Source: Spirochaetia bacterium
GTDB lineage: Bacteria; Spirochaetota; Spirochaetia; WTKD01; G963693115
DNA length: 64,000 bases
NCBI GenBank assembly: GCA_965226055.1
Contig: CBDDCA010000006.1
Coordinates: 448,001 to 512,000 of the forward strand
Direction: 5' to 3'
The notes below the pieces were generated by a model that saw only the letters and a list, made by a program, of their open reading frames with translations, made no database searches and was not told where the DNA came from. The position numbers were made by a program, and so were the translations under genes. This document shows positions 1 through 64,000 of the stretch, piece after piece. The stretch's first letter is position 1; the number at the start of each line of letters is the position of its first letter.

Positions 1-2051
1 ATAGCTTTTTGCATTTGCTTGCGTTGAGGATACTTCTATGCCATCTGCTATGCCAAAGCTAATGGTGGTTGCTGTTCTTGTTATGCTTTTTTCTGCTACC
101 AAGTTTGTGCCATCTAACATACGCAGGGTGTAGTATCTTCCTATGCCTGGAGCTTGCTTAAAGCTTACTTTTATTTGTATTGCTCCTGTTGTTGTAACTA
201 GGGTAGGCTTGTTTTGAAAGAGATCTTCTGAGGGAGCTATGGGTGAGTTGGGTGTGGTTATGTCTTTTATGGCTTGGGTGCTTTTGTTTTCTGAGTAATC
301 ATAGGTGAGTATTGTTACGGTATATGTTTTGCCTTGCGTGAGTTCTTCTACAGAGAGTGACTTTGTGGGATAGGGTATTTTCTTTTCGCTCAGTACTGCA
401 GTACTTGTGCCTTTCTCTGCTATGCTTACACTGTATTCTTTTATGTCTTTGTTATTGGCTTTTGTTGTATCAGGAGCTGTCCATGTTATCTGTGTGCCTA
501 CCTTCGCTGCTGATACAAAAGGATAGCTTGCTTGTATGTTTGTTACTGCATCGGGGGCGGTGCTATCTGCTGCAGTAGTGACTGTGGCATTTTCTGCTGT
601 TCCTTTGTTTCCTGCACTGTCCATTGATACGACTGCCACTGTATACTCGGTGGTTGCTTTGAGGCCTGGTATCTGCGTGTTGCGTACTGTTCTCTCTGTT
701 ATTGTTACTGTCTTTGCTGGGGTACTGCTGTCTTTTTCTGTTGCTGTTATAGTCACTCCTGCGTAGTCTCGTACATCGGGAGCTTGCCAGCCTACTACTA
801 TGCTTGTTGCTCCTCCTACTGCACTTACATTGGTCGCGGGCTTTGTTGTCTTGTCTGTTGTTGCTTGTTCTTTTGACACTGCAGTGGAGTACTTTCCGTT
901 TTGAGAAACATATACCTCTACTTTGTAAGTAAGCGTGCCATAAAGTTTTGTGAGGGCTATGCCGTCCTTTGCTACATACACAGTGGCGTACTCTTGATTG
1001 TCTGCACTTGCAGAACTGAGTTTGGCTGTACTGCTATTGTTCACAGTTTCCTCTGCTACTACTGTATTTGTTGCAGTTGCTATAACGCGTACTAAGAGGC
1101 TTTTGTCCGTAAAGGTAACATTTCCCCACTTGATAAGCAGGCTCTCATCGGCTGGGCTATTGCTTTTATCGTTTGCTGTTACTGTAAGGTCTGCCTCTGG
1201 CAGTGGCGTTACTGTTTGTGAAAGCTGTGATGCTTGCACGCCTGTCAATACTGTTGTAGGACTGCTTGTGTTATCATTTCTGTCTTTGTAGCGTATTTCT
1301 ACATCATAGGATATGCCTGCAAGCGTGGAGATCTTTGGAAGTATAACTTCTCCTTGCTGTAGGTTCTGCACGGTAGCTTGTGCAAGCACTATGCCACCAG
1401 TCGTGCTTTTTACCACTATCGTTGCTTCGGCTATATCTGTCTTGCCTAGTGCAAGTCGCTCTTTGTCCCATGTTATCTTTATACCATCCCCCGACTTCTC
1501 TACTCCTACCTGTGTCAATGTGTCCTGTGGTGCAGTAGTATCTATCAGTGTTGTCACGGAGCGTGTTGTTTTTGGTGATACTTCTGTGTCTTTTTGTGCC
1601 TCTATCTCTACGGTGTAGTCGGTGAGTGCTTGTAAGCCTTTGAGTTGGTACGATTGTCCTTGTTGAAAGAGTGTTTGATATTCTATTGCAGGAATACGCA
1701 CTTGTATTGACTGTTCTGATACTATAGATGGTGCGGTAGATGTAGCTTTTACGACTACATGCGTGGCATCACTTGGGGCTTCCCAGCGTAACGAGAGTGT
1801 CCCATCGTTGCTTGCTACTTGTATCTGCACATTGGACACTGATGCGAGTGTCGGGGTTACTGGTGTTCCCCCTCCGCCTGATGAGGAACTGCTACTGCCC
1901 TCCGAACATCCTACGAGTACGAGGATTGCTAGCACTAAAAATAATACTACTAGAGTTATGTTTTGCTTATATCGAGAGTGTACCCCCCCCCGATTTTTTT
2001 CATGCTGTATAGCTCTTTGCTTTTGTAGCTATCGTTTATCCATACTTTCAT
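1..2051 (-). CDS. Large fibronectin type III-repeat surface lipoprotein, frameshifted at a G9 tract (phase OFF as sequenced); 3' end runs off the window
   Basis: RBS AAGGAG, then ATG at 2051 reads MKVWINDSYKSKELYSMKKIGGGYTLDISKT* (stop 1956-1958). The shifted frame gives a lipoprotein signal ITLVVLFLVLAILVLVG-C (Cys 1906-1908). It continues with FN3-like motifs (LRWEAP, LKGLQALTDYTVEIEA, VGWQAPDV, GLKATTEYTVAVVSMDSAGNKG) and no stop was seen in the stretches translated down to base 1. Absent from the ORF track. Confidence 0.8.
1983..1991 (-). repeat. G9 homopolymer (C9 on + strand) in the 5' coding region, next to an A7 run
   Basis: tacccccccccgatttttttcat at 1981-2003. Confidence 0.95.
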
Positions 2052-2243
2052 AAATATCTCCTTTTATTTTATTATCGTGTACTTATCAGCATACACAATA
2101 GTATCATAATTATTATAGCACAAAATACTATAATTTTTATCATTTCCATGATAACATAACTCCATACACTGATACACGATTGGAGATACTAACTTTACAA
2201 TATAATAAATATAATAAGTAAAATATGATATACTATATACAGT

Positions 2244-3425
2244 ATGTCTAGTGTATACTCTAATAAATATGCTGATTTAGATTACTCACAGCTTATAAAT
2301 GATTTGCGATCATTTAAAGAGGTGCTTCTTAGTAATCTTATTCTTGTTGCTGAGCAACCAGCTTCGGTAGGAGCAACGAAAGACAGAGCTAATATCATCG
2401 TAAATCGACTGAGTGACACTGAAAGTCTAGGGGCTATACTTGACAGTGCTGGAAATGTTATTGCTGAGTATCCTGCTGTTCATCCAAAACGAAATATAGT
2501 ATTGCATGCTCATATTGATACACATCATAGCAGCGATAAGGATCATACAATACAGGTATTCTCTGATAAAGTAATTGGGCTTGGGTTAGTGGATAATAGT
2601 TTAGGTATTGCCACATTACTCACCTTACCCAGTATTTTAGAGAAATTTCAGTTTAATCTTGAAACAAATATTGTCTTTTGTTTTTCAGCTAACTCATTAG
2701 ACGAAGGAAATTTACACGGAACTCAGCATTTTTTAGAAACAACAAAAAGAACATTTCATTATGGTATCTGTGTAGAAGGGTTTCCTTTAGGCAGGATAAG
2801 TTATCATTCGTTGGGGCTACTTCGAGGAATTATTAATTATGCCATGCCTTCAAAATATGATTGGAGTCGCTTTGAATCTTCAAACTCAATTATCAATATA
2901 GTAAATATTATCAATAGAATACTTGGTCTGCCACTCCCAAACAAGCCAAGAACATCTATACAGTTTTCAAGATTACAGAGTGGTGTTTCGTATGATGTAT
3001 TGCCTAGCTCTGCTCAGTTGCACTTTCAAGTGCGTAGTGAATCAGATGAAATAGTAGAAAAAATAAAAACGGAAATTGACAGTGTTCTTAGTGAGTTAGC
3101 ATTAAGTACAGGTGCTACAGCTAATCTTGATATTATTACAAAACATTTTTCGGGCGGACTGCCTTTTTCTCATCCTTTAGTAACACAGCTTCATACTATA
3201 CAAAATACATTGAATATAAAAACAGCTTTGATGGCAAGCACCTCCGATTTATGTGCTTATATAGAAAGAGGTATTCCTGCAGTAACAATAGGATTAAGTT
3301 CTTGTGAAAATTATAATCTTGAAAATGAAGTGTTACATATAGAGCCAATTTTTACTGGCATAGCACAGTTATTAGGGTTAATACTTGCTATTGACAGAGG
3401 AAAGATAGAAACAGAGAAAGGATAA
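2244..3425 (+). CDS. M20/M25/M40 family metallo-hydrolase-like protein
   Basis: HAHIDT and GLVDNSLG motifs, dimerisation-domain-like middle, GIPAVTIG near the C-terminus. Confidence 0.75.
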   Translation: MSSVYSNKYADLDYSQLINDLRSFKEVLLSNLILVAEQPASVGATKDRANIIVNRLSDTESLGAILDSAGNVIAEYPAVHPKRNIVLHAHIDTHHSSDKDHTIQVFSDKVIGLGLVDNSLGIATLLTLPSILEKFQFNLETNIVFCFSANSLDEGNLHGTQHFLETTKRTFHYGICVEGFPLGRISYHSLGLLRGIINYAMPSKYDWSRFESSNSIINIVNIINRILGLPLPNKPRTSIQFSRLQSGVSYDVLPSSAQLHFQVRSESDEIVEKIKTEIDSVLSELALSTGATANLDIITKHFSGGLPFSHPLVTQLHTIQNTLNIKTALMASTSDLCAYIERGIPAVTIGLSSCENYNLENEVLHIEPIFTGIAQLLGLILAIDRGKIETEKG

Positions 3426-3428
3426 TAG

Positions 3429-4403
3429 ATGAGTAAAGTAGAAACATTATTACACGATTTTACCTTTCATCATAATCAGTTTGTTGATATTAAAAAACTA
3501 GTCACACTGAAAGAGAAAAAAAATATTACAATATCTTTGTGTATCCCTACACTAAACGAAGAAAAAACGATAGGCAAAGAAATAATTATTTTTAACTCTG
3601 AGTTAAAACAACGGTATCCTTTGTTAGATGAGATAGCGGTAATTGATTCTGGTTCTGAGGATAGAACTTTGGAAGTAGCAGCATCTTTTGGGGCAGATAC
3701 ATATTTATCAAAAGACATTTTGCCTGAGCAAGGAACGAAAAAAGGCAAAGGAGAGAATCTATGGAAAGCTATTTATCAGCTTACGGGTGATATTATTGTA
3801 TATGTTGATGCTGATATTAAAAATATACATCCTCGCTTTATATACGGACTTGTGGGACCTCTGCTCTTAAATGATGATATACAGTATGTAAAAGCTTTTT
3901 ATCAGCGCCCTCTTGAGCTTGCAAAAGGAGTACGCAGTGTTGGTGGAGGGAGAGTTACTGAAATTCTTGTTCGCCCTTTGTTTTCTCTATTTTTTCCTGA
4001 ATTATCAGGAATTATTCAACCGCTTAGTGGTGAATATGCAGTTCGGAGAAAAACACTTGAAAATATTCCGTTTCCTATCGGGTATGGGGTTGAAACTGCA
4101 CATTTACTTGATGTGTATAAACAATATGGTATAGGTGCTTTTGCACAAACTAATCTTGATATGCGCGTGCATAGAAATCAAGAAACTTTATCGCTTGGAA
4201 AAATGGCGTTTGGAATATTACAAACATTCATGGTACGGGCAAGTGATTTAGGAATTATGGAAAAAGTACCATCATTTGAAAATACGCTTATTCAATTTGA
4301 ATCTGATGAAACAAACTATAAATTAAAAGAAAAAGATATTATTGAAGAGGAACGTCCTGCTATGAAGACAATAGAAGATTATCAGAAAAAATATAAGCAA
4401 TAA
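3429..4403 (+). CDS. gpgS: Glucosyl-3-phosphoglycerate synthase (GT-A fold)
   Basis: CIPTLNEE, VIDSGSED, GKGENLW, DAD, GGGRVTE, QPLSGEYA, YGVE and HRNQ motifs. Confidence 0.88.
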   Translation: MSKVETLLHDFTFHHNQFVDIKKLVTLKEKKNITISLCIPTLNEEKTIGKEIIIFNSELKQRYPLLDEIAVIDSGSEDRTLEVAASFGADTYLSKDILPEQGTKKGKGENLWKAIYQLTGDIIVYVDADIKNIHPRFIYGLVGPLLLNDDIQYVKAFYQRPLELAKGVRSVGGGRVTEILVRPLFSLFFPELSGIIQPLSGEYAVRRKTLENIPFPIGYGVETAHLLDVYKQYGIGAFAQTNLDMRVHRNQETLSLGKMAFGILQTFMVRASDLGIMEKVPSFENTLIQFESDETNYKLKEKDIIEEERPAMKTIEDYQKKYKQ

Positions 4404-4549
4404 AAAAGCACGCTATTTTTTCTATTGTCAAAAAATGGTAATAGTATGAATATGATAGTTATATGTATGTAGAGACGATAGTTATTGTTAATTTTCTTCT
4501 GTACTATTTATAGCGTAGTAATAAAAAATACGATATAATAAAACGCAAG

Positions 4550-5788
4550 ATGACATCGAAACATAGTAATAAAGGTAATACACTTCTCTATATCATTTTA
4601 TTTTTGTTAATTGTACTTACAGTACAAAATAATGTAAGTAAATCATTTCTTTCTGATTTTTTTTCAGGAATATTTAATAATGATGTTGTATTACAGGATG
4701 ATGTAACAAATGATACTGAGAGAGATATTTTTACTGATACGCATATAGTGAATATTGAATCAAATGATTCTTTGAGTAATGATGAGCGAAATAGCATTTC
4801 TGTGTATCAGTCTCGTAACAAAGCAGTGGTAAATATTACTACTGAGGTTCTTGCGTATACATGGTTTTTTGAACCAGTACCACGAGAAAGTGGTGTGGGC
4901 TCAGGGTCTGTTATAGATACACGTGGGTACATACTCACTAACTATCATGTTATTGAAAATGCCAATAGAGTATTTGTAACATTCTGGGATAAAACAAAAG
5001 TAGAGGGTGAAATTATAGGCATTGATATAGAGAATGATCTCTCAGTGCTAAAAGTGGAGTCTATGCCATCAAGTACAGGAGTAATTCCTTTAGGTGAATC
5101 TAAAGGGTTACAAGTTGGACAAAAAGTACTTGCGATAGGAAATCCTTTTGGACTTGATAGAACACTTACAACAGGAATTGTTTCTGGGATAGAACGACCA
5201 GTGCGTAGTTCACGTAATATTGTAATTCAGAATATGATACAAACAGATGCTTCCATCAATCCCGGAAATAGTGGAGGGCCTCTATTAGATCGTAAAGGGC
5301 AGCTCATTGGAGTAAACACTATGATCTATTCTCCTAGTGAAGGATCTGTAGGGATAGGGTTTGCTGTACCCTCTGCTACTGCGCGCAGAATAGTGCCTGA
5401 TCTTATTCGTTATGGCAAAGTAAAACGTGGGTGGATAGAGTGGCAAGTACAGCCTTTGTTTCGAGAGCTTATTTCTTACGCAAACTTGCCTGTTGACAGT
5501 GGATTGTTAGTAAGCAGTCTTGATGTAGGGAGCAATGCACAAAAAGCTGGACTACAGGGAGGCGACAGAGGAAATCGTGTACAGTATGGGAGAAGTATTA
5601 TCTATTTAGGAGGGGATATTGTCACTAAGATAGGAAATACTGATGTTGCGTCTATATCTGATTTGCTTGAGGCTCTGGAAAGTACAAAGCCTGGAGAGAA
5701 AATTATGGTTGAATTTTATCGAGATGAAAAAAAGCAGAGTGCCAACATAACTCTGATAGAGAGACCTGAAAATTTGGTAATACGATAA
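4550..5788 (+). CDS. htrA: HtrA/DegP-type serine protease with PDZ domain
   Basis: TNYHV, DLSVLK, QTDASINPGNSGGPL; C-terminal PDZ; N-terminal membrane anchor. Confidence 0.92.
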   Translation: MTSKHSNKGNTLLYIILFLLIVLTVQNNVSKSFLSDFFSGIFNNDVVLQDDVTNDTERDIFTDTHIVNIESNDSLSNDERNSISVYQSRNKAVVNITTEVLAYTWFFEPVPRESGVGSGSVIDTRGYILTNYHVIENANRVFVTFWDKTKVEGEIIGIDIENDLSVLKVESMPSSTGVIPLGESKGLQVGQKVLAIGNPFGLDRTLTTGIVSGIERPVRSSRNIVIQNMIQTDASINPGNSGGPLLDRKGQLIGVNTMIYSPSEGSVGIGFAVPSATARRIVPDLIRYGKVKRGWIEWQVQPLFRELISYANLPVDSGLLVSSLDVGSNAQKAGLQGGDRGNRVQYGRSIIYLGGDIVTKIGNTDVASISDLLEALESTKPGEKIMVEFYRDEKKQSANITLIERPENLVIR

Positions 5789-5833
5789 GAATATGCTTTT
5801 GGGTACATATCTTATACGAGGAAAAAACAATAC

Positions 5834-5982
5834 ATGATAACAGAAGACACACTGAGAGGATTACTAACATATCTGAAGTTTCAAGACAAGAGTAATATTT
5901 TTAGTAAAAGAATTGGGGAAGCTATCTTAAAAATAGATTTTGAAAAAAGGAAATAGTGTACCCTGAAGAGTTAATCATCACC
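5834..5982 (+). pseudogene. N-terminal remnant of a type IIG/IIB-like (CjeI/Cj1051c-like) restriction-modification enzyme
   Basis: Reads MITEDTLRGLLTYLKFQDKSNIFSKRIGEAILKIDFEK/(frameshift)KEIVYPEELII. This resembles, from memory, the MITKDNF..LGF..IDY..I.YP..I N-terminus of those enzymes. It ends at an IS end. Confidence 0.5.
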
Positions 5983-6009
5983 TTTGTCGCATTTAATCCT
6001 TGAACTCGT
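5983..6009 (-). mobile_element. Solo IS30-family terminal inverted repeat (left-end type)
   Basis: tttgtcgcatttaatccttgaactcgt is the exact reverse complement of 56775-56801. Confidence 0.85.
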
Positions 6010-6517
6010 TTGTTATACATGCTATACTTTGTATAAAAACATCAGATATACTATGCTGTACCTCTACTATACTGCAATCTTCTTCATCATAAGGAAGTTC
6101 CAAACTATCATATTGACTTTTTAATAAAGATACAGGCATAAAATGTCCTTCTCGTTTTTGCATACGCTGTTTAATTAGCTCATAATCAGCATGAAAACAC
6201 AGAAAATAAAGAGGATAAGCACTTTGTCTCAAACAATCACGATACTTCTTCTTTAATGCAGAACAGCTTATAACAACCCTTTTTGATTGAGCTTCTTGTT
6301 GCTCTATGGTCTTACAAATTGTTTCAAGCCATTGCTGCCTATCACTATCCTGCAAAGCTATGCCTTTTTGCATTTTATGTCTGTTTTCTCTATTATGTAA
6401 TGCGTCCCCTTCGATAAATGTGCGTTGCAAATACACTGCTATTTTTTTTCCTATACTTGTTTTTCCACTCCCTGCCACTCCCATACAAACAATATGTGGC
6501 AATAATAATCCATCCAT
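5993..6517 (-). CDS. gntK: Gluconokinase (GntK/IdnK family)
   Basis: MGVAGSGKT P-loop, IEGDALH, ISCSALKKKYRD, GHFMPVSLLKSQ. Confidence 0.9.
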   Translation of the reverse strand: MDGLLLPHIVCMGVAGSGKTSIGKKIAVYLQRTFIEGDALHNRENRHKMQKGIALQDSDRQQWLETICKTIEQQEAQSKRVVISCSALKKKYRDCLRQSAYPLYFLCFHADYELIKQRMQKREGHFMPVSLLKSQYDSLELPYDEEDCSIVEVQHSISDVFIQSIACITNEFKD

Positions 6518-6553
6518 ATAATACCCTATATGCTCAGTTGCAATAGCACTCTA

Positions 6554-9481
6554 TCATTGTGGAAGATGCTCTATACTATCCCACTCCATTTGAGAAAGAA
6601 AACTTTCATTACATACAGAAGCAAAGCTTGCCGTATGTACAGTCGAAAGAATAGCATTTGCTGCATCAGTTACTTGTTGTTTCGTAAGAGATAACAGAGA
6701 ATCTCGTACTTGTTGACGCAACTGTGCAGTAATACCTGTAAACTGTCGAAATTGAGCCATACGTAATTTACGCAAAGGAGAAAATACTTTTATTGCTTCA
6801 CCTACCGTTCCTACTATCAATGTCGAAAGCATAGATTCTCTAAATTTTCCCTGTGCTGTACTCTCAATACTCTTAAAAAATTCATCATAGCTATCTTTAA
6901 TAGTAGGATCTCTAAAAGTATAAAAATATAATAAGGCCTCTGCCCCTAATAATTGTGTTCCTGCACCATATGCTCCTTGATTCATACGAATATTTTCTAT
7001 TAGTTTTTGAGAAATGATTTTACTTGCTAACTCATACGCTGCATAATGAGGACTAACATACGATACTGTAGGCATCACCATTGCATTAAAAGCCACTTGT
7101 GTTGGATAGGTAAAAGCAAATTTTCCTGCTTTCCCATTCACGCTTGCTGATAAAGCATGCAAAGTATATGCACGAGAAGGCAGTGCTTGATACAAGCTAT
7201 ATAAGGCTTGCTGTACTGTATCAATCTTTTGTTCTTTACATACCAATGTTATACTTAATCGCTCCTTTGTAAATACAGACTGTCGTATATGTTCTAGCTC
7301 TTTCGGATATAGACTAGTATCACTTTTTTCGTTAAGCCATGAATACTGCTTTGTACCGTTCCACTCATCATCTAAAATAGCAGAATACACAAATTGTGAA
7401 CCTGCCTTAATACTTGCATAACTTGTACCTGCATCAGGTAGCCTATTTCGTAATACAGTCTTTCCTTCTGCAACAATTTCATTGAGACGTTTTACACGCG
7501 TGAAATCCAAATCTAATAATAATTCTTTTAAGAGATCTATCACTTGAAGCATTTTATCCTCAAGAAAACTTACTTCAAGAGTAATCATGATCTTTAGTGA
7601 ACCATTAAGATCTACAAGATTTTCCATACTCATAGAGAGTTTCCCTGTGATCCTACGTATCTTGGTAGCTATATCTTCATAACTATGTTTGTTAGTACCT
7701 AAATCAGTACACGATGCAATAAATGTAGGAATAAGATACCGTGCATATTCATTATGTTCTATCAAAGAAGCAATATCAAAATGAAGTGCCATATATATCA
7801 ATCTGTTGCGAGTATTTTCTATCCAATGTATATTGAGAGCATTATCATGTATATGTTTTTCATTCCATACAATAATTTTTTTAGGTAACTCAGCTATACT
7901 TAGTTTTGGAACAGTGGCAAGTACTTCAGGACTGTCTTCTGTATTATTTAAGACATCAATATTTTTTGCAATTAATTTTTTCTCCTCTTTCTCTTCACTG
8001 CTATATGATTGCCATATCTGAGAAAATAATTCTTTTTCCTGTTGCATCTGTATTTGTGTGTACTCTTTTTGGGGACAAGCAAAAGTTGTTATCCGATGTT
8101 CATTGTATACAAGATATTTTTCAGCATATTCTTCAAGATATCGTGTGCCATGCGATGACTGTAACATATTCTTAAAATACAAAAAAGTATTATTTACATC
8201 CGCAAAGTCAAGTGGATTCTGCTGATACACCATCACTCTGGCAAGCTTTGATAGCCATGAAATTTTTCCTGTAGTATTGGTGAGTGCTTCGCGTAAACTA
8301 AACTCTACTCTACTTAATGTTGCATCAATGAAAGATTGAGGAATACCTTCCTGTATTACTTCTTGTAATGATTGTAATATAAATTGTTTTACTTCACTAT
8401 TTTTATCAGGATGAAACCCTGTAAGACCTAAAGTATATGTTAGCTGATGCAAAGATGCCCCCAAGCCAGTGAGAACACTTATATCATCAGCAATACCACT
8501 TTCAAGTAATTTTCTGCGTAACGGAGCTCCCGGTATTCCTACAAGTACCGAATGCAAAAATAAAGCTCGTTGCATTTCAATAGGATCATCATTTTTACCT
8601 AACAACCATGATATATCAACAGTCCCCATTGCTTCCTTATTTTCCTGAGAGAGAGGAACATTGATAAAAACATCTTTATCTAAACATACATGTTTCTGTA
8701 AAGGAGGAATTTCGTAAGAAGGATGTACTTCTTTATTCCAACGAGAAAGAAATTCCTGTTCGATATACACTAAATGTTCTTGTGTAGGAATGTTGCCATA
8801 TAACAGAATTTTTGTATATTCTGGACGATACCATTGTGCATGAAATTCCAAAAATTGCTCATACTGCAATAGAGGAATTTCCTTTGGGTTTCCTCCTGAA
8901 TCAAAGCAATAAAACATATCAGGAAACAACTGCTGATATATAGCTTCCAATAACAGACTGTTTTTATCTGAATAATCTCCTTTCATTTCATTGTATACAA
9001 TACCGTTTGAAGAAGTATTTCTATCAGAAGATTCATTGCCTTGCTCTTTTGTATATTTCTCTTCACTAAGAAGAAAGCCTTCACGATGAAATACCTCTTT
9101 TCTTAAAAGAGGAAACCATACCGCATCCCCATACATATTAAAAAGATTAAAAAAATCAGCTTTTACAGTAGAAGCTCCTACATACAAAGCTCTATCAGGA
9201 TAAGTCATTGCATTGAGATATGTTCGACAGCTTCCCTGCTCAAAATGGAAAAAAGGAGATTTTAGCTGATACCTCTGCGAACCACTTAGCACTGAATGTT
9301 CAAGTATATGAGAAACCCCACTGCTATTAGACGGATAACTAGGAACCGCAAAGACAAAAGCATTTTCTAAGTCATCGTTATGAACATGCAGTATCTCACA
9401 TTTTGTTGTATCATGCATATGATGAGATATTTCTCCGTTTACAAAATTATTATATCGTTTATCAATTAAAGAAAAACTCAC
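6554..9481 (-). CDS. Insulinase family M16C (presequence protease-like) metallopeptidase
   Basis: HILEH inverted zinc motif, LNAMTYPD, GIVYNEMKG, DSGGNP, IRMNQGAYG, YTFRDP. Confidence 0.9.
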   Translation of the reverse strand: MSFSLIDKRYNNFVNGEISHHMHDTTKCEILHVHNDDLENAFVFAVPSYPSNSSGVSHILEHSVLSGSQRYQLKSPFFHFEQGSCRTYLNAMTYPDRALYVGASTVKADFFNLFNMYGDAVWFPLLRKEVFHREGFLLSEEKYTKEQGNESSDRNTSSNGIVYNEMKGDYSDKNSLLLEAIYQQLFPDMFYCFDSGGNPKEIPLLQYEQFLEFHAQWYRPEYTKILLYGNIPTQEHLVYIEQEFLSRWNKEVHPSYEIPPLQKHVCLDKDVFINVPLSQENKEAMGTVDISWLLGKNDDPIEMQRALFLHSVLVGIPGAPLRRKLLESGIADDISVLTGLGASLHQLTYTLGLTGFHPDKNSEVKQFILQSLQEVIQEGIPQSFIDATLSRVEFSLREALTNTTGKISWLSKLARVMVYQQNPLDFADVNNTFLYFKNMLQSSHGTRYLEEYAEKYLVYNEHRITTFACPQKEYTQIQMQQEKELFSQIWQSYSSEEKEEKKLIAKNIDVLNNTEDSPEVLATVPKLSIAELPKKIIVWNEKHIHDNALNIHWIENTRNRLIYMALHFDIASLIEHNEYARYLIPTFIASCTDLGTNKHSYEDIATKIRRITGKLSMSMENLVDLNGSLKIMITLEVSFLEDKMLQVIDLLKELLLDLDFTRVKRLNEIVAEGKTVLRNRLPDAGTSYASIKAGSQFVYSAILDDEWNGTKQYSWLNEKSDTSLYPKELEHIRQSVFTKERLSITLVCKEQKIDTVQQALYSLYQALPSRAYTLHALSASVNGKAGKFAFTYPTQVAFNAMVMPTVSYVSPHYAAYELASKIISQKLIENIRMNQGAYGAGTQLLGAEALLYFYTFRDPTIKDSYDEFFKSIESTAQGKFRESMLSTLIVGTVGEAIKVFSPLRKLRMAQFRQFTGITAQLRQQVRDSLLSLTKQQVTDAANAILSTVHTASFASVCNESFLSQMEWDSIEHLPQ

Positions 9482-9503
9482 ACAGACCTCTTTTCATTTT
9501 GTA

Positions 9504-10667
9504 TTACCATTCTGCAACACTCCCATCTAAGTTATGCCATATTGGATTACTCCATTCATGAGGAGTCTTACTTCGCTCTTCTATAAGCTCTTCATTCATT
9601 GTTACGCCTAAACCATGTCCTTCTGGTACTGCAACATATCCATTTTCTATTTTTAATACTTCTTTATTTTTTACATAATCTACTACTTCGGCTTTCCCTT
9701 CTGTATTATAATGAATGCCACCACTTTGCTCCTGTATTAGCATATTATACACTGCTGCATCTACATGTAATGCCGACATTAAAGCAATAGGGCCAAGTGG
9801 ACAATGCAGCGCTATCTGTACATCATACACATCGGCAAGAGTAGCAATACGTACACATTCACTAATACCACCCGCATGAGAAATATCTGGTTGCACAATA
9901 TTTACAAAACCTCTTTCAAGTAACTCTCTAAAATCATATTTTGTAAAAAGTCTTTCTCCCGTAGCAATAGGGATAGTACTTACAGGAACTATTTCAGGAA
10001 GCATATGTAAGTATTCTGGTAATATTGGTTCTTCTACAAAAAATGGATGATATACTTCCAATTCTTTTAGCAATATTTTCGCCATTGATTTATGAACTCT
10101 CCCATGAAAATCAATAGCTATATCAAAAGAAGTACCTACCGCAGTACGTACTGCATCCACTCGCTGCAATATAGTATCAATAGTACGAAAGGAATCTATA
10201 TACTCCAGCTTGCCACAGCCATTCATTTTTATTGCATTATGTCCATGTTTTTTTACTTCTAAAGCTTGTGCCGCTGTTTCTTCTGGACTATGGGGACTAT
10301 CTCCTCCTATCCATGAATATACCCGTATCTTCTTTCTACAAGGACCTCCCAATAGTGCATGTACTGGAGCTCCTACATATTTTCCCTTTATATCCCACAG
10401 AGCTTGATTGACTCCTGCAATGGCACTCATTAAAATAGCTCCTCCTCGATAAAAACTGCCTCGATACATTGTTTGCCAAATATGTTCTATTTCTAATGGG
10501 TTCATGCCTATTAATTGAGATTCATACTCCTGTAAAGCTGCTTGTACTGTTCTTGCTTTCCCTTCAATCACAGGTTCTCCCCATCCTATTATTCCTTCAT
10601 CTGTTTCTACTTTAAGAAACAACCATCGAGGAGGCACTAGATATGTTTGCAATTTTGTTATCTTCAT
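9504..10667 (-). CDS. dgoD: Galactonate dehydratase (enolase superfamily)
   Basis: VPPRWLFLKVETDEG, GWGEPVIEG, DFHGRVHK, LHCPLGP, QEQSGGIHYN, DGSVAEW. Confidence 0.9.
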   Translation of the reverse strand: MKITKLQTYLVPPRWLFLKVETDEGIIGWGEPVIEGKARTVQAALQEYESQLIGMNPLEIEHIWQTMYRGSFYRGGAILMSAIAGVNQALWDIKGKYVGAPVHALLGGPCRKKIRVYSWIGGDSPHSPEETAAQALEVKKHGHNAIKMNGCGKLEYIDSFRTIDTILQRVDAVRTAVGTSFDIAIDFHGRVHKSMAKILLKELEVYHPFFVEEPILPEYLHMLPEIVPVSTIPIATGERLFTKYDFRELLERGFVNIVQPDISHAGGISECVRIATLADVYDVQIALHCPLGPIALMSALHVDAAVYNMLIQEQSGGIHYNTEGKAEVVDYVKNKEVLKIENGYVAVPEGHGLGVTMNEELIEERSKTPHEWSNPIWHNLDGSVAEW

Positions 10668-10678
10668 ATTATGTAGAC

Positions 10679-12022
10679 TTAGTTTTGTAACAGTGAAGGC
10701 AGAAATAATGTAATAGCAGGAAAAAAGAGTATTAAGAGTAACACCATAATTTGCATAATAATATACGGAAGCACCGAAGCAAATATATCCATCAAAGTGA
10801 TTCCTTTTGGAGCAACACTATGTAAGTAAAATGCACCTGGACCAAACGGAGGAGAAAGAAATGATATTTGCATATTAACACAAAATAGTATCCCAAACCA
10901 TACAAGATCATAGCCCATTGCCTGCACTATTGGTACAAAAATAGGAATAGTAAGCATAGCAATGCCTATCCAATCCATAAACATACCAAGCAGAATCAAA
11001 ATGAACATCATAAAAATAATAATGGCAAGTGGAGGCCATCCAAGTCCAAACAGTAAATTTTCTATAAACTTACTGCCTCCAATCAGGTTATATGCTCCTA
11101 CAAGAATATACGCTCCTATCCCTATCCACATAATCATCCCACATGTTTGTAAAGTGGTATACAAAGATTCCTTTATCACCTTTACGTTCAACTCTCTTCT
11201 ATAAAGCGCAATAATCATTACTGCTACTACTCCTACACTGGCTGCTTCCGTTACCGAAGCTATCCCCATATAAATGCTACCAAGTAAACATACAGCAATA
11301 ATCCCTGGCAAGATAATATCTCGTATAGCCCGTCTTTTCTGACTAGAAGAAATAGGGTTTGCTCGTATCTCTTCTTTTGATACACTAGGTACTTCATCTG
11401 GATAGAGAAAACTATATATAACTATATATACTATGTATAATCCAGCAAGAATAAACGCAGGAATAAAAGCTGCACTAAACAATTTTCCTATAGATACAGA
11501 AGCAGTAAGACCATAAATAATAAGTACAATACTAGGAGGCACCATTGTCCCTAAAGCGCCACTTGAAACACAAGTACCAATAGCAAGTTTTTTATTGTAT
11601 CCTAAACGTAGCATTTGGGGTAATGCAAGCATCCCTAGCAATACTGTTTCTCCTCCAATAATACCAGAAATAGCAGCTAAAAAAACTCCTATGATAACAG
11701 TTTGTATAGCCACGCCCCCCTTTAAGCTTCTTGTAAAGAGCCACATTGCATTATATAAATCCTTTGCTATGCCTGTTTTATCCAATAAAGTAGCCATAAA
11801 GACAAACATAGGAACTGCCAGTAAAGAATATGTATTCATAAAACCATATACACGGTTTGCTATCAATGACAGTGTATCAAAAGAGAACCACCCTATTGTC
11901 AAAACAATAGAGATTATCCCTGTAAGAAACGCTAGAGGTACCCTACTGGACAAAAGAATCAACATTGCTCCAAACACAAGTAATGTTACAGGAGCTATCC
12001 CTAATGTACTCAATCCTAGCAT
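10679..12022 (-). CDS. TRAP transporter large permease (DctM)
   Basis: About 12 TM segments; LLAVPMFVFM, LGTMVPPSI, SFLSPPFG. Confidence 0.92.
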   Translation of the reverse strand: MLGLSTLGIAPVTLLVFGAMLILLSSRVPLAFLTGIISIVLTIGWFSFDTLSLIANRVYGFMNTYSLLAVPMFVFMATLLDKTGIAKDLYNAMWLFTRSLKGGVAIQTVIIGVFLAAISGIIGGETVLLGMLALPQMLRLGYNKKLAIGTCVSSGALGTMVPPSIVLIIYGLTASVSIGKLFSAAFIPAFILAGLYIVYIVIYSFLYPDEVPSVSKEEIRANPISSSQKRRAIRDIILPGIIAVCLLGSIYMGIASVTEAASVGVVAVMIIALYRRELNVKVIKESLYTTLQTCGMIMWIGIGAYILVGAYNLIGGSKFIENLLFGLGWPPLAIIIFMMFILILLGMFMDWIGIAMLTIPIFVPIVQAMGYDLVWFGILFCVNMQISFLSPPFGPGAFYLHSVAPKGITLMDIFASVLPYIIMQIMVLLLILFFPAITLFLPSLLQN

Positions 12023-12026
12023 GATA

Positions 12027-12563
12027 TTATTTTTCCATTGCTTGTGAACGAGAAGAAGTACATTCTTTTATTTTTGTTATCACATGAGCAGTTATCAGCA
12101 CTATGAAAAGCAGAAGAAAAATACTCATAGAAAATTTTATGATACTAGGAAACACAGAATTCCATGAAGATCCTGATCGCTCTAATCGTATATCTCCAGC
12201 AGGAGAAAAGAATGCAGATTTTGTTATAATAACAGTTGATACCCATAATAAAATGACATAAAACAATGCAATCACATCAGCTAACAATGAAAAGATATAC
12301 TGAACTTTCTTTGGAAATAAATCCACTATTACTGATACCGAGATATGCTTATCTTTTGCATATGCATACACTCCTCCATATAACATTACTATTGCAGCCA
12401 AAGATAATGTTGTTTCATGTACCCAGATAGTAGGACGATTAAAAACATATCTCATAAATACTTCATACACAGACAATAGTACAATAACAAGATATACCCA
12501 CGATAATCCTTTTCCAATTAAAATAACAAAAGCATTGATACGTTCTTTTAACGTATATTTCAT
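12027..12563 (-). CDS. TRAP transporter small permease (DctQ)
   Basis: EVFMRYVFNRPTIWVHE, HISV; four TM segments. Confidence 0.9.
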   Translation of the reverse strand: MKYTLKERINAFVILIGKGLSWVYLVIVLLSVYEVFMRYVFNRPTIWVHETTLSLAAIVMLYGGVYAYAKDKHISVSVIVDLFPKKVQYIFSLLADVIALFYVILLWVSTVIITKSAFFSPAGDIRLERSGSSWNSVFPSIIKFSMSIFLLLFIVLITAHVITKIKECTSSRSQAMEK

Positions 12564-13627
12564 TTACGTATCATTCCTTGATTTTGTAAATACTCCACAA
12601 CAGTATCATAGTATTTTTTTGCCATAGGAGATTGGGCTGCAGCTTTCACCCATAATTGGGCTGCAACTTCACGCACTTTTTGAATTTCTTCGGCACTCCA
12701 AGATACAATGGTACTATTTTTTTCTTTTGCTTCTCTGACTGCAGATTTATCTGCATCTTGATGTATAAGTAAAAAATTCTCGCTATAGTATGCTCCAGCA
12801 GCTTTTAAGATTGCTTTTAAGTCATCAGGAAGTGAATCAAATATTTTTTTGTTCATAGTAAGCTGGTTTGCAGGAGTAGAATGCCATCCCGGATATATTG
12901 GATACTTTCCAATATCATTCATGCCTTGAGCTTGGTTTCTTGCAAATATACTGTAATCAGAGGCATCTATCACTCCCTTTTCTAAAGAGGTATATACTTC
13001 TGATCCCGGAAGATTTACTGGCGAAGCACCGAGGCTACGGAACAAATCCTGTACTAACCCTTCTGGAGCTCTTAATTTTACTCCCTGTAAATCACTGATA
13101 TTTTTTATAGGTTTCTTAGATACAAATGCTTCTGTACCTACTGTGCTGACACTTAATAACTCCACTCCATAACTATTGAGCAATTCATTATAAATCTTAA
13201 ATCCTCCCCCATAATATATAAACCGAATAAAATCCCATGGACTACTCCATGCTCCTATTAAATTTCCTATAAGAGAAAAAGCAGCGTCTTTTCCACTAAA
13301 ATAAGAGGGATCAGTAATATCTCCCTGTATAATATTAGCTCCTACTGCCTCTAACGTTTGATTATGTTCTACGACCGAACCTGCTCCTGTAACTTGAATT
13401 TTTATTCTTCCATTTGACGCTTGGTATACTAAATCTGCCCATGCTTCTTGTGCCTTAAATGCAATTTCTCCTGCCTGATCAGATGACTGGAATACCCACT
13501 CATACTGTGGTGTATCCATTTGTTTTTTTGATGACTGATCTTCGTTCTTACTTGTATTACTACAAGACAATATCACACTGCTATACAAAAACAGTACCAT
13601 TATTACAATACTATACTTTTTTTTCAT
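12560..13627 (-). CDS. TRAP substrate-binding lipoprotein (DctP)
   Basis: LSC lipobox, DLQGVKLRAP, GSEVYTSLEKGVIDA. Confidence 0.9.
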   Translation of the reverse strand: MKKKYSIVIMVLFLYSSVILSCSNTSKNEDQSSKKQMDTPQYEWVFQSSDQAGEIAFKAQEAWADLVYQASNGRIKIQVTGAGSVVEHNQTLEAVGANIIQGDITDPSYFSGKDAAFSLIGNLIGAWSSPWDFIRFIYYGGGFKIYNELLNSYGVELLSVSTVGTEAFVSKKPIKNISDLQGVKLRAPEGLVQDLFRSLGASPVNLPGSEVYTSLEKGVIDASDYSIFARNQAQGMNDIGKYPIYPGWHSTPANQLTMNKKIFDSLPDDLKAILKAAGAYYSENFLLIHQDADKSAVREAKEKNSTIVSWSAEEIQKVREVAAQLWVKAAAQSPMAKKYYDTVVEYLQNQGMIRK

Positions 13628-13677
13628 TGTAAAGCCTCCTCATTAATAATTTTAGTATATTGAAATATTTTTTACTT

Positions 13678-15648
13678 TTATAGTAACGACATTACTTTTT
13701 TCGCTACACTCTTTCCTTCTAAACCAAAATATACTTTCACTTCATTGGCAGGGCCACACACTCCAAACCCTTCTATCCCGATATGCCCTATCGGACGCAA
13801 AGAATCCCATCCCATAGGAGTAGCGGCTTCACATATAACCACTTGAGAATTTTTTGGAATAATACCTTCTTTCCATTGTTTATCTTGCTCATCATACAGT
13901 TCTTTACACAGCATTGAAACAACCTGTGCTTTTTTTCCTTGTACTAAAAGCTCTTTTGCTGCATCAAGAGCAACAGATACTTCACTTCCTGTAGCAACAA
14001 AAGTAACATCAGCTTTTTTCTGTGCTTGAATAACATACGCTCCTTTCATTGCATCTTTCTCCCATCCTTTTGGTTTTTGAAACACTTCTAAATTCTGACG
14101 TGTAAATAATAAGGCATTTGGATCTTTTTTCTTTGTAAGAGCAATTTTCCAAGCAATCACCGATTCTTGAGCATCTGCAGGACGAAATACTCTTAGATGT
14201 GGAATAAGACGTAACGATGGAGCATGCTCTACTGGTTGATGTGTTGGACCATCTTCTCCTACAAAAATTGAATCATGCGTAAACACAAATATTGAAGGAA
14301 TACGCATAATAGCAGCAAGTCGCAATGCTGGTCGCATATAATCAGCAAACACTAAAAAGGTAGCCCCAAATGCACGTAAGCCTCCATGTAAGGTAATACC
14401 ATTTACTATGGCTCCCATAGCATGTTCTCGTACTCCATAATGTAACATACGTCCCTGTGGACTTGAAGCAAAAAAGCTCTGCTTTGATGGCATCTTAGTG
14501 TTGTTTGAAGGCTCTAAATCAGCAGAACCTCCTGTAAAAAAATCTACCGTCTCTGATATTGCTTGTATACATGCTCCATTTGCTTTACGAGTTGCTAATA
14601 CATCTCCTTCTTTGTATTTCGGCCATTTAATCGATCCTGTTTTCGATTGCATAAAAGAGTCCCATTCTTTCCCAAGATCAGGATCTTCTTTTTTCAATGA
14701 ATCTATCATTTCGTTCCATTCATTTTCTTTGTTAGCTCTTCGTTCTAATTGAGAAGCAAAATAGTTTGTTGCTTCAGGATGAATATAAAATTTTACTTTT
14801 GGATCTACGCCCATTTTTTCTTTCATACGCTCAATTTCATCTGCAGCAAGGGGAGCACCATGTACTTTTGCTGTTCCTTGAGATTCAGGAGCTCCTTTCC
14901 CAATAATTGATTTACATATAATCACAGTTGGATGAGTGGTATCTTGCTTTGCTTCTGCTATAGATCTGCGCAAGCTATCGTAATCATGTGCATTTGAATT
15001 AAGCACTTGCCATTTATATGCCTTAAACCGTGCCGCAACATTTTCAGTAAACGCAAGATCAGTAGAGCCTTCAATACTTATACTGTTCGAATCATAAAAT
15101 ACGATAAGTTTTCCTAACTCTAAATGTCCTGCAAGCGACGCTGCCTCTGACGTAATACCTTCCATCATACAACCATCTCCTGCTACTGCATAGGTATAAT
15201 GATCCACAACTTTTGCACTTTTATTAAATTTATCTGCAAGCATACGCTCAGCTATTGCCATACCTACGCTGTTTGCAAACCCTGCTCCTAAAGGACCTGT
15301 AGTTGTTTCTATTCCTACAGTATGTCCGTACTCAGGATGCCCTGGTGTTTTAGAACCAAGCTGCCTAAACTTTTTTAACTGAGCTAAAGAGAGTGCATAT
15401 CCACTAAGATGAAGTAAGCTGTACTGCCACATAGACCCGTGTCCAGCGGAAAGCACTAACCGATCTCTATCTTCCCACTTAGGATTTTTTGGATTGTATT
15501 TCATCACCTCAGCAAAAAGTAATGCTCCTAACTCTGCTAAACCAAGCGGCAATCCCGGATGCCCTGAGTTTGCTTCTCTTGTTGCGTCTGCAGACAACAT
15601 ACGTACAGACATTGCTATTGCATCTAATACTTCATTACTCGTATTCAT
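13678..15648 (-). CDS. tkt: Transketolase
   Basis: SGHPG, LSAGHGS, TTGPLG, GDGCMMEG, GVREHAM, THDSIFVGEDGPTHQ. Confidence 0.97.
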   Translation of the reverse strand: MNTSNEVLDAIAMSVRMLSADATREANSGHPGLPLGLAELGALLFAEVMKYNPKNPKWEDRDRLVLSAGHGSMWQYSLLHLSGYALSLAQLKKFRQLGSKTPGHPEYGHTVGIETTTGPLGAGFANSVGMAIAERMLADKFNKSAKVVDHYTYAVAGDGCMMEGITSEAASLAGHLELGKLIVFYDSNSISIEGSTDLAFTENVAARFKAYKWQVLNSNAHDYDSLRRSIAEAKQDTTHPTVIICKSIIGKGAPESQGTAKVHGAPLAADEIERMKEKMGVDPKVKFYIHPEATNYFASQLERRANKENEWNEMIDSLKKEDPDLGKEWDSFMQSKTGSIKWPKYKEGDVLATRKANGACIQAISETVDFFTGGSADLEPSNNTKMPSKQSFFASSPQGRMLHYGVREHAMGAIVNGITLHGGLRAFGATFLVFADYMRPALRLAAIMRIPSIFVFTHDSIFVGEDGPTHQPVEHAPSLRLIPHLRVFRPADAQESVIAWKIALTKKKDPNALLFTRQNLEVFQKPKGWEKDAMKGAYVIQAQKKADVTFVATGSEVSVALDAAKELLVQGKKAQVVSMLCKELYDEQDKQWKEGIIPKNSQVVICEAATPMGWDSLRPIGHIGIEGFGVCGPANEVKVYFGLEGKSVAKKVMSLL

Positions 15649-15774
15649 ATTTCCTCCTCATATTTCAAAAAATAATGCCACTGACTTTTGTTTTATTGCA
15701 ACATAATCAGTGTGATGTATGATGTATTCTATATTATAGTATACACTAATATACGATATTACTCATATATAAAA

Positions 15775-16815
15775 TTATATTACCCCTAATATACTTTCTT
15801 CCACTTTTTTAATTTGCGCTCTATATAGCTGTAAAATATTTGTTCCATAATTGGCAATAAGCTGAATCATATTTCGTTGATTTGTACTTGTATCAACACC
15901 ATTTATTCTATCACCAGCATCTCCCAAACCAGGAAGAATATATGCCTTATCATTCATTGCTGGATCAACCCATAATGTGTATATATCTATATTGCTTTGG
16001 TATTGAAACACCTGTAAGGCTCCCTGTAAAGAAGTGATAATATGCAATAGTTTGACCGAACGAGGAGTGATATTATGTTGCTCAAAATATTTTAAGATAG
16101 TAAGAATACTTCCCCCTGTCGCATTCATAGGATCGGCAATAATCAAATCTTTGTCTTGTAAACTTGCTACATCAAAAAACGACTGCTTATCATTGAGTGC
16201 GTACTTGAGCGGCTGATCTTTATGCTCTACACGAGATATACGAAACAAAGCATAATCTGGCACATAGCCTTCTGATGAATATTCTTGAATTTCCTTTCCA
16301 ATAATAAGCGAGGGTAGCAAAGCTCCACGCAATAACACACACATGGTAGTATTATGGAGAGGTTTATCAAAGTTTGGAATTTTATGAACTGCATAATTTT
16401 GTATAGGATCGTTTACTGGAGTACTTATCACAAAGTTATTTTTTTGTTGCTTTATATTTTCGGCAAAGGCAAAAGAAAATAAAAATTCAAAAGCACGTTG
16501 CGTATAATACATAAACTCACTATTTTGTGTACGCATATCTCGTAACTTTGCCACCACTCGTGAAATAGGACCATGATTTTGCAATGGCTGATCAAAACTA
16601 TATACATGAATACGTTGTTTGTTTACAAGAAATTCTTGTAAACGATGCCCTATGCTATTGTAACTGGAAATTAAAAATGTCTTTCTTTCACTTTCATCTT
16701 TTATAGACTCTGCTTCTTGCAACATATGTACATATAAATCTTCAATTTCTTGCACTATTTTTTGATCATCATTGTGCAGTTTTTTTATGACTTCATGAGC
16801 ATTACATAAAAACAT
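15775..16815 (-). CDS. upp: Uracil phosphoribosyltransferase, long form
   Basis: IIADPMNATGGS PRPP loop and YILPGLGDAGDR. Confidence 0.85.
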   Translation of the reverse strand: MFLCNAHEVIKKLHNDDQKIVQEIEDLYVHMLQEAESIKDESERKTFLISSYNSIGHRLQEFLVNKQRIHVYSFDQPLQNHGPISRVVAKLRDMRTQNSEFMYYTQRAFEFLFSFAFAENIKQQKNNFVISTPVNDPIQNYAVHKIPNFDKPLHNTTMCVLLRGALLPSLIIGKEIQEYSSEGYVPDYALFRISRVEHKDQPLKYALNDKQSFFDVASLQDKDLIIADPMNATGGSILTILKYFEQHNITPRSVKLLHIITSLQGALQVFQYQSNIDIYTLWVDPAMNDKAYILPGLGDAGDRINGVDTSTNQRNMIQLIANYGTNILQLYRAQIKKVEESILGVI

Positions 16816-16835
16816 AGCTACTTCTCCCCATATAT

Positions 16836-17276
16836 TTACTCTTTCTTATATAATCGATTCTTAAAAAGCAAGGCTTCAGGCAGTGATCGACAGAACATAA
16901 TATCATGTGCGTATAACCACAGTGTAGCTCCCTCATGATATACCTTGTACCATATAAATCCAATAGTTTCTTTACTTTGTTGTATTTCAGTATCATGTTC
17001 TATTACAGAAAGAATATCTCCTCTGCGAAATACCGCTTTCACACTTTTACTACTATCACGACTTGCAAAAGCACGTGCATATGTGTCTTTCACAAGAATA
17101 TGAGTATACTGTGTGTCAAACAACGAGGGAGAAATAAGATCAATAGATCGTGATTCTTGCTGTTGCATACAAGATAAAAATGCCATACTTATGAATGAGA
17201 GAAAGACAAAAGAAGCACTATAATACCGTATAAGAAAAAAAAATTGATATTGAGAATGCAGTGTCTTTATACTCAC
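16836..17276 (-). CDS. Hypothetical lipoprotein with SH3-like domain
   Basis: FLSC lipobox; RRGDILSV..WYKV..LWL resembles bacterial SH3. Confidence 0.55.
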   Translation of the reverse strand: MSIKTLHSQYQFFFLIRYYSASFVFLSFISMAFLSCMQQQESRSIDLISPSLFDTQYTHILVKDTYARAFASRDSSKSVKAVFRRGDILSVIEHDTEIQQSKETIGFIWYKVYHEGATLWLYAHDIMFCRSLPEALLFKNRLYKKE

Positions 17277-17332
17277 TCTGTATAGTATAGCATGTTATGA
17301 GAGAAAGGGAGGGCTACTACAGTAATGCACTA

Positions 17333-18805
17333 CTATATCTGTAATGTCTTGCCTTCTTGTATATGCTGAAATAATGCCTCTTTTGAAGCAAAAGGGAGTT
17401 CAATATTATACGCTTTTGCAATATGGGTAAGTCCTGATGATATGCTCTGCCCTGTTTCCAGTGCATGAGAAATTTCTTCAAACCCTGTGCGAATAGCCTT
17501 TTCTTTTTCCTTAAAGAAAGCATTGAATACCGTGAGCATTTCTTCTCTGTATTTTATTTCTTCTGCTTTTATTGCTGCACATATTGCTTCAATTCTTTTA
17601 CGTCTTTCTCTTGCAATATCCCGTGATTGTAATGCTTGTGTAAGCTGTCCATACCATGATGCAGATATCATAGAAGCAACAGTGCCTCCAATAAATCCTC
17701 CTACTATTGATCCTACAACAGGAATGGGAATAATTACAGTCCCAATAGCAGCACCAACAGTGCTTCCACACAATGTAGTTGCTAAAATATGCCCTTGTTT
17801 CCCAATATTTTTTACAAATTGTTCAGGGGTAATTTTTCCTGTTATGAGGCTAAATGTTTCTTTTGTGAGTATAAGCCCGCATTCAACAAGTACTATTGGT
17901 TTTTTTGCAAGCGATTTTAAGATATTATTATGGGATGATTTAAGCATTCCACCAACTACCGAAGCACCGCTTGCTTTTCCATAGGATGTAGCAGTAGAAA
18001 TTAGTGTATCTTTACCAGTATCGAAAAGAGCCTCATCTATATCTTTTGTGCCATCTCCCAGTGCTTTTATATTTCTAACAGCACTCACTGCCCCTCCTAT
18101 CATCGCCCCTCCCTTTGCTCCTTCCATTCCTGCTCTATGTGCTACTGATACTGTATCTCCTATAGTACTGAGGATAGGATGTTCTCTTGCAAACATAGCA
18201 TCATCAGTGGATGTCTTTGAATCAACAAGACGTGAATCTACATCTTTTATTTTTTGTATTTTATTTTTAATGCTCTGTATTTTATCTGGATTTTTTATTT
18301 TTTGAGATTCTATTTGTTGCTCAAGTTTACTTATTTGTTCTCTATTATCTTGACGAATTGCATCATATTGATCTTTTGGAACTTTAATATCTGTACCTTT
18401 ATACTTATCATAATTCTCATCATTATATAACTTACGATAATTTTTTTCTGTAAAAAAGTTTTTTTGTTGATATTTTTGTCCTGTAGTGCTAATAATATCT
18501 GCTTCGGGATTGTTATCATTGGTACGATGTATTCTTTCTGACTTTCCACCAATACTATTCTCTGCATTAACACGAGCTACTTCCTTTACCTCTGCAGAGA
18601 AACCAGCCTGTTGCTGTTTGTTTATTCTCTCATAATCAGGGTGTACTTTTGATTTGCTTATTTTTGCTAAGTCTGTATAGGACTGTATATGCTCTGCACT
18701 TGCCTCTGCAAATCGCTCCATTGTATGAGAAAGAGCAATATCAATCTCTCTGTTAAAGTTTCGTTCATGCTCTTTTTGTTTTTTCTTATCCAGTTGATAC
18801 GTCAT
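17333..18805 (-). CDS. Uncharacterised coiled-coil/glycine-zipper membrane protein with possible N-terminal PD-(D/E)xK-like (D..QxK) domain
   Basis: 490-aa ORF; GFSAE...NPEADII...YQQK; Gly-rich hydrophobic helices GAKGGAMIGGAVS and VGAAIGTVIIPIPVVGSIVGGFIGG; helical C-terminus. Confidence 0.7.
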   Translation of the reverse strand: MTYQLDKKKQKEHERNFNREIDIALSHTMERFAEASAEHIQSYTDLAKISKSKVHPDYERINKQQQAGFSAEVKEVARVNAENSIGGKSERIHRTNDNNPEADIISTTGQKYQQKNFFTEKNYRKLYNDENYDKYKGTDIKVPKDQYDAIRQDNREQISKLEQQIESQKIKNPDKIQSIKNKIQKIKDVDSRLVDSKTSTDDAMFAREHPILSTIGDTVSVAHRAGMEGAKGGAMIGGAVSAVRNIKALGDGTKDIDEALFDTGKDTLISTATSYGKASGASVVGGMLKSSHNNILKSLAKKPIVLVECGLILTKETFSLITGKITPEQFVKNIGKQGHILATTLCGSTVGAAIGTVIIPIPVVGSIVGGFIGGTVASMISASWYGQLTQALQSRDIARERRKRIEAICAAIKAEEIKYREEMLTVFNAFFKEKEKAIRTGFEEISHALETGQSISSGLTHIAKAYNIELPFASKEALFQHIQEGKTLQI

Positions 18806-18872
18806 AAAAATTTTTAATTTTTTATGATATAGATAGATATATTATATCTACTCTATATCATACATCCTGTCC

Positions 18873-19970
18873 TTATATTTTTGCTCCTGTCCATTTGCCT
18901 AATAAATCATGGATTTGAGATGCTCTCTCTTTCTCACTCATTTCATACTTACTATGATCAATCATCATCTTATGAATAAAATCATTATTCTTCTCTAGTA
19001 TTTCTGGCAACTGATATACAGGCTTTCCTTCTTCATCCATCAGCGGAGTATCTATAATCTTACGAAGCAACAAAGCACTATTTACTGTGTCAGTTATTAC
19101 CTTTAGTTCTTCATTTTCTAGCTCTAGTGTTTGAGGAGCACTTTCTACTTTATCAGCAATACGAGACATTTTTTTATTTTGCATATCAACAATAGCACTT
19201 ATATTCCTTATCACACTCATTGCCAACACCGAAAGTTTACTCATCATATCAAGCTGTTGTATAAGCGTCTTAACTTTTTCCACTATAGCATCAACTTTTT
19301 CTCTAAAACTTCGTGCTTCCTCCAACTTCTCTTCAGATTTTGCTTTTGCCATCCATGAGGTAAATATTGCTACAGGAGCGAGTGCTATGCCTCCCAATAC
19401 TACCATTCCTCCAATCACTCCAGCTCCTCCCGCTGCTATAGCCCCACCCCCCAACCACGCAAGTGTAGCATTCGTTGCGGCTGCTCCTGAGAGTGTCCCT
19501 ATCGCTGTACCAGTAGATGCCACCCCAATAATACCTGTTATTCCATATGCTCCCCCTGCAAGCGCTGCCCCTCCTAATGCTCCTCCTACCGCTGAAGTCA
19601 ATACATCTTCAGCTTGTATGGCCACTTGCTTTATTTCCTGCATATCCGTCTTAAATGTATCTTCATCGTATCCATCAACCTGCTTAAATAAGCTCCTATC
19701 CACTGCACCAATTTTTTCATAAATAGCACAAAAATTCTTTAATGAACTGGCATATGCAGTAAATTTTTCACGCCCAAGCTGTACTAAATGCTCATTCATT
19801 TCTTTCCTTTTTCTCTCTAAATCCTCTCTTGCTCTTTTGTCACGTTCTTTAGCATCAGCACATATACTATTTGCAATATCACTATTTTCCTTTGCTTCCA
19901 GACCATTTTTTGCAGTTGCAAATAGCCCTATTGCTGCAGCTCCTGCCCATATAAGTATTGGTATTGGCAT
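18873..19970 (-). CDS. Uncharacterised glycine-zipper membrane protein flanked by coiled coils
   Basis: 365 aa; RBS AGGAG; hydrophobic N-terminus; ~80-aa Gly/Ala hydrophobic core with LSGAAATNATLAWLGGG. Confidence 0.8.
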   Translation of the reverse strand: MPIPILIWAGAAAIGLFATAKNGLEAKENSDIANSICADAKERDKRAREDLERKRKEMNEHLVQLGREKFTAYASSLKNFCAIYEKIGAVDRSLFKQVDGYDEDTFKTDMQEIKQVAIQAEDVLTSAVGGALGGAALAGGAYGITGIIGVASTGTAIGTLSGAAATNATLAWLGGGAIAAGGAGVIGGMVVLGGIALAPVAIFTSWMAKAKSEEKLEEARSFREKVDAIVEKVKTLIQQLDMMSKLSVLAMSVIRNISAIVDMQNKKMSRIADKVESAPQTLELENEELKVITDTVNSALLLRKIIDTPLMDEEGKPVYQLPEILEKNNDFIHKMMIDHSKYEMSEKERASQIHDLLGKWTGAKI

Positions 19971-20038
19971 AATATCTCCTTTATTATGTAGTTTTATGTT
20001 TCTATACAGATAACAAAAACACTCTATTTTTCTGTATC

Positions 20039-20443
20039 TTATTTTCCAAAAATAAAATGAATTATCTTTGTTCGAAAGACAGAAAATTGCTCCATTATTT
20101 TTTCTATATCATGTAGCATGGTAGCTTTTTTCCCAAATGTTTCAGCAACATCAGCGATAAATTTTTTTTGATTATCATGGTACTGATTATTAGACAAAGC
20201 AGTTGCTATCAATTCAACAAGCACTACTTTCTGTTCTTCTTCCTTTGTAAATATTTCTTGCAACTTTGGGAGAGAGTTAGCAGATGGATGCTCATCGTGT
20301 AATCCCAGTACCATCTCAATACAAATAGAACGCAGATAGTACTCTTCTTTTTCATCTATAGCTCCATCGTCTACAAGCAAGACATGCTTAGCTAATCCTA
20401 AAAATACTTTTTTTTGTTCATATGATAAATTTTCTAAAAACAA
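20039..20443 (-). CDS. TerB-like small helical protein
   Basis: AGGAGG plus TTG start; duplicated TerB-type motif (LLVDDGAIDEKE / ALSNNQYHDNQKKFIADVAETFG). Confidence 0.65.
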   Translation of the reverse strand: MFLENLSYEQKKVFLGLAKHVLLVDDGAIDEKEEYYLRSICIEMVLGLHDEHPSANSLPKLQEIFTKEEEQKVVLVELIATALSNNQYHDNQKKFIADVAETFGKKATMLHDIEKIMEQFSVFRTKIIHFIFGK

Positions 20444-20594
20444 ACTATACCTCCTAAAAAATACTAGTAACAGTATATATATATATGCAAGTACTTTTCA
20501 CAAAAAAATTGCAAATTCTAATGAAAATGTAAGAAAATAAATGAAAAAAATTACAGTCTGATAAAAAGAAACTATCCTGTAATACTACAGTAAA

Positions 20595-24598
<4,004 letters not shown>

Positions 24599-24599
24599 G

Positions 24600-26342
24600 T
24601 TATTTATTATAATACGAACGCTGAAAATAAAGGTATGTGCTGGCAGTAAATGTAAAAGCTGGATCGCTCAACCCTTTCCCACTTATAGCATCAAAGTTTT
24701 CTGCCATTCCCCCAGTATGCACTAAATGCATAAACCGTAGAGCAATATCTTTTGCCATAGCACTATACCCACTACAATGTAATGCATCAACAATAGGCAG
24801 AGTAGTCAGTGGCCATATGTTCCCTCGCCAATACCCATCCGTTGTATAGTAGTTACTTGTAATAGCTTCACTTGCTATGCCAAACTCACTGAGAAAATCA
24901 TGAGATTGCAGTGTATTCACTAACATGCTTCTTATAGTTGCAGGCAACATATCTCCAATAATAATAGGCATACAATGAAGAAGAGACTTACTACATATCT
25001 TTTCTCCTGTTTCATACAATAAAGAAAAAAATTCTTTTCCATCAAAAAGAGTAGTAAGGAATGTTTGCAAATATTCTTTTGAAAGAGCTTGCCATTGCTG
25101 TGCTTCTGTATTTTTGTTAAGATGCATCGCAATAGTAGAGAGTGCTTTCTGCAACACAATAAGATAACAAGGCAAATCAGGAGAAATGACAGGACAGCCT
25201 TTTATAAATACAGTAGCATTATCCCACCCCGAATCATTGCCATGATTATAATAAGGAAGAGGATATTTTCTTACACGCTGTGTTGTCCAGTACTCATGCA
25301 TGTTAGATAACATATCATATGTCTCTTGCAACACACTTTGTTGTGTAAAAAATGCATTCTGCTTCATCATTAGCATATACGCCCAGCCATGTATAGGAGG
25401 TTTTACACAACTATAAGAAGCATATGTATCATTTACAAAATCTGGCAACGCTCCCGAACTGTGCTGAAACTCCTTAAAAAATATAAACTGTTGATACGCT
25501 AACTCAGGATAATTTTTTGCTAAACAAATAGCATTAAAACAATTATCCCAACTCCATATATTAGTCATCCAATTTTTAGACATATACATAGCTTGATAGG
25601 GAAGAATTCCTTCTTTACTGACAAAAGAAGACCATAAAATATAGCTTGCTAATTCTGAAACATCAGCATTGGCAATATCGCTGTCTTTTAATAATATCTG
25701 CTTCCATTGTGTATATTCTTCCAAGTTTTTCTCTTGTACTCTTGCTGTATAAGCAGCAGAATACTGAATATCGTTAGGAGGCACTACCGTATAATTTTCG
25801 ATAATCAACTCAAAGCTGTCATGTACATCAGCTTGTACCTGTGACGAATACTGTAGTAAAGAATCTTGTCTATTGGTGGCATGCTCAGTCCCTATTTCTA
25901 TCACAGCAGTAGTGTTTCCTATACTATCCCATACAGAATTTATCGTTCCTGTTCCTGTAATCACCGTGATACGTGCTTTTGTTTCGTTTGTATAACTGTG
26001 TAATTCATACTCTTGTGTAGCAAGCGTATTTATATGATCATATTTCCCTAACACTGCCTCTAAACATAACGTACAATGTTCCCCTGTCATAGATATTCTC
26101 TTCTCTTCTATGCCAATACTGATACTTGCTTTTTTATGATGCAACAAAAGTCTATGTGGTTCAAACACTACACTATAATCAATACTCTGTTTCATAGCAT
26201 CTTGCATGATCAGCTTAAACAATGCTCCTGTTTTAGTATCTCCTCCATGTATATTTCGTATATATATGCCATTCTCTATCCAAGAAAGAACAAGATAACT
26301 CCCTTTTTGAGAAAAAGGTACTGTGCGTATATCAAAGCCCAT
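24600..26342 (-). CDS. MGH1-like/GH63-type glycoside hydrolase
   Basis: WSWDNCF, KPPIHGW, HGNDSGWDN, YWRGNIWP, ENFD. Start moved to the ATG at 26342, just after the upstream stop. Confidence 0.8.
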   Translation of the reverse strand: MGFDIRTVPFSQKGSYLVLSWIENGIYIRNIHGGDTKTGALFKLIMQDAMKQSIDYSVVFEPHRLLLHHKKASISIGIEEKRISMTGEHCTLCLEAVLGKYDHINTLATQEYELHSYTNETKARITVITGTGTINSVWDSIGNTTAVIEIGTEHATNRQDSLLQYSSQVQADVHDSFELIIENYTVVPPNDIQYSAAYTARVQEKNLEEYTQWKQILLKDSDIANADVSELASYILWSSFVSKEGILPYQAMYMSKNWMTNIWSWDNCFNAICLAKNYPELAYQQFIFFKEFQHSSGALPDFVNDTYASYSCVKPPIHGWAYMLMMKQNAFFTQQSVLQETYDMLSNMHEYWTTQRVRKYPLPYYNHGNDSGWDNATVFIKGCPVISPDLPCYLIVLQKALSTIAMHLNKNTEAQQWQALSKEYLQTFLTTLFDGKEFFSLLYETGEKICSKSLLHCMPIIIGDMLPATIRSMLVNTLQSHDFLSEFGIASEAITSNYYTTDGYWRGNIWPLTTLPIVDALHCSGYSAMAKDIALRFMHLVHTGGMAENFDAISGKGLSDPAFTFTASTYLYFQRSYYNK

Positions 26343-26343
26343 A

Positions 26344-27171
26344 CTACTTAATCCCAGAAAGAGATACCCCTTCAACAAAACGTTTCTGAAAAAACAAGTA
26401 TACCACTAATATAGGAATGATTGTAATAGCTGTTGTAGCAAAAAGCCCTCCATAGTTTGTATTATTTTGTCCACTAAAATAACTCAGCGCAACCGCAAGA
26501 GGAAACTTATCTTGTGATACAAGCACAAGATATGGCCACAAAAAATCTTCCCAATTCCATAAAAATAAGAAAATACTAAGAGCAGATATCATATTTACAG
26601 ATAACGGAATGGCAATACTATGAAAAATTCTCCACTCAGATGCTCCTTCCATTCGAGCAGCTTCTATAAGCTCATTTGGTATCCCGTACTGCATATATTG
26701 CCTCATCATAAAAATACCAAAAGAAGAATACAGCGTTGGGAGTATCACTGCTATATACCTATCTATAAGACGAAACATATTCATCATTTCATACAAAGGA
26801 ATTACCATAATAAGATAAGGTACCATCATAGTAAACAATATTACAATGAAGATAGTGTTTTTATACTTAAAATTATATTTTGCAAACACAAACCCGCACA
26901 GTAATGAAGTATATACCCCAATAAATGTTTTAATACTTGCAAGAAATATAGAATTACCAAAATAACGAGTAATATTAAATTTAGTTATTGTTTCTACATA
27001 ATTGTTGACTGTCCACTCTTTTGGAAAAAAACTAGGAGGAACAGATATTATTTCATCTGTATGCTTAAATGTAGAGAGCATAAGCCACAAAAATGGCAAA
27101 AACATAATCAATGCTCCCCCTCCTACCACACACAAAAGAAATATCTGATATCGTTTTTGCACAATATTCAT
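26344..27171 (-). CDS. Carbohydrate ABC transporter permease (MalG-like)
   Basis: IPNELIEAARMEGAS EAA loop, WNWEDFLWP. Confidence 0.92.
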   Translation of the reverse strand: MNIVQKRYQIFLLCVVGGGALIMFLPFLWLMLSTFKHTDEIISVPPSFFPKEWTVNNYVETITKFNITRYFGNSIFLASIKTFIGVYTSLLCGFVFAKYNFKYKNTIFIVILFTMMVPYLIMVIPLYEMMNMFRLIDRYIAVILPTLYSSFGIFMMRQYMQYGIPNELIEAARMEGASEWRIFHSIAIPLSVNMISALSIFLFLWNWEDFLWPYLVLVSQDKFPLAVALSYFSGQNNTNYGGLFATTAITIIPILVVYLFFQKRFVEGVSLSGIK

Positions 27172-28064
27172 TTTGCACTGCCTTTCTGTAATATCTTAAA
27201 CTGTATAGCTGTAACAATCATAATAATAATAAATAACACTACCGCTAAAGCAGAAGCATATCCAAAACGATATTTCTTAAATGCTTCATTAAATATTAAA
27301 TAGGAAAGAACATTTGTAGCATTTCCTGGACCTCCTTTTGTCATAATAAAAATAGGAACAAAACTTTGAAAGTACGAAATAAGAGATGTGATAACAATAA
27401 AAATTGTTATAGGTCGCAACAAAGGTATGGTAAGAGAAAAAAACTTTTGTCGTTCATTAGCCCCATCCAAAGTTGCAGCCTCATACAAAACTTTAGGAAT
27501 AGCAAGATACGCTGCTATATAAATTATTATGGCATATCCTATATCTTTCCATACTGTCATAACAATTATTGACGGCATAGCGAGATTTGTATCAGAAAGC
27601 CATGCAGGACCTACAACCCCAAACATAGCAAGCATAAAATTCATAAGCCCAACACGAGGATGGTATATCCATTTCCACACAATAGTAATAGCCACAATAG
27701 GCATAATAACAGGCAAAAAGTAAAAACTTCGAATAACATCTCTTCCTTTACTAATGGAGACAATGCTCACCGCAAGAATCAATCCAAACACTGTTCTCAG
27801 TATTACTGCAACCCCAGCATAGAATAGCGTGTTCTTAAGAGATTGCTTAAAAATAGGAGATACAAAAATTTTCAGATAATTACTAAACCCAACAAAATCC
27901 ATTGTTCCTACAAGAGGATTCCACTTATAAAAACTTCCAATGACACTCCATATCAACGGTATAAAGAAAAAAATGATATTAAAAAGAATTAACCCCCCCA
28001 TCGCTACATATATAATTGTTCTCTGCGATGACAGTAATGTTCCTTTATATCTTCTTTGTTTCAT
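27168..28064 (-). CDS. Carbohydrate ABC transporter permease (MalF-like)
   Basis: LYEAATLDGAN EAA loop, FGYASALA. Confidence 0.92.
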   Translation of the reverse strand: MKQRRYKGTLLSSQRTIIYVAMGGLILFNIIFFFIPLIWSVIGSFYKWNPLVGTMDFVGFSNYLKIFVSPIFKQSLKNTLFYAGVAVILRTVFGLILAVSIVSISKGRDVIRSFYFLPVIMPIVAITIVWKWIYHPRVGLMNFMLAMFGVVGPAWLSDTNLAMPSIIVMTVWKDIGYAIIIYIAAYLAIPKVLYEAATLDGANERQKFFSLTIPLLRPITIFIVITSLISYFQSFVPIFIMTKGGPGNATNVLSYLIFNEAFKKYRFGYASALAVVLFIIIMIVTAIQFKILQKGSAK

Positions 28065-28075
28065 AGCATAGTATA

Positions 28076-29311
28076 TTATCGAAATGCATTTTCCATACGC
28101 TGTAATGTAGTACTATCAATTCCATCTGCATTAAGGTACGCCTCTTGTATTGCCTGTTCTGTAGACATACCATTGAGAACACTTTCGAGCATAGTATTAT
28201 ATACTTGCTCTAATGCACGAGGTGGCACACTTAGGTTGGAGTTTCCTGCATCAAATGTTTTTTGCACTGCATCTCCTGCAGTAAATGCTTGATACGAAAC
28301 TTGTACTTCTGTATTATTTGGAACTCCTGAGTTCCCTTTTACTATTGCAGTGATAGTAGGTATATCAGTAAGCATAAACTGTACAAAATCATTTAATAAC
28401 TGGTATTTTGTATCAGACACATTTTTATTGATACCAAAAGAAAGCTCAGCAGAATTATGAGTTTGTTCACTAGGAACAGGAAATGCCTTAAATTTCTCTT
28501 TCACTTCTTGTGGAGCCCAAAATTCCATCCAAGGTTCACCATAAATAAATGCCGCTACCCCTTCATATAATGTATTTTCTGGTGACCCTGCACCAAACTT
28601 CAAATAATCAGCAGCACCCATTTCAGTCCATGAAACAATTTTTTTTAGTCCTGCCTCAGTAAACACAAGACCATCATTATCAGTGAGATATTCACCATTT
28701 TGATACGCAAGATCCCATAGTATATGAAATGGAAAATCAAACCCAATAATACCTTTTTCTCCATTTGTATATGCCTGTGCTTTTTGAATCAACTCTTCCC
28801 ATGTAGTAGGATATTTTTTCCAATCTGATACAATATCAGTATTAACATACATAATTTTACTTACAAACACAGTAGGAATAAAATAGGGCATTCCATTACT
28901 ATCTACATATAAATCGGTAACCTTAAATTTACTCAAAACATCATCGCTAAAAGATAATGGCTTTGCAATAGATGTTAGTATATCAGTATATGCTACATGA
29001 GATAAAAAGATATCTGGTCCTCGTCCTTGATTTACTTCTAAAGGCAGCTTAGTCCAATAATCTCCCCACGGCTGCTGTTCTATTTTATATGTAAATTCTC
29101 TTCCTTGACTTACAAGATACTCTTGATAATTTTCGAACATATCAAAATAAAACCCGTATTCTTGCTCATCACCCGGTATCCAAACAAGGACAGTAGTATC
29201 TTGTTTTTTTGTAGTGTCATTCTTTTTTGATTTTTGTTTAGAACATCCCCCATTCATCAATAACAACACAACTATAATAGAAAAAACTATTCCTTTTAAT
29301 TTCATACCCAT
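28076..29311 (-). CDS. Sugar ABC transporter substrate-binding lipoprotein
   Basis: GGC lipobox, PWGDYWTKL..GRGPDIF, YPTTWEEL. Confidence 0.88.
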   Translation of the reverse strand: MGMKLKGIVFSIIVVLLLMNGGCSKQKSKKNDTTKKQDTTVLVWIPGDEQEYGFYFDMFENYQEYLVSQGREFTYKIEQQPWGDYWTKLPLEVNQGRGPDIFLSHVAYTDILTSIAKPLSFSDDVLSKFKVTDLYVDSNGMPYFIPTVFVSKIMYVNTDIVSDWKKYPTTWEELIQKAQAYTNGEKGIIGFDFPFHILWDLAYQNGEYLTDNDGLVFTEAGLKKIVSWTEMGAADYLKFGAGSPENTLYEGVAAFIYGEPWMEFWAPQEVKEKFKAFPVPSEQTHNSAELSFGINKNVSDTKYQLLNDFVQFMLTDIPTITAIVKGNSGVPNNTEVQVSYQAFTAGDAVQKTFDAGNSNLSVPPRALEQVYNTMLESVLNGMSTEQAIQEAYLNADGIDSTTLQRMENAFR

Positions 29312-29475
29312 AAAGATCCTCCTATAATACAGTTATTGTTTCATAACTTATTATTTATATAAGATACTTATATTATACCTTATTTCAAAAATACTAGAAA
29401 ACACATCATGAGAAGAATATAGCACCAACAGCACAAACATACATTGAAAATAAATATATGTGCCTGAAAAAATCT

Positions 29476-30921
29476 CTAACTTATACGTAACTGCCCCATC
29501 ATCCCTACATCTTCATGTTCTAGCAGGTGACAATGATAGAGATATATACCATCATAAGTATCAAAAGTAACCAACAGCTCCAACTCTACATCAGGTAACA
29601 CAAGTACAGTATCTTTTAACCCTTGCATTTCTAAAGGAACTGCTCCACCATTATATGATAATACAGAAAACTGTATCCCATGCACATGAAATGTATGAGG
29701 CAATCGTGACATCATTCCTCCACTACTAGACCGATTACTTACTTTCCATATTTCTGTATCACCTTTTTCAAATTCAAAATCTATTCTTGTTTTATTAAAT
29801 GTTTTTCCATTGATAGTAGTTCCATTAGACATTCCTCTCCCTGAAAGAGAAAAGTTTCGAACAGGCATGGTGTGTACATTATTGCGAGCTATAGAAGGAA
29901 CAGGAAGAAGCGTATTTGGAATGCTAGTCATTGCTGAGCTATGCTCCTGAATAGAGCTAGTATCAAAGCGCACTGCTTCTTGTAACTCACCTCCATGTAT
30001 ACTCGCATAGAGTGCAGGTGTAACCTGTGTTGTACTATCACTAAAATCAACTAACACTTCTATGCGTTCACCAGAAGACAGCATTATACGAGATATTTCT
30101 GTAGGTCGTTCTAAAAAACTTGCCCCATTCGCAATAAGATAGGCAGAAACCCCTTCAAAAACATAGGTATGAATACCAAAATTAGATGCATTTAAGATAC
30201 GAAAACGAATAATCTTTTGACTAGGAGAAAACACTGGTCGTATTTTTCCATTGACCAAAAGAGTGTTTCCTATATATCCCATAAGAGATGTATGCATATT
30301 AGCTCTATACTGTTGCTTTCCATTTCTATCTAAAACTTTATCCTGAATAATAAGCGGAATATCATTTACTCCATAGGTACTTGGCAAAGATAATGCTTTT
30401 GATTGCTCATCTTCAATAATAATCATACCCGCCAACCCGTAGTACACTTGCTTCGCTGTTTCTCCCATTCTATGAGGATGATACCAAAAAGTACCTGCTC
30501 CTTGAAGTATAGGATATTCCACATTCCATACATCTTTTGCAGCAATGGACTGATACATAGTACCATCTGCATAATCAGGAATAATAAGCCCATGTTGATG
30601 AAAGGTAGTAATAAAAGAAAGATTATTTCTTACTGATAATGCAACTTCATCACCTTTCTTGTACATAATGGTCGGCCCTAAATAACTCTCATCATTATAT
30701 GCAAAAGATGCAACATCTCGAGAAGTAAAGCGATGCTTTGCAGAATTAGCTTCAAGCTCTACTATTTTTTTACCATCCTGCACAGAAACATCTAAAAGCG
30801 GTGGTATATAGAGTTCTTGAGATTCAATTTCTTTTTCAATAAATGAAAAACTAACTATACTAAAAAGAAATACAAGGCAGCATTTCTTAATATGACCAAT
30901 TTTTATATGTTTAACACTCAT
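29476..30921 (-). CDS. Multicopper oxidase (CueO/laccase-like)
   Basis: HQHG, WYHPH, HTFHVHG and YHCHLLEHEDVGMM copper motifs. Start moved to ATG 30921 because the track start overlaps the -10 box. Confidence 0.92.
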   Translation of the reverse strand: MSVKHIKIGHIKKCCLVFLFSIVSFSFIEKEIESQELYIPPLLDVSVQDGKKIVELEANSAKHRFTSRDVASFAYNDESYLGPTIMYKKGDEVALSVRNNLSFITTFHQHGLIIPDYADGTMYQSIAAKDVWNVEYPILQGAGTFWYHPHRMGETAKQVYYGLAGMIIIEDEQSKALSLPSTYGVNDIPLIIQDKVLDRNGKQQYRANMHTSLMGYIGNTLLVNGKIRPVFSPSQKIIRFRILNASNFGIHTYVFEGVSAYLIANGASFLERPTEISRIMLSSGERIEVLVDFSDSTTQVTPALYASIHGGELQEAVRFDTSSIQEHSSAMTSIPNTLLPVPSIARNNVHTMPVRNFSLSGRGMSNGTTINGKTFNKTRIDFEFEKGDTEIWKVSNRSSSGGMMSRLPHTFHVHGIQFSVLSYNGGAVPLEMQGLKDTVLVLPDVELELLVTFDTYDGIYLYHCHLLEHEDVGMMGQLRIS

Positions 30922-30929
30922 CGAATGCA

Positions 30930-30959
30930 ATTATACACCAAAAATACATATTTTGTCAA
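30930..30959 (-). promoter_or_regulatory. Sigma70 promoter of the multicopper oxidase
   Basis: TTGACA-N18-TATAAT on the minus strand. Confidence 0.7.
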
Positions 30960-31020
30960 GAGTTTTTTGCAAATTTTGTAACAAAAACCTGAAAATGTCA
31001 CCTTTATACACCACACTCTA

Positions 31021-31048
31021 TTGCGTAAATATACATCTATGCTATAAT
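31021..31048 (+). promoter_or_regulatory. Sigma70 promoter of the tRNA pair
   Basis: TTGCGT-N16-TATAAT with extended -10 TGn. Confidence 0.6.
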
Positions 31049-31062
31049 AGTGAATAGAGTAT

Positions 31063-31135
31063 CGGGGCATGGCCTAGTGGCTATGGCGCCTGCTTTGGGA
31101 GCAGGAGATCGCAGGTTCAAATCCTGCTGCCCCGA
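31063..31135 (+). tRNA. tRNA-Pro(TGG)
   Basis: CGGGGCA/TGCCCCG acceptor stem; anticodon arm CCTGC-TTTGGGA-GCAGG; GGTTCAAATCC T-arm. Confidence 0.96.
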
Positions 31136-31178
31136 TATATTTCGCCATGATATATGCTTTGCAAAAAGCATCCCTAAA

Positions 31179-31252
31179 GCACCCATAGCTCAGCTGGATA
31201 GAGCAACGGCCTTCTAAGCCGCAGGTCAGAGGTTCGAATCCTCTTGGGTGCG
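31179..31252 (+). tRNA. tRNA-Arg(TCT)
   Basis: GCACCCA/TGGGTGC acceptor stem; CGGC-CTTCTAA-GCCG anticodon arm; GGTTCGAATCC. Confidence 0.96.
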
Positions 31253-31359
31253 TAATTGAATACTATAACCAAACACTATAGCTAATAGTACAGGTATCGT
31301 AGTTAGCACCGCACCTAAAAGATACAATACTAACTATAACTGCAATGAAACTCTAATAA

Positions 31360-32433
31360 CTAAAAAGAAAATTTATCGTAAGAATTCAGATCTTTACATG
31401 CTTCAATAAGCCTGTCACTAATTCCATCTTCCCCTTTTAGAAGCCATACACGAGGATCAATAACTTTCTTATTTGGTTTATCTTCCCCTTCTGGATTTCC
31501 AATTTGAGACAATAGATAATCATGATTTTTATCCATATATTCACGAACAGGTTTAGTGAAGGCCCATTGAGTGTCCGTATCTATATTCATCTTAATAACT
31601 CCATAATGAAGCGATTCTTCTATCTTTGATTTTTCAGAACCAGACCCTCCATGAAACACTAAGTTTAATGGATTATGCCTTAGATTTCTTTCTTTTGCTA
31701 CCATATCCTGTGAGTTTTTAAGAATTTCAGGAGTAAGTTTTACATTGCCAGGCTTATATACCCCATGTGTATTACCAAACGAAGCAGCAACAGTAAAGTA
31801 CCCTAAGGGCTGCAATGTATCATATGCTTTTAATACATGTTCAGGCTGAGTGTATAATCGAGAAGAATCTATGTCGCTATTATCTACTCCATCTTCTTCA
31901 CCACCAGTCACTCCTAATTCTATCTCTAATGTAATATCAAGCTTTGCTAGCTTTTGCAAATACTCTGCACATGTAGCGAGATTTTCCTCCAAATTTTCTT
32001 CTGATAAATCAAGCATATGAGAACTAAACAATGGCATTTTCTGTGCATCATAAAATTTTCTATTTTCTTCTATCAATCCATCAACCCATGAAATAATCTT
32101 GCGTTGACAATGATCGGTGTGTAAAATTACTGGCACCCCATATACTTGCGCCATTTTATGCACATGAAACGCTCCCGTGGCTGTTCCTATTACTTCTGCT
32201 TTATCACTGTACTCTTTTGCATGTTTCCCTGCATTAAATAAGCCACCTCCATTTGAAAACTGAATCATAACAGGTGCTTGTGCCTTCTTTGCTGCATACA
32301 ATGAAGCATTGATACTACTTGAACCCACAACATTCACGGCAGGTAACGCACATTTCTGTTCTTTACAATATTCAAATAATTCTTGTAATTGTTGCCCATA
32401 TACTAATCCAGGCTTTAATGATAACTTTGACAT
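31360..32433 (-). CDS. fbaA: Class II fructose-bisphosphate aldolase
   Basis: LHTDHC, SSHMLDLS, ELGVTGGEEDG, FGNTHGVYKPG, VFHGGSG, MNIDTD. Confidence 0.96.
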   Translation of the reverse strand: MSKLSLKPGLVYGQQLQELFEYCKEQKCALPAVNVVGSSSINASLYAAKKAQAPVMIQFSNGGGLFNAGKHAKEYSDKAEVIGTATGAFHVHKMAQVYGVPVILHTDHCQRKIISWVDGLIEENRKFYDAQKMPLFSSHMLDLSEENLEENLATCAEYLQKLAKLDITLEIELGVTGGEEDGVDNSDIDSSRLYTQPEHVLKAYDTLQPLGYFTVAASFGNTHGVYKPGNVKLTPEILKNSQDMVAKERNLRHNPLNLVFHGGSGSEKSKIEESLHYGVIKMNIDTDTQWAFTKPVREYMDKNHDYLLSQIGNPEGEDKPNKKVIDPRVWLLKGEDGISDRLIEACKDLNSYDKFSF

Positions 32434-32631
32434 AAAAATCTCCTTATAATTGGTGTATCACCATAATTTTTTCATACTGTATTATGAGTATAGCACATAT
32501 AAGATGTATTATATTTGCTCTTCTATATATCTTATTTTTATTGTTGATACCCTATCCATTTACTGCATGCCAATGCCATAGTATTTCTCTGATACAACAT
32601 CCTATTCTCCTACCTCCTGTTTTTTTACCCC

Positions 32632-33828
32632 CTATTTTCCTACCCATAGTATACGGCTGACATACTGACTGTTCTGTATGCTTTCAAGCAAAGTTCCATA
32701 ACTATACAATAACGAATCTTGCACTATCCCTGCACTGTTATTTACAGGATAAAAATCATTAAATACCGCATGTGCCTCTTTACTTTCTACTGCAAGTATC
32801 ATATCCTTTCTGCTGTCACTTGCTCTTCCATGTGGCAACGATACATTTACTACTCCAGTTTCGGGATATATTATAGACTCTCTGTAAGATACCAGTGTAT
32901 TTACTACAAACGATTGTACTGCCCCAAAACTATGAACATAAAACAAAGAAACATAGACAGAGCTTTCTTTTATCTGTGGAGTGTACCGTAACACAAAATA
33001 CTGATTTTCTCTCAATATACGATCTTTTGTATTTTCCAAATATGCTAGCTGATCGTTATCAACTACAAGCACTTCAATAGCATAAGGGTTGTAAGAAGAT
33101 GAGTACACAGTACCAATAAAATTATCAGCAAACTCCTTATCATTGAGTAACACTTGTGCATCTCCCATATGTACATACCAACTCTCATTTTTATACCCTA
33201 GCTGAAAATTACTCTTTATGCCTAGAGATACTAGTAACTTATAAAAGGGTAATTTTGTTTTAATATTGGCAGAAGCAAGTACAGAAGTATTATTTTTAGA
33301 AAAATCATGTGCTACATTAGCTGTCAATAATCGCGATCCTAAAGTACTCGTATCATACACCATTGCTACAAATATAGTGTTTCCTATTTTTTCACGCCTT
33401 AGTATTGAAGTATTTTGCAGTACAGCGTTACTCTGAGAAGTACTATTTACTACGGTAGTTTGTTCCACTACTGTACCATCACTCTCAATAATTGCTTTGT
33501 CCTGCACATTTCTTTCAACAATAACAGTAAGAGCATTGGTAATATCTGCAAGGGCTTGTGCTTCTGCTATTTCTTGACTATTGCCAGAGCCATATCCTAT
33601 TATCTGCTTTTTAGAGGGAGAAGAAAGCGTATAATACCATGCTGGTTCTTGCGAAAAAATCTCTGAGTTGTCTTCCTTACTCTGATATTCACTCTGTTCT
33701 ATAATACTATCATCACTCTCATGTTCCTGCTCTTCTTCATGTTCTGCTAGAGCATAAACAGTATGAGAAAAAAGAAACAGACAATATATACCATAGCCCC
33801 ATACCCACACTATTCTGTGCCAATACAT
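32632..33828 (-). CDS. Secreted LPP20-domain protein
   Basis: Signal peptide; PAWY..IGYGSG..AEAQALADI pattern. Confidence 0.6.
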   Translation of the reverse strand: MYWHRIVWVWGYGIYCLFLFSHTVYALAEHEEEQEHESDDSIIEQSEYQSKEDNSEIFSQEPAWYYTLSSPSKKQIIGYGSGNSQEIAEAQALADITNALTVIVERNVQDKAIIESDGTVVEQTTVVNSTSQSNAVLQNTSILRREKIGNTIFVAMVYDTSTLGSRLLTANVAHDFSKNNTSVLASANIKTKLPFYKLLVSLGIKSNFQLGYKNESWYVHMGDAQVLLNDKEFADNFIGTVYSSSYNPYAIEVLVVDNDQLAYLENTKDRILRENQYFVLRYTPQIKESSVYVSLFYVHSFGAVQSFVVNTLVSYRESIIYPETGVVNVSLPHGRASDSRKDMILAVESKEAHAVFNDFYPVNNSAGIVQDSLLYSYGTLLESIQNSQYVSRILWVGK

Positions 33829-33876
33829 GCTATTCCTCAGTGTATTTTTTCATTTCTATGTATATGTATCCCATAT

Positions 33877-33909
33877 AAAAAAGGAAGGAATATCATTCCT
33901 TCCTTTTTT
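33877..33909. terminator. Rho-independent terminator (bidirectional-looking)
   Basis: aaaaaaggaaggaat-atc-attccttcctttttt. Confidence 0.8.
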
Positions 33910-33928
33910 ATAACTATATCTGTCCTAC

Positions 33929-34525
33929 CTATTCTGTAATTGGGCGTGATGTAGTAGGGTTATTATTTAATTGCTGATCTAATCTATCAAACGCTTCACG
34001 AGCCTTAAATTCAGCAAAAGCGGCATCTTCATTTCTTTGAAATACCTCGCTTGCTGCCTTTAGTATATTTGCTTTAGGAAATGATACTAATGCATAAATA
34101 GTACCATCTTTTGAGTTTGCTATTTTTTCAGTAGTAGTGCCAGCAAGCGTAGTATCCGCTATCTGACGTGATACTGTTTCTATGAAAGTAATAAGCTGAC
34201 TATTACTAGACTCTCCCCCTTCTTGGGCATAATCATTGATAGTCGATTGTACTTGAGCACTAATTTGGAATGCTATATCATCCCTTGCACGACTGAGAGC
34301 TAATTTTTTTGACAGATCAAGTCTTTGTGTTTTTGCAACACCTACCCCGTATATCTTGTCATCAGCTTGTGGAGGATTGAGATAGAAATCAGGAACATCA
34401 CTAAAATCTTGCACCTCTCCTTTTGTAACATCTTCCTCATTGTTTGCTTGTTGAGACTTTGATTGACATCCCACCAGTACAAGTAATATCAATACTATTG
34501 CTATTACATATATATATTTTTTCAT
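33929..34525 (-). CDS. LPP20 family lipoprotein
   Basis: AGGAG plus MKKYIYV..LVGC lipobox (start reassigned); VPDFYLNPP..YGVG..ALSRARDDIA. Confidence 0.75.
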   Translation of the reverse strand: MKKYIYVIAIVLILLVLVGCQSKSQQANNEEDVTKGEVQDFSDVPDFYLNPPQADDKIYGVGVAKTQRLDLSKKLALSRARDDIAFQISAQVQSTINDYAQEGGESSNSQLITFIETVSRQIADTTLAGTTTEKIANSKDGTIYALVSFPKANILKAASEVFQRNEDAAFAEFKAREAFDRLDQQLNNNPTTSRPITE

Positions 34526-34665
34526 ATTCACTCCTTTGTGATAGTATTTAAGTACCATTACATGGTACTTCTTGCATAGTATACTATATAACAATTATAT
34601 TAGTCAAAAATAAAATTTCCAAGTATATTGCTCATAAAAAATTAAAACAATAGTATATATTCATT

Positions 34666-36303
34666 TTATAAAAATATCTTTTCATGTTTATTTCCATACA
34701 ACGAATCACGTAATTTCTGTATTTCTTCATCCTGAAGATATTCACTAAATGTCATTAACCTATCAATTACTCCACCAGGAGTAAATTCAATAATACGATT
34801 TGCAATAGTATCTATAAACTGTTGATCATGAGAATTAAATAACAGTACCCCTTTGTATTGTATAAGAGCATTATTTAAAGATGATATTGCTTCTAAATCA
34901 AGATGGTTTGTAGGTTCATCAAGCATAATAACATTAGGAGATTTCAACATAATTTTAGAAAACATACATCGTGCTTTCTCTCCCCCTGATAATACTGTTA
35001 CTGACTTAAATATATCATCCCCACTAAACAACAAACGTCCCAAAAAGCCACGTATATACTGATCATCATTCGATTCAGTAAATCCACGTAACCATTCAAA
35101 AATACTTTGATCTTGTACAAAATAATTACTATTATCACTGGGATAATAATCATATAGTATTGTTTGTCCCCAATGAATAGTTCCAGCATCCGCATGAGCA
35201 TTACCAGCAAGTATTTCAAACAGTATACGTTTGCATACATTCATTGAACCAACTAATGCAATTTTTTGTCCTTGCTCTACCTGTAGTGAATACTCTTTTA
35301 GTAGCACCTCTCCTTCATGAGACAAGGAGAGATTTTCAATTCCTAATACTGATTTTCCACACTCTTTCTCTACAGAAAAATGAAAATAAGGAATACGTCT
35401 TGACGATTGTGGCAACTGTTCAATGTCCAGTTTTTCAAGTAATTTTTTTCGTGATGTAGCTTGCTTTGCTCGTGCTTTATGAGACGAAAACCGTTGTATA
35501 AATTCTTGTAACTGTTCTTTTTGCTTCTCAGATCTTTTTTCATCAACCTTTTTTTGTTTCTGCATTAACTGGCTTGCTTCAAACCAAAAATCATAATTGC
35601 CTACATACGAACGGATACTCCCAAAATCTATGTCAAGTATATGGGTTGTTATCATATTCAAAAAATGCCTATTATGCGAAACAATAATGGCAATATTATC
35701 AAATTTAAGCAAAAAATCTTCTAGCCATTGAATGGACTCTAAATCTAAGCCATTCGTAGGCTCATCCATGAGTAAAATATCAGGATTACCAAACAAAGCT
35801 TGTGCAAGTAAAATACGAACTTTTTCTGATGGTTCTAACTCACTCATAGACTGACTCAGTACCGCATCAGTTAGCCCTAATCCATTGATTAAAGTACCTG
35901 CCTCAGATTCAGCTTCCCATCCACCAAGAGCAGCAAATTTTTCCTCATACTCTGCCGCTTTCAGTCCATCTTCTTCATTAAAATCTTCTTTACTATAAAT
36001 CTCATCCCGTGCCTTCATAATAGTATAGAGTTCTTCATGACCCATAAATATAGTTTCCTGCACAGAATAACTATCAAACATATTTTGATCCTGTCGCAGC
36101 ACTGCAATACGCATATTTTTTGCTTTACTTATGACACCACTATCTGATTCTTGTTCTCCTGACATAACACGCAAAAAAGTAGATTTTCCTGCACCATTAG
36201 CCCCAATTACTCCATAGATATTTCCAGGATGAAATACAAGATTGACCTCATCAAACAACTTTTTATCAGAAAATGAAAGACTTATATTTGATACTGTAAG
36301 CAT
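34666..36303 (-). CDS. ABC-F family ATPase
   Basis: Two ABC domains (GANGAGKST, DEPTN, LSGGEK) with a linker and no TM segments. Confidence 0.92.
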   Translation of the reverse strand: MLTVSNISLSFSDKKLFDEVNLVFHPGNIYGVIGANGAGKSTFLRVMSGEQESDSGVISKAKNMRIAVLRQDQNMFDSYSVQETIFMGHEELYTIMKARDEIYSKEDFNEEDGLKAAEYEEKFAALGGWEAESEAGTLINGLGLTDAVLSQSMSELEPSEKVRILLAQALFGNPDILLMDEPTNGLDLESIQWLEDFLLKFDNIAIIVSHNRHFLNMITTHILDIDFGSIRSYVGNYDFWFEASQLMQKQKKVDEKRSEKQKEQLQEFIQRFSSHKARAKQATSRKKLLEKLDIEQLPQSSRRIPYFHFSVEKECGKSVLGIENLSLSHEGEVLLKEYSLQVEQGQKIALVGSMNVCKRILFEILAGNAHADAGTIHWGQTILYDYYPSDNSNYFVQDQSIFEWLRGFTESNDDQYIRGFLGRLLFSGDDIFKSVTVLSGGEKARCMFSKIMLKSPNVIMLDEPTNHLDLEAISSLNNALIQYKGVLLFNSHDQQFIDTIANRIIEFTPGGVIDRLMTFSEYLQDEEIQKLRDSLYGNKHEKIFL

Positions 36304-36365
36304 ACTTATTGCTAGTATAACAGAAATAAGAATATAAGGGAATTTCCAAAAGAAAATTTAATACA

Positions 36366-37190
36366 CTATGCCTTTGATTGCTTTGATGCTAATATCTGTA
36401 CACACACAAGCAACAAAGAAACAGTAAGCACAACACTGGCCATGTACCACGGAGCAAGCACTACGCTACTTTTCGCATCATAGAGCATATTACCTATACT
36501 AGGTTCTGGCTTTGCAATACCAAACCCTAAATAACTTAATCCTGCTTCTATACTTATAGCTATTGATATGAGAGAAATTAATTGTTGTAACAATTTTGGT
36601 ACAAGAAACGGAAATATATGCTTTACAATAATATGAATAGTACTCATACCAAAACTACGAGCAATAGTAATATACTCCTTTTGCATATAAAAATGTATAT
36701 CTTGTATGCTTGCTCTAAATACAAGAGGAATAAAAGCCATACACTGTCCAATAATAATAAATATCTTTCCACTGCCATATAAAGAAACTAGCATAAGACA
36801 CACTAAAAACACAGGGATAGCCAAGATAATATCAATAACTATTTCAGCCATATATACCCATACAGATCCTAAACTTACTACCACTATCGCAAGAATAAGA
36901 CCTATACTTGTCGCAATACACACAGCAAACACTGAAACCAACATCGTATTATGCACTGCAACCACAAGACGACTAAAAATATCTCTTCCAAAAGAATCAG
37001 TTCCTAGTATATGGCTACGACTAGGACTTTGTAATCTATTGTCAAGATCCTGCTCATACGGATTCAAATATGTAAATGGCAAAAAAGATGTTTGCTTTAC
37101 TGAAAAAAAAGTACCGTAGACAATGCTCCCATATAAGACAACACATACTACACAGAGTACCCTATACTTCCTCATGTTTGAGCCCATCAT
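36366..37190 (-). CDS. Peptide/nickel ABC permease (DppC-like)
   Basis: HILGTDSFGRDIFSR, EAGLSYLGFG. Confidence 0.88.
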   Translation of the reverse strand: MMGSNMRKYRVLCVVCVVLYGSIVYGTFFSVKQTSFLPFTYLNPYEQDLDNRLQSPSRSHILGTDSFGRDIFSRLVVAVHNTMLVSVFAVCIATSIGLILAIVVVSLGSVWVYMAEIVIDIILAIPVFLVCLMLVSLYGSGKIFIIIGQCMAFIPLVFRASIQDIHFYMQKEYITIARSFGMSTIHIIVKHIFPFLVPKLLQQLISLISIAISIEAGLSYLGFGIAKPEPSIGNMLYDAKSSVVLAPWYMASVVLTVSLLLVCVQILASKQSKA

Positions 37191-37216
37191 ACTATCCTTA
37201 ATTATTGCATTGATTA

Positions 37217-38740
37217 TTAAAACAACTGTGTTTTACGAAAATCATATCGTTCAAGAATCTTATCAAACTCAAAGATCCCTACTCGATTTGTCACTCCAAA
37301 AGACACCTCATTTTCTGCAATAAACACAAAAGGATAATGCTGTGTCATTATTCGCAATGCTGATTGATATAATTGGGCTCTTAGTGTAGTATCAGTTGTT
37401 ACACGCGCTTTATCTACAAGAGAAACAAAATTATCATTTTTCCATCCTATATAAGAAGCTCCTTTTCCAAAATTACTTAATCGTAGATCAGGATCTAACT
37501 TTCCTGTATGACCAATAACAGTGAAATCAAACATTCCTTGACGATACACACGATTAAGCCATACACTCCAATCTATTTCTTCTATAACAGTAGAAACACC
37601 AACTTCAACCAACATTTTCTGATACATTTCTGCTGCACGAACATGGGGAGGAAATGCATTCGGAACACTAATAGTAAGCGTTTTATGTATAGGGTTATTT
37701 TTGAAATACATTTTTGATCTTTCAACATCATAAAGAGAAGGAACATCAAGAAAAAATTCACTGTCTCTATGCCAAAACACATTAAGTTCATTGCCTCCAT
37801 TATATGCAATGTCTATAACTTTCTTTTTATCTATAGCTTGTGCTATCGCTCTTCGTGTTTCTAATACCGATAAATCAGGATGTCGCCCATTCATTGCTAA
37901 TACTAAAATAGTAGAACCAGATTTGCGTAACACTTTTAAGGCATCATTTAACTTAACCTGCTCACTTTCTATTTTTTCAAGATACGGAACAATATCTACT
38001 TCTTTTTTATATAAGGCTTGTAATTGTGAATTCCTATCCTTAATAATAATAAACGCAATTTTGTGTAGGTACACAGAGTCACGATATTCTGTATTTTTTT
38101 GCAATCGAATAACCCTGTTTTGTTGCCATTCCTGAAAAAGAAAAGGCCCTGTTCCTACTGGTTCTACATTAAAATTATGCCCTTTCCCTATTAAATCAGC
38201 AGGAAGAATCACGCTTTCAGGAGAACTCAGAAACGCCTTAAACCCACTATGCTCATATTTTAGCTCTATTTTGACCGTATAATCATCTTCGGCTATAATA
38301 TCATGTATAATAGCATATTGCTCTGCAAAAGAAGATGCAGTTTCTCCCCCTTTCTCTTTCAAGCGAAAAAGACTAGCAATGACATCTTCAGCATGTAATT
38401 GCTTTTTATGATGAAACACTATATCTTTTCTTAATACCAATATCCACGTTTTTCCCCCATCTGTCACTTCGTACCTCTCAACAAGCAAAGGAGTACCATC
38501 AGAATTAAAAAGAGATTCATATATACTATTGTTAACTTGTGAAGTAATTGTTGCTCCAGTCCTATGAGGATCAAGTGTGTCAGGATTTCCACTTAATACC
38601 ACCCGAAGCTCTTTCTCACCAGGGCCAGCATCACAAGACACAAGAACACTCCCTACTATAAAAATAATACATATTATCACAAAAACAATAGTATATGTAC
38701 ACTTGCCTACTCTATATATATGCTTAGCTTGCATGTCCAT
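37217..38740 (-). CDS. Peptide/nickel ABC substrate-binding lipoprotein (family 5)
   Basis: VSC lipobox, TLDPH, PVGTGPF, RRAIAQAID. Confidence 0.9.
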   Translation of the reverse strand: MDMQAKHIYRVGKCTYTIVFVIICIIFIVGSVLVSCDAGPGEKELRVVLSGNPDTLDPHRTGATITSQVNNSIYESLFNSDGTPLLVERYEVTDGGKTWILVLRKDIVFHHKKQLHAEDVIASLFRLKEKGGETASSFAEQYAIIHDIIAEDDYTVKIELKYEHSGFKAFLSSPESVILPADLIGKGHNFNVEPVGTGPFLFQEWQQNRVIRLQKNTEYRDSVYLHKIAFIIIKDRNSQLQALYKKEVDIVPYLEKIESEQVKLNDALKVLRKSGSTILVLAMNGRHPDLSVLETRRAIAQAIDKKKVIDIAYNGGNELNVFWHRDSEFFLDVPSLYDVERSKMYFKNNPIHKTLTISVPNAFPPHVRAAEMYQKMLVEVGVSTVIEEIDWSVWLNRVYRQGMFDFTVIGHTGKLDPDLRLSNFGKGASYIGWKNDNFVSLVDKARVTTDTTLRAQLYQSALRIMTQHYPFVFIAENEVSFGVTNRVGIFEFDKILERYDFRKTQLF

Positions 38741-39012
38741 AACCCTCCTTTTTAGAAAAATATATCACCAATAAACATGTATTTTTATTATTTTTATACA
38801 ATATAACAACACATACTTTTATACATTCCTGCCTCTATTGTAGTATAGTATCATTTATAGATTCAAGAATAATCAATATAGCTATGGATGGCAAAACAGC
38901 ACAGTACCCAAAGGATAAAACTGATAAAACAGTATGTCCCTCATCGTAGGAATAGCAGAGAGGAAAGAGAGTATATATGCAAAATCAATACATACTCACA
39001 AAAAATAATATC

Positions 39013-40128
39013 CTACACAAATGAAGAAAGTTTTTGAAACTGTAAGTACACTTTATCACCAGCTTTATACTTATATTGTTCCCATTCATTTTCTGAGATA
39101 CTTGCTTCAATAATTTTTGTATGCACTTTCTCTTTATCAGTGTTTGCATCATTGTGTCCCGTTTCTTCGTGCATATCTACTTTGATATCGAGGTGTACTG
39201 TGTTTGCTATAAAACTTACTCGTATGATAGTACCTTGTAACTCTTTTTCAGACGAAGCGTTTTTTGTATGTACTGCTGTAAGAGGATACACTTGTATTTC
39301 ATGAGGACGTACATATATTTGCTGTACTTCTGAATCTATAAATTCTTCCTGTGCTGATGGAGTAAAATGCACAAGATTGTGTTGCTTAAACCGTCCATGA
39401 AATACATTTACTACTCCTAAAAATTCGTATACAAAAGAATTTACTGGAGAGGTATAAATATCACGTGGAGATCCTACTTGTTCAAGTATACCTTGATTAA
39501 ACAGTGCTACTTCATCTGATATTTCAAGAGCTTCCTCTTGATCATGTGTTACCAAAATAGTGGTGATGTGTATTTCTTCATGCAAATTACGAAGCCAACG
39601 CCTTAATTCTCTGCGAACAGTTGCATCAAGTGCCCCAAATGGTTCGTCCAGTAATAATATTTTAGGCCGAATAGCAAGCACTCGTGCAAGTGCTATACGC
39701 TGTTGCTGTCCTCCTGATAATTGACTTGGATATTTCTTACTCTGATTATCAAGCTGTACTAGACTCAGTACTTCATGTACTCGTTCAAAAAGTGCTTCTT
39801 TTGATAAACGCTCTTTTTTAGGTTTTACTGTCAACCCAAAAGCCACATTATCAAATACAGTCATATGTTGAAACAAAGCATAATGCTGAAAAACAAAACC
39901 CACATTACGTATCTTTGATTTTTCATAGGTAATGTCATCGCCATTAAGAAATAACTTTCCAGAACTAGGGTATTCTAATCCAGATATAATACGTAACAGA
40001 GTAGTTTTACCACAACCAGATGGTCCTAAAAACGAAGTAAGTTTTCCTTCTTTTATCTTAATAGAAATATCTTGCAGAGCAACATGTTCCCCAAAAGATT
40101 TGCTAATATTCTGTAACTCTAATCTCAT
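39013..40128 (-). CDS. cysA: Sulfate/thiosulfate ABC ATPase
   Basis: [40 protein letters not shown]. Confidence 0.92.
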
Positions 40129-40940
40129 ACATACTTCCTTTTCTTTTCTATTATCTGTTTTGAAACAAGCGTTACTATAGACAATAAGACAAATAATGTT
40201 GCAGATACAAATGCCTGTGAAGAAAGATATTCATTATAAAATATATGTACTTGCAAAGGGAGAGTCACTGTTTTTCTACGAATAAAGCCCGATACCACTG
40301 AAGCTGCTCCAAACTCGCCTGCTCCTCGTGCTAATGCTAAAATCATACCATAAAGAAGCGCCCATTTTACTCGCGGCAATGTAATACGAAACAAAATATG
40401 AAACATATTTGCTCCAAGCATATATCCCATTTCCTCTTGTTGTTTCCCTAGCTCTTGCATAGCAGGAATAAGGGTACGCGCCACATAAGGAAGTGTAATG
40501 CTTACATTTGTAAGAATGAGTGCAGGAAAAGAAAATATAACTACAAATCCAGCATTTTCAAGGTAGCTTCCAATAACACCATATTTCCCATACAGTATCA
40601 TGAACATGAGACCAATAATAACTGGTGACACAGAGAGAGGTAAATCAATAAGACTTACTAATACTCGCTTTCCCTTAAAGTCAAAATACGCTATACACCA
40701 GGCAGCACAAAAGCCAAAAATTCCTGATATGCATACTGATATCAGTGTTACCACTATTGAAAGCTGTAATGCTATTCGAACATTACTACTGAGAATAGTG
40801 CTGAAAAAAAACGATATTCCTTTTGAAAAAGCTTCAAAGCCTAGCGCAATAAGAGGAAGCACCAGCAATAATACTACAGTGAACATAGTAATAAAAATAG
40901 CTATTACTCTTGTATATTGAAATTTATTATTCATACCCAT
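40125..40940 (-). CDS. cysW: Sulfate ABC permease
   Basis: [28 protein letters not shown]. Confidence 0.9.
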
Positions 40941-40955
40941 CCTTTCTTATACTCC

Positions 40956-41798
40956 TTAACGCTTATTATTCTTTCGCATACTACTTTGTAACATATTGAT
41001 AGAAAATAAGACAATAAAAGAAATAAATAATAACACAGTAGAAACTGCCATTGCTCCTTCTAAGTCATATTGATCTATTTTATTATAAATATAACGTGAT
41101 ATAACCTCACTCTTGAGAGGAATATTACCAGCTACAAAAATAACCGTGCCATACTCTCCAATTGATCGAGCAAAAGAAAGAATAAAACCTGTAATGATTC
41201 CTGGCATAAGTGCAGGCAGCTGTACACGAAAAAAAATATGTATTGGGTTTGCTCCCAATAACCTTGCAGCTTGCTCTTCATTTCTATCCAGTTGTTGAAT
41301 AAGGGGTTGTACCGAACGTACACAAAAAGGCAATGTTACAAATAACAAGCCTATAAAAATTCCAAACTGATTGTATACTAACTGTATTCCAAAAAAATGA
41401 AATATGCTCCCAATCATCCCATTTTTTCCAAATACAGTTGCAAGAGCTATCCCTCCCACCGCACCGGGCAAAGCAAACGGTAAATCAATAATAGCATCTA
41501 CTACACTACTGCCTAAAAATTTATATCGTACAATAGACCACGCAATAACAAACCCCAGTAAAGCATTTATTACTGCAACAAAAAAAGCATATCGCAAAGT
41601 AATAAAAAAAGCAGCTATAGCAGCAGGTCGACTTAGTAATTGTACTACCTGTGAAAAAGATAGGGTAAATGTACCTCCTATTATTGCCGAAATAGGAAAA
41701 AGCACAAAAAACCCTAACACACTAAGTGTAATCCCCATACTCAAAGAAAATCCAGGTAATATATTTTTACGTAACACTGTAGATGATGATACTGGCAT
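40956..41798 (-). CDS. cysT: Sulfate ABC permease
   Basis: LPGFSLS, DLPFALP, VRSVQP, GEYGTVIFVAGNIP. Confidence 0.9.
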   Translation of the reverse strand: MPVSSSTVLRKNILPGFSLSMGITLSVLGFFVLFPISAIIGGTFTLSFSQVVQLLSRPAAIAAFFITLRYAFFVAVINALLGFVIAWSIVRYKFLGSSVVDAIIDLPFALPGAVGGIALATVFGKNGMIGSIFHFFGIQLVYNQFGIFIGLLFVTLPFCVRSVQPLIQQLDRNEEQAARLLGANPIHIFFRVQLPALMPGIITGFILSFARSIGEYGTVIFVAGNIPLKSEVISRYIYNKIDQYDLEGAMAVSTVLLFISFIVLFSINMLQSSMRKNNKR

Positions 41799-41808
41799 CT
41801 ATTTCCCT

Positions 41809-42915
41809 CTAATTTCTTCCCGTTTCTTCATATATACTCGCTACTACCCCTTCATCAGAAAATAACTTTTCTTGCACTGACTTCCATCCACCAAATACTG
41901 TATCTATATCAAATAATTCTATGTTAGGCAAGACATGGGTATACTGTGACGCTACCGATGTATTTATTGGTCTAAAAAATGTCTTTGCCACTATCTCTTG
42001 CCCTTCATCAGTATAGATGAAATCCCAAAAAGCCTTAGCAGCATCATATTGTTTCTGCCCTTTTTTCTTTGCATTTTCTTCTACAACTACAACATATATT
42101 TTTGCATCAACTCCATAACTTGGCACTATTACCTCAAAATCATCTGGAGCAAGATCGCGTACAATAAGGTTTACCTCTGCCTCAAATGTAAGTAACACAT
42201 CACCTTGACCACGCTCAACAAAAACATTCGTTGCTGCACGTCCTCCTGATGCAAGTACCACTGTATTGCCAATGAGCTCTCGTACAAAATCTTTCGCTAC
42301 AGCATCACTTTTCGTTCCTCCCTGATACTTATGTAATCCATACGCATACGCAGTAAGTAAGCTATAACGACCATTTCCAGTAGAACGGTAGTTAGGAGCA
42401 ATTACTTCCACTCCCTCTCTAATAAGATCGTCCCAATCTTGTATATTTTTAGGATTTCCCTTACGTACTACAAATGCCATTGTAGAGCTTGCAGGACTAC
42501 TATTATTAGGATACTTTGATTGCCAATCTTCAGGAATAAGAGCTCCCTCAGGAGTATCTTTTGAACGCTCATACAATAAATCAATATCAAGATACTGATT
42601 CATACTCACCACATCTGCAGGCAGCCCATCAGACACAGCTCTTGCTTGACGACTTGATCCTCCATTCGATTGTTCAATAGCAACTTCTATTCCACTTTTT
42701 TCCTTATACCATGGAATAAACCCCTCTGTTAATTGCTTTCCAATTTCCCGTGCAATATCAAAAGATACATGCAGTAACGTAATATCATGCGTACCTGTAT
42801 CCTCCGAACCATCTGTTGCTACACTATCACGCTTCTCATTATTCACACCAAGCACAATAAATAACAATACTGCTACTACAGCAATAGCTAAAAATAATAT
42901 CACTTTCTTATTCAT
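41809..42915 (-). CDS. sbp: Sulfate-binding protein
   Basis: LLHVSFDIARE, QSNGGSSRQARAV, VRKGNPKNIQDWDDL, GRAATNVF. Confidence 0.9.
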   Translation of the reverse strand: MNKKVILFLAIAVVAVLLFIVLGVNNEKRDSVATDGSEDTGTHDITLLHVSFDIAREIGKQLTEGFIPWYKEKSGIEVAIEQSNGGSSRQARAVSDGLPADVVSMNQYLDIDLLYERSKDTPEGALIPEDWQSKYPNNSSPASSTMAFVVRKGNPKNIQDWDDLIREGVEVIAPNYRSTGNGRYSLLTAYAYGLHKYQGGTKSDAVAKDFVRELIGNTVVLASGGRAATNVFVERGQGDVLLTFEAEVNLIVRDLAPDDFEVIVPSYGVDAKIYVVVVEENAKKKGQKQYDAAKAFWDFIYTDEGQEIVAKTFFRPINTSVASQYTHVLPNIELFDIDTVFGGWKSVQEKLFSDEGVVASIYEETGRN

Positions 42916-42959
42916 ATTTACTCCTTATTATTTATATAAATATATGTTAATATGTTTAT

Positions 42960-42988
42960 ATATTAGTAAAATAAAAATAGTATGTCAA
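42960..42988 (-). promoter_or_regulatory. Sigma70 promoter of the sulfate operon
   Basis: TTGACA-N17-TAATAT on the minus strand. Confidence 0.6.
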
Positions 42989-43034
42989 GGACTATTTTAA
43001 AAAATAAAAAAGAACATAATAAAGATAATTCCAT

Positions 43035-43070
43035 AAAAAAACGTGGTAATCCGAAGATGTACCACGTTGT
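43035..43070 (-). terminator. Rho-independent terminator downstream of the isomerase gene
   Basis: Minus strand ACGTGGTAcATC-TTCG-GATTACCACGT followed by a T run. Confidence 0.8.
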
Positions 43071-43158
43071 TTCTTTTATTCTATTTCTCCTCTATTTAGG
43101 AGATAAAACCTTTTATATATATTACCACTTATAATACCACAGTACTACAGTTGTGTCC

Positions 43159-44787
43159 TTATACCTTTGCAGAACCTGCTACATAGGTTTTAATTCCCAA
43201 AGTATCAGACATAGAAACAAACGCTTCTAGCACATGCTGAAGCTTTTTCTCAGGAACATATGCCACAGTAATATGATTACTATTATGTCCTGACATAAGC
43301 TGGTCACGATTTATACCATCAAGCGTTGCATTCATTAAAGGCCATTCTGGAGTTGTTGCCTCTAAACGTCTTTTTACTTCATCTGCAGGAAGCTCATATG
43401 CTCGTCCTGTTCCGATATGCATATACACAGTAGTCTCCTCATAATGAGCACGTGCCCATACAAATGTTCCTTTTTTGCATTGCCCCCCAATAGTAGATCC
43501 ACCGAGCTTAAAGTACATAGGGGACTGACGATACCCTTGTGCTCCTGCAATGCCGCCTTTAATATGTTCAAAAGGAACAGAACCAGAAATCAAAAAATCC
43601 CAATAAAAAACTCCTTCAAACTCACTTCCCCAGCGTATATCATGTAATGTTGTTTCTGCAGGAAGCCTAAGGTGTCGTAATAACTTAAAAAGCATAGTTT
43701 GAGGAATGGCTGACCCCATATCTACCTCATTTGCATGAGGAATTGGCTCTTTCTCCCGTATTATCTCTCCTTTTTCATTTGGAACAGGAAAACGCTCGGT
43801 ACTGCCTATTGCTCCTTCAACAAAATCAGATGCAGGACACACATCTTTTAAGCCTTGTTGATATTGCACTCCAACAGTCGTTAATCCAAAACGTTCGGTA
43901 AGACGCACAAGAGCAATAAGCATGGCACATTGTTCTAGCACTTGTTCACGCGTAAGTTGTGTCTCTGGAGTCTCTCCAAAATGAAAATTCATGCCTCTAT
44001 CAATATAAAACTGCAGACACTCTTCTCGCAGTGTTAATGGGACCAAAGACATTTCATACACTAATGCCGATTGAGACAGCGATTCAATGGGCATCCCAAT
44101 CTTTGCCATAGATACTAAAGGAAACACTCCGTTCATCATCCCCATACAATACATATCAAACAGCCCTATTATCTCTTTATGCTTTAAGATACCTTTTCCT
44201 ATTTTCTTTCCTAGCTCCATTGCTTTATTATCTGTACTTTTACTGCCTTTCCCTTTAGATGAAAATAGTGTGAGATAGGAAGTACTCCACTTTATTTTTC
44301 CTGTCTTCATCCATGTATCGAGCTTTGTATAAAATAATGTGTCATCAAAATTCTCAGACCATAAACGACTATACGAACACCCTAATGCAGTAAGCGATCC
44401 TGCAAGATTAAGCATGCCTACTAAGCCTGGCCATGTTCCATTAAAGTTTGCAAGAAGGAGTACAGGCCCTTTATGTAACAAAAGACAATTTGCAATATGA
44501 TGAGAATACTGCCATGCAGTTATCAATACAATAAGAGGAGCTTCTGTATCTATCTTTTCAAAAACATCAGAACCTTCACGCTGAGAACTGATAAAACCAT
44601 GCTTCTTATCTTTTTTATACGCATGTGCTCGCTTAATAGAAATATCATAGCGTTGCTTGACTACTTGTTTGAGCTTTTTCTCAAAAGTATCTTGTACAGG
44701 CCAACATTGTTGATTTGCCTCTTCACGTAAATCACCATTTGCAATTAAATATATATGTTGCAGTGTAGGGGTAATAATGCTTGACAT
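43159..44787 (-). CDS. FucI/AraA superfamily sugar isomerase
   Basis: ANGDLR, WQYSHH, GTWPGLVG, VQYQQG, HANEVD, ETTLHDIRWG, NHITVAY. Confidence 0.75.
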   Translation of the reverse strand: MSSIITPTLQHIYLIANGDLREEANQQCWPVQDTFEKKLKQVVKQRYDISIKRAHAYKKDKKHGFISSQREGSDVFEKIDTEAPLIVLITAWQYSHHIANCLLLHKGPVLLLANFNGTWPGLVGMLNLAGSLTALGCSYSRLWSENFDDTLFYTKLDTWMKTGKIKWSTSYLTLFSSKGKGSKSTDNKAMELGKKIGKGILKHKEIIGLFDMYCMGMMNGVFPLVSMAKIGMPIESLSQSALVYEMSLVPLTLREECLQFYIDRGMNFHFGETPETQLTREQVLEQCAMLIALVRLTERFGLTTVGVQYQQGLKDVCPASDFVEGAIGSTERFPVPNEKGEIIREKEPIPHANEVDMGSAIPQTMLFKLLRHLRLPAETTLHDIRWGSEFEGVFYWDFLISGSVPFEHIKGGIAGAQGYRQSPMYFKLGGSTIGGQCKKGTFVWARAHYEETTVYMHIGTGRAYELPADEVKRRLEATTPEWPLMNATLDGINRDQLMSGHNSNHITVAYVPEKKLQHVLEAFVSMSDTLGIKTYVAGSAKV

Positions 44788-44911
44788 ATAAGTATCCTCC
44801 TTATATTTCTTAAGATATAGCGTAATCTATAGTATCTAGTATATCAAAAAACAATACAAAATAACAGATGCTTTCTCACGGGAATTATGTATAAAAGCAG
44901 ACTAATTACAC

Positions 44912-46747
44912 TTAATACACTATCTTTATATTATCTCTATTTGATATATTTAAGTTTAACCAATACTCTAAAGATATGTCACTATATCCATCAATGTAAA
45001 TCATTTTATCTTTCATATCCTCTACTATACTACTGCTTATATTACCTAGTACAAATATTGTATCATCGACACTATATAGGATGTCTTTTTCTTTCTCTTC
45101 GATAGTGCTGTGCAGAGGTTTGCCTGTAGCACATAGCATATTTATAAGTGTATGCATCGTGCTTGTACGGGCATGTTCTAATTGGAATATTTTGTTTTCA
45201 TCTTCAATAAGCTGTGGTTTAGGGGTAAGAGAAAACACTCTATAGCCTATATCCAGTGTATCTGCTTTTTTCTCTGCTTTTATTTTTTCTCCTGCACGAT
45301 GTAAGCGTTCTATAGTAATGCTGGAAATGACAGGCTTAAAGTTATTTTTTGTACAAAATGTATAGGCTTCACTCTTTTTCTTTTTGTCTATCTTTTCGTC
45401 CCACTGTACTAAAATAAATTTTCTATTGCCACCATCGTCAGCATTGAGTTGCATTACCGCATCGCCTGTAGTACCAGAGCCTGCGAAAAAGTCTAGGATG
45501 AGGTCGTTTTTGTTTGTAGCATGTTGTATCAAATTATAAATATATTCATAACCCTTTGGATAAGAAAAATATTCAGCTAAATCTAAATCTAATAAATTTT
45601 TGGTAGCTGTTTGATTCATAAATTGATTATCTATAAAAGCTAAACTATCCAAAGTCCTTTGGGCTGTACGCAATTGGTTCTTATATCGTTTATAGATAAA
45701 TCCTCGCTCATTTTTTTTATGCTCTTTTTTAAAAAGGATAGTACCGTTTTCTATATACTTTTGAATGGTGTTTTGTGTCCATATCCAATACCTACCTTTA
45801 GGAGGTAAATCAATTTTTTCTGTGTAAGGGTTTCTAATCTCAAAATAGTTTGTAGCATTGCCACTTTTTGCTGAAGGATCAGCACTTACCCAATCACTAT
45901 TAGGATCATTATCAGGATTTTTATAATTTGATAAATTTTTTTGTCTACCAAATAAATTAATTTCATTTTTACTTTTAGCATAAAGTAAACAATTTTCATG
46001 TTGGATATTTATACCTTCTTTTGCATCATTTGTAGTAGATTTTGTCTTACGAATTAGATCCATTATAAAGTTACTTTCTCCAAAAATTTCATCACATAGA
46101 ATTTTTAAGTTTGCTTGTTCGTTATCATCAATACTTATGAAAATAACACCATCCTCTGTAAGTAACTCTCTTGCAAGTTTCAAGCGTGGGTACATAAAGG
46201 CAAGCCATCCGCTATGGCTTTTTGTTCCATACACATTGTGTAAAAAATTGGTAGTATTTTCATCTAAACCAAAATTTTCAATCAATTCTTCTTCACTTTT
46301 CTTGAAATTATCATTATAGATAAAATTTTCACTTTTAGTATTATATGGTGGATCAATATAGATCATTTTTATTTTCCCAAAGTAGTTTTGTTTGAGTATT
46401 TTCAACACTTCTATATTATCACCGCGTATTACCACATTTCCTGTAGTATCAAATTGTTTGCTTTGATTGTGTTCTACTTGTAACTCATACTTCGTTTCAC
46501 TGCTTGCTTTTGCTTTCGCAATGCCTTTGCCTGCAAAGGTAAGCTCATAGCCTTTGTTGTTGGCTGTAGTATGTGAAATATCTATCACATCTTTCAGTGC
46601 TTCTATGTTTAGCTGTCCATCAGAACTTACTATCTCTGGAATGAGTTTTTTTAGCTTCTCTATTGTTTCGTTTTTGTGCGTACTTTGTGTATGTGTACTG
46701 TCTATCGTTGTTATTCCATGATGCTGTGCTTGTGCTTTATCTATCAT
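44912..46747 (-). CDS. mod: Type III R-M Mod-like adenine DNA methyltransferase with no adjacent res gene
   Basis: IRGDNIEVLK, IYIDPPYN (motif IV), HSGWLAFMYPRL, central TRD, DFFAGSGTTG (motif I), RKFILVQ. Confidence 0.9.
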   Translation of the reverse strand: MIDKAQAQHHGITTIDSTHTQSTHKNETIEKLKKLIPEIVSSDGQLNIEALKDVIDISHTTANNKGYELTFAGKGIAKAKASSETKYELQVEHNQSKQFDTTGNVVIRGDNIEVLKILKQNYFGKIKMIYIDPPYNTKSENFIYNDNFKKSEEELIENFGLDENTTNFLHNVYGTKSHSGWLAFMYPRLKLARELLTEDGVIFISIDDNEQANLKILCDEIFGESNFIMDLIRKTKSTTNDAKEGINIQHENCLLYAKSKNEINLFGRQKNLSNYKNPDNDPNSDWVSADPSAKSGNATNYFEIRNPYTEKIDLPPKGRYWIWTQNTIQKYIENGTILFKKEHKKNERGFIYKRYKNQLRTAQRTLDSLAFIDNQFMNQTATKNLLDLDLAEYFSYPKGYEYIYNLIQHATNKNDLILDFFAGSGTTGDAVMQLNADDGGNRKFILVQWDEKIDKKKKSEAYTFCTKNNFKPVISSITIERLHRAGEKIKAEKKADTLDIGYRVFSLTPKPQLIEDENKIFQLEHARTSTMHTLINMLCATGKPLHSTIEEKEKDILYSVDDTIFVLGNISSSIVEDMKDKMIYIDGYSDISLEYWLNLNISNRDNIKIVY

Positions 46748-46777
46748 TGCTTATCCTCTCTTTTATTTACATACATA

Positions 46778-46979
46778 TTATCACTTTCGTTTATACAAAA
46801 TGCCGTTTTCGTATAATGTTATCACTTTCGTTTATACAAAATGCCTTTTTTGTATAATGTTATCACTTTCGTTTATACAAAATGCCGTTTTTGTATAATG
46901 TTATTACTTTCGTTTATACAAAATGCCTTTTTCGTATAATGTTATCACTTTCATTTATACAAAATGCCTTTTTTATATA
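46778..46979. repeat. Five tandem copies of a 41-bp unit with an internal palindrome
   Basis: Unit ttatcactttcgtttatacaaaatgcc(g/t)tttt(c/t)gtataatg starts at 46778, 46819, 46860, 46901 and 46942 (last copy decays). Confidence 0.97.
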
Positions 46980-47132
46980 TAGTATTATTTCCATCGCAAA
47001 ATTTCAATTAGCCCGCTTTTATACATAATTCCCTTTCTCACCACAAAAACAGACTCATATACAAAAGCAAAAGTATATATGATCACTCTATAGAGAACAT
47101 CACAACACGATTATAGTAAATGGTAGTATACT

Positions 47133-48716
47133 ATGTATATGATCATTATCAAAAAAGCATCTATTTTTACCACTATTGCAATAGCAATACTTTTCTTCTC
47201 ATGTACATCAAATTCATCACAACAAGACATTGAAACAGAAGCATATGTATCCTCTATTTTTCAGAGAGATGACAAAAGTACCTATGTCTGTGATATTCCT
47301 GTCATCGTAACACTCAATGGTGATTGTGGATTTATACAGGTACCTGTAGATTATACACAGCCTCATAAAGATACATACTATATCTTTTGGTTTTTTCTTC
47401 CTGCAGAAATACAAAGCGTAACTACTAAAACAATAGTGCCACTTGTTGGCGGACCTGGTGGTGCTATATCTGGCGAACTTGAAATTTTTATTGAAAACTC
47501 AAACTTTGACTCATTAAGAAAACACAATAATATACTCAGTTTTGATTATCGAGGACTAGGTCTTTCTGAACCATACGATCCACGTACTCTTGACTATTGT
47601 GACAGAGAAAGTGATTATGATAGTAGTATATTACTTGCCATGAAAGAATGTCAACGTATACTACAAGAAAACAATATATCCTATAAAGGCATCACTACTG
47701 CAAACTTTATACAAGACTTAGATCGCATACTTACATACCGTGCTATTGATACTGTAATCTTATATGGCATTTCTTATGGAACAAGAGTTGCTCTCACTGG
47801 AGCAAGAGACATTCCTCATCGAGTTACAGGCATGGTGCTTGATGGAGTATTTCCTATTGAAGTCAATGGATTTGATCAGGGATCTGAAGCCCCTTTATTC
47901 AATATAAGCTATCTTATACAGAGCTTTCGTGAACACAAAGACACGCTCCCTCACTATTTTGGCAATATAGAACAAAGAATAACACAGGTAGCCTCCGATG
48001 CTTTACAACATAATGCCCAAGACATAGCATTCACAGTTCTCACTACGCTATCAAAGTATGCGTATGATCCCCATCGCTTTGTTATTGCACATATATTATT
48101 AGAGGCGTATGAACAACAAGACGAAGATGCTTTTGATGAAGCCATGTATACAATAGAAGAAAAAATGTACACTGAGGAAAGTCCTCCTTATTTTGAAATT
48201 ATAGACAAAAAATCACGAGCAGTATTTTCTCATAGACCTACTGGAACATACATGTCAGCATCAATTATCGCAAGTGAAGAATACAATGCCCCGTTTAAGA
48301 GTAATATACCAGAAATTAAAAATGTAGATCCAATAGTACTTGAGCTATTTAAGGAATTTTCAGGCAGTGCTCCTATATCAAAAGAAGAAGTAGGCGAAAT
48401 AAAACATATACTCCAAATTACACAAGCAGATGCCATAGAATTTAAGGCAGTTGTATCTGATATTCCTACTTTATTGTTCTCTGCAAGACGAGATATGCAA
48501 ACCTCTCCACGATGGGGAAGCATAGTTGCAGGTACTATGAGTAATACACAGCACTTTATCTTTACTGACGAAGATCATGCATTGACATTTTCTAATGCGT
48601 GTTCATTAACATTGTTTGAAAAATTTGCACAAGATCCACAATCAGTAACAACACTTTATGATCCATGTATAGAAAAAGCCACTGCTATCAACACTCCCAT
48701 CAATAACACCTTATAA
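47133..48716 (+). CDS. Alpha/beta hydrolase lipoprotein (TAP-like peptidase)
   Basis: FSC lipobox, CGFIQVPVDY, GGPGG, DYRGLG, GISYGT, LDG, C-terminal D..H. Confidence 0.85.
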   Translation: MYMIIIKKASIFTTIAIAILFFSCTSNSSQQDIETEAYVSSIFQRDDKSTYVCDIPVIVTLNGDCGFIQVPVDYTQPHKDTYYIFWFFLPAEIQSVTTKTIVPLVGGPGGAISGELEIFIENSNFDSLRKHNNILSFDYRGLGLSEPYDPRTLDYCDRESDYDSSILLAMKECQRILQENNISYKGITTANFIQDLDRILTYRAIDTVILYGISYGTRVALTGARDIPHRVTGMVLDGVFPIEVNGFDQGSEAPLFNISYLIQSFREHKDTLPHYFGNIEQRITQVASDALQHNAQDIAFTVLTTLSKYAYDPHRFVIAHILLEAYEQQDEDAFDEAMYTIEEKMYTEESPPYFEIIDKKSRAVFSHRPTGTYMSASIIASEEYNAPFKSNIPEIKNVDPIVLELFKEFSGSAPISKEEVGEIKHILQITQADAIEFKAVVSDIPTLLFSARRDMQTSPRWGSIVAGTMSNTQHFIFTDEDHALTFSNACSLTLFEKFAQDPQSVTTLYDPCIEKATAINTPINNTL

Positions 48717-48740
48717 CTGCAGATAAGCATTACTTTGCAG

Positions 48741-48870
48741 TTAACGTGCGTTCCATATTCTTATCGTTTTATCAGCACTTACACTCGCAAGATATTTCCA
48801 AGCGGGACTATATGCTACTCTGAACTTACAGAACTATCATCATGCCCTAATAATGTTACATAGACATGTT
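48741..48870 (-). pseudogene. Frameshifted single WD40-repeat remnant
   Basis: Reads VTLLGHDDSSVSS/(frameshift)VAYSPAWKYLASVSADKTIRIWNAR*. Confidence 0.7.
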
Positions 48871-48940
48871 TTACGATATCCTTTTCTGAAAACGAAAATA
48901 GCTATACTCATTAGCAAAAAGCATAGCAATACTCATTATT

Positions 48941-48977
48941 TTTTACCTCTGCTCTTACACTTAGTCCTTGAACCGCA
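48941..48977 (+). mobile_element. Degenerate IS30-family right-end relic
   Basis: ttagtccttgaaccgca versus ttagtccttgaatccgca in the intact copies, with upstream acctctgct similarity. Confidence 0.6.
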
Positions 48978-48991
48978 TATACAACATAAAT

Positions 48992-49029
48992 AAAAAAGAG
49001 CAAAGATATAAAAATATCTTTGCTCTTTT
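48992..49029 (-). terminator. Terminator of the BspA-like gene
   Basis: aaaagagcaaagatat-aaaa-atatctttgctctttt perfect hairpin. Confidence 0.8.
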
Positions 49030-49051
49030 CATTGCTAGAAATAAAGCACAT

Positions 49052-52000
49052 CTAATACCAGCTAGGCGTTCCTCCAGCATTCTTAAACATATCAGTATTA
49101 GTAGCTGCTTTCACAGGAGTTTGCCAACTCGGTAAAGTTTGATTAAATGCACTCGCACTTTCAAACATACTTATAAAATCTGTTACTTTAGCAAGACCAT
49201 TGTTTTTTCCCCAATTATCAATATTCTGATTAAACTTAGTTGCTCCCTTAAACATATTATACATAGTAGTAACTTCACTTGTATCCCAGTTTGATATATT
49301 TTGATTAAAAGCAATCGCTTCATCAAACATCCAAGACATATCAGTAACGCTACTGGTAACCCATTTTGAAATATTCTGATTAAAAACTGTAGCATCTTCA
49401 AACATATGAGTCATTCTAGTTACCTTACTTACATCCCAATCTGATATATCTTTATTAAAAGCAGTAGCACCATGAAACATATGAGCCATCTTAGTTACCT
49501 TACTTACATTCCAACTACTTATATCTTTATTAAACACAGAAGCACCATCAAACATGTATTCCATAGTAGTAACTCTGCTCGTATCCCAATCTCCTATATC
49601 CTGATTAAAAGCAGTAGCACCATTAAACATATATTCCATAGTAGTAACTCTGCTCGTATCCCAATCTCCTATATCTTGGTTAAAAGAAGAAGCATAATCA
49701 AACATATTACTCATATCAGTAACGCTGCTTGTATCCCATTTACTAATATCCTGATTAAATAGAACAGCATCTTGAAATGTAGCTTCGAAATCAATAACAT
49801 TACTTACATCCCAATAAGAAATAGTACCATTAAATTTAGTCAAACTATTAAAAAGTGAGCTCATATTAGTAACTCCTGAAACATCCCATCCACTAATATC
49901 ACCATTAAAATCTGTATGAGCAGAAAATATACTACTTATATCTGTAATATTAGAATGTGAAACATCAATAACATTCAAATCTGCATTATTTCCCTGTGCA
50001 GTAATTTCAGTTTTTATATCCGCTATTAACTCATTTTTTGTAGTAGGAGAATGCTTATACGCATCCACAACCACTACCAATACAGTATGTGATCTTTTAT
50101 CATCAGTATAGGTATGTATAGTATTCTTACTCGAATCTTGACTTGTAAACTGTATGGTATATTCCTTATTCACTGTTTTTGTCGGAGTACCTGATATTTT
50201 TCCTGTTGCAGAATCAAAAGTAAGTCCTGTATCAGAAGCAAAAGTAGTAGGATTGATAGCAAAAGTACCTGTAATACTAGGACTTTTAGTAAAAGTAAGA
50301 GCAGTAATAGAACTATTTTTTTCTGCAGAAACAAGAGTCCTATTAGGAGTAATACTAAAGTACCAAGAAGGATAGACGGTAACTCCAGAATCTCTAAATA
50401 TATTAGTAATAACGGTAGAACGCATAAGAACCCAATTCTCAAGATTCTGATTAAACGCAATAGCATTACGAAACAGACTGTGCATAGTAGTAACTTTACT
50501 GGTATCCCAATCACCTATATTTTGATTAAACTTACTAGCACTAAAAAACATACCTTTCATAGTAGTAACCTTGCTGGTATCCCAATCTCCTATATCTTGA
50601 TTAAACACTACAGCTCCATCAAACATATTAGTCATATCAGTAACTTTACTCGTATCCCAATCTCCAATATCTTGATTAAAAACGCTTGCTCTATAGAACA
50701 TATAACTCATATCAATTACATTACTTGTGTCCCAATCTCCTATATCTTTATTAAAAACCCTTGCTACACTAAATAACCTACTCATAGTAGTAACCTTACT
50801 GGTATCCCATTTAGATACATCACCATTAAAAGTAGCATTATCCTTAAACAACTCACTCATATCAGTAATTCTACTGGTATCTATCACATTAAGATTAGCA
50901 GTGTTTCCTTGTGCAGTAATCTCAGTAGCAATAGCAGTTTGTAATTCTGATTTATTAGCAGGCTTATGTTTATAATCACTCGAAACAGAAATAGTTATTG
51001 TTCTATCAGAATCAGTATACTCATGGATAACATTCCCATCAGCATCTTTACTAGTAAAGGTTATAGTATAAGAAGTACTGGTTGTTACATTAACAGCAGT
51101 ACCTGAAATAGTACCAGTAGTAGTATCAAAAGACAATCCTGTATTAGTTATATCTGGTGTAATACTAAAACTTCCTGCTATAGTAGGTTTTTTAGTAAGT
51201 AATACTCTCTCATTACTTACAAGAGGAAAGTGCATATACGCAGTAAGAGTAGTTTTGTTAGTAGTGACACTAAAATACCAAGTAGGAAGTGTTACTACCC
51301 CAGAATCACTAAACATATCAATTTTTGCAACACTCTTTTTCACATTCCAAGTCTCAAGATTTTGATTAAATGCAGTAGCTCCCTTAAACATATTTGTCAT
51401 AGCAGTAACTTTACTTACGCTCCAACTTGAAATATCCTGATTAAAAGCAACCGCATCCTCAAACATACCTCTCATAACAGTAACATTTGCGGTGTTCCAG
51501 TTCCCTATATTTTGATTAAAGTTTGTAGCACCCGCAAACATACTGCCCATAAAAGTAACAGAACCTATACTCCAATTCCCTATATTCTGATTAAATGCAG
51601 TAGCCTCATTAAACATTTTTGACATAGCAGTAACTTCACTTGTATCCCAATTCCCTATATCCTGATTAAATGCAGTAGCTCCCTTAAACATTTTTAACAT
51701 ATCAGTAACTTCACTTGTGTCCCAATTCCCTATATCTTGATTAAAAGCAACAGCATCCTCAAACATACTGTTCATAGTAGATACTGCACTTGTGTCCCAA
51801 CTACCAATATTCTGATTAAATACACTTGCTCCTTTGAACATAGATTCCATAGTAATAAGAACATTAAATCCTGGAGTACTCCCTAAGTTCTCACCTATTT
51901 TCCAAGTGGTAATATCCCCATTAAACGCTACCGCATCAGTAAACATCTCATTAAATCGTGAAACTTTAGAGACATCCCAGTTACTCAACGATTGATTAAA

Positions 52001-55000
52001 AGCAGAAGCACCCTTAAACACTTTACTCATAGTAGTAACAGCACTCACATCCCAATCATTTATGCTCCCATTAAACTTACTTGCATTCTCAAACATACTT
52101 TGCATAGTAGTAACCTTACTGGTATCCCATTTTGATATATCACCATTAAAAGTAGCATTACCCCTAAATACATCTCTCATATCAGTAATTCTACTGGTAT
52201 CTATCATATTAAGATTAGCGGTATTTCCTTGTGCAGTAATTTCTGCACTTATATTTTGTAATAACTTACTTTTAGTATCAGGCTTGTGTTTGTAATCAAT
52301 AGTAATAGTGATTGTTTTACTTCTCTCACTATCAGCATAGGTATGTGCAGGCGAAGTACTCGAAAATTGTACTGTATACGCCTTATTAGATACAATTTTA
52401 CTCGGAGTTCCTGATATTTTCCCTGTTGCAGTATCAAACTGTAACCCCGTATCAGTAGTAAAAGTAGTAGGAGTTATCTTAAATGTACCAGCTATATCAG
52501 GTGACTTAGTAAAAGTAATCTCTTTTGATTTAGGTAAGGTACTATAAACAGTATGAGTAATACTATTAGCACTTGCAGTAATACTAAAATACCACGTAGG
52601 AAGTGTTACTACTTTCGTGTTATTAAACATATCAGTTTTTGTGACACTACTACTGCCTAGATGATCTTTCCAATCTTCCAAATCTTGAGTAAACTTAGTA
52701 GCTCCCTTAAACATATTACTCATATCGGTTACTGCACTTAGTTCCCAATCAGAAATATCTTGATTAAATGCACTTGCTTGATAAAACATACCACTCATAT
52801 CAGTTACTTTTCTTACATCCCACTGAGATACCATACCAGCAAAAACAGTATTTCCCTTAAACATATCACTCATATCAGTTACTTTAGAAGTATTCCAACT
52901 TGATATATCTCCATTAAATTTGTGTAATCCATTCGCAAATGTAAAAATACCTCCCATATCAGAAACACCACTGGTATCAATACTATTTAAGTCTGCATCC
53001 AACACATCATTACTACTATCATTATCATTTGTTTTTGTTATCTCTTTTATTGCTTCTATCAACTTTGCTTTTGTAGTAGGAGTATAAGTATACCCACTTA
53101 TAATGGTAAGATAAAACTCTTTTGTAACGGTCTTAGTACCAGTAAAAGTAAGCGTATATTTCTTTTTAGATAATACATTATTAAGAGTACCTGAAATACC
53201 ACCATCAACAGAAGAGAATACCATACCTGTGTCAGTAGTAATATTAGGTGATATTTGATAGGTACCTTTCATACTATATGTTTTTACTGCTTCATTTTCT
53301 ACTACAAATGTGGCAGACTTTGTTGTAAGTCTATTCAACACAAAAGGGCCATCAACAACAGTAGTGTCTCTACTTTTTTGATACACTACTGAAATATCAT
53401 ATTTCCAAGAGGGTAAATTAGCACTGGTTATCTTAGTAGCATTCTTAAAGATACTACTAGTAACAATAGCTCTATCACCAAAATGATCCTTCCAATCTTC
53501 CAAATCTACAGAAAATGCCACTGCTCCTTGAAACATACGTGACACATTCTCTACTTTATCTACTGCCCAAATTGATATATCTTGATTAAATGCGGTAGCG
53601 TTCAAAAACATAGAATGCATATAAATACCACTCAACACACTCCATGTAGATATATTTTGATTAAAACTACTTGCATCTGCAAACATACTACTAAAATTAG
53701 TTACTTTTCCTACCTTCCAACTTGATATATCGCTATTAAACTTTGTTGCACCTGAAAACATAGCTGACATATCAGTGACATTACTTACATCCCAATTTGA
53801 TATATCACCATTAAAATTACTAAAAAGGCTATCTGAAAAAAGATCACTCATATCCGTAATATTACTGGTATCAATACCAGTTAAATCTGGATCGTTTACA
53901 TCAGCGTTGCCATCACCATCAGTATCTACTAATGATCGTATCAACTTCAACAGTCCTGATTTTGATTTAGGAGCAGTAGTAGAATCAACAATAGACAATG
54001 ATACTGTAACCACCCTATCTTTATTTACATCACCTGCTAATGCAAAATCACCATTTCCTGTAAAAATAACTGAAATAGACAAAGTTCCTGAAGTAATTGA
54101 TTTTGTAGCACCAGGAACAGCCAAAAAGATACCATCAGTAGTATTCAAACTTACTCCCGCAGGTAAGGTACTCTTAGAAGTATCAATTCTATATGTTCCT
54201 GTCGCATATGCAGGATATTTTACAATAGGAACACTAAATCCTTCTCCTACTAACTTTGTAATAACAGTATTTCCAAATGTTACCTTTTTTGTATACCACG
54301 CTGGCAATTCTTTTGCATTATCACAAGCAGGAGTAACAGTAAGATCTAAACAAGATCCAGCAAACATAGTTTCTTTATCTGTTTTTTCCATTTCTAATAG
54401 TTTCTTTACAGAGTTAAGAGATATATCCCATATATCTAAAGACTGATTGAATTTTTTAGCATTTTTGAACATATTCTTAAATGCTACCGACTGTACTTTT
54501 TTTACATTCCATTTAGAAATATCCTGATTAAATATACTCGCTCCTTCAAACATACTTGTCATATCAGTGACTTCACTTGTATTCCAGTCTGATATATCAC
54601 CATTAAATGCTATACTCCCTTCAAACATATTTGCCATAGAAGTAATAGTTTTTGTCTTCCATTTTGATATATCGCTGTTAAACTTTGTTGCACTCTTAAA
54701 CATACCTGACATATCAGTAACTTTCTCTGTATTCCACTTTGATATATCACCATTAAACTTTGTTGCTCCTTCAAACATACCTGACATATCAGTAACTTTC
54801 TCTGTATTCCACTTTGATATATCATAATCAGAATTAGGATATTTCTTAAATAAATCACTCATATCAGTAATTTTTCTTGTATCTATATCATTAAGATTTA
54901 CTTTCTCTTTTGAATTCTTAAGTCTACTAGCAAGTAAGCTATCTAACTCTGATCGTGTAGAAGGGACAGTATTAACACTAGGCAGTACAGTGTTTTCATC

Positions 55001-55096
55001 ACTACTAGAAGAAGTATCTTCCGCACAACTAAACACCAGCAATGTAGTAAACATAACTAAAAAATAAAACATAAAATATGAATTTTTTGTTTTCAT
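49052..55096 (-). CDS. Giant DUF285/BspA-type repeat surface lipoprotein with interspersed Ig-like domains
   Basis: AAGGAG plus MKTKNSY..LVFSC lipobox (start reassigned from 55162); many 25-aa [20 protein letters not shown] repeats; GL.FD..TG.ISGT Ig-like spacers. Confidence 0.92.
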
Positions 55097-55261
55097 ATAA
55101 AAGCTCCTTGTATATATATAAAAAGTAAAAGGTATATCGTATAAAATCTCCCACGTATACAATATGTGTATGAGTATAATTATAAAAAAAGATAATTAAA
55201 CTATACAAATGATATAATAGTCAACTTCAAACAATTTTCAATACAGCAAAAAAAGAAAAAT

Positions 55262-55310
55262 TTGACCCCTGCTGAAGCCTTTTCTGTCGCATTTAGTCCT
55301 TGAATCCGCA
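55262..55310 (+). mobile_element. IS30-family right-end relic (transposase C-terminal codons plus IR)
   Basis: Encodes LTPAEAFSVAFSP*; the 26-bp tgtcgcatttagtccttgaatccgca is identical at 57276-57301 and 63858-63883. Confidence 0.85.
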
Positions 55311-55327
55311 CACCGAGCATCCATTAT

Positions 55328-55356
55328 TTGACAAAATTTCCTCTTTATGAGATAAT
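55328..55356 (+). promoter_or_regulatory. Sigma70 promoter of rpoZ-miaA
   Basis: TTGACA-N17-GATAAT. Confidence 0.65.
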
Positions 55357-55363
55357 AAAATAT

Positions 55364-55612
55364 ATGTCAATGCCCTTAAAAGATCTTATAAACTATAAAG
55401 GAAATATATACGAAATGGTATCTGCAGTAATACAACGTTCTCAGCAGATCACCGAAATACGTGCCGCATATACTCCCACTACCCTTGAAGAACAACAAAG
55501 CATGTCAACTTCTCCCAGAGAAAAAAAATTTGGCGACGAAAAAGCTACAAGCATAGCGTTTCGTGAAATATTTAATGAAGAAGTTGTCTATAAATTCAAA
55601 AAAAATCGTTAA
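55364..55612 (+). CDS. rpoZ: RNA polymerase omega subunit, spirochaete type
   Basis: MPLKDLINYKGNIYEMVSAVIQRSQQI...KATSIAFREI; upstream of miaA. Start reassigned because the track start TTG is the -35 box. Confidence 0.65.
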   Translation: MSMPLKDLINYKGNIYEMVSAVIQRSQQITEIRAAYTPTTLEEQQSMSTSPREKKFGDEKATSIAFREIFNEEVVYKFKKNR

Positions 55613-55640
55613 TTTTCCCATATCATACTTATTGTAAGCT

Positions 55641-56744
55641 ATGATTCCTCCTATTATCATCTTTGGTGCTACTGGAGTAGGAAAAACAACATTCCTCAAT
55701 ACATTATATTCATACTGGACTACTAAGCATACCCACTCTCATGTTCCCTCATTTGAAGTTATAGTAGCAGATTCTCGACAAGTATATAAAGACATGCCAA
55801 TAAGTACTGCACAAACACACAGTGCTATAAGGAAAAAAATCCCCCATCATCTTGCTGAGACACTTGATTGTTTTGCACCGTATACCGTTGGTACTTTTGT
55901 TACACAAACAAATACTATCATAGAACAGATATATGCTCGTAATAATATACCTATCATTACGGGCGGTACTGCCTATTATATGTATAACCTGTACAAAGGC
56001 ATACCTACAACCCCAATAATACCTCATAGCATCCGCTCAGCAATTATGGAAGAACATGCACTGTACGGGACCCCCTATCTCTATAAAAAACTTTCTTCAC
56101 TTGATCCTGTTTATGCACAACGCATAAGTTCTCATGATACACAAAGAATAGTACGTGCCCTTGAGATATACCAGTACACAAAAAAACCACTCTCTACTTT
56201 CTCTGATATTCCCACATATAACCCATACCTACAACATAGCCTCTGTATTGGATTAACAAGAAACAGAGATGCTCTATACAACAATATAAATAGGCGCGTA
56301 CATACTATGCACAAAGAAGGACTGTTATACGAAGCGTATACTCTATGGCAACGCGGACTTAATAACACACACAATGCATTTTATACTATAGGAATACAAG
56401 AAATACTTGAAAACACTGATATCATCAAACACTGGAGTACATTACATGCTTCTAATCATACAAAAGAAACAAATAATCAAACATCGTCTATATATTCTAT
56501 CGATTCTCATATTATCGATTCTCATATTATAGATACTGTATTGACTACAATTCAAAAAAATACACGACATTATGCAAAAAGACAGCTTACATTTTTTCGA
56601 AAATTAGAGGTGTGCATACAAAATTCTGGAAATAATGTTATGTGGTTTGATCTTGAAAAACATAATAGTGAAAAAACCATCTGCGAAACCATAACAAACT
56701 TCATACAACATACTCACCAATCACCAGTATCCCATTCTCAGTAA
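55641..56744 (+). CDS. miaA: tRNA dimethylallyltransferase
   Basis: GATGVGKT, ADSRQVYK, PHHL, TGGTAYY, RIVRALEI, TRHYAKRQLTFFR. Confidence 0.95.
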   Translation: MIPPIIIFGATGVGKTTFLNTLYSYWTTKHTHSHVPSFEVIVADSRQVYKDMPISTAQTHSAIRKKIPHHLAETLDCFAPYTVGTFVTQTNTIIEQIYARNNIPIITGGTAYYMYNLYKGIPTTPIIPHSIRSAIMEEHALYGTPYLYKKLSSLDPVYAQRISSHDTQRIVRALEIYQYTKKPLSTFSDIPTYNPYLQHSLCIGLTRNRDALYNNINRRVHTMHKEGLLYEAYTLWQRGLNNTHNAFYTIGIQEILENTDIIKHWSTLHASNHTKETNNQTSSIYSIDSHIIDSHIIDTVLTTIQKNTRHYAKRQLTFFRKLEVCIQNSGNNVMWFDLEKHNSEKTICETITNFIQHTHQSPVSHSQ

Positions 56745-56773
56745 AATACAATTCTGTACACAGTATCTTTTTC

Positions 56774-57301
56774 CACGAGTTCAAGGATTAAATGCGACAA
56801 AAGAGCAAAAAAAATAAAAAAAGGAATGCACTCTATAAAAGAACCATATCTCGCTCTTTTTCTGTTTCTCGTATCCCTCATCGTGTCTCAGTACACAAAA
56901 GAGGTGATATTTCTGATGAATATGGCCACTGGGAAGTAGATCTTGTTGGCTCTTCTTCAAAAACTACTGTGCTTGCCTTAGTGGAAAAACATACTCGGTA
57001 TGTTCTTTTTCATAAAATACCTGACAAAACACTGCTCATACCGTACAGTATGGTATGCTCTTTGCTCTGAGGAACATACCACTTTATTTATGTAAAATTT
57101 TACTTATAATAATGGCAATGAATTTACGCTCCATACTGAAATAAATACACGCCTGAATGCTCGTTCTTATTTTTGTACTCCTTATTGTGCTGTATACTGT
57201 ATTATGGGAAAAAGGATTAGTCGAACATTCTATTGGATTATTGCGTCAATTTTTGACCTCTACTGAAGCCTTGCTTGTCGCATTTAGTCCTTGAATCCGC
57301 A
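56774..57301 (+). mobile_element. Internally deleted, frameshifted IS30-family element with both ends
   Basis: Imperfect terminal IRs 56774-56799 and 57276-57301; broken DDE core GHWEVDLV..LVEKHTRY, TYNNGNEF, YFCTPY, WEKGLVEHSIGLLRQF. Confidence 0.88.
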
Positions 57302-57319
57302 GAATGCACTCTCATTTAT

Positions 57320-57348
57320 TTGACTATTTAGAGGCTTTTTGATATTCT
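57320..57348 (+). promoter_or_regulatory. Sigma70 promoter of yajC-secD-secF
   Basis: TTGACT-N17-TATTCT with TGn extension. Confidence 0.55.
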
Positions 57349-57381
57349 ATACTAATAATTATAATATAGTGAGGATTTTCT

Positions 57382-57780
57382 ATGTTTGAAACTAACATGT
57401 ATTTAGCTGCATCAAATGCAGCACAATCAGGACAACAAGCATCTTCTACCCCAATGCTTATTACATTTGCTCTCTTATTTTTAGTAATGTATATATTTTT
57501 AATTCGACCTCAGTCGAAAAAGCAAAAAGCAGTGAAAAATATGCTAGCAAATATTAAAAATGGCGACAAAATTGTTACTATTGGAGGCATATATGGCACC
57601 ATAGTAAATATAAAAGACACTTCTGTAGTATTGAAAGTGGATAGTAATACTGAGCTAGAAGTTGTTCGCGAAAGTATTTCTAATGTTATTCCCCCTACTG
57701 ACGAAGTAACAAAAGACAAAGAAAAAAGCACGCAGACAACAGAACAAACAGAACAAAAATCTAAATCTACAAAAAAATAA
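57382..57780 (+). CDS. yajC: Preprotein translocase subunit YajC
   Basis: FLIRPQSKKQK, GDKIVTIGGIYGTI. Confidence 0.95.
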   Translation: MFETNMYLAASNAAQSGQQASSTPMLITFALLFLVMYIFLIRPQSKKQKAVKNMLANIKNGDKIVTIGGIYGTIVNIKDTSVVLKVDSNTELEVVRESISNVIPPTDEVTKDKEKSTQTTEQTEQKSKSTKK

Positions 57781-57796
57781 CTAAAAAGGAATATGA

Positions 57797-59551
57797 ATGA
57801 GTAAACGCTTACGATTACTTATACTAGGCATTTTTATCATACTCGGACTAGTATCATTATACCCAACAATTCGATGGTATTTTTTTACCACTGATGAAGC
57901 AAAAATACTTGCATCAAGTAACAGGCAAAAAATACGACAAGAAGCTATAGCTATGGCAAAGAAAGACACAGATACTATCCTTGCTATGCTACAAGAAACT
58001 ACAGAAGATACATTTATGGAAAAAACAGCGACTTATCCAAGTTTTTCAGAACTTTTAGATGTATCAAAACAACGTCATAAAGATGCAAAAAAAGATTTTT
58101 CAAAAAATCCTACAATAAACGAAATATTTAGTATTTTTGATGATGAAAATGAAGTATATCAGCTTCTTCTCACCTATTACCGTACCCTCTATTTAGAAGA
58201 AAAACAACAAAAAAATAGCATTATCAAACTGGGACTGGATCTTTCAGGCGGGGTGAGTGCCACCTTACGCATAGATGAGCAAGATTTGACAGAACGGCTT
58301 GGCAATCCTCCTAACAACGAAGAACGTGCACAAGCAGTAGAAAGAGCGATGTTAGTACTTCAAAACAGAATAGACAAGTTTGGCGTAAGCGAGCCGTCAT
58401 TAAGAAAGCTAAATAACGATAGCATACTTGTAGAAATACCTGGTGAAAATGATAGAGAGCAAATCAATAGTTTTCTTCGAGGAAAAGGCTCAATGTATTT
58501 TGTTATTGTAGACGATGATGCCACACAAAAAATTCTTGATTTACAAAGAGAAGATCCTACATGGGACTATGATGGAGAAAATGCTCCCGATTACATTCAA
58601 GCAGGCACCGAAATTAAAGAATATGTTACAAGAGATTCTTTTGGTATCGATCAACATCAACGTTGGATAGTAGTATACACAGATTTAGAAAACTATGGTA
58701 TTGATGGTCAATATTTAGAACAAGCACAGGTAACTTCAGATCCTATCAACAACAGACCCTTAGTAAATTTCCAACTTAATGCAGAAGGAGCTAAAATTTT
58801 CGCAAAGCTTACAGGTGATAATGTCAATCGCTCTATGGCTATTGTAATGGAAGATAAAATACGTGCTTATGCTACTATTTCCACTACTATTAACGATGGT
58901 AGTGCTGTCATACAAGGATTTAGCCGAGACCAAGCAAATGATATTGCTATAGTGTTACAAACAGCAGCGCTGCCTGTAAATCTCATAGTAGTAGATCAAG
59001 AAGTGATAGGACCTTCGCTAGGAAGAAGTACTATTATACAAGGAATCAATGCTATAAGCATAGGGTTTATATTAGTTATCCTATTTATGATATTGTATTA
59101 TGTACGTGCTGGATTTGTAGCAGTAACAACACTTTTGTTTAACTTATTTTTCCTTATAGCAATACTTGCTTCATTTAATTTTACTCTCACTCTTACTGGT
59201 ATTGCGGCAATCATTCTCACAGTGGGTATGGCAGTAGACGCAAATGTCCTTATCTACGAGCGTATAAAAGAAGAGCTATATCAAGGAAAAACAAGACGTA
59301 CTGCAATAGACAATGGCTTTAAGAAAGCATTTTGGACTATTTTAGACGCGAATATCACTACTTTAGTAGCTTCTATTTTTATTGCACAACTAGCTTCTGG
59401 AAGAATACAAGGCTTTGCAGTAACATTATCCACTGGTATTATAACGACATTATTTACAGTACTCTTTATTTCACGACTATTATTTGATTTTGGCACAGAC
59501 ACCATAAAACTTAAACGAATGAGCATAAGCTGGCAGAGGATACAAGCATGA
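57797..59551 (+). CDS. secD: Protein translocase subunit SecD
   Basis: LGLDLSGG, RIDKFGVSEP, IGPSLG, GMAVDANVLIYERIKEE. Confidence 0.96.
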   Translation: MSKRLRLLILGIFIILGLVSLYPTIRWYFFTTDEAKILASSNRQKIRQEAIAMAKKDTDTILAMLQETTEDTFMEKTATYPSFSELLDVSKQRHKDAKKDFSKNPTINEIFSIFDDENEVYQLLLTYYRTLYLEEKQQKNSIIKLGLDLSGGVSATLRIDEQDLTERLGNPPNNEERAQAVERAMLVLQNRIDKFGVSEPSLRKLNNDSILVEIPGENDREQINSFLRGKGSMYFVIVDDDATQKILDLQREDPTWDYDGENAPDYIQAGTEIKEYVTRDSFGIDQHQRWIVVYTDLENYGIDGQYLEQAQVTSDPINNRPLVNFQLNAEGAKIFAKLTGDNVNRSMAIVMEDKIRAYATISTTINDGSAVIQGFSRDQANDIAIVLQTAALPVNLIVVDQEVIGPSLGRSTIIQGINAISIGFILVILFMILYYVRAGFVAVTTLLFNLFFLIAILASFNFTLTLTGIAAIILTVGMAVDANVLIYERIKEELYQGKTRRTAIDNGFKKAFWTILDANITTLVASIFIAQLASGRIQGFAVTLSTGIITTLFTVLFISRLLFDFGTDTIKLKRMSISWQRIQA

Positions 59552-60615
59552 AACAAAATATAATTTCTTTTTCTCGATTTAACACCATAGGATTAACTAT
59601 TTCCCTTATAGTAACGCTCTCACTAGTAGCAGTTACTGCCTTTGTACATAAGGGGTTTAATTTAGGCATCGACTTTAGTTCAGGACAGACTGTTAGTGTA
59701 CAAATAAATGAAGACACTACCCCTGATGCTATAAAAACAGTATTGCTTCCATCATTTCCACAAGTAAATGTATCACAGTTAGGAAACACAGAAGACAGTC
59801 AGTACAATATTAAAATAAGCTCTACTTTAGAAGAACAAGAACAACAGTACAAAGACTTAACTGCTATTTTAGACACAAACTTTAGTGATTATACAGTACT
59901 AGGTACCGCATATATCGGTCCTGCCATTTCTCAAAGTTTGCTCAGTAATTCTCTCTACATAGTAACATTTGCGTTATTACTGATGTTATTGTACATATGG
60001 ATACGATTTAAGCTACAATTTGCAATATCAGCCATTTTAGCTCTTTTGCATGACGCAGTATTTATTATCGCACTGATAGGTGCTTTACAAATTGAAGTTA
60101 CAGTATCCACTGCTGCTGCCATTCTTACCATCATAGGATACTCTATAAATGACACTATAGTTATATTTGATAGAATACGCGAAAATACTGCAATTATGCG
60201 TAATAGCCCATTTACTAGCATAACAGATACCAGTATCACCCGAACACTCTCACGTACTGTCATAACCTCTCTTACAACCCTACTTGCAGTATTATCTATT
60301 TTTATTTTTGCTACTGGTGATATTAAAAATTTTGCGTTAGTACTTATACTTGGAATACTTGAAGGAACATGGTCTTCAATATTTCTCGCTACCCCCCTCC
60401 TGTATGTTTTTGGATTCCATAAAACACTCATTACAAAAAATGCTGCTATACAGAACAAAAATAGAACTATATCAGAACACTCTCAAGTAAGCAACAGTAA
60501 CACCACCACAAGTAATAATGTAAATGCCCCTGCGTCAGTAAGTCGTGAATACATTGATAAAGTTCGTATGGAGACACAATCAAAAAAACACAAAAAATAC
60601 AAAAATAATAGATAG
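59548..60615 (+). CDS. secF: Protein translocase subunit SecF
   Basis: LGIDFSSG, IGYSINDTIVIFDRIREN, TLSRTVITS. Confidence 0.96.
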   Translation: MKQNIISFSRFNTIGLTISLIVTLSLVAVTAFVHKGFNLGIDFSSGQTVSVQINEDTTPDAIKTVLLPSFPQVNVSQLGNTEDSQYNIKISSTLEEQEQQYKDLTAILDTNFSDYTVLGTAYIGPAISQSLLSNSLYIVTFALLLMLLYIWIRFKLQFAISAILALLHDAVFIIALIGALQIEVTVSTAAAILTIIGYSINDTIVIFDRIRENTAIMRNSPFTSITDTSITRTLSRTVITSLTTLLAVLSIFIFATGDIKNFALVLILGILEGTWSSIFLATPLLYVFGFHKTLITKNAAIQNKNRTISEHSQVSNSNTTTSNNVNAPASVSREYIDKVRMETQSKKHKKYKNNR

Positions 60616-60627
60616 GAGGGTATTGGC

Positions 60628-61440
60628 ATGCTTTACAGGCATATACTAACAACAAACGCTCAGCAAAAAGATACACCTCATTGTTATATGTTTCATGGAT
60701 TATTGGGAAGTGGATTTAATTTACTTTCCGTAACAAAGATGATTGATTCTTTCGTATATCCCGTCCTATTTGACTTACCTAATCATGGAAAATCGTCTCA
60801 TATAAGTCCTGGAGATTTTGCACACACTACACCATGTGTTGATAAAAGCATTCATGCAGAACAACAGCATAGCGGTCATAGCACATATGCCTTACTAGGG
60901 CATTCCTTAGGCGGAAAATATTCTATGATACATGCACTACAAAACCCTACACAGGTATCCTCTTTAGTGGTGATGGATATAGCTCCTATGACCTACCCTC
61001 CCTATCATCACAAATATGTTGAGGCCTGTAAACAAGTATTACAAAAACATCCTCGTAATAGAAAGGAAGTAGTACAATATTTATCTGAATTTGTAAGTGA
61101 TGAATATGTTCTTTTCTTTCTTGCAAAGAATTTTTATTTTGAAGATACTACATTGAAATTATATATTAATCTTGACGAACTGGACATACATTATGGCAAT
61201 TTAAGTGGGTTTCCAGAAGAACTAGATACCTGTCAATATAACGGTCCTACTCTCTTTTTACGAGCAGAAAAGACAGACTACTTTGATGATACTGCAGATC
61301 AATATATAAAAAAGTATTTTACACAGTATACCATTGTTCATATTTCTGACAGCACTCATATCTTACACAGAGACAAACCTACAGAAGTACAAAAAGCACT
61401 GAGCGACTTTTATTCACAACACTACCCTCTTTCTTCATAG
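60628..61440 (+). CDS. Alpha/beta fold esterase (YbfF-like)
   Basis: HGLLGS, DLPNHGKS, GHSLGGK, DIAP. Confidence 0.88.
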   Translation: MLYRHILTTNAQQKDTPHCYMFHGLLGSGFNLLSVTKMIDSFVYPVLFDLPNHGKSSHISPGDFAHTTPCVDKSIHAEQQHSGHSTYALLGHSLGGKYSMIHALQNPTQVSSLVVMDIAPMTYPPYHHKYVEACKQVLQKHPRNRKEVVQYLSEFVSDEYVLFFLAKNFYFEDTTLKLYINLDELDIHYGNLSGFPEELDTCQYNGPTLFLRAEKTDYFDDTADQYIKKYFTQYTIVHISDSTHILHRDKPTEVQKALSDFYSQHYPLSS

Positions 61441-61601
61441 CTCTCATTACCATTACTATTAGTATGCACACAAATAGTCTCCCGTTGCTTATAGAAATAC
61501 AAGGGAGTTATATATGATGTTATTCCTAAATAAAATATACATTAAGTATAGGATTACTATACAAGGATACTATTGTATATAATTTCATAAGAATTTTATT
61601 T

Positions 61602-61630
61602 TTGACACTCACTACAAGTCCTATTATAAT
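61602..61630 (+). promoter_or_regulatory. Consensus sigma70 promoter upstream of the R-M pair
   Basis: TTGACA-N17-TATAAT. Confidence 0.8.
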
Positions 61631-61724
61631 TGTGTATATGGAAGTAAAAGATGTACAGAATAGACAGAAGTAATAAATAGTATTGGAAAGAAATTAAGTT
61701 ATAAAATGGTAGTAAGAGCGTAAT

Positions 61725-63011
61725 ATGCAGAATACAATTCTGGTAAAGAAGAAACAATTTATAGAAATTCCCATTGATTATATTTGGTCATTTTCAGACA
61801 AAACAGTAAGAGATACTTCATACATTACCCATGGTTATTATACATATCCAGCAAAATTTATTCCACAATTAGCATCTCGCCTTATTAGAGAATATAGCAG
61901 AGAAAATGAGGTAGTTATTGATCCATTTATGGGTTGTGGAACTACTGTCATAGAATCTATTATAAATAACAGAATAGGAATTGGTACAGATATAAATGAA
62001 ATTGCTTTTTTAGTATCAAAAGCAAAAACAACCCCTATACAAAATTCTGAATTAGTAAAAACTTTAAGCACAATAGAACAACAATCGTATACTTATTCTA
62101 AAACAGATATAGAAAGCGTTATACCTCCTAATGAAAGAATTGATTACTGGTTTCTTCCTGAACAAAAAGAGAGAATAGCAAGTATATTCATACAAATTAA
62201 GGATATAAAAAACCATGACATTAGAGATTTTTTTTTAGTAGCACTTGCTCAAATACTAAAATCTTGCTCTATATGGTTACAAAAAAGCATTAAGCCAACA
62301 AGAGATAGGAATAAAGAAATATATGATCCATTAACTTTATTTTTAAAGCAATCGAAAAAGATGATAAAAAAACATTTTGAATTTGAAAATATGCTTAGTA
62401 GAAAAATATGGAAAAATATTGATAAGCATAGAATAATACAATGTGCAGATTCAAGAAAGCTTCCTTGTAGAGATGAAAAAGCAAGTCTTGTATTAACAAG
62501 CCCACCTTATGTAACATCATACGAATATGCTGATTTACACCAGCTACCTTTGTTATGGTTTGGACATTTAACTGAGTTAAGTGATTTTCGAAAAAAATTT
62601 ATTGGAAGTTCTTATAAAAAGAGTAATAGTATAGATATAAAAAGTTCTATTGGTAATGAAATTATTCTGAGTCTAAGCAAAACTTCAAAAAGCGAAAAAG
62701 TAAAAACTTATTTTTGCGATATGATAGAATCTTTTTTGGAAATGAAACGTGTCTTGAAAGTAGGAGGGAAAGCGTGTATTGTGATTGGAAATACAGAATT
62801 CAAGGGGATAAAAATTCTAAATGCGGAAGTATTTCAAGAACAATTACAAAATATAGGCTTTAAGACTCATAAAATAATTCATCGAGAAATACCATCTAAA
62901 ATGTTACCATCAACAAGAGATGCAAAAACAGGACAGTTTGCAAAAACGACAGATAAATCACTGAAATTAGCATATCCTACTGAATATATATTAATCATGG
63001 AGAAATTATGA
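61725..63011 (+). CDS. N4-cytosine-type DNA methyltransferase of a type II R-M system
   Basis: THGYYTYPAKFIPQL, DPFMGCGTT (motif I), TSPPY (motif IV). Confidence 0.9.
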   Translation: MQNTILVKKKQFIEIPIDYIWSFSDKTVRDTSYITHGYYTYPAKFIPQLASRLIREYSRENEVVIDPFMGCGTTVIESIINNRIGIGTDINEIAFLVSKAKTTPIQNSELVKTLSTIEQQSYTYSKTDIESVIPPNERIDYWFLPEQKERIASIFIQIKDIKNHDIRDFFLVALAQILKSCSIWLQKSIKPTRDRNKEIYDPLTLFLKQSKKMIKKHFEFENMLSRKIWKNIDKHRIIQCADSRKLPCRDEKASLVLTSPPYVTSYEYADLHQLPLLWFGHLTELSDFRKKFIGSSYKKSNSIDIKSSIGNEIILSLSKTSKSEKVKTYFCDMIESFLEMKRVLKVGGKACIVIGNTEFKGIKILNAEVFQEQLQNIGFKTHKIIHREIPSKMLPSTRDAKTGQFAKTTDKSLKLAYPTEYILIMEKL

Positions 63012-63679
63012 AGTTTGAAGATATTATTGAAATATATGAAAAGAAAAAGAAAAAATATAATAAGAATACATATAGGTATATTTCTGAAATTTTTTACGAA
63101 GCAAAAGAGTTACATAGAAAAAATTTTAATGGAGTAGATTCTGAACAATCATGGCGAGCATTCAAAGGTAAAAATTTTGAAAAATTAGTGGAATATATAA
63201 TTACCGATGAAGTAAGAAATTTAGGTCTTGAAGTAGTAAATGGCAATGTATTAGAAAGAACAAAAAGCGAAAATTTATCTAAAACATTGGGTATGGTAAA
63301 AAGAAGTTTACTTATAGATTATGGAAGTTTTGGTTCGCATCTTCCTGATTTAGATATTGTTATTTATAATCCTAATACCAGTAAGGTGATAGCTATACTC
63401 TCAAGTAAGGTTACTTTACGAGAAAGAATTGCACAAACAGGGTATTGGAAATTTAAAATTGCTTCAGACAATGTAACTAAGCATATCAAAGTTTATTTTA
63501 TTACTCCCGATGAAGATGGAACTCTAACATCAAAAGAACCTGCTAAAAAAGGGAGAGCGATTGTTGAGATAGATTTAGATGGAAGCTATGTATTAAGTGA
63601 AGTAAGCATTGAAGAAAGTGATAAAGTAAAGATGTTTGATAAATTTATTGATGATTTGAAAAAGGTAATAATAGATTAA
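63008..63679 (+). CDS. BsaWI-family type II restriction endonuclease
   Basis: QSWRAFKGKNFEKLV, PDLDIVIY, SSKVTLRERIAQ (PD..K..RER of CCGG-family enzymes); ATGA overlap with the MTase. Confidence 0.75.
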   Translation: MKFEDIIEIYEKKKKKYNKNTYRYISEIFYEAKELHRKNFNGVDSEQSWRAFKGKNFEKLVEYIITDEVRNLGLEVVNGNVLERTKSENLSKTLGMVKRSLLIDYGSFGSHLPDLDIVIYNPNTSKVIAILSSKVTLRERIAQTGYWKFKIASDNVTKHIKVYFITPDEDGTLTSKEPAKKGRAIVEIDLDGSYVLSEVSIEESDKVKMFDKFIDDLKKVIID

Positions 63680-63761
63680 AAAAATAAACAGTAATTTTTA
63701 AGCATTCGTAAATGAAAGCGTAAAATACAAAAAAGAGAAAAAAAATCTCTGTAAATCGGAA

Positions 63762-63883
63762 AATTCAAGAACTAAGCACACCCTCAAAAGCTTCATCAGA
63801 TGTTAAAAAATGAATGATAAAATATCTTCTTTTTATGTTTCCTGCCGAAGCCTTTTCTGTCGCATTTAGTCCTTGAATCCGCA
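63762..63883 (+). mobile_element. IS30-family miniature relic (decayed left end, intact right end)
   Basis: Right IR 63858-63883 identical to the other copies and preceded by PAEAFS codons; attcaagaactaa near 63763 only weakly resembles a left IR. Confidence 0.75.
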
Positions 63884-63940
63884 ATCCCCAATACAAAAGT
63901 ATTGAAGTCAATACTTTTCTGTAGTAACATTAAGTATAGT

Positions 63941-64000
63941 ATGGATTTTGATGCAATTGTTATTGGAGGAGGACATGCAGGCATAGAAGCATGCCTCGCT
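63941..64000 (+). CDS. mnmG: tRNA uridine modification enzyme MnmG/GidA (5' fragment, runs off window)
   Basis: MDFDAIVIGGGHAGIEACLA. Confidence 0.88.
   Translation, partial: MDFDAIVIGGGHAGIEACLA

Follow-up and report, generated by a model that had tools for sequence, protein, structure and literature searches.

A conserved TerB-associated membrane module in a Spirochaetia bacterium matches a catalogued candidate phage-defence system

Three adjacent genes at positions 17333..20443 of a 64,000-nucleotide stretch of Spirochaetia bacterium DNA (the window) raise the question of whether they constitute an undescribed system for defence or pore formation, as was proposed in a preliminary description of the sequence, or belong to a kind already known. 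The first gene (g1, 20443..20039, minus strand) encodes a TerB-like protein of 134 amino acids from a TTG start, the second (g2, 19970..18873, minus strand) a helical membrane protein of 365 amino acids, and the third (g3, 18805..17333, minus strand) a protein of 490 amino acids. The list of open reading frames bears out the unit as first described, with all three genes co-oriented and separated by gaps of 68 nt (g1 to g2) and 67 nt (g2 to g3); lacZ lies 151 nt upstream of g1 and the next ORF 56 nt downstream of g3. The flanking genes are metabolic, also as described, and comprise a UPRTase-domain protein (PF14681, E 3e-24), transketolase, LacZ and a sugar ABC transporter. No defence gene was found within 20 kb of the window's module, and no WYL regulator in that neighbourhood.

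The 151-nt region upstream of g1 (20444..20594, minus strand) contains a promoter-like site at 20501..20472 and an AGGAGG Shine-Dalgarno sequence at 20455-20450, 6 nt ahead of the TTG start. Relatives of g1 likewise start with MFL. Promoter-like sites in the region numbered 17 against 18.3 expected from shuffled sequence and terminator-like sites 1 against 1.7, with no excess of either, and because the promoter-like match is not above chance, a separate promoter for g1 is something we only infer.

Compared by sequence, the three-gene unit is not undescribed: g2 and g3 match the catalogued candidate system PDC-M09. The PADLOC models of PDC-M09A are matched by g2 (PDLC04407, E 3.3e-26, 90.4 bits; PDLC04406, E 5.1e-24), with residues 34-267 aligned to profile positions 18-250 of 282, and those of PDC-M09B by g3 (PDLC04409, E 3.6e-16, 56.8 bits; PDLC04408, E 3.3e-15), with residues 30-431 aligned to positions 31-433 of 480. 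The A and B models are thus matched over most of their length by adjacent, co-oriented genes; PDC-M09, however, is a two-gene candidate, and the TerB-like gene is absent from its two models. PDC systems were proposed, in a "guilt-by-embedding" screen, from their embedding in BREX, DISARM and type I RM loci (10.1101/2024.01.29.577857). The unit is therefore a genuine, widely conserved module that matches a catalogued candidate phage-defence system, and hence is not new.

Its conservation was followed in 80 related loci from many phyla, found through g2. A gene of the g3 family adjoins the g2 relative in 72 of them, a TerB-like gene is present in 44, and all three genes occur together in 41, which upholds the conservation of the triplet that the preliminary description had proposed as a check. 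The gene orders encountered are g3-g1-g2 (24 loci), g3-g2 (16), g1-g2-g3 (14), g2-g3 (10) and others (16); TerB-less forms and forms with a truncated g3 occur. The features of the triplet or pair, with recurrence in 72 of the 80 loci, lie far beyond chance. None of the genes that flank the window's module has a relative there, indicating that the module moves as a unit, and in the trees of g2 and g3 the window protein has the same partners (clade SH-aLRT 100), which points to co-inheritance of the pair. Among 8000 scored sequences, 5281 relatives of g2 and 207 of g3 were found at E<=1e-3. Members of the family come from many phyla and from gut as well as free-living bacteria, a MAG of Gracilibacteria and one of Sulfurimonas having near-identical copies, and the patchy distribution across phyla together with incongruent trees fits mobile defence genes. 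On the other side of the balance, tblastn found no copy in 50,697 phage records; in 72,556 plasmid records, the g2 query matched 2 records and a query with a g3 homologue from a related locus matched 2.

The architecture is that of Dionysus, which is described in a 2025 preprint as blocking jumbo phages in P. aeruginosa (10.1101/2025.09.30.679545). According to this preprint, Dionysus consists of DinA, a membrane protein, DinB, which is TerB-like, and DinC, which is alpha-PFT-like with four TM; it gives >10^6-fold protection against phiKZ-like phages, for which all three genes are needed. DinA and DinC were reported to form foci at the infection site, and the early phage infection vesicle of jumbo phages to be lost without lysis of the host (10.1101/2025.09.30.679545). 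The window module matches Dionysus in placing one gene of each of these kinds side by side, g3 being DinA-like, g1 DinB-like and g2 DinC-like; this likeness is drawn from architecture and from P. aeruginosa homologues, the cloned Dionysus being compared by its description. It extends to a protein of roughly 500-570 aa that has a membrane segment and whose middle is helical and K/E-rich, and the apolar segments fit the "four TM" of DinC in g2 and the "a TM domain" of DinA in g3. Two P. aeruginosa proteins, P0257 and P0298, belong to the g3 family; BLASTP aligned window g3 with P0257 at E 8e-50 and 29% identity, and the P0257/P0298 clade (SH-aLRT 98) includes loci ordered g3-g1-g2, which corresponds to dinA-dinB-dinC. 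In contrast, the window order is TerB-like, DinC-like, DinA-like (B-C-A), the window copy belongs to a distinct clade (SH-aLRT 100; stem branch 0.98 in the g2 tree), and its g3 lacks most of the long K/E/A-rich insert of the P. aeruginosa homologue. Dionysus was moreover reported from Gamma- and Betaproteobacteria only (10.1101/2025.09.30.679545), whereas relatives of the window module span at least ten phyla.

On this evidence, the three genes probably form one anti-phage defence module of the PDC-M09 family, representing a divergent Dionysus-like clade with permuted gene order. A role in phage defence, already suggested by the preliminary description, is the best reading of the locus. The same description could match the unit to no named system, and took a match to an already described one as telling against its proposal; the PDC-M09 models and the Dionysus architecture supply such a match, and the claim of novelty falls with it.

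Other TerB-associated systems were also considered. Bunzi (BnzA/BnzB) and Shango (SngA/B/C) each combine a TerB-domain protein with partner proteins (10.1101/2025.09.30.679545). The comparison with Shango made at first does not hold, as no helicase or ATPase gene, both of which Shango has, lies inside the three-gene unit and no Sng PADLOC model matches the window proteins at E<=1; nor does any Bnz model. At one related locus (L049), a BnzB-like protein (PADLOC E 4.6e-125) was picked up by the g3 family HMM at E 1e-32, and over the last 170 residues of the g3 family the two align weakly (hhalign probability 33%).

The TerB-like nature of g1, noted from the outset, is established through its family. 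Pfam TerB (PF05099) matches the window protein at E 9.6e-4 and 19.9 bits, under the gathering score of 24.4, and is matched by 28 of the 36 g1 family members at E<=0.01 (best 4.3e-10); the family profile also matches the PDB TerB structures 2ou3_A (6.8e-9) and 2jxu_A (1.7e-6). By family profile and relatives, g1 is thus a TerB member. The hydropathy script found no apolar or hydrophobic segment in g1, which, judged from its sequence, is cytoplasmic. Window g1, with 134 aa, is shorter than the TerB-like proteins of g3-g1-g2 loci (180-320 aa).

For g2, no Pfam or NCBIfam family was found at E<=1 other than noise. Its AF2 model (mean pLDDT 73.4) contains long helices at residues 5-88, 103-129 and 212-277. 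Residues 123-208 (19347..19604, minus strand) form an 86-residue Gly/Ala-rich stretch that, by hydropathy and composition script, has no charged or strongly polar residues and appears long enough for about four membrane passes. The invariant columns A151..G188 of the g2 family (37 sequences) lie inside this stretch, and LSGAAATNATLAWLGGG, quoted in the preliminary description, falls within this invariant signature. The stretch is modelled at pLDDT <50.

In g3 (AF2 model, mean pLDDT 76.1), an alpha/beta domain at the N-terminus is followed by a helical middle part, which includes the conserved H223, then by a Gly-zipper hairpin and a C-terminal helical part. Residues 340-386 (17648..17788, minus strand) are a 47-residue apolar Gly-zipper stretch identified by the hydropathy script (pLDDT <50) and probably form a two-pass hairpin; the match to Pfam Gly-zipper_Omp is weak (E 1.1e-3, under the cut-off), and G373 is kept in 285 of 291 relatives. 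These findings agree with the original view of the second and third proteins as helical membrane proteins with Gly-rich apolar segments. H223 is the most conserved histidine of the g3 family, kept in 264 of the 291 relatives. For DinA, a "MAEBL-like" region and a conserved histidine, H326, whose mutation showed it to be needed for full activity, have been reported (10.1101/2025.09.30.679545). Neither of the two P. aeruginosa homologues has a histidine at 326; those of one are at 298 and 312, those of the other at 282 and 296. The residue matching H223 is 312 or 296, and any equivalence with the DinA histidine is putative.

The N-terminal domain of g3 (residues 30-200; 18206..18718, minus strand), modelled mostly at pLDDT above 90, contains the conserved residues E72, N80, D103, Q113-x-K115 and Y135. 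In 291 distinct relatives, E72 is kept in 278, D103 in 279, Q113 in 276 and K115 in 279 (about 95%), and the domain profile found 616 representatives at E<=1e-3 among 1.84 billion. DSSP assigned helix to residues 56-85 and 120-134 and strand to 92-94, 104-106, 111-114 and 139-142, all at pLDDT above 90, so that E72, D103 and Q113-x-K115 sit on a predicted alpha-beta-beta-beta-alpha-beta core. The E...D...QxK pattern pointed out in the preliminary description is real and strongly conserved. The glutamate lies in the first helix, the aspartate immediately precedes the second strand, and Q-x-K begins within the third strand and ends just past it, a placement that is canonical for the PD-(D/E)xK superfamily. 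In element order and residue placement, the predicted core resembles the PD-(D/E)xK type; it differs from the superfamily in having Gln where an acidic residue is usual and in the absence of any significant structural or profile match to a member. Foldseek searches with the full-length g3 model gave 312 PDB matches at E<=10 and none from PDB or BFVD at E<=1e-3, the domain profile found only coiled-coil noise among PDB sequences (best E 0.081), and the domain matches no Pfam or NCBIfam entry; none of these searches led to a known fold or family. The restriction-enzyme fold suggested at first therefore finds no backing in these databases.

Part of the domain resembles the C-terminus of YeeR, an inner-membrane protein of the CP4-44 prophage of E. 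coli K-12, which shares the pattern G..Q.K..(Y)..VP.DQY (hhalign probability 75.8%, E 2.3e-5, 57 columns). An Atlas feature search returned clusters with YeeR_C (Pfam 38.1) on 18-23% of members. However, only the second half of the g3 domain aligns, and at the opposite end of the protein, and the neighbours of yeeR are flu and yeeS, with no relatives of g1 or g2 there.

In the defence module that we favour, the Gly-rich apolar segments of g2 and g3 would anchor both proteins in the cytoplasmic membrane, where the two would act together, and g1, small and cytoplasmic, would be an accessory sensor or regulator, because it is absent from about half of the related loci. Upon infection, by analogy with Dionysus, the membrane pair would work at the phage entry site; the E/D/QxK domain at the N-terminus of g3 would face the cytoplasm, where it is the best candidate for recognising or attacking incoming phage material. 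A bolder version, possible but rather unlikely, makes the DinA-like protein a membrane-tethered nuclease or nuclease-derived DNA sensor in a pan-bacterial "perforate and cut" defence at the entry site. The E/D/QxK domain would then be a very divergent PD-(D/E)xK fold, the DinC-like partner would breach the phage entry compartment, the tethered domain would attack the exposed DNA at the membrane, and the TerB subunit would be optional. Such a defence would extend to Spirochaetota, Bacillota, Bacteroidota, Campylobacterota and candidate phyla, rather than being a proteobacterial speciality against jumbo phages. The Dionysus section of the preprint makes no mention of a nuclease-like domain in DinA (10.1101/2025.09.30.679545).

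The apolar 86-residue region of g2, placed between long helices, also suggests abortive infection, in which g2 (with g3) would open the host cytoplasmic membrane on a phage signal and g1 would restrain it, in the manner of holins and the membrane effectors of CBASS, Pycsar and retrons. Foldseek listed the ClyA pore protomer 6mrt_A at rank 4 for g2, a non-significant match (E 0.12, prob 0.95, TM 0.31/0.39, with the apolar region at pLDDT <50); 2wcd_A followed at E 0.46, and axonemal coiled-coil proteins score alike. No match reached E<=1e-3, and therefore no pore-former fold is significantly supported for g2. Abortive infection was the model first proposed by the Dionysus authors themselves, but at 90 min they observed no uptake of propidium iodide, and cells were viable 2 h post infection (10.1101/2025.09.30.679545), which argues against a pore in the host membrane. 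Abortive infection is accordingly considered unlikely.

A unit for membrane or envelope stress, in which TerB-linked maintenance or repair is akin in role to Ter/TelA/PspA and dynamin-like systems and travels with mobile DNA by happenstance, is judged quite unlikely. It draws on the origin of TerB domains in a tellurite and stress cassette (10.1101/2025.09.30.679545), on the setting of the window copy amid metabolic genes and on L049, where the g2 relative lies downstream of an XpaC-like gene and immediately next to two dynamin-family GTPases. The count of defence neighbours also leaves room for it: PADLOC matches were found for 26 of 132 neighbours near the module and 18 of 149 farther away, a raw rate not clearly above the window's own background of 6 of 40, and the Fisher test of near versus far gives p 0.10 for any PADLOC match and 0.12 for WYL. 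The enrichment in defence islands raised in the preliminary description is therefore supported by the kinds of neighbours and not by their number. WYL-WCX regulators occur within two genes of the module in 11 of 33 loci, and whole or partial known systems recur alongside, including Lamassu LmuA/B/C (L027), a type II RM pair (L028), TerY-PP2C-kinase (L007) and JukA (L060). These neighbours, together with the patchy cross-phylum distribution and incongruent trees, stand against a stress unit, as does the strong, specific phage protection given in experiment by the homologous architecture (10.1101/2025.09.30.679545).

A secreted two-component alpha-pore-forming toxin of the ClyA, Hbl/Nhe or YaxAB type, directed against other cells, would suit the helix, apolar hairpin and helix layout of g2 and the non-significant Foldseek listings of ClyA (above) and AhlB (E 4.5), but is very improbable, given that Pfam and NCBIfam hold no toxin family for g2 or g3 and no ClyA, Hbl, Nhe or YaxAB match for g2, contrary to the relation first supposed, that subunits of multi-component toxins are paralogous to each other and g2 and g3 not detectably so (hhalign probability 2%), that apolar stretches of 86 and 47 residues resemble permanent membrane anchors, that no secretion genes lie near the window's module, and that the family is spread over free-living and gut bacteria of many phyla.

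For the window itself, the result is chiefly one of annotation, namely an isolated and divergent copy of a defence system of known kind, set among metabolic genes. For the family, the module is real, self-contained and widely mobile, and it ties the candidate PDC-M09 to the experimentally supported Dionysus. The N-terminal E/D/QxK domain of the DinA-like protein, which is strongly conserved, offers a concrete handle on mechanism. These observations suggest that the spread and variety of the Dionysus-like system go far beyond what has been reported, as it occurs in many phyla and in several gene orders.

The three genes form a real module on the minus strand, and the ORF list reproduces the extent, shared orientation and gaps given in the preliminary description, whose account of the unit's anatomy was accurate. 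The first gene, g1 (20443..20039, 134 aa), encodes the TerB-like protein from a TTG start with AGGAGG 6 nt ahead of it; g2 (19970..18873, 365 aa) and g3 (18805..17333, 490 aa) follow after gaps of 68 and 67 nt. The MFL start of g1 is common to its relatives too. A single promoter-like site was found ahead of g1, and over the region neither promoter-like matches (17 vs 18.3 expected) nor terminator-like matches (1 vs 1.7 expected) exceed those in shuffled sequences. The unit is not distinct from its flanks in G+C (0.30-0.41). The flanks are metabolic and include genes for a TRAP transporter, a transketolase, a UPRTase-domain protein, LacZ (151 nt upstream of the unit), an EamA transporter and a sugar ABC transporter. 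The 146-aa ORF that lies 56 nt downstream of g3 (16836-17276, minus) begins with a hydrophobic stretch that ends in a lipobox-like FLSC, and it has no match in Pfam or PADLOC and no relative among the 80 compared loci. In the neighbouring 'upp' gene (15775-16815, minus, 346 aa) the best UPRTase match spans residues 218-304 only, and the protein therefore has a long N-terminal extension relative to the 206-position Pfam model. Two tRNA genes (31063-31252, plus) are the sole Rfam matches within the window, and a 2036-aa ORF occupies 49052-55162.

In Pfam and NCBIfam, g2 and g3 have nothing above cut-off and g1 matches TerB below threshold (19.9 vs 24.4 bits). PADLOC, a check proposed in the preliminary description, recognises PDC-M09A in g2 (E 3.3e-26 and 5.1e-24) and PDC-M09B in g3 (E 3.6e-16 and 3.3e-15), in each case over most of the protein's length; some g3 relatives carry the Pfam family PF26373. 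According to the available passages of the source preprint, the PDC families are 145 'phage defence candidates', since included in PADLOC, that were chosen because their genes sit inside BREX, DISARM and type I RM loci (bioRxiv 10.1101/2024.01.29.577857). In a full-text literature search for the name, PDC-M09 is just listed as a candidate in Streptococcus thermophilus.

The same three kinds of protein make up Dionysus, a system of P. aeruginosa described in a second preprint (bioRxiv 10.1101/2025.09.30.679545). In the passages available from it, DinA combines a 'MAEBL-like' region with a TM domain, DinB is TerB-like, and DinC, which is helical and has four TM segments, is called 'pore-forming-toxin-like' and likened to Hbl, Nhe and ClyA. 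These passages put the protection against phiKZ-like jumbo phages at more than 10^6-fold; DinB and DinC are essential for it, and DinA H326A weakens it. Cells carrying Dionysus survive and take up no propidium iodide, early phage infection vesicles and phage nuclei were not seen, DinA and DinC form foci at the infection site, and AlphaFold 3 predicts that DinC binds the DinA C-terminus. Reported instances number 312 in Gammaproteobacteria and 49 in Betaproteobacteria (10.1101/2025.09.30.679545), and the passages seen of a 2026 review repeat the same account (PMC13282480). Because the comparison draws on architecture and indirect homology, with the cloned genes compared by description and not by alignment, membership of the window module in the Dionysus family is well supported, not proven. 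Neither P. aeruginosa homologue of g3 (P0257, P0298) has His at position 326; the conserved His of the g3 family corresponds to H223 in the window, is kept in 264/291 relatives and lies at 312 and 296 in the P. aeruginosa homologues. The unit had been presented as a candidate undescribed system, to be refuted by a match to an already described one. 'Undescribed' was wrong and such a match is what was found, as the family is catalogued as PDC-M09 and its three-gene form has been described and tested as Dionysus.

Relatives at E<=1e-3 number 5281 for g2 and 207 for g3, among 8000 scored in each case. The g2 alignment was scanned over one genome per species; 595 stretches matched, 477 of which encode a relative, and the best 80 of these 477 loci were taken for comparison. 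ORFs were called in the 80 loci and searched, first with the window's three proteins as queries and afterwards with HMMs built by iteration. By the iterated HMMs, g2 is accompanied by a g3-family gene in 72/80 loci, by a TerB-like gene in 44/80 and by both in 41/80, which bears out the conservation of the unit as triplet or pair; several of the loci are short contigs ending near the match, and the g3 count includes nine proteins of 130-143 aa with the Gly-zipper part only and one BnzB-like protein about 3.7 kb off (L049). With the single window sequences as queries, all three genes are found in 15 loci, g2 and g3 in 40, g1 and g2 in 2, and g2 only in 23. The commonest order is g3-g1-g2 (24/80), followed by g3-g2 (16/80), g1-g2-g3 (14/80), g2-g3 (10/80), g2 alone (5/80), g2-g2-g3 (4/80) and g1-g2 (3/80), with four other orders found once each. 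The genes flanking the window's unit have no relatives in any of the 80 loci while the unit recurs; the module is therefore self-contained and moves between contexts and phyla. The 50,697 phage records searched by tblastn contain no match to it, and among 72,556 plasmid records two are matched by g2 and two by a g3 homologue.

The short g3 variant of 130-143 aa (L014, L015, L026, L028, L029, L030, L047, L055, L074) consists of the Gly-zipper part and the next helix, without the N-terminal E/D/QxK domain; it is found mostly in Campylobacterota and Acinetobacter and groups together on the g2 tree. In a Treponema MAG (L038:7865-10316) g2 and g3 are each broken into two ORFs, probably by frameshifts or in a decaying copy. 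A conserved fourth gene between a WYL regulator and the module was also considered and rejected, the three small ORFs tested being mutually unrelated.

On a quick IQ-TREE phylogeny of g2 (77 rows), the window falls in a 9-row clade (SH-aLRT 100, stem 0.98) with Treponema, Spirochaetaceae, Victivallis, Lentisphaeria, Sulfurimonas, a Gracilibacteria MAG, an unclassified MAG and Cupriavidus, whose order is mostly g1-g2-g3. All 24 g3-g1-g2 loci lie in a separate 47-row clade (SH-aLRT 95). The g3 tree (59 rows) places the window with the same partners (10 rows, SH-aLRT 100), and two P. aeruginosa proteins and one from P. putida in a clade of 7-8 rows (SH-aLRT 98) that also holds g3-g1-g2 loci of Billgrantia, Alicycliphilus and Budvicia. 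Window g3 shares 29% identity with P. aeruginosa P0257 over nearly the full length (E 8e-50), the main difference being a long K/E/A-rich insert in P0257. The Gracilibacteria and Sulfurimonas MAG copies (L001, L002) are nearly identical, with g2 end branches of 0.023 each, which suggests a very recent transfer or a binning error. Residues 1-20 of window g2 (19911-19970) form an apolar N-terminus, MPIPIL..., as in more distant g2 relatives; its closest relatives in the alignment start instead with a polar MGFLR..NF.TFG motif.

Neighbourhoods were compared in loci with at least 5 kb on each side (36, reduced to 33 when L073, L075 and L076 were dropped for size), taking the two nearest ORFs per side and PADLOC matches at E<=1e-10. 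A PADLOC model is matched by 26/132 near proteins, in 20 loci, by 18 of a random 149 of the 206 farther ORFs in the same loci, and by 6/40 other proteins of the window at the same threshold. Near and far do not differ significantly (Fisher p 0.10 for any match, 0.12 for WYL). Since the three rates are alike, the raw match rate proves nothing, and the argument from defence-island enrichment, which the preliminary description had put forward as a check, was downgraded. The support for defence comes from the kinds of neighbours, that is, recognisable defence systems and WYL-WCX regulators; regulators of this kind control BREX and CBASS. In 11/33 loci (L009, L016, L019, L020, L024, L027, L031, L032, L054, L059, L062) the module has WYL regulators at a distance of at most two genes, and both regulators tested have WYL and WCX by Pfam; others lie farther off (L003, L027, L044, L059). 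Near matches also include TerY with PP2C, type I, II and IV restriction genes, LmuA, JukA, LeoA/LeoBC, a PD-T4-6-like kinase and two PDC models, and the farther ones include LmuB, LmuC, JetD, AbiH, QatD, BnzB, PDC-S01, PDC-S14 and five WYL regulators. The window's copy stands by itself and lacks a regulator. Of the six background matches in the window, four are generic (a protease, LacZ and two ABC ATPases cross-match), and the other two are methyltransferases that lie over 24 kb from the module. These, a type III-like DNA methyltransferase (44912-46747, minus, E 7.7e-152) and a type II-like one (61725-63011, plus, E 9e-54), are the sole plausible defence genes elsewhere in the window.

In a Selenomonadaceae MAG (L049:7983-14009), a g2 relative lies directly ahead of a pair of GTPases of the dynamin family (PADLOC LeoBC E 6.9e-75 and LeoA E 1.5e-77; Pfam MMR_HSR1 and Dynamin_N), followed by the BnzB-like protein (Bunzi, E 4.6e-125) also taken by the g3 HMM, with an XpaC-like gene upstream. 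Parts of Eleos, Bunzi and PDC-M09 seem to be combined in this locus. Kinship of g2 with the dynamin-like protein next to it in L049 was rejected (hhalign probability 0.3%), despite a weak PADLOC LeoBC match (3.1e-7).

By its family profile g1 is TerB-like: 28/36 family members match PF05099 at E<=0.01, and the profile matches the TerB structures 2ou3_A (6.8e-9) and 2jxu_A (1.7e-6). Hydropathy shows no apolar segment in g1.

The nuclease-like motif noticed earlier in g3 stands as a pattern. In a set of 291 distinct g3-family proteins, all 400 aa or longer, E72 is retained by 278, D103 by 279 (four others have Glu there), Q113 by 276, K115 by 279 and Y135 by 288, so that E/D/QxK is near-invariant. 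The AF2 model of g3 (mean pLDDT 76.1, pTM 0.65) shows an N-terminal domain predicted with confidence, then a helical middle part and an apolar Gly-zipper stretch (340-386), and ends in a C-terminus that is again helical. In this model E72 is predicted to lie in a helix (56-85), D103 just ahead of a strand (104-106), Q113 in a further strand (111-114) and K115 just past it, followed by predicted helices (120-134) and a strand (139-142). We take this order of elements and placement of residues to be those of PD-(D/E)xK enzymes. The nuclease fold itself is unproven: the domain matches no Pfam or NCBIfam family, Foldseek with full-length g3 returns no match at E<=1e-3 in PDB or BFVD, and no nuclease, a profile of the domain finds coiled-coil noise only among PDB sequences, and a search of the Atlas with the domain core, restricted to named clusters other than YeeR_C, gives no usable match. 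At E<=1e-3 the domain profile finds 616 representatives among 1.84 billion entries, of which 373 reach 1e-10 and 256 reach 1e-30; nearly always the domain stands at the N-terminus of a protein of about 500-580 aa. Its sole outside link, an Atlas lead, is to E. coli YeeR, whose C-terminus aligns with it over 57 columns (hhalign probability 75.8%); the Pfam 38.1 family that the Atlas names is YeeR_C. YeeR is a protein of the CP4-44 prophage (L081:8780-10312, the K-12 yeeR locus), and the stretch it has in common with the g3 domain is Q.K...Y...VP.DQY; we know of no function assigned to it. A nuclease-like domain of DinA is mentioned neither in the Dionysus section of the preprint nor in the passages on 'nuclease' that were covered, 12 of 15 (10.1101/2025.09.30.679545).

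The pore-toxin reading, also proposed earlier, is likewise unproven. In the AF2 model of g2 (mean pLDDT 73.4, pTM 0.71), long confident helices flank a low-confidence apolar region; residues 123-208 are without charged or strongly polar residues and contain the family's invariant signature, and residues 1-20 are apolar too. Foldseek with g2 finds nothing in the PDB at E<=1e-3. A ClyA pore protomer ranks fourth (E 0.12, TM 0.31/0.39), and axonemal coiled-coil proteins score alike. That g2 and g3 might be paralogues, like toxin subunits, was rejected (hhalign probability 2%).

The module is thus read as a divergent member of the catalogued PDC-M09 family, and the earlier guess of a role in defence was reasonable, the system being most likely anti-phage. 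Beyond the available passages of the Dionysus preprint, the comparison adds three points: the family is broad, in phyla as in gene orders; its TerB subunit is optional; and its DinA-like protein carries a nearly invariant E/D/QxK domain.
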